Of a stretch of DNA of 64,000 bases, positions 1 to 64,000 are shown piece after piece. The notes under the pieces were generated by a model that worked only from the letters and a program-made list of their open reading frames with translations, did not search any database and was not told the origin of the DNA. Numbering within the stretch: position 1 is the stretch's first letter; each line of letters begins with the position of its first letter. Both the position numbers and the translations under genes were made by a program. The stretch is from Octopus vulgaris (taxonomy: Eukaryota): the NCBI GenBank assembly GCA_951406725.2, contig OX597815.1, forward strand, positions 146,382,001-146,446,000, in the 5' to 3' direction.

Positions 1-261
1 TGACGTATATATAAGAAATTCGTTTTAAAACGAAGCGGTGCTAGGCTCGAATTTAAATCGAGACTTCATGTAAGGCGCAGTCACTTCATATAACCCTGAC
101 TGACCTATACCTTGTGAATGAAATTCTGTAGACCAAAACGTTCTACTCAAGAAGTCCGTACAATCCACGTTTTGTCGCTTCCAGCAGCTCAATCTTCTTG
201 GTGTAGTAGCTCTATGTATATAAATAATTATGCATATACGTGTGTAAGTGAAGTACATAAA

Positions 262-517
262 AACCCCCTTCGGTCATGAATGACCTTGGGATTGCACCTA
301 AAGAATTCCCCTCCGATGTGCAAGTCCGTGCAAGGTTGTTTATGGAAGAGCAGCATTTGCACATGCATACCAGCCTCCACTCTTCACGCCATCGACGTTA
401 TCCAAGAGTAAACCAAAAGCCGAAACAGCTTAGCACCTAGGATGTCGCATCTCATTTGTACAGCTCAGTGAACGGGAGCATCGTGAAATAAACTGTGTTG
501 CTCAAGAACACAACACA
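262..517 (-). mobile_element. SINE type C, 5'-truncated copy
   Basis: Reverse complement matches the 3' two-thirds of 19812-20146 (ttgtgttcttgagcaa...ggtgcaatccca.ggtcattcatgaccgaagggggt). Confidence 0.85.
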
Positions 518-1658
518 AAGACATTACTCCCGAGAGGGAAAACCAGGAAATGCATGTAGTGAGTGAATATAGATAAAACATTTTCGAGGGTCTAGTAATT
601 AACGTTGGGATTGAAAGCTGTACCAACCCATGAATTAAACATCGCTGAATAGCATCAAATAACCCACTCCATGATGGCTATAGCCTCTGTTGCAGCCAGA
701 AAAATATACATACATAAATATACACTTATATTGCATATTTTTCGTGTTACGATTTCTACAACTATAATTTTACTCATATAAAAAAGAAATGTCTATACAT
801 TTGAAATATGAAATATATTTTATCAAGTATGATACCTTACGGGGCTGTAGACACATTCCACTATCGTTCAACTTACTCACTGATATATGAACATTGTTAT
901 TATATTTATACTGAAACAGAAAACAATATGTGACTAGACGAATATAATCGTGAGATCAATAATCGTAGGAGGAGAAGCAACGGAGTCAGTGTGAATATAT
1001 AGAAAAATTGTTGAGATTGTTTGGAGTCGTATACGGATAGCTGACTAATTAGATTTATGTATTATGTAAATAAATATTTACAAGTCATGACTAGTTATCG
1101 GACGTTCTATGTACAATGTCTGACCATCCGAAAATTAATTTTTTAATGGACTTGTTTTTCATATAATGTGATCAATATAGACAGTTAAAAAATTTATAAT
1201 ATGTTATTTAATTTTGAATTTAATATATCGATAATTATAATTGCGGAATAATTATTATTCAATTTAAAAGATGGAGAAAAATAGTTCAAAATCAATTTAT
1301 TTCGTACTTGTTTTGATATATTAATTCACAAGTCGGTACTATTCTTAGCCGGAGAAAAAATATGGTAGACGAAATTTGCAATAATGAAGATTATAAAACT
1401 GTTTGGCATGAAGTAACCTGTACAAGTGTGTCGGAGATATGTAAGATTGTCAGGTGTTTACTTTAAAAAATGTATTAACACTAACTTGCAGGGTTATCAA
1501 GAGGCGGAAGAAATATGTAACACGTCTAAAATATATACTAACACAGGAATGGGTTTTTTCAAATAACTGACACTTTCAATATTTTATGAATAAGATATGT
1601 ATAAAACAGTTTCTCCTGTTGATTAGTTGTCACCTACAAAATAGAGATGATCATCTCA

Positions 1659-1689
<31 letters not shown>

Positions 1690-1691
<2 letters not shown>

Positions 1692-1872
1692 TGAAATTCA
1701 TAGAAAATCAAACGATGAAAACAGGTGTGGGAACAAGCATGTCTATTGATATTATTAGCCCGGGAAAAATGGAAATATCTTTTACGTTTCGAGCCTGCGC
1801 TCTTCCGCAGAAAGAAAGAAGAGGACATAGAGAGAAAAAGAGCGAGAAAAAACGTGTAGAGTTCAGCGATCC
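1690..1872 (-). mobile_element. Short hammerhead-bearing Penelope-like relic, family P1 (degenerate core at 1779-1814)
   Basis: Homologous to 19479-19653 and 20521-20710. Minus strand reads cttt-CTGCGGA-AGAGC-gcag-GCTC-GAAACGTA-aaag. Abuts a (TA)n tract. Confidence 0.75.
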
Positions 1873-3329
1873 AAAATGGCGATACAAAGGTATCTAATTT
1901 ATCTATCTGGTTGCTTTTAAGCTAACTGCTATGGAGGGCTCTTAAATAGGCTCTTAAATGCATCGAGTGCATATTAAATTTTATTAAACTCGGACAATAT
2001 TTTTCGACTAATGAACAATTTTCATCAAAACAATGATATAATTTGTTGACTTGGAACAAATTATTGCAAAGTTGCATGATAAACAATATTTTCTGTCTTC
2101 CCATTAGAGGGGTCAGTACAATTTTTTTCTATCTAACCTCTGCCTTTCTCTCTCTCAATTTTCTGTTGATTGTTTTCAACCATCACCATCGCCACTACCA
2201 CCACCATCGCCACAACAACTTCTATACACACATCATTAAGACTTCTGAGGTCACGTATGCATTTACAGAAATATATATGAACGTGTAGCTAGGAACATTT
2301 CGACTCATGAATTTTCGGAAAGAAGCGCATTAAAAATCTTATTCTCTGCTGATATCGACATTGGCATCTAAAACTATATAAAATCTCATCATGTTGTTGA
2401 AGAACTCCAGTTAGCGCGTCCATACCAGTGTTCCTGTGTATATGGCTATCAGGGTGAGATCCTGGATCATCGGAATAATCTGGTCGGATATTTTCTCTCT
2501 TCTCCTCTTTCAACTATATCTACAATGCTTCTGAGACCTATTGCTCCCCATGCACAAGATAATGTTATGAGGTCCGAAGTCACCAGAGGAGAATAGTAAC
2601 AATGAAATATATGCCATGGTAGGATATGACTATGGAGGTCACCTGCATTCGCTCGATCGCAATTCCCACCGACTTCCCTCTCATCGCTACAACATCGCTA
2701 AATTGTGAAATATATATCAGCATAACCCAGTCCACATGACTTTAAAATGAAACCTAAAAATTATTTTGGGTTCTAGTCACGTGACATTTGTTTCTAACAC
2801 AAATCAGTTATTCATCGTACAAATAGTTTAACACAAATATTTTCCCTCAGCTTTAAATGTTAAAGGCCCTGCTTAAAATGTTATGCCGGAAAAATTAGGA
2901 AGAAAAAGGCCCTGTGGCGTTCAAACCGTTCCTGGAAAACTTCCACAAATTATACTAGACCATTTGCTTGTGTGTGGATAAGTTTCGGCCAACAAATACC
3001 AACTCGAGTGAAGTTTAGTGACACAAGCCAGTAGACGTACTGATGATTTAAGCAAGCAACGCTATAATAAGTTATTATGTATAAGGTATTATATGTATCT
3101 TATATGTATAAGATATTATACATCTACGCTATTATTACGTAGATGTGTATGCATGTGTGCGTGTGTGAATGTATGGGCAAGTTTCACAGTAAGCGGGTGG
3201 TTTGATAACTGTGTAAAACTTTTGAGTTGTGCCTATTTAAGTCAAAATATAAAATAACAAAATGATAAATACAAATCGATCAAGTAAATACGAAACTGAA
3301 ATAAGTACTCAAGTTGATATAATTCCTGA

Positions 3330-3510
3330 AAGCCATTCCTTGAAGGCAATGCACCAGAATGTCCGCAATTCAGTGACTGAAATCAGTAAGATATTAAAAG
3401 TAAATGTTCACACTGCGCAACTAGTACTGACGTCTATTCTAAGAGATCGACTAAATGGCATAGGTATGAGAAGAATTACTGTGTCATTCGCCACACGTCT
3501 GTCCCACAGC
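3330..3510 (+). pseudogene. Possible mariner transposase N-terminal HTH relic
   Basis: ORF 3262-3606 contains RNSVTEISKILKVNVHTAQ..SILRDRL..GMRRITVSFATRLS, resembling the mariner HTH/linker pattern (R.T..EIA..L.IS..TV..IL...LGMRKV.A.WVP..L). No DDD domain or TIR seen. Confidence 0.4.
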
Positions 3511-3919
3511 AAGATTATATATCTGAAACATACAAATATACTAAATTACTTTCAAACTGTTTCCGTTTTCATGCTGTGTTTGATGAAAAGAAAGTTTTTT
3601 TTTTAAATGGTTGTCAAACTATCAGTAATATGTAAATGAACCTACGACTTGGAAACTAAGAAGTGTTTTCTGTGTAGTTTATTACCCGCGGTATTTGGGC
3701 AGAATTCCGAAAGCAACACTGAATGTTCACGTGTATAAGTATGTTTGTATACAGGCTCTCCTTCTCTTTCTCATCCTCTCTATTTCAGATAGATGTATAC
3801 ATACATACATATATACATAGAGACAGACATATAGGTTATATGTATATTAACTATTTACTCCCTCGTCGTCTGTATTCATAGACACTCACAGATATATATG
3901 TATACATACACACATATAA

Positions 3920-3972
<53 letters not shown>

Positions 3973-4869
3973 TAAATACTTTCATATATACATTATATAT
4001 ATATTCACATATGCATTAAATGTACATACACACTCACATGCACACATCTACGCACAGATACATATACATACATATATAATTTGTGTTGTGTTCAGCAAAT
4101 CGAACATGAATATTATACATAATGAACTCTTTCCGTTTACAAAATCACACATACTAATACAGTTTCAATAGTATTTACTTATTTTTCATCACCTTGCTAT
4201 TAAGGAAACGAAATATCAGCAGGCCATTATTGATTGGTAGTTCTGAAAGAATTATCATCTACATCTTTCGATATTTACATATACTTGTGTTGTTTCTAGT
4301 ATTTTTTGTTTGCTTTTACTTGTATCCTTATGTCTTCATTTAAACATAGCTGCGACATTATTAGAGCTCTTATCACGTAAATTTGACATCCTTTGCGAAA
4401 CGTGTTACATATAGAGCAGCTGAGATATAGTAAGAAACTAAATTAAACGAAAGGAGAGGAAAGAGAATACTTAAAGTACTAATAGACTATGATAGTAAAA
4501 AGACATTTAAGCAGAAAAAATGTAGATACTTGCGACCAATGAAGTATCGAATAGGATAAATGAACTAATAAATGTACATTGACTAAATGTTATATAGTGA
4601 AATAATTTTGTTTAATTTGTACATTTCCCAGAAGTATTGAAGCAAATTAATTGACAAAATCATAGAACAATCCAAACACAAGCATACTGCAATGAGTATA
4701 TCTGGCTCCCCCACCTTTTAAAACACAGATTCTACCAGCCAATAAGTACAGCTTCACAATTGCTTAATCTTCTTGAAACAGCAAAAGAATTAAATCACCA
4801 TCTATCATTTCATTAGTAAAGAATTAACTCAGTCGTCAACATAAGCTTAGACATAGGTCTAGCCGGAGA

Positions 4870-5100
4870 TTAACTCGGTTTCCAGTGCGTATACCTGGTT
4901 GAGATTACAACACTTCAACTTGAATGGAGACAGGTTTGTTGTAGCTTTAAATTCTCAGCTTTGCATGCAATCATTTACAGTTGTGTGGATAGGAGCAACG
5001 AGAAATTATGTTTTGCTCAAGAATACAACGCACCAACTATTGGGACCAAAATCACAATTTTACTATCGTAGGTGGAACACACTGTCCACTAGGCCATGCG
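4870..5100 (-). mobile_element. Degenerate SINE (type C-like head and core)
   Basis: Reverse complement shows gcatggcctagtgg (A-box-like head) and gcgttgtattcttgagcaaaaca...tcgttgctcc, as in 51398-51650. Confidence 0.65.
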
Positions 5101-5516
5101 TCATATTGTTTAAGCTAAACAAAAAATATCCATAGCTAAAATATTTTCGATAAGAGGATCGGTCACCCATAGTTAAATCACATAGTTTGTAAAACAGAAC
5201 GCTAAAGTCATTACGAGAAACAATTAGCTCATTGTGATTAAAATAAAACTGCAACAAAGATCTTATTAATGACTAGGGTGCCATTCTTTAAACCCGACAA
5301 CAAGCTACTAATGTGAAATGTGATTTACAAATTTGATAAAGAACAGGAAATGTGTAAAGTTCAAGACTAAATGTTGAATTAACTATAGAATTGCACATTA
5401 ATCACGTGTTATTATACACTTATAATAAAGAGCAAAAGAAGCAGCGCATTACACCAAAGAACACACGATAAACTAATTAGGAAAACTCTATGCACCACCC
5501 ACATGAAAATAGACGA

Positions 5517-5571
<55 letters not shown>

Positions 5572-5801
5572 TACAATTTTAAAAAAAAGTATTTGAACAG
5601 CAACCTCAAATTTTCGTAGTAATATCTTAAGCAATCACTTGACGTTAGACACTACGTTTTGTAAAGAAGGACCAGCACACACCGATATCACATGATCCTG
5701 AGAATAAGACCGTCAAGATCTCCACACAAACTGCAGTAGCTGATGGGAACACGGGAAATCGGTGAGAGAAGACACGTGAAAACTAGAAATGAATCCTTTA
5801 C

Positions 5802-6245
5802 GTGGCTGTGTGATACGAAACTTGTTTCCCACCAACAGAGTTTAGAGTTCAGTCCCATTGGGTATGAGTCTTCTACTATAGCCCCGTGCCAACCAAAGTC
5901 TTGTGCTGGGTGGATTTGGTAAACAGAAACTGAAAGAAATATGCATGTATATATGTGTGTGCGTTTGTGTGTGTGTGTGCATCTGTTTGTGTGTGTGTTT
6001 GTGTGTGCATCTGTGCGTGTGTGTGTGTGCATTTGTGCGTGTGTGTGTTCGTGTTTATCCCCCTAATACCGCTTGATAACCGGTGTTAGCTTGTTAACGT
6101 CCTCGTAAATTAGTCATTTGAGAAAAGAATAGTTAGCAGATGATAGAATAAGTGAAAGGGGTGATCTGGTCGACAAAATTTCTTGCAGGTGTTGCCCTAG
6201 CAAGGCATCGATTTAATGATTGAAACAAATAGTAGATAAAAATAA
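5802..6245 (+). mobile_element. SINE type A, degenerate
   Basis: gtggctgtgtg head, gttcagtccca B-box, gtcttctactatagcc...ggatttggta.acagaaactgaaagaa, internal (TG)n and matching tail; collinear with 47773-48127. Confidence 0.8.
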
Positions 6246-6417
6246 GGAACATTGAAAAAACACCCATAATGAACGAAGTTCAACGCCTTTATTAAAATAG
6301 GATGAGTTATGCATGCGAATATATATGTACATACACACATACATCACAAACACACACATGCAAATGCGAATATCTACATACCCATATACATATGTGTGTA
6401 AAATGTATGTTTATGAG

Positions 6418-6448
<31 letters not shown>

Positions 6449-6461
6449 GCACACATATTTC

Positions 6462-6516
<55 letters not shown>

Positions 6517-6556
6517 GCACACATATTTCTATATATATACATATATATATATATAT

Positions 6557-6695
6557 TAAGGTATGTAGAAAAATACAACATGGACAAGAACGTATAACTC
6601 TTAGAAGACGATACAATAAACACGGACAGGACATTCGAAACCCTCAGTCTTCAGTCAAGAACCGGATCATCGTAGTAATTTCGGCTGATTAATCT

Positions 6696-6696
<1 letters not shown>
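6557..6696. mobile_element. Short non-repetitive insert in a TA microsatellite, probable retroelement end
   Basis: Sharp boundaries against (TA)n on both sides. Minus strand contains atcagccgaaa, shared with the P3 ribozyme 3' half, but no complete core. Confidence 0.4.
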
Positions 6697-6729
<33 letters not shown>

Positions 6730-6773
6730 GAAATATGTGTGCATGTATATATATATATATATATATATACATG

Positions 6774-6835
<62 letters not shown>

Positions 6836-6838
6836 CAT

Positions 6839-6877
<39 letters not shown>

Positions 6878-7074
6878 CCAAGGATGGTGGTGTAAGAAGA
6901 AAGTTAGCTTCAAGCAAGCCGTAGTAAATATAAAAGACAAATTTCAGAGACAATGGTGGTATATTGAGACGGAAGGTTGCTGATGATTTCCTTATCGAAG
7001 TACGATAAATTGAAAAAAGCTTCAAAAAGTTTCACGGTGGGGGACCAGTGTTACCGGATGTGCCAATAAGGATA

Positions 7075-7456
7075 CAAGAGTTAAAGAATGAAGGTGATAA
7101 GATCCGGGCTACTTATATTTCATAGTGAGCGGAACCTCGGAAGTCGGAAATATCCAAGCAAGATGTAGAGCACAGGCTACTCTTGAGACCAACAATACCT
7201 TGATTGAATGAAAGTTTACATTGTCGCAAGGAGGTACATGTTAACGCATGGAATATTCAATCAGAATATGTGATTGAATCTTTCATGTGTTAACTATACC
7301 TCCTTTTGACAATGTACATTTTCAAGATATCCTTGGCCCCAGGAGTAGCCTGTGGTACACAGTTCGCTTGGATATTTACGACTTCCGAGGTTCCGCTCAC
7401 TATGAAACATTTCTAGCTGTAGACCGGATCTTATCTACTTCTTTCCATAACTCCTG
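7075..7456. mobile_element. Fold-back MITE (Tc1/mariner-type ends), about 190-bp imperfect arms with a 7-nt loop
   Basis: TA|CAAGAGTT ... AACTCCTG|TA. 29-bp perfect inverted match 7118-7146/7379-7407. Apex attcaatca-gaatatg-tgattgaat (7255-7279). Confidence 0.8.
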
Positions 7457-7461
7457 TATGC

Positions 7462-7528
<67 letters not shown>

Positions 7529-7544
7529 ACGTTTATCTCACGTT

Positions 7545-8185
7545 AATATCGGTTCCAAATTTTAGCACATGACCAGCAGTTTCGGAGGAAGGTTTTAGTG
7601 GATTATATTGCTCCTGTATTTAACTGGTACTTATTTTATCGACCCCCGCGAAATAATGGAAGGCGATGTAGAGTTTGAACTCGGAATATAAAGAGGGACG
7701 AAATACTGCTACGCATTTTGACCGGCTTGCTAACGATTCTGCCAGTTCACCACCTTATCTGAGGATAATATTGATTTCACGGTTTAGTTTAGCATAATGA
7801 CAGAAGATTTTGGGTGATGGGCGAAGTCGATTAAATCGACCCCAATTTTCTGCTGGTACTTATCGACCAACCTAAAGACGGGCGAAATGCCGCTAAGCAT
7901 TTTACCGAGCTTGCTAACGGTTCTGCCGGCTCGCCACCGTGTCTCACGTTAATACAGGAATTTATTTTAAAGCGGCAAGCTGGCAGAATCGCTAACACAC
8001 CGGGCGGCGAAATGCTTAGTGGCATTTCATCCGTCTTCCTTTTCTAGCTTCAAATTCCGCTGAGGTCGACTTTGCCAAACATCATTTGGAGGTTGATGAA
8101 ATAAGTACCAGTTGAATGCTAGGGACAATGTCATCGACTTAAACGCTTCACCGAAATTTCGCACCTTGGGCCAAAATTTCAAGTA
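7545..8185. mobile_element. Cluster of three degenerate SINE type B copies (-,-,+)
   Basis: ctggtactta..ttatcgacc and tctgcc.gctcgcc motifs on minus at about 7545-7755 and 7815-7938. Plus copy aagcggcaagctggcagaa...ttcaaattccgctgaggtcgactttgcc at about 7970-8185. Confidence 0.8.
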
Positions 8186-8373
8186 TGAAACGCTCTGATA
8201 TTGATTATGCCTGCAGATCAATATAATTTTATAATTCCGTTGCATATATTATTAACATTAGTAAAAGACAACTTCATATTCCGGTGTTTTGACGATTATA
8301 TTGGAATCATCATCATCTATATATTACTTTATCGAAGCAAGTCAGAAAATTATACAGAATTATATATATATAT

Positions 8374-8410
<37 letters not shown>

Positions 8411-8477
8411 TATATATATATATATATATATTTGTCGTGAAAATGTCCATGTGCCAATTAGGTATATATGTTTATAT

Positions 8478-8534
<57 letters not shown>

Positions 8535-9377
8535 ATATAGTATTTACTTAAATACGCACACACATGTAACATATTGTCAATAGATGTTTCCTGAACTGCT
8601 GTGATAAAGTAATGTTTGAATGATGATTGCATAATAATTGCTAAATTGGCGCGATATACGAATGTTCTTTACGAATGCTAGCAATAACAGAGAATCCATA
8701 TAAGTTGGGGTCGTAAAACCATGTTAAGCGTAGGGCATAAATTCGTATTAACGCAAGCTATACTTGAATCATACACTAATGTTAGGGCAAGATAAATATA
8801 TTGCTTTCACAAAATAATTGCTTACGAAACGAACGGCGAGAAAATTCTAACATAACAAAGATGAAAGCACACTGCTACCTCCATACAACTTTAATACAAG
8901 TAAAATTAGGTGTTTGAAAATACATGTGAGAACATAGGCCGACAAAAATGGCCATATCATCCAATGAATCCATGTTTCAACGACTTTATTTAAACGTGGA
9001 TGTGAAGAGTATAAAATCTAACGTTTACATGTGCGTACACACAAATCTATTCCCGAGTTCCCTTTTCTAAAGCTGATTTATATTACCTGTTGAAATCTAC
9101 TGGAATCAGAGTAAATAAATAGCATTTTATCACCATATCTCCACTTATGCGACAAATGTTTTCTATTTATTGGCGGACTGCAATACTACTACTTGACAAG
9201 ATTCTGGCATGCATTTAATCGAGAGGAGAAATTTAATAGTTGACTTAAAAATCTGTGAGACCTAGTGGTAATGATGTTCAACGTCCAAATAGGAGATTAC
9301 AAGAGCTTCTTCAAAAGAGATTTGCACGCTCTACTCTGGAGGAAATCTTACATTGATATTTGTTCTAATCTACTTAA

Positions 9378-9886
9378 CCCATTAACTGTCAAGATTACTC
9401 ATATATTTTGGTTTTCCAGGTTTCTTAGGAGTTGAAATAATGTACAGTATTTAAATTTTCTTCGTAATTTTGGAAATTATTTTAAATTTTTCGAAAAGTC
9501 CCTAATGCGGATCGCTGAAAAAATGCATAGTTATCCTTTTCTATTCAATTGCAATAATAAACATTATAGTTTGTTATGTTTTGAAACTATTGTATCAAAT
9601 ACGAATGTGTTTGAAATATCAATGAATGATATAGATGAGAAATGCAAAAACAAAAACAAAATTCAAAACAGTCAATATCTTTGTAGTTCAAAATTTGCGA
9701 TTTATGACATAAAATGTCCTGTAGAATTAGCCAGAGTTAGTAATGACAAACTTTAACTAATAAACATTATTAAACACACTTCTGCAAATGCAATGTGCAT
9801 AAGCAATTCACTTGAAATACAATGAACAATCCGCTGAGAGACAGTTTTTAGCAGATCCTCAAATGGGGCTCATGGCAGGCAATGGG
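9378..9886. mobile_element. Non-autonomous piggyBac-like DNA element
   Basis: TTAA at 9374-9377 and 9887-9890. Termini CCCATTAACTGTCAAGA versus reverse-complemented right end CCCATTGCCTGCCATGA (13/17 identical). CCC...GGG ends with a TTAA duplication are the piggyBac hallmark. Confidence 0.7.
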
Positions 9887-10204
9887 TTAAGAGAGTACCA
9901 AGCGAAGACTACTATGCACCAGCGATTACATCCTGAGATTTCGCTGGAACAGGGATGTGTGTGTCAACAGGGTATCCATGTATTTTCGTGACTTCAAACT
10001 ATATCGTTTAAAAGCAACATAATATCCGCTACTAAATCTTATTTAGTTGTAGACGTGGCCGTGATTTTTAAAAACTGTGGATCGTTAACTTGGGTACAAG
10101 TACATAATTGATTTACGGTCATTAACAAGAACGAATCAATCTTATTAGTGAGATTGGCTTATATACATATACATAAATACATGCATACAAATATACAGTA
10201 TATT

Positions 10205-10557
10205 TCGCAAACAGGTGCTTTTATGTTCAACACCACATCGCTGCATTATGCGCGAGTGTCTTCTACAATATCCTAGTTCCGACAAATACCTTGTAAGTGA
10301 AGTCAGTACGCAGCAATTGTTGGCAAGATGATCGTATATATCTATATCGTATATATCTATAGTGTTTGGCTCTGTTTATCCGCCATCACTCTTTGACTAC
10401 CACTGTTGGCTTATGTTCCCGTAACATTAGCACTTCAGCCAAAGATACGATAGAATATGTACCGGACTTTAAAAATATATCCTAGGCTCTGTTCGTTTGG
10501 CTAAATCCATCAAAGCGATGCCCCGACATGACCATAGTCCCGAAGCGAAAGATAAAA
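10205..10557 (+). mobile_element. SINE type A, highly degenerate
   Basis: agtgtcttctacaata..ccgacaaataccttgtaagtg, cgatagaatatgtac and aaagataaaag tail, collinear with type A. Confidence 0.65.
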
Positions 10558-11135
10558 GTTGCATATACACAAAAAGGCGCTAAATGCATTTATTACAACA
10601 TACACATGCACACCGTCTCTACTCATAATATCTCTGTAATGTACTAACATACTAAAATTCCTTGCATGAGATCCTTCCCGCATTCACTCTCAGATATCGA
10701 ATTGAATCAGCGTTCATGAAATAAACTGTCATTCTACCTTACACATTGACAGTCGTGTTACAATCGTATCAAATTATCAATTTAATTTGACATTCACTAA
10801 CCATTAACTAATGTTCCAACTCATCACAATTAAGAAACCTCACACTTCTGATTGCTTGTTAAGATAGTAAATTCACAATTCATCTCTGTTTATACGCAGC
10901 AGATTATGAACATTAATATATCTTAATTCATTATCATTGGATCGCAGTAACTGCTTTCTAGGCCTATATTAAAAACAGATTTACATATCTAAGAACACAC
11001 GCACGCACACGCACGTACACGAAAAATACATACGCACATACTCATAAACACCTACTCAAATACACCTGTACTATGCATCTATACATAAATGTTAATGTAT
11101 ATGAACAAACATATGTACAGAAAAAAGTATATTGC

Positions 11136-11181
11136 ATACATACATACATACATACATACATACATACATGCATGCATATAT

Positions 11182-11222
<41 letters not shown>

Positions 11223-11313
11223 TATGTACATATATACTTATATATACATATACATATATATATATTTATATATATACATACATACAAATATATATATATA
11301 CATATATACACAC

Positions 11314-11366
<53 letters not shown>

Positions 11367-11455
11367 TATGTACATATATACTTATATATACATATACATA
11401 TATATATATTTATATATATACATACATACAAATATATATATACATATATACACAC

Positions 11456-11507
<52 letters not shown>

Positions 11508-11517
11508 TTATGAATAA

Positions 11518-11587
<70 letters not shown>

Positions 11588-11592
11588 TTATA
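11136..11592. repeat. Compound TA/CATA microsatellite with an internal tandem duplication of about 140 bp
   Basis: Block catatatatgtacatatatacttatatatacatatacat...catacaaat occurs twice (about 11217 and 11361). Confidence 0.9.
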
Positions 11593-11894
11593 AATAAGGA
11601 CATTTAAATATCGATCTTATCAAGTGGTCAGCATGAGAATAAAAACCTTACAAATGTAATAATTATTTAAAACTATATATTAGGGTAACTGAGAGATACC
11701 ACCGTGCTGAAATAGCAGTCAAAACCTGACCTTAAAGCCACATTAAATGTTCATATAGCGATAGGAGAGTAGACATAGAGGCAAAATAAACTAGCAAAAA
11801 AAGTTTTACTGGATAATTCTAGATCCTGGATTGCTGGCTTTGCCTAAGAGACGCTCTGCCTTCTTCAGTGGAATATATCAGATAGCACAGAAAT

Positions 11895-11934
<40 letters not shown>

Positions 11935-13924
11935 CATACGTTATACTTACATACACGAACGTCTATACATACATATATATGCACGTATGTATACGACCAG
12001 TTTAAATTGCCCGCCTAACAGCTCCTCGCGCGATATGGTCAAAATAAACACCGCAGTGAATACGATGACGAAATATATGAATTCAGCACTCAATTTCCAG
12101 GTATGAGGATCTCGGTCTTAAACGAATTGTGTGATCTGCATATTGAATTAACATAATTCACTTTTTTTACACACAAAATCCGATTCCGAGCTATGGATAA
12201 TCCTTCCTTCAACACAGATTCTTCCACAACTGCATTCTCTACAACATTTAAAGAAACCATTACATGAAAATATTATCTCATATGCTCTCTTACTCATAAG
12301 AAAAATACCTCCCATAATAATCGAAAATTATAAACCCTGAAGTAGTTCTGTCCCCTTTAAGGGAATCTTCACTTTCCCTTATAATTCTTAGTAAACACTC
12401 CCTCTATCTTTCTCTTCCTGCTAAACAACTGTAGGTGGAAGCACTAAGGATCCCCAGTCAAAATAAACTTCCCATATATATGTATATATAAAGCCATCAT
12501 TTTAAACATCTGGGAGCATTCTAATTCTCATTAAGGTTAAATTTCTGGATGTTCCCCTCATGAGTTGAAATTCGGTTTGGCAACGTTTTCATGTCCAGTT
12601 TTGAAAGGAGAACGAAATCAATAGGCCTACATAGCTTAAACACTCAGCACATGTTTACACCAATCCATAAGAAATAACACTTCTATTCCTCTTAGTCGGA
12701 AATATGCTATAACATTTTAAAAATACATTTCGTTCCGTTTTACCAACACTTTGTCACACGGACCCTATATATATATGTGTGTTTATACCTTCAGTATAAG
12801 AGCGGGCATACGTTTCCGACCATTATGTCTAAAGGGTCAGCAATATTGCTCAAGTATAAATAATCAGAACGTATCCAATGGTGATATTCTCATAAGTTAT
12901 GCGCAATAACCAGTAATTTATTGACGACATACAGAAATAACCACGTTATTACTAATGCAATGTGAATTTGTCTTTTAGCTTATTGACAACTAACTGATTT
13001 CATATATATGTAATGTGTGTGTGAGAGATAGGTATATGCTTTCCTACACATGTACGCAAACACACACACACACACACACACGCACACAATTTTCAATAGA
13101 AGCAGCGTTTATTTAATATATTTCTATCAGAGTGTCAGAGACATCAATACATAGTCTAGTATTACTTTCTCGTTTTGCTGGATTGATTTCATTCATATAT
13201 CGATCAAACTGTTATATATATGATCACTCACACACCCAACATTGGAGGATAGACAGATATTATTAGGAATGGCGTTTGCATCTTTATTTTAATGTAAATC
13301 ACACTATTATTAATTCTTGTATATAAACTGTAATATTACTGTTGACTTTAGCAGCTCTGGCATTTCAATTTATTACATTACTGCAATAGTACATGCTCAT
13401 ATATTCCAGGATTATATTTAATCCCACAAGACGAGAATGTTGTCGCCAGATTACTAATGAGCAACGGGAAATGACCAATGGCATTGGCTTTACAACACAA
13501 TGCAACTAGCTGTGACTTATTAATATTGAATATGCCAAAACGATGACATCGTTTGTGTTAGAGAAATTTGGGGCGGTTTAAGGCTTGACGCGACGCTTGG
13601 AGAATAATAAAAGAAACCAAGTAATGTAATTCTTATCATTGATTGGCAGTTTGCAAATACTGCCAGTGTGGTCAGCAGTCAATGCACCACAAGAAGTCGA
13701 TGAGGGACAGCGAGGTATGAATTTAAAACCCATTAGTTGCATCGATCATTTCTAAGTTTTAATTATAGCGGTCAATTCTGGTGTTGGCAAACGAATATCT
13801 TGGACTATTGGTTAAAGTCATGGAACATCGTTCCATTATATATATATATGTACTTGCACACACATACACATATATATAGATACATATCTATAAATGTATA
13901 TATATTTATACATATATATGTATA

Positions 13925-13985
<61 letters not shown>

Positions 13986-14877
13986 CCGTACGTATATATA
14001 TATGCTGTGTTCTGCATTGACTCATATTCTCGGTTAAATAATATATTTCCGGGTAATATATTGATTAGTTGCACGCTAGACCACATGGCTATGTATGTTT
14101 ACGTGCTACATGGTACAGCCAGTCCAAATCTTCTTTAACAATATGTTTATCTGGTAAATGAATATTTCCAATATATGTGAACTAACCGCTTGGTGGTGGT
14201 CATTGGTATAGTATAACGCCTGGATAATTACATTACTTTACTCCTTCTTTATATGTTCTGAGTTTACAAAACGTAAAGCAATGCCTTTAAGATTGGTCCT
14301 CTGTCTTCAATGTAGACCGTTTAGCAAGATGGCCTAAAAGACTAGGGTCATTGTAGGTAGTTACGTTAATTTAATGTTTATATGTTCCACATTTGTAAAG
14401 TTTTCAGATAGGTAGTTTAGTCTATTAAATGCTATGATCGTATCATCAGAATAGAGTAGTATCACTAAGTGAAGATTTCAGCTTGAACATATAGTATAAG
14501 ATAAAAATCTGTCTTTAATATTCAATGTCTTTTTCTCCTTACTTTGTGCAATTCTGTGTGATATAAATCATACAGAACTAAACAGAGACAGAAACACAAG
14601 TCTACATAAACATACACACCCTCAGACATATACGTAGACACATTCTCGTGTGTCCATTCTAAATTTTAATTCAATTCCATTGGCTTCTTTATAAAATAAT
14701 ATCTTAATTAGTGCTGACAAAACTCTATATTAGTTCCTCATTACGTTATGTTGTATACACACTCATATAATCTTCGTTTTTGTGAAGGAATTTACGCACA
14801 AAAACAGTTTCACTTTAACTCGAAGGATTTCTTATTGTTCGTCTTCTTTTTTTTCCGGTAGGTACACATTTGTTATA

Positions 14878-14985
14878 CAGTAATCCCTCGTCATATAGCG
14901 GTTCACGTACTACGGTTTTTTATTTAAGCTTACGTCGATTCTTCCGAGGTGTTTGTTTTGCATTTCTAATAAAATAAATATATAC

Positions 14986-15054
<69 letters not shown>

Positions 15055-15165
15055 TTATAATGATAATAATAATAAAATACAGTACAGTACTGTTTCTACT
15101 TCGAGGATTTTTCCTATCGCGGGTGGTTTTGGAACGTAACACCCGCGATAGTCGACGGATTATTG
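14878..15165. mobile_element. pogo/Tigger-like MITE with internal (TAA)n expansion
   Basis: TA|CAGTAATCCCTCG ... CGACGGATTATTG|TA imperfect TIRs with TA duplication. Related copies at 21533 and 43122. Confidence 0.8.
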
Positions 15166-16136
15166 TAGTTTCACAAGTGAAAAAGTGACTTCGAAGTTTA
15201 AACTGAGGTGCTTTTATCGCATTTCGAATCTGAAACTTTGAGATCACTGTCAACCGTTTCCTCATAAAAGTTTTATATATACTCTCTCTCTCTCTCTCTC
15301 TCAAACACACACACACACATAACGGCACAAACTGTTCTTATGTGCGCACGGCTACACTTGCCTTCGATATCCATTGACATAAGTACATACATGCTGACAT
15401 ACAAGCTTATATGCACGCCTAAAAACAAACATACATAAACACTTATATGTGTGTGTATATATGTGTGTATTTATAGATAGTATAGTATAGTAATAATTCT
15501 CAAATTAAGAGTATGTTGTCATGGTGGGTTATATAACATGTTGATGATTTATAGGTTTTTAGCGTAGGGTCATTCTGCAACCCATTTTGATATTCTCTCG
15601 ATACAGATATATCATTTGCTTCTCCATTGCAACTAGAATATATGTCTGCATAATCTGACAAAATCCACTGGTGAATTAGTTAAAAGGCTCAGAACTGTGA
15701 TTTATAATTTGTCGGAAAAACCATTAAATCAATAGTTTGTGGCCCTATTTTCAAGTATTTCAACGTATTATGATAGCGACGAATATTAAGAAGAAACTGA
15801 AGAACCAGAGATAGATTTTTCACCAAAATTGTAACGGAAAGCTTATCTTTTCGTGTGTATGTGTGTTTGGTTTTCGTAAATGTTGTACTGTGTGGGCGCA
15901 GGTGAAATCGGTAGAAATACGTTAAGGAACAGATAAATATAAATAAATGAAAATGATAATATTTTCAATAAAGAGAACAGTTTAGATATGTATCTGATAT
16001 GAAGTTGCTGAAGTTAATGACACTATTTCAATCTGTTATATTTTCGTATGAATGTTAACATCGCATTTAAATACCTGTCAGTGCTTACTCCAAAAGTGGT
16101 GGTTGCAGCTATGCGCTGTTACCACGTATGACACCA

Positions 16137-16197
<61 letters not shown>

Positions 16198-16225
16198 GCT
16201 CCTGCTGCTGCTCCTGCTGCTTCTG

Positions 16226-16276
<51 letters not shown>

Positions 16277-16290
16277 ACTACTACTACTAA
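16137..16290. repeat. (CTA)n/(CTG)n trinucleotide microsatellite
   Basis: Read directly; source of the poly-L/poly-S ORFs. Confidence 0.97.
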
Positions 16291-17906
16291 TACTACCGTC
16301 GCTGCTGCTACTGCTGCCACTACCGCTGCCACCACGCTTCCCCATAATCGAAGATATTCCAGTAATGACACTTATGCAAGCGCCGCTTTCGGTTATCGTA
16401 ACCTACTTGTCCTTATGTTTGCTATGACGGCAAGACGTACTATAAAAGTGTCTTCTTTGAAACGTGGTGTCTCCTTAGTCACAGGTCGATTCAAATCAGT
16501 GCCTAAGTTCAATGTTATTCCTGTAGTCCTTGTCAAGCATAATGTGTATAACACTATATTCTGTAATATACCCTGATATTTTAACATGGGTTAAAATATT
16601 TACGTTTATTAGTTCCTATGGGCTCTTCGCTATATTTCTCCTGTGATATTGCTTATATTTTATGCTATACTAGAATATTGTAAATGTGAAGAGTAATAAC
16701 AAAAGAAACACTAGCTGCTTTATAATATCATTTAAATTAAATATAAATTGTTAGTTCCCAAAATGGGACTTTGTTTGTTAATTGCGTAAAGAGAAATAAA
16801 TTCGACATAGATGAGCTGGTAACAAAGGAAGTTATTAGTTTCGTTATGTCAAACATTTAGCTTCAAGACAACGCTGCTCGGGTCAGGAAAACTATGGTGA
16901 AAGATGCTCTCACCTTAATTGTTCTTCCGTATATTCAAGCAAAGTTCATCTAGTATGACATCTGGTTTTTTTTTGGTTTTTTTAATGATGATAGTGATTA
17001 GATATAAATAACATTTACTTGTTGTTGCTGGAGGGACACGAAGCAGTTAAAAGGCATGTTACTTAAGTCAGTATTCCTTTAAATCAAACATGAATGTAGA
17101 AGTTCACTCACAGCGAACATCAACATGAATTGATACGAGATATTAGATACAATGCGTAGATACTTAACACAGTAAGGAAATGGATATGCTTCTGTTATGT
17201 ATCTATTTGTATGCAGTTTGATTCAGACATGTTTATATAATCTATGGTAAACACAAAATTGTAAGTAATTAGTTACTTTTGTTTACAGAATAATATCTCA
17301 AATCAATATGCACAGGGCTTGTTATGTGCACACACACAACACACACATACACACGCACACACACACGCACACACACACACGTATATATACATGCATAAAT
17401 ATATATGTATGTACGTATATACGTATGTATGCATGCGAATGAGTGTATGTACATACATGCTGGTGTAGTCGAAGTATGGATTAACACATCATTACTAATA
17501 GTGTTATGAATGAGTTAAAAACTAAGTTAAGAGAGTAGTGAAACTATTAATATTAACGAGAGCTAAATCTATATATTGACAACGCAAATACACATATTTT
17601 ATTGTGTTCTCCCACTATACATATATATATATAAACTATATATATATGTGTGTGTGTGTGATGTATATACACACATTTCTGCACACGCTTACAGACAGAG
17701 GCACTCATATATTTTTCTGTGCAACTCTGTGTCTGATTTAAGACAGTAGAGAGTGATGTAAATTCGATTTTCTTGCAAATGTTAGTGTTTCTAGAGTCCA
17801 CGAGGAGACTGCCATTTTGATTTAATGGTCCGGTAGGATATGAAGCCAGTTGAAGCTAAAGAGCCTAACTAAAAACTGCTGAAAGTTTGTATGATTTGTG
17901 GAAATT

Positions 17907-18400
17907 GCTGCGGTAAAAGGCTTGCTTCTCAATCACATGGTCCTGGGTTCAGTCCCACTTCGTGGCACATGGGGCAAGTGTCTTCTAATATAATCTCGGC
18001 CCGGCCAAAACCTTGTGAGTGGATGTGAAAACTGAAAGATATCTGTCATATACATACATACATATATACATACATATGCATGTATATCAAGTAAGACATG
18101 TTTGTACTTAGATATTCATGTGTATCTAGTAAGACACATATATGTTTGCATGGCTATATGTGTGTGAGTGTGTGTGTGTATTAGTATGTCATTTCGTTTC
18201 TGTTTCTCCTACACCACACGACAACCTGATCTAGTTGCTTTAGGCCCCTATACACGAGCAGTTCCCTAAAAGTAACAGGTAATATATATATACCAGGCTT
18301 TAAAAAATGGTTAGTACTGGGGATCGACTTTTTCAAGCACACCCTTCAAGACCGTGCTCCAGCGTAGCCCCCGTCTAATTACTGAAATATAAAGGATAGA
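17907..18400 (+). mobile_element. SINE type A with expanded internal microsatellite
   Basis: cacatggtcctgggttcagtcccacttcgtggcac...ggcaagtgtcttcta...ccttgtgagtggat, and 3' cgtgctccagcgtagcc. Confidence 0.85.
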
Positions 18401-18585
18401 TATAATACGTCATTTGAACTAAGAAAATTTTCCGTACTAAAATTTTTCCAACACTTAATTTGCATTGCAAAATGGTAAAACTTGAAACCAGTCAAACTGA
18501 TCGTTAAGATATATATATATATATATATAGTAATTCATGTTCTTTTTGTATTTCATGTTGTTTAGTGACGCCCTGTGCCCATATA

Positions 18586-18646
<61 letters not shown>

Positions 18647-19005
18647 TGTATACTTAGATATATTTTTATCCAAGATACACTGCTTTAGTATATTGTATTT
18701 TGAGGAGATATTTCAGCAATGAATATATTATATAAGATATCGTAAAATATCAAATATCATTATTAAGTGTGAAAACAGAAAGATATCTAATGAAAAGAAA
18801 TTCATTTATTAATTTACATGTTCACCTAGAATTGTCTCATTTCACAAAAAAAATTAAAACACACAATATATATATAAATTTATAATTACGCAATTTAAAA
18901 TAACTTGGATGGAAACCATCAGGGTGTACAAAAGACAATACACGGTATGATCCTTTGGAGGAAGCAGAATATAAAGTCATGTTTCTTATATATATATATA
19001 TATAT

Positions 19006-19398
19006 ATAGGAAAAAAGCAACAAGAATGGATTAAAATCTCGGTACGATCGTTTCGTACGAGGACATCTTTAATAAGCTACAAAAAATGTAAGATTAGCTG
19101 CAGCTAATCTTACAACCTCTTTTGTATCTACCCCTTTTGATGTTTGGGAAATCTCTGATGTTTTTTCGGCTGACGAGTACGAGCCATCTGTATTCACTGC
19201 ATTTTTTGTAGCTTATTAAAGATGTCCTCGTACGAAACGATCGTACCGAGATTTTAATCCATTCTTGTTGCTTTTTTCCTATTTGTAATCACCCCACTTG
19301 TCGTATGGTTAACACCATATAGATTTCCGGTGCATCCTAGTTAAGGACCATATTTATGTGAATTCTTTAGAATTCACTAGAATCTCAATTACTTAACC

Positions 19399-19400
<2 letters not shown>
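19006..19400 (+). mobile_element. Penelope-like non-autonomous insertion with perfect 83-bp inverted repeat and 3' extension, within (TA)n
   Basis: 19006-19088 is the exact reverse complement of 19200-19282. 28-bp perfect palindrome at 19087-19114. Contains an intact hammerhead; (TA)n on both flanks. Confidence 0.8.
19164..19251 (+). ncRNA. Type I hammerhead ribozyme, intact core
   Basis: Stem I TTTCGG/CCGAGA; CTGACGA (19170-19176); stem II GTACGAG/CTCGTAC extended by CATCT/AGATG; GAAA (19234); palindromic stem III ACGATCGT; GUA triplet, predicted cut after 19245. Confidence 0.88.
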
Positions 19401-19460
<60 letters not shown>

Positions 19461-19478
19461 AGAGAGAGAGAGAGAGAG

Positions 19479-19653
19479 AGAATTCACGAAAAAACCAAAG
19501 ACGAGGACAGGTGGTGAAGAAAACAAACACATGTATTAGTATAACGCTCGAGAATTGAAAAAGTCTTTAACGTTTCGAGCCTACGGTCTTCCACAGAAAG
19601 AAACATAGAAAGAAACTAGGAGAGAAAAATGTGCGTAGTGGCTACCGATCTGT
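19479..19653 (-). mobile_element. Family P1 hammerhead-bearing relic (degenerate core at 19565-19600)
   Basis: Minus strand: cttt-CTGTGGA-AGACC-gtag-GCTC-GAAACGTT-aaag; homologous to 20521-20710. Confidence 0.75.
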
Positions 19654-19703
19654 CACTAGAGAGCGAAAACGGATTAATTGAACAACCTCTCATGTGTGCT
19701 GTG

Positions 19704-19735
<32 letters not shown>

Positions 19736-19811
19736 GCATCAACTCGCGTGTTACTTTCCAGCATTCTAATTACAGACACACACACACGCGCGCGTGTGTG
19801 TCTGTGTGCAC

Positions 19812-20146
19812 GTGAAGGCACATGTCTCAGTGGTTAGGGCGTCGAACATACGAACGTCAGGTTGTTAGTTGGATTCCCGGACCAGGCTGTGTGTTGTGTT
19901 CTTGAACAAGACACTTTATTTCACATTGCTCCAGTTCACTCAGCTGTAGAAATGAGTTGCGACATCACTGGTGCCAAGCTGTATCGGCCCCTTTGACTTT
20001 AACTTGAACAACATCATTGGCATGATGAGAGGAGGCTGGTATGCATGGGTGACTACTGGTCTTCTATATACAAATTTGCCCGGACTTGTGACTCGGAGGG
20101 TGACTATCTAGGTGCAATCCCATGGTCATTCATGACCGAAGGGGGT
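19812..20146 (+). mobile_element. SINE type C, full length
   Basis: tRNA-like head (tctcagtggttaggg A-box, gttggattccc B-box), central ttgtgttcttgaacaagacacttt segment, tail shared with 262-517. Confidence 0.85.
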
Positions 20147-20172
20147 AACTCCTATATATATAGATATATATA

Positions 20173-20467
20173 GGCGGCGAGCTGGCAGAAATATATATAT
20201 ATACAAGGCGGCGAGCTGGCAGAAATATATATATATATACAAGGCGGCGAGCTGGCAGAGACGTTAACACGCCGGGCGAAATGCGTAGCCGTATTTCGTC
20301 TGCCGTTACGTTCCGAGTTCAAATTCCGCCTAGGTCGACTTTGCCTTTCATCCTTTCGGGTCGATAAATTAAGTACCATTTACGCACTGGGGTCGATGTA
20401 ATCGACTTAATCCCTTTGTCTATCCTTGTTTGTCCCCTCTATGTTTAGCTCCTTGTGGGCAATAAAG

Positions 20468-20471
<4 letters not shown>
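20173..20471 (+). mobile_element. SINE type B, full length (20243-20471), preceded by two orphan 5' heads
   Basis: ggcggcgagctggcaga at 20173, 20207 and 20243; B-box gagttcaaattcc; tail gggcaataaagaaat running into (TA)n. Confidence 0.9.
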
Positions 20472-20520
<49 letters not shown>

Positions 20521-20523
<3 letters not shown>

Positions 20524-20710
20524 GGAATTTACAAACGAAAACACAAAAAAACAAAACAAAAGACGAAGACGGGTGTGTAACCAACAAACAGATGTATTAG
20601 TTTAACGCTCGGGTAGCGAGAAAGTCTTTTACGTTTCGAGCGTATGCTCTTCATCAGAAAGGAACACAGAAATAAGCAGAGATAGAAAATTAAAAAAAGG
20701 TTTAGTGGCT
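20521..20710 (-). mobile_element. Family P1 hammerhead-bearing short element in (TA)n
   Basis: Third homologous copy of P1, bounded by (TA)n on both sides. Confidence 0.8.
20626..20661 (-). ncRNA. Minimal type I hammerhead ribozyme, intact core
   Basis: Minus strand: CTTT-CTGATGA-A-GAGC-atac-GCTC-GAAACGTA-AAAG. Stem I CTTT/AAAG, palindromic stem III ACGT, GUA triplet, predicted cut between 20630 and 20629. Confidence 0.85.
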
Positions 20711-21532
20711 ATATATATATATATGTATGTATGTACGTATGTATGTATGTATGTATGTATGTATGTATGTATGTATGTATGTATGTATGTATGTATGTAT
20801 GCATGTATGTATGTATGTATGTATGTATGTATGTATGTATGTATTTATCTATGAATATATGTATATGCGTATATGTATATTTCTATTGCTGATTGGGAGA
20901 GTTCAATTTCCACTCATTTATTATCATAATTTTTTTTGTTTTTGTGTCTTCCAAAATGTTCGTAGCTTTCGTAGCTTTTTGTCTGTTGCGTGTGTTTGTG
21001 CGCACCATCGTACGCGAGTGCTTCCGTATGTACATGTGCGTATGTATGTATGTATGTATGTATGTATGTATGTATGTATGTATGTATTATGTAATGTGCA
21101 TATTCATGTGTTAACGTGTGTGTGGGCATGCCTGAGTATTCGTGTGTGCTAGTGTGTTTCTAAATATGAATGTGTGTATTGACGTGTGTGTGCCTCTGCT
21201 TCCTTGCTTGTGCGTGTTTGTGTGTGTGTCTATGTGTATGAGTTTGTGTGATTATGTACATGCGTCTGTTATGTATCGATGTGTGTCTCCATAAGTGTCT
21301 TTGTGTGTATGCGTGTGTGATGTGTGCATCTATATATAGTCATGTGTTTTCATACTTTTTTGTGTGTGTTATTTGTGTGTGTGATGGGTGTGTGTGTGAG
21401 TGTGTATTTGTCTGTGCGGTTACCTATGTACTTATCTACCAGCCTATTCACCTGTATAGATAGGTAACATGAAACTCTGAGTCACAGTCTTTTTCTGATG
21501 TTTTTGCAGCTTTAATAAAAGAAAAGTATATA

Positions 21533-21711
21533 CAGTAATCGCTTGCCATATCGTGATTCAAATATCGCGGTTTATTATTTGAGCTGAGGTCGATTCCTCC
21601 GTGGTGTTATATTCCATTTATAGTAAAATAAATATATACACATAAAAATGATAAAAGAATATATTGTACTGTTTCTACTTCGCGGAATGTTTTGGAACGT
21701 AACTCTCGCGG
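21533..21711. mobile_element. pogo/Tigger-like MITE, right end lost
   Basis: TA|CAGTAATCGCTTG start; shares actgtttctacttcg and ttttggaacgtaac with 14878-15165. Confidence 0.75.
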
Positions 21712-21736
21712 CACACACACACACACACACACACAC

Positions 21737-21773
<37 letters not shown>

Positions 21774-21788
21774 TATAAATAGACAGAC

Positions 21789-21853
<65 letters not shown>

Positions 21854-23369
21854 TAGATATGGATATATATACATAAACAGATAGATAGATATACTAGCAC
21901 ACAAGTGCTCGGACATACATTTAAGTGTGTGTATGTTTGTCTATACTTACGTATTTGTGTGTGTTGGGTTTGTGTTTACGAATTCAAATCAGTGAAGCAC
22001 AAGCATTCAAGTTTCTCACCCATTCATTCGTTTGGGCATTGTTTCATATTATAATAGAACATGTTTGTCGGAAGATGAATGCAACAATAGCGCATAAAGA
22101 GAAAAGAGGGAAACAAAGGAATGCAGAAAGGAAAATAATGACGAGAGAATGAAACAGTTTTTCTCCTGGATGGATTCCTTTTAGATATCTTTGGATGCTT
22201 TTTAAGTACTTTAAGTAAGATTTACTTATGTATGCCAGCCATTTTATCTACATTTTCGTTCATCCGACACATGAGAATGGAAACAATGTCACGTGACATT
22301 TATGTATGTAACTAAAAGCTTTGGCTGCGTCTTAAATCCGAAGTAATAAAAGATCTTGTAGAATGATCAAAAAGAATATATAACTTTTCATCTTTAATAG
22401 TTGTTTATGGTATACGTTTTGCCTTTACTCTCAAACATATATTTAAATCTCATTCTATGATACAATTTCACATCAAGAACACTTTACATTTGCAATATAA
22501 TGATAAATATCTGTTACCCTGTCCACACATTATATTAACATGCCTTTAACTTTATCACTTATCATTGTCATATTGTCTTTGAAACTGGTGTTATGAAATT
22601 GCATCGACTTTATTCTGTTTACATTTTCAAATATTCTTTCCTACTTTACAATAATTGCAGTACTATACTACCAATTTAGATATAAAGAATATAGTTATAC
22701 ATCCTATGTAGATGTCTGTCAACCTTCTACCAGTTTAATGAGCACTCTGTTTTATTTATATAGAGGTAGTTATGCCGAAATTGTGCTGTAACGAGATAAT
22801 ATATATGGGCACGTTATCCATTACAACCAAAGCAATATAAGCGATGTACACAATAATTTGTGTACATTTATCTTCCTATACACATAACATCATACACACG
22901 CCTTACAATGGACGACATAGTATCTTCGATTATGACAACTATAAATCATTGGGACCTATTTGTCTATCTATGTTATTAGATGTATACAAAGAAGAATGGA
23001 CCAAACGTATATAACATCTCTCCGATGAAATAAATTATTTCAAATTTGTCAAATGTATAAACTCTTTAGAATCTGACATATTTTATGATATCACATCACG
23101 TAAGGGAACTAACAACAATTGTTGATGAATATTTACATTTTTTATTGGAACTTTAAAGATTCTGGTGAGGTATATCATGCATATATTTCGAGCATCTAAC
23201 GTGATTTTAACAAACATTCAATCATATAGTCTTTTGCTGCAAATTCTAGCCAGATTTCTTGTTTCAGTATTTTACTATTGAAAAATATAAAATTTAGAAC
23301 ATAGTCGGGTCTTCAATATATCTGTCATAACAAAAAGGAAACAAATATATACATTTCATTTCTGTATTT

Positions 23370-23429
<60 letters not shown>

Positions 23430-23590
23430 ATATATATATGATTCTTGATGTGTATTCATGTGTTGAAACAAATCTTGAGTCTAGCGAGGGTTATTAATCG
23501 AATAAAATTTAAAATAAATACATGCACTGGTTCAATACTACTTCTTTATTTACCAACCAACGATTCCATTGTTTGTAAAATGTATTGATT

Positions 23591-23759
23591 GTTAGTTTTC
23601 CTGTCACAGTCCTTTCGTCGCTGTTCCCGACTTCATCATTGACATGCCTTCACTACTCAATTGTTTGTTTAATGTGATTATTGAAAAATCAATCGTTTGT
23701 TAGTTTTCTCTCCTAGAGTTCTTTCGTCGCTATTCGCGACCTCAACCATTAGACATACC
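23591..23759. repeat. Diverged two-unit tandem duplication, period about 108 bp
   Basis: gttagttttc...ctttcgtcgct.ttc.cgac.tca..catt.gacat.cc at 23591 and 23699. Confidence 0.8.
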
Positions 23760-24168
23760 AATATTAAATAGAAAATGTATACAATAGAAATAACAGAACC
23801 ACAACACCACTTCCATTACTCATGTAATACATGCACGCGATCACACAAACACATACGCGGAAACACTCACACATATACACACACACACATACACTAGAGC
23901 GCGCACTAGAGCGCGCATACATGCACACACACACCTCAGAGCACGCACACATAAGAAAATAGGCACATATCTATTGATACATGCATGTCGCACACATGTA
24001 ATAAAATAATAATGATAATAATTATAATACTGCGAGTATCTTGTAAGTAGAAAATTATTCCGTATGAAAATAAGGAAAACATGTATATGTGTTACTCATT
24101 TCCATATACATGAATTTCTCTCGATCTCAGAGCGAGTGAGATTTACTGTGTATACACAAGCACACACA

Positions 24169-24695
24169 CATAATGTAAATAAACAACAAGGATGTCCAGG
24201 TATTAATACAGTATGGCCGTTTCCAGCAGCGCCATTTAATCGACCAATGAAAACATTAAATCAATTTTAAAGAAAAAGGCTCTCCTCACACGTAGAAGAC
24301 CGTATAGATTTCCAACATAAAAGACAAACAATTTTTAACAAATTTATGTTCCAGACCTTCTAAATATAAATAACTATCTCACCACTCCCATATCATGACC
24401 CACACCACAATTTTGCTCTGCTACTCTCTAAATTATAGTAGGTTTAATAAGATACTTTTTTTTGGTTTCTAAACTCATTCTGCCACAAATATAACACAAG
24501 GAAACAATGTAATTATTTGGTTTCTGGTATTCATATCAATTTGCTTAAAATGGATTATCCTTTACTTTGGAAATCTATATGGCCATCTACGTCTGAGGAG
24601 AGCTGATTCTTTAAAGTTGATCGATTAAATGGAGCTGCTCGAAACGGCCGTAATGTATTGATTCCTAGATATCCTTGTTACTTATTTACATTCTG
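24169..24695. mobile_element. Penelope-like relic with inverted pseudo-LTRs (arms about 24169-24325 and 24555-24695)
   Basis: Arms are diverged reverse complements, each with a hammerhead: right arm intact, left arm degenerate (GTGAGGA...GAAACGGCCATA on minus). Confidence 0.8.
24588..24657 (+). ncRNA. Type I hammerhead ribozyme, intact core
   Basis: Stem I TACGT/ATGTA; CTGAGGA (24593-24599); stem II GAGC/GCTC with long loop; GAAA (24641); palindromic stem III ACGGCCGT; GUA triplet, predicted cut after 24652. Confidence 0.85.
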
Positions 24696-24813
24696 TTCAC
24701 CTAACGTGGAGCTGTGCAGACTATACCGATCTGGCTTAGTGCCAAATTTTAAGTACCTAATTCAACTGGATCTTGATTTTATATATATATAGTCATAATA
24801 CATACACACGTAC

Positions 24814-24923
<110 letters not shown>

Positions 24924-25669
24924 GTATATACGTGTGTGAGTGTACATGTATGCATATATATTACGACGATAATAACCGTTATAATTTTAAACCAATATGC
25001 TTGTAAGTGGAAAAGTTTGCAGAATACATTTTAACTGTACGTATGTTTCGTAAAAACCTTCGAATCATAATTCGAACTATACGTTGCCATAGTTATGTAA
25101 TTATGTAGAAAACTGCAATTATATTTCACTTTGCAAATTATAAATCAAAATATTACGATAAAATAGAAATCTTTAGATCTGAGAGACATAAAATACGCCA
25201 TGACATAATATATAATCCGCCATAATGACGAGAATAGTTAAGTTTCTTATTTAGCGCTGCACTAATCATTCGGGTAATCAACATTAATTATTCTCCTTGC
25301 CTAACACACACATTATAAATGTGACTAACGATATAATTTGGCAAATGTTGCGTTGTTACTGATGAAAATTACAGCTTTTTATCTCAACAAGGAAGAGAAA
25401 TAATTTAGGTGAAAAGTTAAGACAAAAAGAGTTCAGAAAAATTTACCGCAAAGGAAAAATAAAAGCCAAATTTCTTTAAATTGAATAAAGTAATGGAAGC
25501 AGTCGAGAGAAACAACTCCATTGTTTGATTAAATACGAGTTAATTGGTTATAAACGAAGTCATATATATACATACACACACAACACGCCGTCACACATAT
25601 CTGTGTCTGTCAACGTATTTATATGTGTAATGGTTTAGAATGTGTGTTTGTATACATACATATATATAC

Positions 25670-25720
<51 letters not shown>

Positions 25721-26314
25721 CATTATACACACACAAACACACACATGCCTATGGCATATTTGAGCCCTTGAGAGCGTCATTCGCTGTATTTTGTCATGAA
25801 GAAATTACTCGTTTGATGCAAATCGGTGTGAACACACCAAATCTGTTCGAAGCACCTACTTGCTAGAATGGTGAATGAGTACATTTCGGAGTCGTTGTCA
25901 TCTCTTCAACATCAATCGCTATAGTCATGTAACAAATACGTTATGGCATTAATGCAATAACACTCTTCTAACTCTCCATTTGTACCACTTTTATATAATT
26001 TCAACTGGAGTGCATGGTTTCGTTCTCTTTTCCGCCTTCTGAAAATTTTTGAGCGGGATTGGTTACTCAACCCTGAATAAAAATTGTTTAAGGATGTTGA
26101 ACGAATCACCCATGTTTCCAAAGGTGAATTATCCAAACCTCTAAGAAGTCCATTGAACACACGACTATGATGCTCCCCCACTACTTCTGTTCATGATCAG
26201 GGATGCACCTATCGTCTGCCACTAAGGGACATAATCAACAGGTTAAGGTCAAACAACTGACAAGCAAATTTGTGGTATTGAGCAGAATATTTGCTGTGGC
26301 CCATCTTTTGTACC

Positions 26315-26317
<3 letters not shown>

Positions 26318-26366
<49 letters not shown>

Positions 26367-26735
26367 GTTGTTGTTGTTGTTGTTATTGTTGTTGTTGTTG
26401 TTGTTGTTATTTTTATTATTATCATTATTATTATTATCATCATCATTATCATTATTATTATTATTAATGATGTAAGCAAGCAGAATCGTTAGCACGCTGC
26501 ATAAAATGTCTAGCAGTATTTCTCCTGTCTTTACGCTCACAGTTCAAATTCTGCCGCGGTCGACGAAATAAGGGACAATCGAGTACTGGGGTCGATGTAA
26601 TTGACTTGACCCATACCCCAAAGCTTCAAGCCTATTGCAGGAAGTATTCTTCTTCTTCTTCTTCTTCTTCTTCTTCTTCTTCTTCTTCTTCTTCTTCTTC
26701 TTCTTCTTCTTCTTCTTCTTCTTCTTCTTCTTCTT

Positions 26736-26768
<33 letters not shown>

Positions 26769-27011
26769 CTTCTCCTCCTCCTCCTCCTTCGTCTTCTTCT
26801 TCTTCTTCTTCTTCTTCTTCTTCTTCTTCTTCTTCTTCTTCATGTTATTATTGTTTCCGTTATTATTACCATTTCTCTTTCAACAAGCCGATCTTATGAC
26901 GATTATTTGATTCAGTGGTGTCGAGCTCATGTGACAACTGGGATTATCTTGATGCTGTTACGTGGTATTGAACGCCTTCGATTTATATTATTATTATTAT
27001 TGTTGTTGTTG

Positions 27012-27051
<40 letters not shown>

Positions 27052-27082
27052 CATCATCAACATTATTATTATCATTATTATT
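26318..27082. repeat. Cluster of (ATT/GTT)n and (TTC)n microsatellites with a degenerate SINE type B at about 26478-26635
   Basis: (TTC)n 26647-26841; gcagaatcgttagcacgc...gttcaaattctgccgcggtcgac...actggggtcgatgtaattgactt. Confidence 0.9.
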
Positions 27083-28458
27083 CATATCAGTTTTGCATGT
27101 CAATCTTATCAACGAATTATTAGGTTCAGATATTCTAATGATTTTCCAAAAGTTACCGGAAGAATAGAGAATATTGATTTCGCCAACATCCCCTATCTGG
27201 ATAACATTTTCCTAAATCTCACAATCTCTAAACCATTTGCATTGACAGTCTGACAAGTTTTCGCATTTCAAAATGGGTTAATGCACGCTGGCATGTCACA
27301 GTGTCGTTTCAGTTCGCTGGCACCATCGAGGGATGTTCATTTGTTATTTTTTGTCTCCTTGAATTGTAATGGCTTTATATGACATATAGCAATTCTAAAC
27401 ACACCGTATGTGTCATGTACTACAATGACATTGTTCTTTCTTATTTCACAAAGACAGATTCTACTAGGATATTAAACAACGTGTTATTTTGAATATAAGA
27501 AATACTAACCGTTGGAAGAAGCAATTTTCGAAATAAATTTTTGTTAATGGGTTTGTGACAGAAAGAACGTCATTTCCCATGGTCATATCCAGATACATCT
27601 GAATTGTAGCAGAAATAGAGGAAAAATTTGCAGAAACGGGTAACTTGAGACACATGCTTAGCAAGTGAACTTCGCTAAAACAACATAAACTCGGAAATTG
27701 TAACATTTTTTCTGAAACTCTTAAAATTTTCGAAAATAATTTGTGGTTGGGCCATAGATAAGGGCAGGGTAAGATGAGATTTTTCAGTGCTTCAGAAGCC
27801 AGTGGCTGGGATAGGGATTTGAATATGAAGCAAATAGAACTCTGCAAAATCCACCCAAGGACAAAGTGATGTATTAAACCATGTCACGAATTAAGTCTAT
27901 CACACAAGAACAGGTTCATCAGTTATACGTAGGCTTGAAATCATGGGAGAAAACAATTTGCCTAAAGTGGCCCGCACTGTGTTCGAACAAGAAACCCCGT
28001 AAGTGGACACCTTAAAAATACAGTCTATGTGACATTGAATCTAATGTAACTATTTATAACCCTATGACTCTATATCAAGCCACTGACCTGTTCTCTATAT
28101 TTTTATATTCTGGTCTTAAGGTAGCATTTGCACAGATGTGGGCACATACAAATTAATAAAATTGGAATGTGCTACATGCGTTCCATGTAGGTTTCATACT
28201 TCAAACAACGAGAATATATAAAATATAAAATACCAGTAAAATACGGTACATTATTCAATTCAATATACCTTCTCCTTAGACATGTGAACCTGTGTTATCG
28301 TGCCGGAAAAAATGCTAAACAGCCTTTCGCTCGTCTTTACCGTCTGTTATAATCACTATTATCGATTCTTAGGAATGACATCTGTAAATTCTCACCACAC
28401 TCAAATCACATATTTTAATACACACACACACAAATGGACAGACAGACACGAACACACA

Positions 28459-28502
<44 letters not shown>

Positions 28503-29664
28503 CACATCTGTAACACATCTACGGTAATGTCAAAGAAGGTTACGGATGTTAAGTAGGAATTGTTGGAATTTACTGAGTAAATTCTTTCGAAGAAGAACAA
28601 AACAATATTCAGATTTTCTTTATTATTGATATAATCTCTATTGAAATTCTTCCTGAAATTGCTGTTGTAATTAGTTGTGAGACTATTTTCAGTTCTAGTA
28701 GTCAGTCTCTATATATGTCCATGTTTATTTCAGAATATTTGTCTCGTATATTACGACCACGTGTAAACTGTATGACTTTGTTACAAATTCTAACACACCT
28801 TTGCTATTAAGGTCAAATGATGCAGTTTATTAGCTTAACATCAAACAAGTATTAGAATGATAAAACTAAAATATACAAACGGTTCCTCGGATGTTGCTGA
28901 CGATGAGTATTTCACGTGCTCCATTAAAGCCTGATTGTCTATTGAATGAATCATTGTCTACGAAACTAGGTGTGCCATCGTGGAATTAAAGACGTTCTGA
29001 AGCAGAATGAACAGAATGAACTGTGAAACAAAGTAACCATTGTTAGACTTTTATTCGTAAATCTAATCTGAGAGGTTTCTAAAGAATTTCCATCACCTGT
29101 TTTACTCTGAAGATTTGCATCGATTCGAGAGAAAAGAGAAAGATACTTGGCCAAGATTATATTGAATCTGAGACATCATAATTGCAGAAAGATCTTCATA
29201 AGTATGTGAGAACGATTTCAACAATTCTGATACTCCCCTCTATAGGTACACATACACACGAAGAGATGTGTGCACAAACTTTGCACAATGAACACTAGTC
29301 TTATTTGTATAAGCAACAAGTTACAATACCAATTATTGTCCACATTATTGCTGTCTGTTTCTCAGTCTCTCTTTCTCTTTCCACATACACGCGTACACAC
29401 AAACACACACACACACACACAGACACACACACACACACACACACACGCACACTCACACACACACACACACAAAGCAAAGCAAAAACGCGTTAAATACGTT
29501 TCTCCAGGGACAATCTCTGCCGCCATACTTTTAGCCTGACTGTCGTTGTTTTCTTTGTAAACGCCTTTAACATCTCTCTCTCTCTCTCCCGCCAGACATA
29601 TATATATGAATAGATAGACAGATAAAGAGAAAGAGAGAGATATAAGATAGATACATGGACAGAT

Positions 29665-29731
<67 letters not shown>

Positions 29732-30040
29732 GAGACTTTACAAAGCTGTCTCCGACTTTTCATCCATGCAATATGTAAGCACATCTATCGACATTTCGTC
29801 AAGTAGTAATGTCTTAAAAACATAAACAGAAAATTAACAGCAGACTTTTTTTCCTACTACGTGTTCCATCACCTAAACTACTTCTTCCCTCTATACTTCA
29901 ATGATCGTGAAACAATCTTATATTAACCTTGACGATATAGGATTACCGAACATTCATAATCCCATTGCATTGCAAAAGCAAAACATGTTTGAATCTCTGC
30001 ATTGTAAACAACACATATCTTCCATTTAGGCTGACGTGTT

Positions 30041-30079
<39 letters not shown>

Positions 30080-30167
30080 ATGCGATTTTGTATTTACAAC
30101 AGTTGTGTGAGATATAACTGTCAATAGTAAGAACGATGTATTGACATGATTTACTTACAGTGGTAGA

Positions 30168-30235
<68 letters not shown>

Positions 30236-30460
30236 CAATAATGATTCTGTGCAGTCTCGCAATCACCAGCAGCGACAACAACAGCTTCTTTTTGGTCATT
30301 GCCTTCTTTGACGACTCCTTGTTCGTTTGTTTTCACCACCACCTTCTTCTTCTTCTTCTTCTTCTTCTTCTTCTTCTTCTTCTTCTTCTTCTTCTTCTTC
30401 TTCTTCTTCTTCTTCTTCTTCTTCTTCTTCTTCTTCTTCTTCTCCTTCTTCTTTTTCTTC
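30168..30460. repeat. (AAT)n and (TTC)n microsatellites
   Basis: Read directly. Confidence 0.95.
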
Positions 30461-31048
30461 GTCCTCTCACCTTTCATTTTGTCCAATTCTACTTACTTGA
30501 ATGTAAGGTGGAATGTTTCATTTAAGTAAACACAATCGATACTTATAATTAAAAATGATCAACTTGGGCTACTACAATAATTACTTTCAATATACATATA
30601 TATTACAAACCAATTATAAGTTCAATGCCTTACTCCAACTACTGCTACATTATCAAACACAATAAGTTCCTGAACTCTGCAACCATCCATCCATCCAATA
30701 TGTTTGTCTCTTGATCAGTCAACTTCTCAATTAACATTCCATTCATTATACCAACCACTCATCCGAGGTCTTACTAAATATGCAACAATGAAACCAACGT
30801 GAGTCTATAATTTCCCTTCAGCCACAACTGTGTGTCATTTCTACGCTTTCATTGTTTTTCTCAAATAAATTTTCCCCTTGAATCTCTCTCTCTCTCTCTG
30901 TGCCTCTTTTTCACTTATCTATTCTGTTACTTTCTGTTTTTCTCTCTCAAAGTTTTTTCTCTAAAACTCAATCTCTATTTCTTAACAACTCACACTCTCT
31001 CTCTATCTCTCTCTGTCTCTCTCCCTCTGTCTGTCTGTCTGTCTGTCT

Positions 31049-31083
<35 letters not shown>

Positions 31084-33299
31084 ACTTCCCTATTTCTGTT
31101 TTTCATTTCACACGCTATTACCTCTATCTGTCTTTCTCTAATCTCATCCCACTATCTCTCATAGTTTGCTTGTTTCCCCTAGTTGTCAGGGTGAAGAAAT
31201 CAATGTTTGTGTAACGTTTTCCCGATATTTTTCTTGATGTACAAAATAAAGTCATTCGAAAATTTTGCGAGTATACAATTTAGCTTCACTGAGGACATCT
31301 AATACAGCTGAGTTCCTGTAATTTCCATAGATTGGGCTCATTTCTCAAGCCATGTATCACATTAATTTTTTAATTAATTTACATTTGAATTTGTCTCCCT
31401 TACCTTCTTTGACAAGAATTCCCATTAACGCTAAAGATGCCTCTATTTTCTATGGTTGTAATTTTAAATGATGAATCATATCTACAGGCTCAGAACTTTG
31501 TTAACTTCACTTAACTGTATGAACTTCATGCAGGAAACATCCTTAGGGAAATTTCCTATGTCATGTATTCAGTTACGCTCTTTTGTGTCTTAAATTTAAA
31601 TGATGCCGCAGTTGATTTTCAAATCCCATTGGTTTTATAAACACAAGTTCCGGTCAACTAATGGATATCAAACAAAATAAATGCATCCCTAGTCTTAAGT
31701 GTTTGGCATTGTACCAAGTTTAGAATCGTTATTTGTGTATATGATTGCAGTCTGTGGCGTGCATTAATATATTTGCTTTAAGTAATTTTATACAGAATGA
31801 GCGGCTATATATAACCACGTGAGTAAAATAGTGATCACTCTCAATACGTTTCTAGACTGCTCACAAACATTAACTGTCGCCACTATGACATTAATTCTCA
31901 GGTTGATTGGAGCATTAAAAATTCTTTTAAACCATTAAATCAAATACTGCAACAGAGGCACTCAATGCATTAAGTCTACGGCCGAGAAGTGTAATCTATA
32001 TGTACGTCGTCGTATGTACAGTTTTCTGAGTGACACTTCGAAAAAGAGGGATTTGAGAAAATATTGCTTTTGTGTATGTGTAAAGCCGAGAAAAGAAATA
32101 TAAAATTTAGGAAAATCTCATTATAATCAGTATAGCAAACACTATACTGATTGCTATACAGTTAAATTGAGTAACCCTTCTTTGCTTAAATGCTTGTAAC
32201 AGTATTCGTTCTGTTAATGTCAGAATCACTATATTGCCAGGATGCTATATAATATTTGTTTGAGCGCTTTGTATGCAAACACCGTACCTCCATTCGTCCC
32301 TAAATGTTTAAGGAAAATATAAGTATTTCTAAAGTACTTCGGCCTATATAATTGATTACAAATGAGAAGTTGCATATCCTGGGGCAGTCCGGCATTGTCT
32401 TCTATTTCGATTTGCCAACTCTTGCCTTGATCCTGACACCAAGATATAATGGTCCTTGACGTTTTTAAGGTAACATCGATAGAATGATGTGAGGGGACCT
32501 GAGACATTGGAAATTGATCTCTCATGAAATTTTGCCCGGGACTGTCTCCTAGAAAGAACATTCCCGTGTAGCCTTAAAATGAATTCCTAAGACGATTTCA
32601 AGCAGCATTCTACCTGTACAGTTTCATGCTTGCAATAGACATTTTGATGCCAAAGAAAGAACTGAGTTTCATATACTAAATTAAGAATTATTTTTCCAAA
32701 ATCAATAACTAAGAAGAGCTAAACTTACTCCTAGTTTTTTCAAAGATAATTGCAGAGCAACATTGAAAATAGAACGGTTTTATATATCAGTTCACTTGCA
32801 CTATTATACGAAATTAAAATAATTATATATTCGGTATATTCCGTTTATTATTTATGAGATAGAGTATCCCATAATTACTATTGCCATCTAATTATCCGTG
32901 AACTACTGCAGATAAATAGTCAATCCTTGCGTATTCGGCGATGGTTATCCATCAATGGTTATGCAGTCATATTGATTTTATTGTTTTGAGATATGGAATA
33001 CGTCAGGTAATTTGGTACCCGAATATGTTTCTAGCAGATATTTTGCCGACTCAGGGAGATAAACAAAAGTATAAATAAATCGAATTGATGTTGATTTAAA
33101 GTTAAAATTTAAATTTAAACTGTAACTTAATAGGTAAAGAACAACGTCTGACTCATTAACAATTATTGCACTCTACGGTCCTCTCCCGTGATATGTATGT
33201 TATATCGATTTTGGAAACGGATGTCTTGTATCTAATCATGAATTATATAACATCAAAAGGACGGCATATCGAGAACAGTTATCAATATAACGTAGAAGG

Positions 33300-33500
33300 A
33301 GGACACGAGATAATGATGAAGCCTCCAAGTGGTCCGATCGAACGGCCTACCAGAAATAGGAATCAAATCTCCCTCAAATTATGCTACACTATTACAGGAC
33401 ATATTCGATAATGTAGCCTAGCATTCTTATAAAAAGACCGAATGGTAACGGTTAGAATTCTTTTCATCATATATTTACTCAACGAGGATAGAACTGAAGA
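33300..33500 (+). repeat. Old dispersed repeat (related fragments near 4770, 11706 and 58216)
   Basis: Shared motif cct.c.agaaatag...aaatctc.ct.aaattat at about 33345 and 58216; weaker matches elsewhere. Confidence 0.45.
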
Positions 33501-33889
33501 TAAAAGTCAGCAGCTTGAATGATGACGACGGCAGCAACAACAACAAAACAACAGTAAAGACAAAACAAAAGTAAAAACAAGAATAACATCTTGGTCTTCT
33601 ATTATACCACTAAAACAAAAAACCTGCCCATTTCTAGAAATAGTTTTATATTTATATGGACTATTCCAATAAACATATATATAAATCACACCAATAAATA
33701 TTACATTTTATACTGACATTTATCAAAAAAATATATTTAAATAGAATATATTTTCTGGCAGAATTCCCATTCCTGTATAATAAATGGATATGCAGTAGCA
33801 GCCAGTGATTATATATATCTTTGCTTTATAACAGTTAATCCATCCATCCATCCGTCCGTCCATCCATCCGTACATATATACATACACAC

Positions 33890-33943
<54 letters not shown>

Positions 33944-34817
33944 GTCAGCGCATTTGGTATATGTTTTCACAGCAGTATTGCGAAGTTACATTTAAAATAG
34001 TTTGTAACAAGACATTGCTTCGAACAATTTAGCGCTTACTGTCAAAATCTAAGAAGACTTTTGCAGCCTTAAGGCATCTCTAATAATTAAAACTAAATTC
34101 TATTCTTCACGATGGTTAGGTCATCAGAATAGCAGTCGCCTAACAAAAGGTATATTAAAACTGTCAGTCAGCTTTAGGGAGTGAACAAGACATTATCGCA
34201 TTTCCCACAGTCAATGTGGAGGAATGCTCAATGGATAAAATGTAGCGCTATGTACGATGACTTATGAATGAGAAAAAAATTACTTACCTTTGAGACTGAG
34301 TACGAATTAGAGACAACATCTAAAAAAAAAATAGAAACAAAAATATTAGTTGTTATTACGCATATATTATAATTCAGTAGAGTGACGTAAACATTAAAAC
34401 AATTATATCCTATTTTGTTTAACATGAAAATAGACTTTACATAACATCATATTGAGTCCGACAGCTACAGTGATAGTTACAACTACGAATGTTTGCTCGA
34501 GAATTGAATCTGATTATCCCTGTGTTCTGTAAGAAATCGTTAATTATATATTCTACTATATCCTTTAATTCTTTTAATACTCCCGGTATTTCTATGGAGT
34601 TTGACCTCGGGATATGAATTGCTCGTGCATATTAATCAATATCAAATATTTAAATTACAGTTTTTATTAAAAAAATTCAGACCTGAAACGTGGTTTTCAG
34701 TCAAAAGCATTGTAAGGAAACAGTTAAAGAGGCCACATAGTCCTCGGTGAAATACGAACACAGGATTCAAACTATTACGATTGATTCCTGTAAATAAAGT
34801 CAATTTTTTTCATTTGT

Positions 34818-35032
34818 TATTTATTTATTGTCCACAGGGGGCTAAACATAGAAGGGACAAACAAGGACAGACAAAAGGATTAAGTCGATTACAACGACCC
34901 CAGTGCGTGACTGGTACTTAATTTATCGACCCTGAAAGGATGAAAGGCAAATTTTAACTCAAAACATAAAGACAGACGAAATAACGCTAAGCATTTCGCC
35001 CGGCATACTAAAGTTTCTGCCAGCTCGCCGCC
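34818..35032 (-). mobile_element. SINE type B
   Basis: Reverse complement of 20243-20471 with a short deletion next to the B-box. Confidence 0.9.
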
Positions 35033-35486
35033 TTTACACACACATATATTGAACCAGAGTTATCTTGTGACCGAAATTCGCAAGCCGAAGACCATTACAA
35101 TACGATTTTGAGCGTGTATTTACATTCGTTAGTGCGACTGCAATTTCTTGTCTCTGTTCGTTAGTCAACAACTGTTCGCTGCTTGGTTTTTGTGATTCGT
35201 TATTGGTTATTTTTCGAGGGGGTGCTACATTTTTGCTTATTCATTCATTTTGCTTATCTGTTTAAAATTATTTAAAACAATAATTTGTTCAATTTTCTCT
35301 TATGTTTATTTTTTGTTTTAGTAATTTCGTTGCAAATATTAATGTTTTGGCTAAAATTGGGCTTTTTTTGAAAATAATTTTGCTTCAAAATGAATTAAAC
35401 TGTGAAACTGCTTAAGGACATACCAACTGCAAATAATGTTTCAGAACGGCAAGAAATTGAGGTGGCTCTTAGTGATATATCTTAAT

Positions 35487-35716
35487 GCTGTTTGTTTGTT
35501 TGTTTATTCTCGAGCCATGCTTGGCTCATAAGGGCCGTGTATAGGTTCCCCACCTGGACGGGACGCCGCGGTGTATGGGTTCCCCGCCGGCCCGTCGTAG
35601 GTGAGTGAGCTGGTAGATGCAGGAGGAAAGAGTGAGAGGAATTGTGGCGAAAGAGTCAGCAGAAGTCGCCATTAACAGCGTGGAGCTTAGATGTTTCGGT
35701 CATAAACACACACATC
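35487..35716 (-). mobile_element. SINE type D, 5'-truncated
   Basis: Reverse complement of about 48995-49226 (cttctgctgactctttcg.cacaa...). Confidence 0.85.
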
Positions 35717-36562
35717 AGCTGTAACTATCTTTTGTGATGTTTCTTTTGAACAGTTTATGATATATTCCGTGGTGAAATGCTTAATAAGTAGTATTAATGT
35801 GGTGTTTACTAGATTTAGGAACAATAGTAGCAGAATATTCTTACTGAAAATGCAATTTAAATTTCAGTTCCGATTTTCTTTTCAAGTTCTTTCACTTCTG
35901 CGAACTATGATGTTTACCAGCTTACTGAAACTAGTAACATAATTTAAAAGAAACAAGATCATAATTACTACACACTTGTAACACCACGACGCTTGGTTTG
36001 ATAATCTATATATATGAGTACAATTCATATCTGTGCTATCATAAAGAAAGAAACAGTATGAGCTGACTGTGGTATAGTGTACTAATATATGTGAATCGAT
36101 TAAAATATAGGATCGGTAAATATGCTAATGATCCCGGAGAGATGAAAGGTGAAATTCGACCAAGTGTAAAACAAACTTAAAGCAAAGATTGTTTAGTGTT
36201 ATTGGTGTTATTCAAGTAGTCCTATGATCAAAGGTATATTAGCTACAAACATCATGTATTTACAAAGTTCACGCGACAACAAAGAGTTTGCTTCATTATG
36301 AAGGTGACTATAGAGAAGCTGTTATAGTTGCTTACTCTCTGGATATTATCTGGTATTCGCCTAGATTTTCTTATGTGTATTTATATGAGAAGGTGGAAGT
36401 TGATGTTACTTGATGAGTTATAATATGACGGCCGCATTATTATTCAAACTTAAAACGCTCATGGAATTATTCTGTCCCACTTGTACCACAACACTTTACA
36501 GACATTGTTTGATATTAAATATATTATGAATATCATATATGACAAATTACTTAGATCGTTTA

Positions 36563-36607
<45 letters not shown>

Positions 36608-37231
36608 CTAAATTTTCTGAATCACGCAGTAATTATATTAATAGTAATTGAATTGCTTTCATATATTATATATGATGAATCTAGCGACAACTGAGATACC
36701 TACTCAACGGTTTTATATCGGTTTCAAGTTATTTGTTTAGAAGAGAAGGGTGTTTATGTGTTACACCAACGTTATCTATAGGAGATGCGTATTTTCACTT
36801 GGCATAGAAGTAAAAACAGCTAAGGCACTAATTTTCAACAGATTAAATATCATTGGCAAGTCTTATTGTTTACGCTTAATTACTGGCCAATTACGAAAGA
36901 AAGTATTAATTTTCCATTATATTATTAAGCTGTATCCTTTGAGGTTTCTTGCTCATAATTTTCTCTCTTTTTCCAAGCTCCAAGTATCTTAGAAGAAAGT
37001 CAGAAGAGAAGGAGCAAGCGCTTGCAGCAAAAATCGTCTACATTGTTTTACTTACTGTTGTGCCACCCAGTGAGGGTGCCATATCGGGTGGTGTATTTCT
37101 TTTACTACGCCAGAACGGTCACTAAGGTATATATCTACTGTTGCCAGACTAATAACATCGACTGGTGTGGCTATAATTAACATAACTACTATTGTAATTT
37201 CTCTCTCCCCCTCCCCCCTCTCTCTCTATAC

Positions 37232-37283
<52 letters not shown>

Positions 37284-37825
37284 ATTTATATATATTCCAA
37301 TTAAGTTTATCTTAATCCTTTTGATGCAATCCTACTTTATATTGTTTTCTCCCCTATCTTTTTTCCCTTTCTCTCTCTCTCTCTCTCCCTTTTCTCTTTC
37401 TCTCTCTCTCTCTCGTTGCTCACATGTCACCATCGTCCATCTTTCTTTTCCTCGTGTGGTCATCGTTCTTTACCTTCATGACTGTCCAAAGGACTGGGCG
37501 TATTCTACCCCTCTCTTCCATCTTTTCTCTTAATCAAAGAAAATATTCCTCCAGCGTTCGCTATTTTACCCTCGTCATGGTCTAACGTCATGTTTTCGTT
37601 CGGTTTCCTTGTATGTCTCCGCTATACTATTTTTGTTCCAAACTTTGACCTTCCATAATTCCAAAATATTGGCTCACATTGTCGTTCAACGCGCGAAATG
37701 AGGACTAGGTAGACAGCCGACAACTGATGAAGGGTCGTTCTTTGTGTTACTTGTCCGGTTTTCTATTTGTTTCTCTCGTTGTTTGCATCGTATGGGACTA
37801 ATCTTTTTCGTATTTCATGTCGTAA

Positions 37826-37870
<45 letters not shown>

Positions 37871-38105
37871 ATAAAGAATCATAAGAGTGTTTAGGTCATT
37901 ATAAATGACGTAGTGTCATTGTGTTATTGGTTGTGTTATTATTACTATCAACCATAAATGTAAAAACGGTAAGTTAGAATTTGAAATCCCGTTTGAGTAG
38001 CGTTGTGATGGTAAATTAAAGATGTTTCTCCTTTTTGTAACAGAAAATTATTAGTTACTGATATATACTGGAGGAGTTAGCGTAATTGTATAAAGAAGAT
38101 GCCAA

Positions 38106-38136
<31 letters not shown>

Positions 38137-38818
38137 AAATAGGTAATTTCAACAGTCTACGACAACTGTAAGTATGTTGTTAACGCTGCCATTGTATGTA
38201 TGCATGTATGTGCGTGTTTGTTGCCTGTTATGTGTTTACTACGCTTTCACCATTTTGTCTTCAAATTTTGGACTTGAATATAATCGCTTATATATTCATA
38301 ATGAAACGTGTGTGTGCATGCGCGCGCGTATTTGTGTGTGAATGTTGTTTTTTGCTAGAAATTAAATGACATATACTTTCTTTATATTTTATTTCTTCTA
38401 TGTCGTATTTGTGACGAGGTTGTTTTTGTCATTCGTAACAAAGTCATTAGAAACTTAAATATTCATTTCACATGAATTCGCTTATGAATAATTTAATTTC
38501 ATTTCAGTTTTCTAAATTCATAAATGACACGATTAATAAAAGCGATAGCTGAGCTGTCAGTCGCAAACAATTATGACCTGATCACTTGTACAGCGTCTGG
38601 AGTAATTAATTTAGGAGTTCATATATTCGTGCGACAACATTCATTCGGTACACGTGACACAGCTGAACAATTGTCGTGAGAATCGAGGATGCATATTCTG
38701 GAGGAAGAGAGAGCTGTTCCAGTACTAGGCCGGTGCTCATTTTCAGGCGACTAACCTTGAGCATTGCAAAAAATGCGGAACCCGACTCAAGAATCGAACG
38801 AATGACATTATGACCACC

Positions 38819-39038
38819 TATTTCTTTACTACCCACAAGGGGCTAAACACAGAGGGGACAAACAAGGACAGACATAGGTATTAAGTCGATTTTATCGACC
38901 CCAGTGCGTAACTGGTACTTAATTTATCGACCCCGAATGGATGAAAGGCAAAGTCGGTCCCGGCGGAATTTGAACTCGGAACGTAACAACAGACGAAATA
39001 CGGCTACGCATTTCGCCCGGCATGCTAATATTTCTGCC
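38819..39038 (-). mobile_element. SINE type B with 15-bp target-site duplication, nested in an older SINE-like relic
   Basis: Flanks gacattatgaccacc (38804-38818) and gacattaagaccacc (39039-39053). Host has a minus-strand B-box-like gttcgattc. Confidence 0.92.
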
Positions 39039-39937
39039 GACATTAAGACCACCGTCTCAACAACCTGACTGGCAAGTCATGTGCTGTCATGAGCAGTAGT
39101 AACGGGTGAGTGAAGAATTCCTGCATGAATGAAAGTATCGGCTGCATGTTATTGAAGTCCAAAAGAAAACCTCGATCGACAACATCATCCTCTTCAGAAA
39201 GTATGAATTAGAGCGACCATATTTATTATGAAATCATAACAGCTACGCGCAAATATAACGAAGACACGAAAGAGTAGTTAAGGATCCAAATTCAATGCTT
39301 AACAACTCAGTCAACTGTCTTTAATATTTCTTCGCATAAAGAAAACACGTGTGTGGGTGATTTTCGATTGACGTATATTCTGTTGAATCCCATGGAAAGA
39401 ACTATAATTATATTTCAAAGGTTCAAACTTGTCACATTCTGTCACGTTCATTCTGTTTACAGGTACATGTGTCTTTGGAATACGTTTCGCATGATAATCC
39501 GAAGAGTACGTCAAGTTGAGCGAATAATCTGATGCTTGTACATTGACCTCCATAGGAGGATCTCTCTGCACTTTCCTACCATTCCAGTCACTTATCAGTT
39601 CAATAAAAGGCAACGTCATTTTCTGTAAGTCTTTCAGTTTAGGTGCTTCATCCTCATACATCCTCAAAGTTCGGAATTGAGACCTACTTCTATTCTGTTA
39701 ACGCATGCATTCACACTCCCAACACATACATGTGTCATACCCAGTGTTATGGCTATCGTCTATACTGCCATGATAAATGTATGGGACAGCTAAAAAGCGC
39801 AGAGGGTGCAGCAGCTGCAGTTTGCACTCTCTCAGTTAAAGTATTATAATATATGTGTGTGTATGTATGTATCTCTCTCTCCCTCTTTCTTTCTCGCTCT
39901 CTCTCTGTCTCTCTCTCACGCTGACCGCGTGTGTACC

Positions 39938-40122
39938 GTTGGCAAATTTTTTCCCTCTGTCTTCCCTTCTCTGGATCTTTCCTTCCCCTATGTTTCCGAC
40001 GAAGAGCTCCGCTCGAAACGTTAAACCCTCCTTCTTTCCTTCTTTCCTGAACGTCCAATAATACTATATTTGTTCCACGTCCTCGCGTTGTTGTGTTTTT
40101 TGTGCTTTCTTGTTTGGATTAA
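39938..40122 (+). mobile_element. Family P2 hammerhead-bearing short element (variant ribozyme 39992-40026)
   Basis: GTTT-CCGACGA-A-GAGC-tcc-GCTC-GAAACGTT-AAAC; homologous to 47564-47752; 3' end abuts TA repeats. Confidence 0.78.
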
Positions 40123-40484
40123 CTATATATACATATATATATACGTACATATATATATATCTGTATGTATGTATGTACATACATATAGGCCTTACATAGT
40201 GTTTATAATGTGTCAGCAGCTGTTAGCGCTGGAATATTTTCAAACCCAAATTCAAATAGTACAAAGCCTATCTATAGATCAAATAAGATTGTAAATACAT
40301 TCTCTATACTATAGGTGCTTTTTATACATCTAATTTGCATAGTTTGTGCATAAATCGTTAATGCTGTAACAAAGAGTGTCCTGGGCTAACTACCACAATT
40401 ATAGGCTACATTCATACATACATACAAACACATTGGGTGGTTTTTCACGTCCGTATATTTGTACGTACGTATTTATGTATATAC

Positions 40485-40533
<49 letters not shown>

Positions 40534-40546
40534 AATATATGCATAC

Positions 40547-40595
<49 letters not shown>

Positions 40596-40596
40596 C

Positions 40597-40629
<33 letters not shown>

Positions 40630-40641
40630 CATAAATATATG

Positions 40642-40685
<44 letters not shown>

Positions 40686-40689
40686 CACA

Positions 40690-40860
40690 CACATACCACA
40701 TGTTTCATTCAATTTCTGTCGACCAGATCCATTCATATGTCTCTGGTCTGCCGAACGATATAGTAGAAAGCACTTGCCCAACTTGCCCAAGGTGCCATGG
40801 AGTGGGACTGAATCCTGGACGATGAAGTTGGAAAGCACACTTCTTAATATATAGCCACGT
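40690..40860 (-). mobile_element. SINE type A, 5' half
   Basis: tatagtagaa...acttgcccaaggtgccatggagtgggactgaa is the reverse complement of the type A head and core. Confidence 0.85.
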
Positions 40861-41158
40861 CATTCTTGTGTATATATGTACGTACGTATGCATGTGTACG
40901 TGTATGTATGTACATCCTTCTTCAGTTTTATTTCAAGATTTCTTGCCTATAGGGAGAGAGGTGGTATGTAAGCATATACATAGTGAACGCAGTGAACAAA
41001 ACCCTGAAAAGAGAATTTTGGAGAGAAAACTTTTTAACAATTAACTTAGTTTGACGATTGAAAGTTAAGGGGAAAGTGTCTGATCGTTACACACACGCGC
41101 GCGCGCGCACACACACATATATCTGTATACATATAAAACAGTCTGTGTGCTTCGAAGA

Positions 41159-41292
41159 ATGTCTAAATACAAGAAGGGTCAGTGAAATAGTCAACATTGA
41201 CAAGTGACCCTTAAAGACAATATCGCATTCAGGTCTGATACACTGACATTTTCATTACAAACTGAAACCTGTACTTGCCAACGTATCAGTAA
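41159..41292 (+). repeat. Direct repeat, copy 1 (copy 2 at 47261-47398)
   Basis: aagaagggtcagtga...acccttaaag.caat.tcgcattca...cactgacattttcatta...aactgaaa.ctgta is shared by both. Confidence 0.85.
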
Positions 41293-41964
41293 TCGGTATG
41301 TATAAGCGTATAAAGCGAGACAACTTATAATTGCTTTCAACTGAAAGGGTACAAAAGAATTGTATGAACCACTCAACAAGAAATAGATACTGAGTTTCAA
41401 CATAACTTATATACACCAGTCTATATAAATATATCTCTACAGGGTCTTTTGAGTGTCTTGTTTCAGTAGTCTTTAATTGTGTGCATTTGTTTGTGTGCAT
41501 GATATTAGGCACTGACATACTTGTCTCTGTATACGCATGTGTACATCTACGAAAGTATTTATCATATTAGATGTTTTTTTTTATATGTATGTGTGTGTAG
41601 TTTGCGTAAATCATAGTACTTTGAAGAGTTAGTATTTCAACATCTAACTACTGTTGTGTTTCGTAGCATCTTCGTTTTTCTTTATTCTGATAATCATACA
41701 ACCATGTAACCGGATATATAGTGGACAGTATGGTTTCTTGCGAAGACTTTACATTTACCTGTTATCATTCTTGTTATCACTCTCTGTTTCTTTACAAACG
41801 TATACATTCCTCAGTGTGTTTATGTGTGTGTGTGTGTGTGTTTAAGTGCTTCCATAACGATATGATTTATATATATTGTATGACGATACTCTGATATAAG
41901 TTATTGAATGATCTGTAGGGCAGCTCTGAGCTATCACTCACGTTGTTACTGTTTTCTTACTAAC

Positions 41965-42056
<92 letters not shown>

Positions 42057-42168
42057 GATTATTTATCTGTCTGTCTACCTATCCATAGATGTATACATGT
42101 ATATATCTTTCACTTTAACTTCCTTTCTCTATCTTTCTATGTATGTATTATGTATGTATCTAACATGT

Positions 42169-42210
<42 letters not shown>

Positions 42211-42270
42211 AATTGAGATAGGGGTTGTAAATTCAACCCTCCATGGAATCTATATATATATGTGTGTGTA

Positions 42271-42327
<57 letters not shown>

Positions 42328-43121
42328 GAGAGTGCATAACTTAACTACAACCGAGATTTGTTTTCCTCCACAGCAACTGCAGTGAATTTGATTTAAGCAG
42401 TTGAAATATGTAACAAACATACTTTAAATATATATTTAACTATATACATACATACATACATACATACATACATACATACATACATACATACATACATACA
42501 CACATACACACACACATGCACGCACACACACACACATATATATATACATACGGAGGAAGTAAGAGAAGGAGAGAGACAGAGACAGAGTGAGAGGGAGGGA
42601 TAATTTACTGCATTTGTTCCAAGATTGTCTCGACGCAACTTCTGTTTACTTAAAGACATATATGTAGAAGAATGTATGGATATTAACATATATAACCTTG
42701 ATTCATGACTAATGATATGACGCCATTATTATTAGTGAAAACAAAACCACCCTGTAATTATTCCAACGGAGTTATTCATCAAGACTGTGCCAACGTTGTG
42801 TGATATTAGATATGATAATGAAGATATAATATAATGCAATATGAGAAACCACATTGGCAGTTTAAACAACCTTGAATGGTCTATTTTCCCTTCTAAATTC
42901 CTTTGTAAACATTAATTACAGCAGCGTTTTTATTTTTCATTTTACGTATGGTAATTCTTGCGTTGATTAAGAGAAAATCTCAAGAATTTTCCTGCGTATA
43001 ATTTCCAAATTTGAAAGGTGTGTGTGTCAGTATGTATGTATGTATGTATGTATGTATGTATGTATGTATGTATGTATGTATGTATGTATGTATGTATGTA
43101 TGTATGTGAGCCTGTAATATA

Positions 43122-43322
43122 CAGCAATCCCCCACCTATTGCGGTTGAAATATCGCGGTTTATTATTTAAGCTTACGTCGATTTTTCCGTTGTGTTGTTT
43201 TGCGTTTATAATCAAAATAAATATGTACAAACTATAAATACTATAAAAGAAAAAAATTTATATACAGTTCTGTCTCTATTTCGCGGATTTTAACCTATAG
43301 CGAGGGTGTGGGTTGGAACGTA
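43122..43322. mobile_element. pogo/Tigger-like MITE, right end lost
   Basis: TA|CAGCAATCCCC start; aaatatcgcggtttattattt and aagcttacgtcgatt shared with the 21533 and 14878 copies. Confidence 0.75.
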
Positions 43323-43448
43323 TGTTATTCGAAAAACCTATCTACAAATTGTATAATCATAAACAACGAAATGAATGATTTTCAATGGAGTAAATTCCAT
43401 ATCTAAGACTCGTTGTACAGTTCTATATCTAAGAGATGAGGAATTATG

Positions 43449-43627
43449 TACATTATTTACACTATTTACATTTCATGGATATTTATCTTCATCTTGTTTG
43501 TTGTTAACACAACGTATCGGCTGATATACCCTCCAGCTTTCATCAGGTGTCTTGGTGAAATTTCGAAATTGGGTTCTCATTCGATGTTATTGTGGTTAAG
43601 AACGCGGGCTACAAACCCCAAGATTCC

Positions 43628-43699
<72 letters not shown>

Positions 43700-43703
43700 C
43701 AAC

Positions 43704-43761
<58 letters not shown>

Positions 43762-43925
43762 GTAATAATAATAGAACATCGAAAAATACGTTAGGAATGA
43801 GAACCCAGGTTCGAAATTTCCGCAAGAACAACTGAATACGTTTGAGGGTATATCAGCTGAAATGTTGTGTTAATAACAAACAAGATGAGGACAAATATCC
43901 GTCAAATGTAAATAATGTAAATAAT
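43449..43925. mobile_element. Family P3 Penelope-like inverted pair around (AAT)n; near-intact hammerhead at 43506-43551 (-)
   Basis: Arms about 43449-43590 and 43770-43925 are reverse complements. Minus strand: GACAC-CTGATGA-A-AGCTG-gagggtatat-CAGCC-GATACGTT-GTGTT (GAAA changed to GATA). The right arm retains GAAA but its CTGA core is damaged. Confidence 0.8.
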
Positions 43926-44031
43926 CTAAGACTGGTTAATTCCGTTTAATAACTGGCAAATATTCACTTTTCTCTGTTATTGATCTATAGTCGTTTGATT
44001 ATTACATGACCTAATCTTCATGACACAACTT

Positions 44032-44241
44032 TTTTCTTTCATTTGTTTCAGCCATTATACTGCAGCCATGCTGGAGCACCACCTTGAAAAGGTTTTGGTC
44101 GAATGAAACGACCCTAGAGCTTATTTTCCTTCTTATCCTTCTTAAGTTTGGCTCTTATTCTTACGGCTAAATCATGGGGCCGTAAACACAAGAAAACTAG
44201 TTATCAAGGGGTGGTGTAGGACAATAACAAACACAGAAAAA

Positions 44242-44291
<50 letters not shown>

Positions 44292-44370
44292 ACACATATA
44301 TATATATATACGACGGGGTTCTTTCGGCTTCCGTCCATCAAATCAACGTACAAAATTCTGCTTGGCCTGT
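44032..44370 (-). mobile_element. SINE type A, 3' portion
   Basis: tgtttcagccat...gcagccatgctggagcacc and tatacgacggg.ttctttc.g.ttccgtc are reverse-complement type A motifs. Confidence 0.8.
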
Positions 44371-44917
44371 ACTAAAGATGTATACGCCAGAAGTGTAGTT
44401 CTCATATCTCTGAAGGTTCCAGGCATAAAAGGAAGAAATAAAAGAAATATTCTTGACATTCTTGACTTCAGTCAACTCCGATAAACATCATCCAAGAACC
44501 GGGTGGTTGAGATAAAACAGATTATATTATATGAAGAAGACAATAACAGAAGCAATTCATACGATGAGTTTTCTCACAATTACGTTCGCAATTCTTTGGT
44601 TTTGACGAAAGCGTCGGGTAGGGAATCTTTCCACGTGGTAGCAAGTCTAGTATTGAACACAAATCCACAAGCCACACAGTTGCGAACTGAATAAATAGGC
44701 TACACAATCAGTGCCGGCAAAATTTAACATCATACAGAACATCAGGATTAATGTCATGGAAGTAAAGTAATCCTTACAATACGTATTTCTTTTGAAATGA
44801 TATACTTACATGTAAAGCGTTGGACTTTCTGCCTAGTACAACTTAGGTTAACACATACAAATACCATCTCACACACACGCACATACACACACACATTACG
44901 TATATAAAATTATCTAT

Positions 44918-44959
<42 letters not shown>

Positions 44960-46613
44960 TTACATATACAATTACGTATTTGATTTCAGTCGTAATGCAC
45001 ATAATTTGCCTGTATGCTTAAAATTGCACTTTGTTTCTGACGATAGTCAACACAAGGTGGGTTTCATGTACGTAATTATATTTTCAAAGAAGTTCGATAT
45101 TATAAAACGGCCTTATTAGTATATTTAAATTTACAAGTTTGTATTACTCTGCTATTGTAAAGGTAATTATAAAAGCTGATGCAGTTACCACCAGCGCCGG
45201 CGCCGCTGCTGCCAATACATTTCCATCAGAAAACTCAGTGCAGTCTTTTGTTTGGCAATTACCTCTAATCCCTACAAATCAGTGATAAGCTTGTATATAT
45301 ATATATAAGGAATGATATCCTATGTAAAGCAAAAATGCAAACAGGAGAAACAGAAGCTGCAAACATCAAACTGCTCTAAATCGATCAGAGCTACCCAGCA
45401 TCCGTTCCTAGACAACTGGCTTTCACTGCACACTTGTTAGTGAAGTTTTAAACAACTTTATTGTCTTAAGTGGCAGAATTTGATTTCTTAATGTTTCTCT
45501 TTGTTCATAAATGCTCTTCACAATCTAAAATGTAATTCTTATGGAATGAATGCATATACGACTTATGCACGTTGGATGTAGCCTGAGAAAGATACGGGTA
45601 TATGCTTCTTCAAAATAATGCTGTATGCATAATGGCCAAGAATCATATTAACGGAATGGATATGTGGTTAACGGCTTGGGCAACGTATCGTGTAGAATGT
45701 AATAAAATATGAGAATGGGGTTTACCACGCACGTACATAGGTACCTATCAACATGTTCATCATCTCTTAGGAAATTTCCGGAGTTATTTCCTATGGAGGA
45801 CATCAAGTTAACCCTGAAATTTACAGATCGCCTCATTTGACAGATCGCATTATTTGACAGATCACAAATAAACAGACAAGATTTGTGCGACTCTAATTAG
45901 CAAATTAAGAAATTCAGGATTCGATATTTTTTCAAGAACCCCACACACGAATACACAGACATACCGAAATAGGTCAGCGCTAAGCGCCATCATTCTTTCA
46001 TTTTGGTAAAGAATATTTTAAAATGTTGTTATTTAAAGCAAAAACTTATAGATATTTGCTTCTCTTCTGCTTTTGTTTTTCATCTTTTCATGTCAACAAG
46101 CATGACAGTGACATTCTAAAAAAAATTTCAGATAATATCACAAAACCTTATATAAAATACATTACATCACTTTCTATGTACGCATGCGAGATGGTAATGT
46201 CACATACTTGTGAGAGAATTTAAATGAAAGATTTTATTCAATATGATTAAGGAGATTTCAATGGTATAATATATTCAAGGTTTAATCTTCCAGCAATATC
46301 TCCAATGTTCAGAAAACTCTCGTATCTTGCTTGATATGAGTATAAAAATAGCAGCTACATAATTTCATGATTGACTGTGTGGAATTCTAATAAAAAAATG
46401 AACCCACATGATGTATAATCACAAAAAATAAGTAAGAAGCAAAACCTTGCTCTTGGAATGAGTGCGCTTTTCGTTCTTCTAGGACACATCAGTAGTCATA
46501 TGTATATACAAACACAAATTTATCTACGCATGAATACACACACACATATATATATATATATACAATATATATGCGCACGTCAGTAGTCTTACACACACAC
46601 ACACACACACATA

Positions 46614-46685
<72 letters not shown>

Positions 46686-47260
46686 ATATATAGAAACACA
46701 AATGTATCTACGCGTGAATACACATACGTATATGTGGAGTGAGAATGGGGAGAGACAAGGAAAAGAATTCTTTGATAGAGTAGGAGAGAGAAATTAGCGG
46801 GGTTGCAGGCACAACCTTACGGTATACAATCAACATATTCAAATTATTGAATCATTCTTCGTTGAACATTGCCTGATAAAGCCATATAGAAAATAAATTA
46901 TATCTAACACTATAATCGCAAAAATGATGGCAATAATACTTCTGAGATTTGTAATGTATTACAAGTGAAAAACTTTTATTATAATTACTGATTGTAGAAC
47001 GCGAACATAGACAACATCGATTTTCTTCGTCTTTATATTCCAAACATGAAATATAAGTACACACACACACACACACACAAACACACGCGCGCGCACACAC
47101 ACACATATATATATTAAAAATAAGATATCTAAAATGTCAAACCAAAGGAGTATTCAGAATAATTCTGATGTGTGTGTGTATTTTTATGTATGTATGTGTG
47201 TGTGTATATATATATATATATATAATCGTAAAGCAATCTTAGTGTTTATGGTAGACGAGT

Positions 47261-47398
47261 GTGTCTAATAAAAGAAGGGTCAGTGATGTATTGAACATAA
47301 CTAAGTAACCCTTAAAGCCAATGTCGCATTCAAGTTGACACACTGACATTTTCATTAGCATTACGAACTGAAAACTGTATTTGGCAATGCATTGGTAG
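47261..47398 (+). repeat. Direct repeat, copy 2 (copy 1 at 41159-41292)
   Basis: Same shared blocks as copy 1. Confidence 0.85.
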
Positions 47399-47563
47399 GC
47401 ATAGAGTAAATCAGGGCGTAAGCTGCATTCAGTTGAATGAATTTATAATCATTCTCTGAAATAGTAATCTATATATATGTGTTCAATGTCATATTCGTAA
47501 TGTATGTATGTTTTTGTATAAACGTAACCACAATGTTTCTTAAAATGTAACCACATGTGAATC

Positions 47564-47752
47564 GTTGGCGATTTTCTTTCCTCTATCTTCCTTTTCAATT
47601 GGACTTTCCTCTGTTTCTAAAGAAGAGCTCTGCTCGAAACGTAAAACCAAACTTCTTTCCTTCCCTGAACGCCTGCTAATACTTTACATGTACCACGTCC
47701 TCACGTTATTGTTTTTTTTGTATTTATTCTTGTTTTATTTTGTTTGGGATTT
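47564..47752 (+). mobile_element. Family P2 element (ribozyme 47613-47647, one core substitution)
   Basis: GTTT-CTAAAGA-A-GAGC-tct-GCTC-GAAACGTA-AAAC; homologous to 39938-40122. Confidence 0.78.
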
Positions 47753-47772
47753 ATTATATAGATATATATGTA

Positions 47773-48127
47773 GGCGCAGGAGTGACTGTGTGGTAAGTAG
47801 CTTGTTTACCAACCACATAGTTCCGGGTTCAGTCCCACTGCGTGGCACCTTGGGCAAATGTCTTCTACTATAGCCTCGGGCCGACCAAAGCCTTGTGAGT
47901 GGATTTGGTAGACGGAAACTGAAAGAAGCCCGTCGTATATATGTATATATATGTATGTGCGTGTATGTTTGTGTGTCTGTGTTTGTCCCCCTAGCATTGC
48001 TTGACAACCGATGCTGGTGTGTTTATGTCCCCGTCACTTAGCAGTTCGACAAAAGAGACCGATAGAATAAGTACTGGGCTTACAAAGAATAAGTCCCGGG
48101 GTCGAGTTGCTCGATTAAAGGCGGTGC
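47773..48127 (+). mobile_element. SINE type A, best-preserved copy (3' tail missing)
   Basis: tRNA-like head ggcgcaggagtgactgtgtggtaag, B-box gggttcagtccc, core accttgggcaaatgtctt, internal TA/TG tract. Confidence 0.9.
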
Positions 48128-48912
48128 ACCCATTAGTAGCAAAGGCATTCTGAATGCTTGTGGATGGAAAAAGGGGATTTTGTTCCGAAACATTTGTTTC
48201 TTCATTTCCTGCATCAGTTTCGCTGAGTACTCTCTCTGCGTCGATTTAATAATAAAAAAAAGTGATACAAATCATGCTATGCCGAAGTAGACTACTAGCA
48301 GTAGCTTTCGGTTCTGTTTAATCGTATACATGCATACGTGTGTTTGTGCAAGTGTGCGCGCGTGTGTGTGTGTGTGTGTATAGATAGAGGGAGAGGTAGG
48401 AGATACATATATTCCTACAAATATTTGTGTGGGAGAGAGAAAGGGAGAGAGAGGAGAGGGAGGAAGAGGGGGAGGAGGAGAGAGAGACTGTAAGTATAGT
48501 TATCTGTACGTATATGCACATGCAGCACCTATATGGATATGTATAATGTGAACACCGTATTTGAAAGATATTTTATTACTATAGTGTTGATATGTTTCGC
48601 TTTACTACCGAAAAGTGATAGTTTATGTAACATATAATTGGCAGGAAGTGTATATCATATAAATATGAAATGCTATATTATCATATATTATGTAATGTAC
48701 TTCATTTTTGGTACATCACTCGTAGCCTAAATGACTGTTATCCATTAAACCACCTCAGGATTTGCTCTGTTTGAAAGCAATCTTTAAATGGTTTAAGAAA
48801 ACATGCGCAGTTGGATCTTTGGTTTAACGTCACCGACAAACGGCGATAGTGTATTGTCTGTAAAATTCCAGAAGTACCACAAGACCTTTATTAACAGGTA
48901 AATAATATCGAT

Positions 48913-49226
48913 GTGGAGGCATATGGCCTAGTGGTTAGAGCAGCATACTCGCAGTCATGGGATTGCGTAACCGAATCTCAAACCGAGCGATGTGTGTGTT
49001 TAAGAGCGAAACACCTAGACTCCACACAGCTACAGCAGGAGGTAATGGCAAACTTCTGCTGACTCTTTCGTCACAACTTTCTCTCACTCTTTTCTGCTGC
49101 ATCTAGTAGCTCACTTGCGACGGACCGGCGTCCCGTCCAAATGGGGTACCTATAAGCCAATGAAACTGGGAAACCGGCCTTTATGAGCCAGGAATGGCTT
49201 GAGAAGGAACAAACAACAATAAACAG
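48913..49226 (+). mobile_element. SINE type D, full length
   Basis: A-box tggcctagtggttaga, body shared with 35487-35716, (AAC)-rich tail. Confidence 0.85.
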
Positions 49227-49797
49227 TATCGATAAAACACTCAACAACAGTAAGTAAGAAGGCATCACCGAGACGTCTGTTATTTTACAGTAACTATTTA
49301 TGTGCAGAGTAATATTTACACTTTAAAATTTCTTATGTTTAATTAAGGGATATAGTACAGTCTTGATTGAATATAACCTGACCTGCTGGATTGAATATAA
49401 ATTGACCTTGAAAAATACTAGTAACGAAATTAAATCACACAGCAGTCGTGGGGCTGAGGGCTTGCTACGAAGTTTGTGATCGTTTGAAATGCGTCAACTT
49501 GACTAGTATGTCAGATTGCTATATGCTCCCAGTAACTGGTTGCTAATTGTTACATTGTAATCGTTACAATCTAAAGAATTATTAGCACAAGCATCTTTTT
49601 CTCTGATATATGTCCAAACGACAAATCAATTTCGTGCATTTATATATTATCACTCTAATTTTAATTCCGTTCACTGCATCGAGACCGTTGTAAAACGCAT
49701 TCAGGAAGAAAATTACTCGTTATATTTACGCACACAAATATTTCGGATCTTATTGTACATTTATATGCGTGTGTGAATGAAGGTGTGTATGCATGTT

Positions 49798-49829
<32 letters not shown>

Positions 49830-51324
49830 CGTGTGTGTGTGTGTCTGTGTGTGTGTGTATGAGTGAGTTTGTGTTCGAGGCGATGCTAACTATTGTACTA
49901 CTAAATCATACAAATGATAACTTCTTGTTTTTTACACGTACATTCTTCAGAAATATACGCTTTATCTACGTCCACAGCAGGTGTGGATTTCAATATCTGA
50001 AGTTAGTTTCTTTAATTTTTTTGATACGATATCCTGGTTTATGTTTGCACTTTTGGAAACGTGATATTTTCCTGATGAATAAAAATTGTTAGTACCGTCA
50101 ACGATTTATTTCTTTGGAGAATATACTTTTTTACTTTTCCAGTTCTTATTGAAAGGAATTGAATTCTAAAATATTAACATATGAGATCGTCACAGCAGTC
50201 CATGTAATGTGTCACGTCCATAGATGCTTTCGTTTCGCTTCTGGTAGAATCTTCTTCATGAGATATTTTACATTTATTCTTTTATACTTTTCTTTTACTT
50301 GACAAGCTATAAATCCTATCATAAAAAAAAAAAAACATTGAGAGAATAAAGATAATCTGCTCTGACTTGCTTCGCATCACAAATTGCATTTCATAATGTT
50401 ATTTTATAATAGATATCATCTTCGTCAATTTGTTCGTTCTATCTCTCCAATTGCATGTATTACTACTGATCTGACTGAAAATCACTACCCTGCCATAAAC
50501 ATTATTTGCAACGTCAGGAAAAACAATATGAATGTTCATATTACTTGTATTTGAACAGTACATGCCATCTCTCTTGCAAATATACATAACTTAGTCATTT
50601 ACGCACAAATACATAATTCCATTTCACTAGAGTAATTTTTTTTCCCACTGGGTGCATGACAAGTAAAGGATGTTAATTTTACTGTTTTCTCTAGGCTCTC
50701 GCTGATATTTTCTTATCACTTCTCATTATGTTATCGCTGATGTTTCGTCTACCTTTTAAAACGGAAGTTTACATCTAGAGTGATATATTTTGCTCTTGGT
50801 AGTTTGAGAAAATCTATAAAATACAACTCAACATAAGAATGCTTAGTGAAGTACAAGAATGTTTCCAACTTCTACAATTTGTTTTTTCATTGTCATACGC
50901 ATTACTTTACAGAGTACGATAATCATTAGCAATTAAATGACGACTAATGATATAGACGACTGAGAATCAGTGTCAATCACGGTGAAATTTGAAATGAATG
51001 AATATAACTAATTCACGTGGGAAATAAACAGAGCATTGCCGATTTCAGCTTTACACATATCACCGATAACACTGGACAATTTTTCAGCCAATTCTAATTA
51101 CCATATAATCCCCTTATCAGATACTGACCTATTTGGGTCGCTTTCGGAAAATAAGTAATAATTCATGTTGAGAAATTAGAGACCAAGTTTTAGAGGAGAG
51201 GCAAGTGTGTAGATGTCAAGGTAAATTTATGTTAATATTTGGGAAGAAAAGAATTACTTATAAAGAATTCTCACATTGAGTTCATTCCATTGGGATAAAT
51301 ATCGCAATGGATAGATTCTATGTC

Positions 51325-51396
<72 letters not shown>

Positions 51397-51397
51397 T

Positions 51398-51652
51398 GTG
51401 GAGGCACGTGCCTCAGTGGTTAGGGTGTCAGCATCATGATCGTAAGATTGTGTTTTCGATTCCTGGACCGGGAGACGCGTTGTGTTCTTGAGCAAAATAC
51501 TTCATTTCACGTTGCTCCAGTCCACTCAGCTGGCAAAAATGAGTAACGCTGCGATGGACAGGCGTCATGTCCACCTGGGGAACACATACACCATAGAAAC
51601 CGGGAAACCGAGCCCATGAACCTGGCTAGGCTTTAAAAGGGCGCATTTATTA
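51398..51652 (+). mobile_element. SINE with type C head/core and type D-like 3' module, inserted in (TA)n
   Basis: 5' part matches 19812-19958; 3' part gcgatggac.ggcgtc..gtcca...gaaaccgggaaacc matches 49117-49200. Confidence 0.85.
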
Positions 51653-52222
51653 TTTATATATATATAGGTATGAGTGTGTAGTTATGTATTCTCAGAATGG
51701 AATCTTTTATTGCGAAGACAAAAGAATTCTAAACGTTTCTGACAAGAGGCCACTTTATCAACTAAAAAACCTGTAAAGATATTAAGACATGGTGTTTTGC
51801 ACCACACTTAATATTTTGAGTTCCACCCGAAGACACACAACCTTATTCAAGTTTTGTGAACTTTGTTGAAGTCAATTCTAACCATGCTGACAATCGCTAG
51901 TTTCCTTGTGTGTGATATTTTATACGGTATATTATTCTCTCTCACTTTCTCTTCCCCTCTCTTTCTCTCTCTCACTCTCTCTGCTCTGTGTGACCGTGTG
52001 AACGTGTATGCGTATGAGTTTGATGTTTTTAGAAATAAATGTACACGAAAATGTCAGTAAATGACTTTAAAAATTTATAAATATACGTAAATGTGCAGGA
52101 ATCAAGAAGTGAGAAAAAAATACTCGTAACCATTAGACATTCACCTTCACATATATACACACATAAATGCATATACACACATAGATACGTATATATATAT
52201 ATGTATATGTATGTATCTCTCT

Positions 52223-52253
<31 letters not shown>

Positions 52254-52254
52254 T

Positions 52255-52308
<54 letters not shown>

Positions 52309-53609
52309 AATATATATATATACATGATATATATTTTTATATTTCCTCACATATGTTTAACCATTTGTGAAACGATAGATTTATTGGATGGAAGTTCTTT
52401 CAGCTTAAAAGCATTTTTCACTTTAATTTTTTTTAAGACAACCGTTATTTTCGATTTTTCTCTCTGTATCCACTTCATACTGCGTTAAACGTTTTTCTGT
52501 TCTAGGTGGATGCCAAACATCTTATAAAAATTTCTATAGAATATGACTTGTATTCAGAAACTTATTTTACTATTGCTTTCCAAATTATTTTCCCGTTAAG
52601 CTAAATTGTGTTGTGCTCCCCGCCACATATGGAAACAAATTTAATATAAATTTTCAGACATAATATTTATATACACAAGAATTTTTTTTCCACCGTCACG
52701 CCATTTTCAAATAAATATCTATTTGCACGCAAAGTAACTTATTCCATTTTATGAGAAACATTAAAGTCTTATTAGAATCGCTCTGAAAAGCTAATATAGT
52801 TTACAACTAATGTTAAAGTGTTATTAAGTAATTTTATTTGGCAACTGCTGTATGTTAGAAGTTTGCTTTATAAAGCTGTGTAAAACAGCATGAATCTGTA
52901 GAAAATATCAATGATTAGACACAAAGGAGAATCAACACTTTGTATAGATACTTATACAAAAATATTTTACCAAAATGTTTGGTATTTCTAAAAACAAAGT
53001 CTAGGAAACATGTAAATATAATATTGGGATATAAAATTAAATAAGAAAATATATTTATGAGGTTTCTGCTGATAACTGTAGAACAAGAGGTAAAATCTCA
53101 ACATGCTATGCGAGTTCAGAGGATTCCACGCTCGGCTAAAGATATCACACATGTCTGTAAATCCACCTGCAATATTATAAACGTATCGCATTTTTCAACT
53201 ATATATTCCATGAGATTTTGTGTAGCTAGCCAAGGGAAACGAAAATGACCTGATCCACAATTTTGGCTATTTCAACGCAAAACCTGAGACGTCGGTAAGA
53301 AGAGAAACGTATTTGGTAATATGAATTGAAAGAGAGAATTTAAACTAAGGTTTAGTCACTACAACAAGAATAATAAAATGAAATAAAACCACATGATGTT
53401 TGCCGGTTCAAGGAATGTCTGCTGGAAATAGACCTGAAACCACTCTGTACCAAAAAAGGCATTTGCTATATCCTGGTAGACAAATGATACATACCGAAGG
53501 ATATCTTCACTCTAGGGACATCCAGCAAAAAGAGGCGATCATCATTATCGAGGAGATTAACGAAAAAGAGGTACTACACAACTTGATATGAAAGCATTTA
53601 ATGATTTTT

Positions 53610-53765
53610 ATCCAACAATTGACGCGTGGAAGGTGTTTACAATCTATTTAAGAAACACATAAAAACCGTCAGATTCACTTCAACATTGAAATATAATTTG
53701 CCAAAATATTTTCGCCGCTTTAAGACCACGATCTTTTCACTGACAAAATTCCGTACTGCATTTTT
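53610..53765 (-). mobile_element. Possible decayed hammerhead-like element (motif 53698-53746)
   Basis: Minus strand: TTGTCA-GTGAAAA-gatcgtggtcttaaagcggc-GAAAATATTT-TGGCAA. Stem I and the palindromic stem III are in the right places, but the core deviates. Confidence 0.4.
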
Positions 53766-53863
53766 ATTCATTGATCTAAACTGCTTGTGAAAATCAATAG
53801 GTGTCAACCCGAAGGAAGAAAACTGGAAAGAAACAAGGAAAGGGTAAAAACAGTATATATATA

Positions 53864-53988
<125 letters not shown>

Positions 53989-55970
53989 CTATATATATAT
54001 GAAAGAAACATGATTGTGAAGAGAAACATGGAAGATCAACTTGCGTATCTTCTAAAGTTAGAATGAATGTTTTAATCCCAATAATTTATCATATCATTAC
54101 TACTGTCACTGCAATTAATCTTGTCTCACATGGTGAGTATTACAATTACTTCATCTGTATAGACGTTGTACACGATAATCTAACAAAAATGTTGGTGTTT
54201 CGCACTATTTTGAAGCAATGCTGATTGTACTCTAGAAAAATATTGGGCTAATGGGAGATAAAAGAAACCAAAATGATATTGCCTTTGTGATATTCATATT
54301 CATTAGAATGCTTAAATAATGCCCAAGAGTGACGGGTACGAAAAATATTGGTTAAGATTTTCAAGGTCCCCACTGGTAGAAATGTTATGGAGACAACTAA
54401 ACTGTATAGCATTTATTAATAGAAGTCTAATATATATAATGATCGTGAAAAGCTGATAAATTGCTGAGCTAATTGCTTTGGAGTACTATAGTTAATCATC
54501 TTCCCCTATAATCTGCATCTATAATCAACCGATGTTATAGATTATTAAATAGATAACACATATGTACTTTGGCTGTTTCATTCAACCGTATTCTCAACTC
54601 GTGCAAAGGCAAGTTTTGTTACTTATTACTAATGGAATGGTCTCCTAAATGGAATATTATATTCATCTTCCCGAGGAAGCTGGCATTCGTCAAATCTGCC
54701 TCTTCACATTAAATCAAGTGTTTCAGATGAATAGGCTAAAGTTAATGTACTCAAGTGTATAAAGCTTAATATTGTTTTACTCACCATCAGGTTAGAATTA
54801 GCACACATATACATGAACGCACAAAAAAATATACACGTATGACCAGGTCCGTACAGTGTTTGTCTACATTATTCAACTCACAGAATATTCACCAGAGCAG
54901 TAGAAAACGCCTTTGCAGAAGCTGCAGTGAACTAGGTTCGTAATCTGAACATATATTTCCAAGCAAATATTGTAATCCCACCGTCTTACCCATACCAACA
55001 TTTTTATATATTTTTATTTGCACAAGATGACAAGCTGAACTTCGATGGTTATTTAATTTTTCTGTGAATTTAAACCAAACTTAAAAGAATTCATTTTAAG
55101 TACATCGCATCTGTAAAAGTGACAGATGCATTTGGTAGCCATAATTATGATATTCTCTGGGTAATTTAGTGCTATATTGTGTCGAAAGTTTGGAATGTAG
55201 TGCTTTAGAATTATTTAGTTTTTAGTATTACATGTGTCTCAATGTTCTTTGAAATGTTCCTAATAACATGTTTTATGTTTTAATCCTCCTGCTTGTATAG
55301 ATCTGTTTATAGATTGTTATAGCATGTTGGAGACACTTGAGACGACAGCCAGTGTCTGTAGATTCAATTTTATTATCTTCGTAATCAGAATATCGAGAGC
55401 AGAAACAATAGGAAAGAATATAATATTAATAGCTTCTACAGCAAAATATCTCAGTCTACAACTTTAACTCTTTTCTTGGAAATTAATTTTAAAGACAATT
55501 TTTAGACTTCTCTAATTCCTATCTCAAATTTATTATTGTTTCGTTCAGTGTAATCCCTACAGACATTGTTTTACTGCTATTTATGCATCAAACAGATTAT
55601 TGACGCATCTTTCTTATTTCTAACATTATACAAATTATTTTGTTCATAAGTACAATTGGGGCTTGTTCGCTAAAAACAATCAAAGTAGAACATTTAACCA
55701 GATTTCTAAGAGAAATGAAAATATGGTTCTATCTGGATATCTCTATCATAGTAATTTGAGCCGGCTTTGCAATTATAATTAAATACCTCTAATAAGGTTG
55801 TCACTGTAGTTTGGTAAGTATTGATTCGTAATTGTATGAGACATAAGTTTATATGAAATAATGAATGCCAAAATGCGAAAGTACAATTTATCTCCGCATG
55901 CCTAAATATCTATATTTCCCTGTCCACTCTTCTACAACGGTTAAACATTAAAAACTGAATTTTCTTCCTT

Positions 55971-56039
<69 letters not shown>

Positions 56040-56542
56040 TTATATACCCATCTGTCTATCTGTCTATCTATCTATATCACTTTATATATACATATGTGTG
56101 TGTGTGTATGTGTGCGTGTATGTTTAACATATCATTGTTTTTCTGAGGACAAATTGCCTCCCAATCCCAGAATTGGAAACAACATGTCAGAAAAAGGAGA
56201 AAAGGCCAAAAAAGAAAAGAAAATCCGCGGATTCTGTCGTTAAAATCTCTTCTCTGATGAAATGGTGGAATCGCTAGATAATTTTGTAGCATTATAATAG
56301 ACGTAACATTAATAGTAGTAACAATTACAAAACAATACTGATTATGATATATACATAAATTCAGTAACTTTCATTCAAGAGGACATGTCGTTACCATCGG
56401 CACCAGTACTTCACTGGTAGTGTATATACATATACATATATACACATGCACATTCACACGTACACATACACACAGACTGCAAAACACACACACACACACA
56501 TATATATATATATGGGCATATCTCCGTAGGTGCTATGAAATT

Positions 56543-56618
<76 letters not shown>

Positions 56619-56625
56619 GTATATA

Positions 56626-56831
56626 CACTGTTGTATCTGGGGAGAGTCATTTTCTTTTGGTGCCTTATAATTTAACACACTCACCGGTAAAATTTCCACT
56701 TTTATTTCCATTTTATTTTTACTTTAGTTTTATTTTTTATATAAAAAAAACAAATTAGTGGAGATATTACTGGTGAGTGTGTAAAATTATAAGGCACCAA
56801 AAGCGAAAGACTCTCCCCAGACACAACAGAG
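56626..56831. mobile_element. Tc1/mariner-type MITE with about 75-bp TIRs
   Basis: TA|CACTGTTGTATCTGGGGAGAGTC...CTTTTGGTGCCTTATAATTT mirrored by ...GACTCTCCCCAGACACAACAGAG|TA around an AT-rich spacer. Confidence 0.88.
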
Positions 56832-56885
56832 TATGCTTCAACACACGAACTCACTTAAAGAATCTTGCAAAATAAATCCCCAAAC

Positions 56886-56949
<64 letters not shown>

Positions 56950-57439
56950 TACTGATACTGTAAACCTCGGTTTGATAATCGAAAAAGAGTACTCTTGCTG
57001 TGTATTTGCTCTGCTCCATGATGTACGCACTTCCTTATCAATCTCTCATATCAGAAACATTTATAGGTCTTCAACGAGAGGCCAGTAAACAACGAAGGCG
57101 GTATGAGACTACTGCTCAAAACACCAAGTCGAACACACACACACACACGAGCGCGCGAGCACGCATCCAATGTATATACATATATATATTGCATACAATA
57201 TTGACTCAAAACATGATTTTTCAGAAACAGGAATTACTTGATTTATAACACGATATGTAATAATTATTATGTTCAATGTCATAGCTTTTGACAAATGTCT
57301 TAAGTTTGTGACTTTCTTCTACTCTATGTATTTGAATGCGTGCGTGTGTATAAGTGGAGGCGTGTGTGTTTTTAAGTAGAAGTCTTCTTTCCATTTATAT
57401 TTATGTAAATAAAATTTATATCAACGGACACCCAAACAT

Positions 57440-57471
<32 letters not shown>

Positions 57472-58048
57472 TGAAATGTAGGTATAAATATATAATCATA
57501 TATATTATGCATACATATATATAATTATGTATACATACACGCACACATATATAGGCGCACACAAACTTTCTTGATGCGAAACTTCAATAACTCAACATCA
57601 TATAATAACATTAAATTTTAACATATGTATTAAAATTACTTTGCCTGTCATGTATATAGAAATGAGTATTTCTAGTGATTTATTTCAACAAAATATACTA
57701 ACAACAACATCATATGATATATTGAAATGAAAAATGTAATTCGTAAAATGTCATTTTGAATGTTTGCATTGATTTCTAACAGAGATAGAATGCTTGGAGC
57801 CAATTTGAATTGGGAATGGACAACATTTATAAAGACAAATAAATAAAATTCTCAAATAAAAATATGCGAAGATTACAGATTTGCAGCTGCTTGTTGAAGT
57901 ATGTGTGTATATTGTTTTAAGAATATCTTTATCTCATCAACACATTAGCAGGTGCTAAAAGTGTATGTACACATGTATAAAAACACACGTATTTAAATAG
58001 CTATATTGATGTTCACACACAAACATCCATAATTACATACTCACATAC

Positions 58049-58083
<35 letters not shown>

Positions 58084-58855
58084 CCTTAATGTTTTGTTAA
58101 AAATCTATTAAAATAAAGAGATGTGTCTGGGTGTCTGGTCTAAGGACCCGAGTTGGCTGTGTATAAAACTGATACCTGAGTTGGCAGAAAGCGGACGTTT
58201 TCAATATCACTCATCCTGCTAGAAATAAGTAATAAATCTCTCTAAAATTATATCTTTTGACAGTGGAAGAGAAGGTGACCAAAGACGATGTGATTCTTGA
58301 TTTACTGGATCTATTAATGAGCTGAATGGACACAACTTGACCACTGCGATGTTTAAAGTAGAACAACACCAGAAACAGTATTGACCTTTATTCTTCAGAA
58401 CAACCTTACTTCAACGTGATATACTTAAACGTGGTATATATTTGTCATAAAACGTAATACTCCTAACAGTATCAAATATAACTTATATTTACCTTTACCT
58501 GAATGGGAGACGTTAATACGGACTGCATACAAAAGAAAACACCAGAGAGGTATGTGTCTAAAATTAATATATATTAATCACATCGATTTAGCTCATCTTA
58601 TTCGTCGCATATGTGACGCATTCCAGTCTTAATCTGCTCTCACAAGATCCGGTTACAGCTACTCAGATTTATGTGAATTCACTTGTTAAACATGAAGACT
58701 TCGTCTTGTTTCTCAGCAATATAAATATTATGACGTCAAAATAAAGTCAAAAGATAGAACGAAATAAGTTTTCCGTTCGTGAAAGGAAATTATAACGTTT
58801 CAAACAGATATTTCGTCATAGAAACATTTCTTTTAATTTGAAGTATTTAGAAAAG

Positions 58856-59790
58856 TATTATTATTATTATTATTTGATTAACACTCTCAGCTTATTTTTC
58901 TGGGTATGATGGAAAGTGTCCGCTGCTCAGAGCCAGCAGTCTAAGGTGACACATGATTACTGGCCATGCTTCAAGAACTTTGCGAAGAATGCTTGCAATG
59001 CTGATTTTTGTAGTTGTTTTATCTTTACATTTGTACCAGTCTTTCTGAGGAATGCTGATAGTTGAGTGCTGATACATCCTAATGCTCTAATTACTATTGG
59101 TATCACGTATACTCTCCGCATCGACCACCATCCTTCATATTTCCCAATTCAAATCGTTGTCTTTGTTCTGCTTTTCTTTTTTCTCTTTGATCCTGTCGTC
59201 ACCGGAACATGTTATGTCGATTATCATTCATGTTTTTTCTGTGTTTTTTTTTAAACCACAATGTCCTGTCCCGATGTCTGGTCAGGTGATCACACTGAAT
59301 CATTGCATCTCACAGAATTTTGCAGTCTCCATTCTCGTGACGCCTTGTGGGGGTTTGCTTATACTACTCTTTTGCTTTCTGTAGGCAGTAATTTTCACAG
59401 ATCATTCTTGCCACATTGCCATGTCCTTTTTGCATTCGCGTTGTGCCAATTTCGGGCATTCGTTAACAATGTGCCATATTGTCTCAGCCGTCTCATCACA
59501 CGCTCTGTATTTGTCGCTATCGGTAGTTTTGTGAATTCTGCGCTTCACATAGTTAGTCCTTAACGCTTATTCTTGTGCTGTGCATTTAAGTGCTTCTGTC
59601 TCTATCTTCAGTACACCCCTCCTCATCCATAACCATTCATCGTCTGTATCTGTCTTGGCGTTTGTATTTCTGGTAATCTGACCCTACATTTTTTTCTCGT
59701 GCCATGCTTTCTTCTTTTGTGCGTGTTATTTTAGTCTTTAAGTTTTTCATTCTTTAAACAACTCTCATTCTTAATGACACCGGACTTAGT
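58856..59790 (-). mobile_element. 5'-truncated, decayed R4/Dong-clade non-LTR retrotransposon (zinc knuckle plus RLE endonuclease)
   Basis: Minus-strand translation across stops and frameshifts: KAWHEKKM*GQ, WLWMRRGVLKIETEAL..AQE*ALRTNYVKRRI..DKYRACDETAETIWHIVNECPKLAQRE, IIDITCSGDDRIKEK, VIPIVIRALG, LQKSAL..ASILRKVL. Short 3' UTR followed by a (TAA)n tail. Confidence 0.9.
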
Positions 59791-59934
59791 TCACATGTTT
59801 CGAAGATGTTTCCACGGTATTTTTCACATACCATCCTGAGCTGCTTTCCCTTTATTTCGATACACTCCTGGCATCTGATCAAACCTCTCCCAACTTTTCC
59901 TCTGGACAAGTACAGCCTATCTGTATCACTTTTC

Positions 59935-59988
<54 letters not shown>

Positions 59989-60234
59989 GCCCGTACATTA
60001 GACGCTTGGCAAAATACAGATCTAACGAATAAATACTAGACATCAGAAAAGTAAGTTCTGGGTTCGATTCGTTCGGGTAAACCCTTCATTGCAAGACCGC
60101 AGTCCAATGAATGAAGCAAGTAAAAGATAAAATATATACACAAATATGTGCACTTAGAAATCAACAACACACAGACACATACGCACACACACACACACAC
60201 ATACACACACGCACGCACACACACACACACATAG

Positions 60235-60265
<31 letters not shown>

Positions 60266-60902
60266 TGCATCTCTAATTATATGAGTTGTCATCTAGCTTG
60301 GCAGTCTCCACATACATTATCAACCATCATCTCAGCGGACACACATCAACCTGCTCCGACTAAAACTAAGACAAGTGACAGTGAAAGTGGATGAATACTA
60401 CATGGTTGCACACAAAATGGCAACAGTAGAAATGAGTCATAGGAACATAAAAGAAATTAATAAAATACAAATAGTGCAGAGGCGAGGGAATTTACACACT
60501 ACGTTGGAATAAGTATCATCGCTTTTATTAATTTTATTGATTTTCAAGCAATATGTTAATAGTTACCAGACAGAAACACTCTACAGCTATGTCTTTTATA
60601 CCAGCACACACACACACACACACATACACACGCACACACACACCCATGTATTTATGTATATGTGTATCCATGTATATTTATATATATGCATATACAGGCA
60701 TACACATATGGCGTTGTATTCACAGATACGTTAAGGAAGACTGCGTTTGTTGGTCAATACTTGAGTTTCATATCTTGTTTCCTTTCAGAAATCTACGGAA
60801 CGAAGAGTATTTTCATAAATATACACTCTACATGGTATTGAATAGGATGTTCCCAGTCCATTTACAAATGGACATATACATAGATACATACACACGTGTA
60901 TA

Positions 60903-60938
<36 letters not shown>

Positions 60939-60948
60939 TGTGTGTGTA

Positions 60949-60979
<31 letters not shown>

Positions 60980-61010
60980 GTATGTGTATATATATACTTA
61001 TACACACACA

Positions 61011-61106
61011 TGCGTGGCACCTTGACCAAGTGTCTTCTTCTATAGCCTCAAGCCGACCAAAGCCTTGTGAGTGGATCTGGTAGATGGAAACAGAAAGAAC
61101 CCCGTC

Positions 61107-61185
<79 letters not shown>

Positions 61186-61370
61186 TGTATTTGACAACCG
61201 AAGTTGATGTGTTTACGTCCCCGTAATTTAGTGGTTAAGCAAAATAGATCGGTAGAATAAATACTAAACTTACAAAGAATGAGCCCTCGAGTCGATTTGT
61301 TCGACTAAAGGCGGTGCTCCAGCTTGGCCGCAGTCAAACGACTTAAACAAATAAAAGAGAAAGAGTAAAA
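61011..61370 (+). mobile_element. SINE type A, 5'-truncated
   Basis: tgcgtggcaccttgaccaagtgtcttc ... aaaggcggtgctccagc...aaaagagaaagagtaaaa. Confidence 0.9.
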
Positions 61371-61434
61371 GCGCTATATATATATATGTGTGTGTGTGTG
61401 TATAGACACATACACACACATATAGATAGGTAGG

Positions 61435-61483
<49 letters not shown>

Positions 61484-61484
61484 T

Positions 61485-61563
<79 letters not shown>
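61435..61563. repeat. (GATA)n microsatellite (others at about 21790, 41966, 53865 and 55970)
   Basis: Read directly. Confidence 0.97.
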
Positions 61564-61565
<2 letters not shown>

Positions 61566-62117
61566 ATAAATAAATAGATTGATTGCTAAATACAGAAATA
61601 GTTAGACTGCCGCATACATTAGCTTCGTTATAAACTTCTCCCCTTATCTGTGTTTTCCCACAGAACCTCCTCTATGCAACATGTGACCGTCGTGGAACCA
61701 ATAAACCATTCCTCTATGATTTGCAACATTTGGTTACCATTTCAATGGAATTTCATTATACTTTTCCCCTAACCCATGTAAATTTAATTTTATAGCATTC
61801 CTTTTCACACTCCTTTCGCTATGATCACTCCTTTCTCTACGTGCTCTGCATATAAATATTTTTAACCCTCTTGTTCTAATCCTCTATGTCTTTCAACACA
61901 ATTCTTCCAATTCCATTTCATTGATTTTACAACTTCATCTCTTGTCTTCTTCCTGTTTTAAGTTGTGTAAAGTCTTTTCCTTATAGACTTTACAACATAC
62001 ATTTATACATTCTTATTTACATTATTTCATAATCATCTGTCCCTTTTTGCCATACGCATTTTATATATTCGTTTTTACTCCAGGCACAAGGCTCGAAATA
62101 TTTGGTAGATGAACCTC

Positions 62118-62857
62118 AATACGCAACTGGAGCTTAATTTATCGACCCCGAAAGGATGAAAGGCAAAGTCGACCTAGACGGAATTTGAACTCATAACCGC
62201 TAAGCATTTCGCCCGGGGTGCTAAAGTTTCTTATTTATTTTCTGCCCACAAGGGGCTACACACAGAGGGGACAAACAAGGAAAGACGCACGGATTAAGTC
62301 GATTATTTTGAATCCAGTGCGTAACTGGTACTTATTTAATCGACCCCGAAAGGATGAAAGGCAAAGTCGGCGGAATTTGAACTCAGAACGTAGCGACAGA
62401 CGAAATACCAATTTCTTAACTACCCACCAGCGGCTAAAGACAGAGGAAACAAACAAGGACAGGCAGACGGATTAAGTCGATTATATCGACCCCAGTGCGT
62501 AACTGGTACTTAATTTATTGACCCTGAAAGGATGAAAGGCAAAGTCGACCTCGGCGGAATTTGAACTCAGAGCGTAATGGCAGACGGAATAAGGCTACGC
62601 ATTTCGCCCGGCGTGCTAATGTTTCTTATTTCTTTATTGCCCACAAGGGGCTAAACACGGAGGGGACAAACAAAGACAGACAAATGGATTAAGTCGATTA
62701 AATCGACCCCAGTGCGTAACTGGTACTTAATTTATCGACCCCGAAAGTATGAAAGGCAAAGTCGATCTCGGCAGAATTTGAACTCAGAACGTGACGGCAG
62801 ACGAAATACGGCTACGCATTTCGCCCGGCGTGCTAATGTTTCTGCCAGCTCGCCGCC
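62118..62857 (-). mobile_element. Head-to-tail array of four SINE type B copies
   Basis: gtaactggtactta...gaaaggcaaagtcg-type block recurs at about 62125, 62320, 62500 and 62717. Only the rightmost copy has the complete ggcggcgagctggc head. Confidence 0.92.
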
Positions 62858-63368
62858 TTTTCTTTTTACATGTTCACGTGCCTTGTACATATATCTCTTA
62901 ACACTTCTGTCCCTTTGCCTACCTGCCTGTTTACATACTCATTTATTTTTACATTCATTTAATTTTTCACTAGTTTTTCCACTGCTCCTCCATCTTGACC
63001 CACATTTTAAGCTTTCTTCCTTTTTTCGTTTTTCTCCACTGTTTTCGCTCAACTTCACTCACTCCCAGCCAACCGTTTACACCTTACACCATTTACATTC
63101 TCCTTTATATGCTAAAACTCACCAGCATTTCCTCTCTGAACTCCTCCCCAAATAACTGAATTCCCACCAGACCCCTAATCACTTTTTCCACTTTTCCTTT
63201 CTTTACCCCACCGTTCATTATTTCCCGCATTTTTCTCATGAGGGTATCAACGTCGAGAAGGTCAAAGTCCGTTTACTTTTTCCATTCAAGCGTGAAAACT
63301 AATATCACTTCTTTGAAAACTTTCTGGTGTTTTGTATTTTCTTTTTGTGTTTTTCCCATTCATATATA

Positions 63369-63519
63369 GACTGTGTAGTAAGTAGCTCGTTTACCAACCA
63401 CATGGTTCCGGGCTCAGTTTCTCTGCGTGGCACCTCGGGCAAGTGTCTTCTACTATAGCCTTGGGCCGACCAAACCCTTGTGAGTGGATATGGTAGACGG
63501 AAACTGAAAGAAGCTCGTG

Positions 63520-63560
<41 letters not shown>

Positions 63561-63820
63561 TATCTGTATGTATTTATATATATGCATGTGTATGTATGTA
63601 TGTATGTGTTTGTCCCCCCCCACTTCAACATCGCATGGCAACAGATCCTGGTGTGTGAAGTCCCTGTAACATAGCGGTTTGGCAAAGAGACCGATAGAAT
63701 AAGTGCTAGGCTTACGAAGAATAATAAGTCCTAGAGTCGATTTTCTTGACTAAAGGTGGTGTTGCAGCATGGCAGAAGTCAAATGATTGAAACAAGTAAA
63801 AGAATTAAAGAACAAAAGAA
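63369..63820 (+). mobile_element. SINE type A, near full length
   Basis: Collinear with 47773-48127, plus tail gaaacaagtaaaagaattaaagaa. Confidence 0.9.
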
Positions 63821-64000
63821 TATATATAAATATATACATATAAAGTTACAAGTTTTAAGAATTAGTTAATAAGTTAACAAAAATAATTGAATACTTGAAT
63901 TCAAAGCACCTGATAAGTTAATATTGAAATTTATTTAAAATGAAATGAATTTATTTAAAATGCAAGTTATAATCCTGCTATGTAAGTACCTATATGTATG

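Follow-up and report, generated by a model that had tools for sequence, protein, structure and literature searches.

The locus at 19006-19400 very probably holds a 5′-truncated insertion, devoid of an open reading frame (ORF), from a hammerhead-bearing family that is likely the pLTR of a Penelope-like element (PLE), and the inverted copy within it is likely a by-product of integration. It lies in a non-coding, microsatellite-rich window of ~33% GC, the window being the whole 64-kb stretch of DNA analysed here. The first-pass annotation had described an 83-bp inverted repeat whose right arm carries the 3′ half of a hammerhead ribozyme while CTGACGA (19170) lies in the loop, and these parts are exactly where it put them: 19006-19088 and 19200-19282 are reverse complements at 83 of 83 positions, with no extension possible at either end. 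That description is nevertheless incomplete, as it overlooked an inverted element copy, a 28-bp palindrome and a stem III of 2 bp. The reverse complement of 19006-19100 equals 19101-19114 plus 19200-19282, with a 2-nt CA overlap and 87 nt missing, and 19006-19100 is thus a head-to-head inverted copy of the element. CTGACGA sits in the "loop" because the 87-nt deletion took it out of the inverted copy; indeed, segment 19115-19199 makes up most of this loop and carries the hammerhead 5′ half. The palindrome (19087-19114) is perfect and centred on TGCA at 19099-19102, the insert overlaps its left flank by TAT/ATA, and the direct copy outruns the inverted one by 118 nt (19283-19400) on one side only. 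The features of the locus, and of a related insertion in the same window, are as follows.

18987-19008, no strand: (TA)11, the part of the target microsatellite that remains on the left; the element end shares its final 3 nt.
19006-19100, minus strand: inverted 5′-truncated copy; its outer end is the family's recurrent terminus, 19282.
19087-19114, no strand: head-to-head junction palindrome, 28 bp; the TGCA centre is present in the parent family sequence.
19101-19400, plus strand: direct 5′-truncated copy (pLTR-like terminal repeat and tail) of a high-copy family, no ORF.
19113-19129 and 19200-19213: two similar motifs at the deletion borders.
19115-19199, plus strand: stretch that the inverted copy lacks (deletion 19113-19199 or 19115-19201).
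19164-19251, plus strand: type I hammerhead, predicted to cleave after 19245.
19283-19400, plus strand: one-sided extension ("tail") of 118 nt, in the direct copy only.
19400-19457, no strand: (TA)29 tract, right target remnant; next to it are (GA)n and a minimal-hammerhead repeat of older date.
24168-24790, no strand: older related insertion of the same layout, its arms 75% identical.
24168-24347: inverted copy of the older insertion, hammerhead core decayed.
Hammerhead at 24593, with a GGCC loop: direct copy of the older insertion, followed by a tail and then (TA)n.

The element belongs to a very high-copy repeat family. A search of public runs listed 24, of which 20 bear the sequence, spread over 11 studies, with no RNA run on record among those 20; contigs from four of the 24 (3 studies, 3 organism labels) were aligned to 18660-19400 at 88% likeness, leaving out the left TA tract. 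Against a unique left flank with a depth of 3.8-42 across the four runs, the summed contig depth over 19110-19284 reached 456 to 13,037 times that of the single-copy flank in all four, a ratio that does not amount to a copy number. From 19099 onward, family contigs agree with the locus, and in every run they carry other sequence upstream (10, 1, 5 and 4 contigs); the copy is therefore 5′-truncated and its TGCA centre native to the parent; the parent's upstream motif has no match in the 64-kb window at up to 3 mismatches. Loose ends in (TA)n recur behind 19282, with at least five contigs in each of runs X2 and X3 (two of the four runs), and 4 of 32 listed contig pieces (of 2487) end at 19282, which identifies the outer end of the inverted repeat as a family terminus. 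Furthermore, at least three other strand-reversing joints are present, namely 19058/19230 (X1, X2), 19045/19230 (X2, X3) and 19084/19210 (X3, X4); the first reads as a perfect palindrome throughout the 28+28 letters tested, and the other two have half-palindromes of 6 bp. The inverted repeat is thus a recurring integration structure of the family, with no design specific to this locus. In run X1, depth falls ~7-fold past 19334, with a weaker drop or none in the remaining runs, and one loose end lies behind 19336, so that a third family end possibly exists ~50 nt past 19282.

The insertion at 24168-24790 repeats the layout in an older form. Both of its arms keep the whole hammerhead region, the core of the inverted arm being changed, and the inverted arm ends 40-44 nt past the cleavage site as against 37 nt at 19006-19400. 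Homology over the whole length of the two copies gave z scores of 0.1, 1.7 and 5.2, significant under one of three scoring schemes. The motif GGAAATCT precedes the core in both copies (19147-19154 region in the younger), and the 14 nt at 19315-19328 are exactly reverse-complementary to 24569-24582 (E 0.25). Folding predicts a long-range helix, but position 19151 deviates from the family majority. The family's hammerhead motif strings are absent from the searched supplements of PMC8557442, PMC4209133 and PMC13282606; these files did not include the O. vulgaris consensus library, and the family may therefore already be catalogued. A metagenome scan with a 22-nt core pattern returned no matches.

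Membership in the PLEs is inferred from structure, since neither the truncated copy nor the 64-kb window contains an ORF for a reverse transcriptase (RT) or a GIY-YIG endonuclease. Pfam, run on 133 selected frames of at least 55 aa (low-complexity frames excluded), gave three weak matches, all below cut-off, and ARAGORN returned none over the window. A 40-codon stop-free frame (19097-19219, plus strand) runs through the hammerhead 5′ half and ends in loop II, probably by chance. The PLE features present are a type I hammerhead in a terminal repeat, 5′ truncation, a head-to-head inverted copy with a junction palindrome, and a microsatellite target, with (TA)11 and (TA)29 as flanks and (TA)n at the ends of other copies. 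PMC8557442, in the relevant part, gives as standard for PLEs an inverted 5′-truncated copy, a tail on one side and a bias towards microsatellites; rotifer Penelopes show palindromes of 18 and 38 bp at inverted junctions as well as microhomology deletions (PMC3846280, in part); and Schistosoma has opposite-strand hammerhead pairs 100-700 bp apart (excerpted from PMC4209133). For O. vulgaris itself, 190 Penelope-like families have been reported, of which 31 are recently active (PMC13282606, excerpt). The insertion is like endonuclease-bearing (EN+) PLEs, that is Penelope/Poseidon, Neptune and Hydra, in its 5′ truncation, inverted copy, junction palindrome, AT-rich/(TA)n target, terminal-repeat hammerhead and microhomology deletion. 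It differs from them in that no ORF is seen and in that its tail, a one-sided extension from a recurrent end, measures 118 nt against a published 30-40 bp. Naiads likewise use a (TA)n target but are without canonical hammerheads.

How the inverted copy arose can be outlined from what is reported of PLE insertion, in which both strands are cut and extended and two RT start sites create the tail (PMC11167929, in part). The element's endonuclease would nick both strands of the (TA)n tract, and each nick would prime reverse transcription at a preferred family end (right nick, 19400; left nick, 19282), so that the 118-nt tail would be the difference between the two priming points. Both cDNAs would stop early and be linked via TGCA (19099-19102), a self-complementary word, which would create the 28-bp palindrome; the left copy would lose 87 nt between similar motifs, by a template jump or a later deletion. 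The outcome would be an 83-bp repeat whose loop holds CTGACGA by chance. To dual priming as the exact route we give roughly an even chance. A possible though more doubtful route keeps the same element and by-product status and departs in a single step: one cDNA would fold back at TGCA and prime itself, outward copying would produce the arm, and microhomology at 19280-19282 would connect it to (TA)n. Self-priming fits the perfect palindrome at the junction and the TAT/ATA overlap at the left, and it is the published reading of such palindromes (PMC3846280, in the section concerned); however, the parent offers at the joint only a 4-nt palindrome with no loop, and 19282 is a family terminus in other copies. 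The deletion also bears on the choice, as the homology at its borders lies on the already-copied side only if the left arm was synthesised antisense, starting at the (TA)n end and running inwards (alignment score 4.5 versus 0), and is on the wrong side for outward copying. Dual priming is therefore favoured over fold-back, unless the deletion came later.

The hammerhead consists of CTGACGA at 19170-19176, GAAA at 19234-19237 and a GTA triplet ending at 19245. Stem I (19164-19169/19246-19251) has 6 bp including one G-U, and stem II is formed by 7 bp (19177-19183/19227-19233) plus 5 bp (19185-19189/19220-19224). Stem III has only 2 bp, closed by a palindromic GATC loop, and lies inside an 8-nt palindrome at 19237-19244. 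Using our own descriptor (type I, palindromic 15.2-16.2), we found three sites in the 64-kb window, whereas 200 dinucleotide shuffles averaged 0.005 and none of them held a site as strong as 19164-19251; the match is due to more than chance. Rfam gave no match at the gathering score across the 64-kb window, and 14 weak matches within 18900-19450, none of them to a hammerhead family, so that the ribozyme call rests on the descriptor. Stem II had been singled out earlier as longer than in the other copies, and so it is, with 7 bp against 4 bp in the other two descriptor matches. In all four runs, paired changes at 19239/19242 turn loop 3 into AATT at near-equal depth, and the loop is palindromic throughout (GATC in the 19-kb copy, AATT in the family, GGCC at 24593); judging from these sequences, the loop-3 palindrome covaries within the family. 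In both copies an ATG stands four codons before GAAA and in the same frame, with a stop 10-11 codons on (19222-19257 and 24629-24661). The ORF of anole Poseidon is reported to start within its hammerhead, 26 nt before the cut (PMC11167929, in part), as compared with 24 nt from ATG to cut in the 19-kb copy; the in-hammerhead ATG frames may be chance or vestige.

Folding predictions suggest that this ribozyme cleaves mainly in pairs, as a dimer-type hammerhead. In the segment 19115-19300 the active monomer is predicted to lie ~6 kcal/mol above the ensemble, with pairing probabilities of 0.07-0.08 for stem I and 0.002 for stem III. In contrast, for two copies of 19160-19256 folded without constraint the double hammerhead is the minimum-energy fold, at −60.4 kcal/mol versus −54.4 (2 × −27.2) for two monomers in their best, inactive fold. 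These models are without tertiary contacts or Mg2+ and were run without an active control; since, in addition, a 2-bp helix III gave 22% monomer cleavage in an axolotl retrozyme (PMC7229834, excerpt), some monomer cleavage is possible. For a single minimal PLE hammerhead, no cleavage is reported in the part of PMC4209133 concerned, and the anole Poseidon hammerhead depended on a protein of the element and was not needed for insertion in vitro (PMC11167929, in its relevant passages). The ribozyme would then be carried along by the family as a passenger; its cleavage is predicted for tandem transcripts, in the form of a double hammerhead, or when a protein assists. Silence is its most likely state at this solitary locus, as the models have it duplex-blocked in read-through RNA and poorly folded alone.

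With the PLE minimal hammerheads of Cervera and De la Pena (2014; PMC4209133, in part) the site shares a U-rich 5′ flank, CUGANGA, an AU-rich 3′ flank, a long helix II with G10.1-C11.1, the GAAA-palindrome-UH arrangement and the dimer-type design. It departs from their strict minimal form in that the extra nucleotide that their consensus has between A9 and G10.1 is missing, G19177 following directly on A19176 and pairing with C19233, and it further differs in its 2-bp helix III with a tetraloop and in the 43 nt enclosed by the 7-bp stem II. Alternatively, the family could be a non-autonomous non-LTR retrozyme, made of tandem hammerhead repeats that spread via circular RNA, and the locus a solo monomer inserted in trans by PLE enzymes. 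The very high depth, the 300 nt seen without an ORF and the predicted dimer-type ribozyme would suit this, and retrozymes are reported as pLTR derivatives that occur as monomers (bioRxiv 10.64898/2026.07.22.740005, in part). The locus indeed resembles metazoan non-LTR retrozymes (PMC7229834; bioRxiv 10.64898/2026.07.22.740005; both in excerpt) in being non-coding and high-copy, with a type I hammerhead and a weak helix III. It is unlikely to be one, however, as it is non-tandem, the 64-kb window has no second direct copy, and stem II (7+5 bp) contrasts with the canonical 4-bp helix II (PMC4209133, in the part cited); it also bears the inverted copy and tail of PLEs. A MITE or other DNA transposon with terminal inverted repeats was rejected, because the right arm stops 118 nt short of the right end and the family has copies that lack the left arm.

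The exact arms had also been read as the mark of a young, recent event, which holds loosely. The arms by themselves give only a bound, 0 differences over 95 paired positions corresponding to a divergence of at most ~3.1% (95% bound), and of ~300 positions in the copy two, 19151 and 19355, deviate from the family majority. On an octopus calibration in which a distance of 0.09 equals 25 million years (PMC13282606, as excerpted), the insertion would be under about 5 million years old, if the arms were not homogenised. An arm produced by the assembly, or by fold-back in the library, is very improbable. Long inverted repeats are recognised assembly hazards (PMC8557442, in part), and none of the 32 listed contig pieces (of 2487) bridges the centre junction of the locus; against this, the arm stops at a true family terminus, has an internal deletion and rejoins unique flank colinearly, and two studies have comparable joints in their short-read contigs (19058/19230, depth 39.6 and 64). 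A weak hint in the same direction comes from a flank contig (X3, record 18) with 39 extra letters, equal to a reach of 8 nt into the element. The unique left flank itself (18728-18977) shows no difference between organism labels A and B and a single mismatch over 229 positions for C, which makes the three labels very close relatives.

The first-pass annotation had proposed a built-in on/off switch, in which a plus-strand transcript including the left arm locks the ribozyme in a duplex and one starting inside the loop cleaves itself. The "off" half is borne out in prediction, the duplex of the long construct (19006-19300) being computed to exclude the active fold by ~60 kcal/mol. A fate of this duplex as Dicer substrate is plausible as well: siRNAs from inverted Penelope regions are reported in Drosophila (PMC3681739, excerpt), from rearranged copies which resemble this one in that read-through RNA would form double-stranded RNA (dsRNA), although the arms here differ in being only 83 bp. 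Read-through RNA of any kind would, as dsRNA, be open to silencing or editing. The "on" half finds no such backing, since the transcript 19115-19300 is the very segment predicted to misfold. Besides an active monomer, a switch would require a transcription start within the loop and a target to regulate. The locus is probably not an on/off switch, because its layout is a known insertion by-product and its ribozyme is predicted to cut mainly in pairs. That the host exploits two transcription starts, with a long RNA locking the ribozyme and a short RNA cleaving itself, is exceedingly improbable: core and stems are intact and promoter-like motifs can occur in pLTRs (PMC3846280, in part), but the copy is truncated at 19099 with only tail and microsatellites downstream, 0 of the 133 frames of the window has a Pfam-supported gene, and the inverted layout recurs across the family. 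Equally improbable is an accidental conditional ribozyme, created by the insertion and the 87-nt deletion, in which read-through RNA is held in an 83-bp duplex open to ADAR or Dicer, loop-started RNA self-cleaves, and host or family makes use of it; such an RNA might cleave by itself, as a dimer formed in trans or aided by the protein of the element. Our literature search, judged by titles or the start of abstracts, found no description of an antisense-controlled PLE hammerhead, and a working switch, if true, would be a new route from retroelement debris to regulatory RNA.

Read as the usual trace that integration leaves in a high-copy family, here a probably Penelope-like one whose hammerhead is of the dimer type, the single locus matters little, as one of very many copies in which every feature has already been described for PLEs. 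The family, on the other hand, offers two sharp ends 118 nt apart, palindromes on 4-nt self-complementary words and a covarying loop 3, and a genome-wide tally of these could therefore help to decide between dual priming and self-priming, a choice left open in the relevant parts of PMC3846280 and PMC11167929.

Other repeats surround the insertion. A second, older minimal-hammerhead family (GAAACGTH, no helix III loop) is represented on the minus strand at 19481-19628 and 20462-20689, with related cores at 1791 (minus), 40014 (plus) and 47635 (plus); its core is intact at 20657 and decayed elsewhere. As the right (TA)n tract ends the copy at 19481-19628, the insertion landed in the microsatellite end of this older element. 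Some repeats of the window presumably resemble octopus SINEs. A SINE-like dispersed repeat of ~230 bp occurs at 20241-20472, 7477-7756, 7969-8148, 34813-35035 and 38816-39038, as well as in a tandem run at 62113-62860, and its first 18-20 nt stand three times, with TA spacers between them, at 20172-20259.
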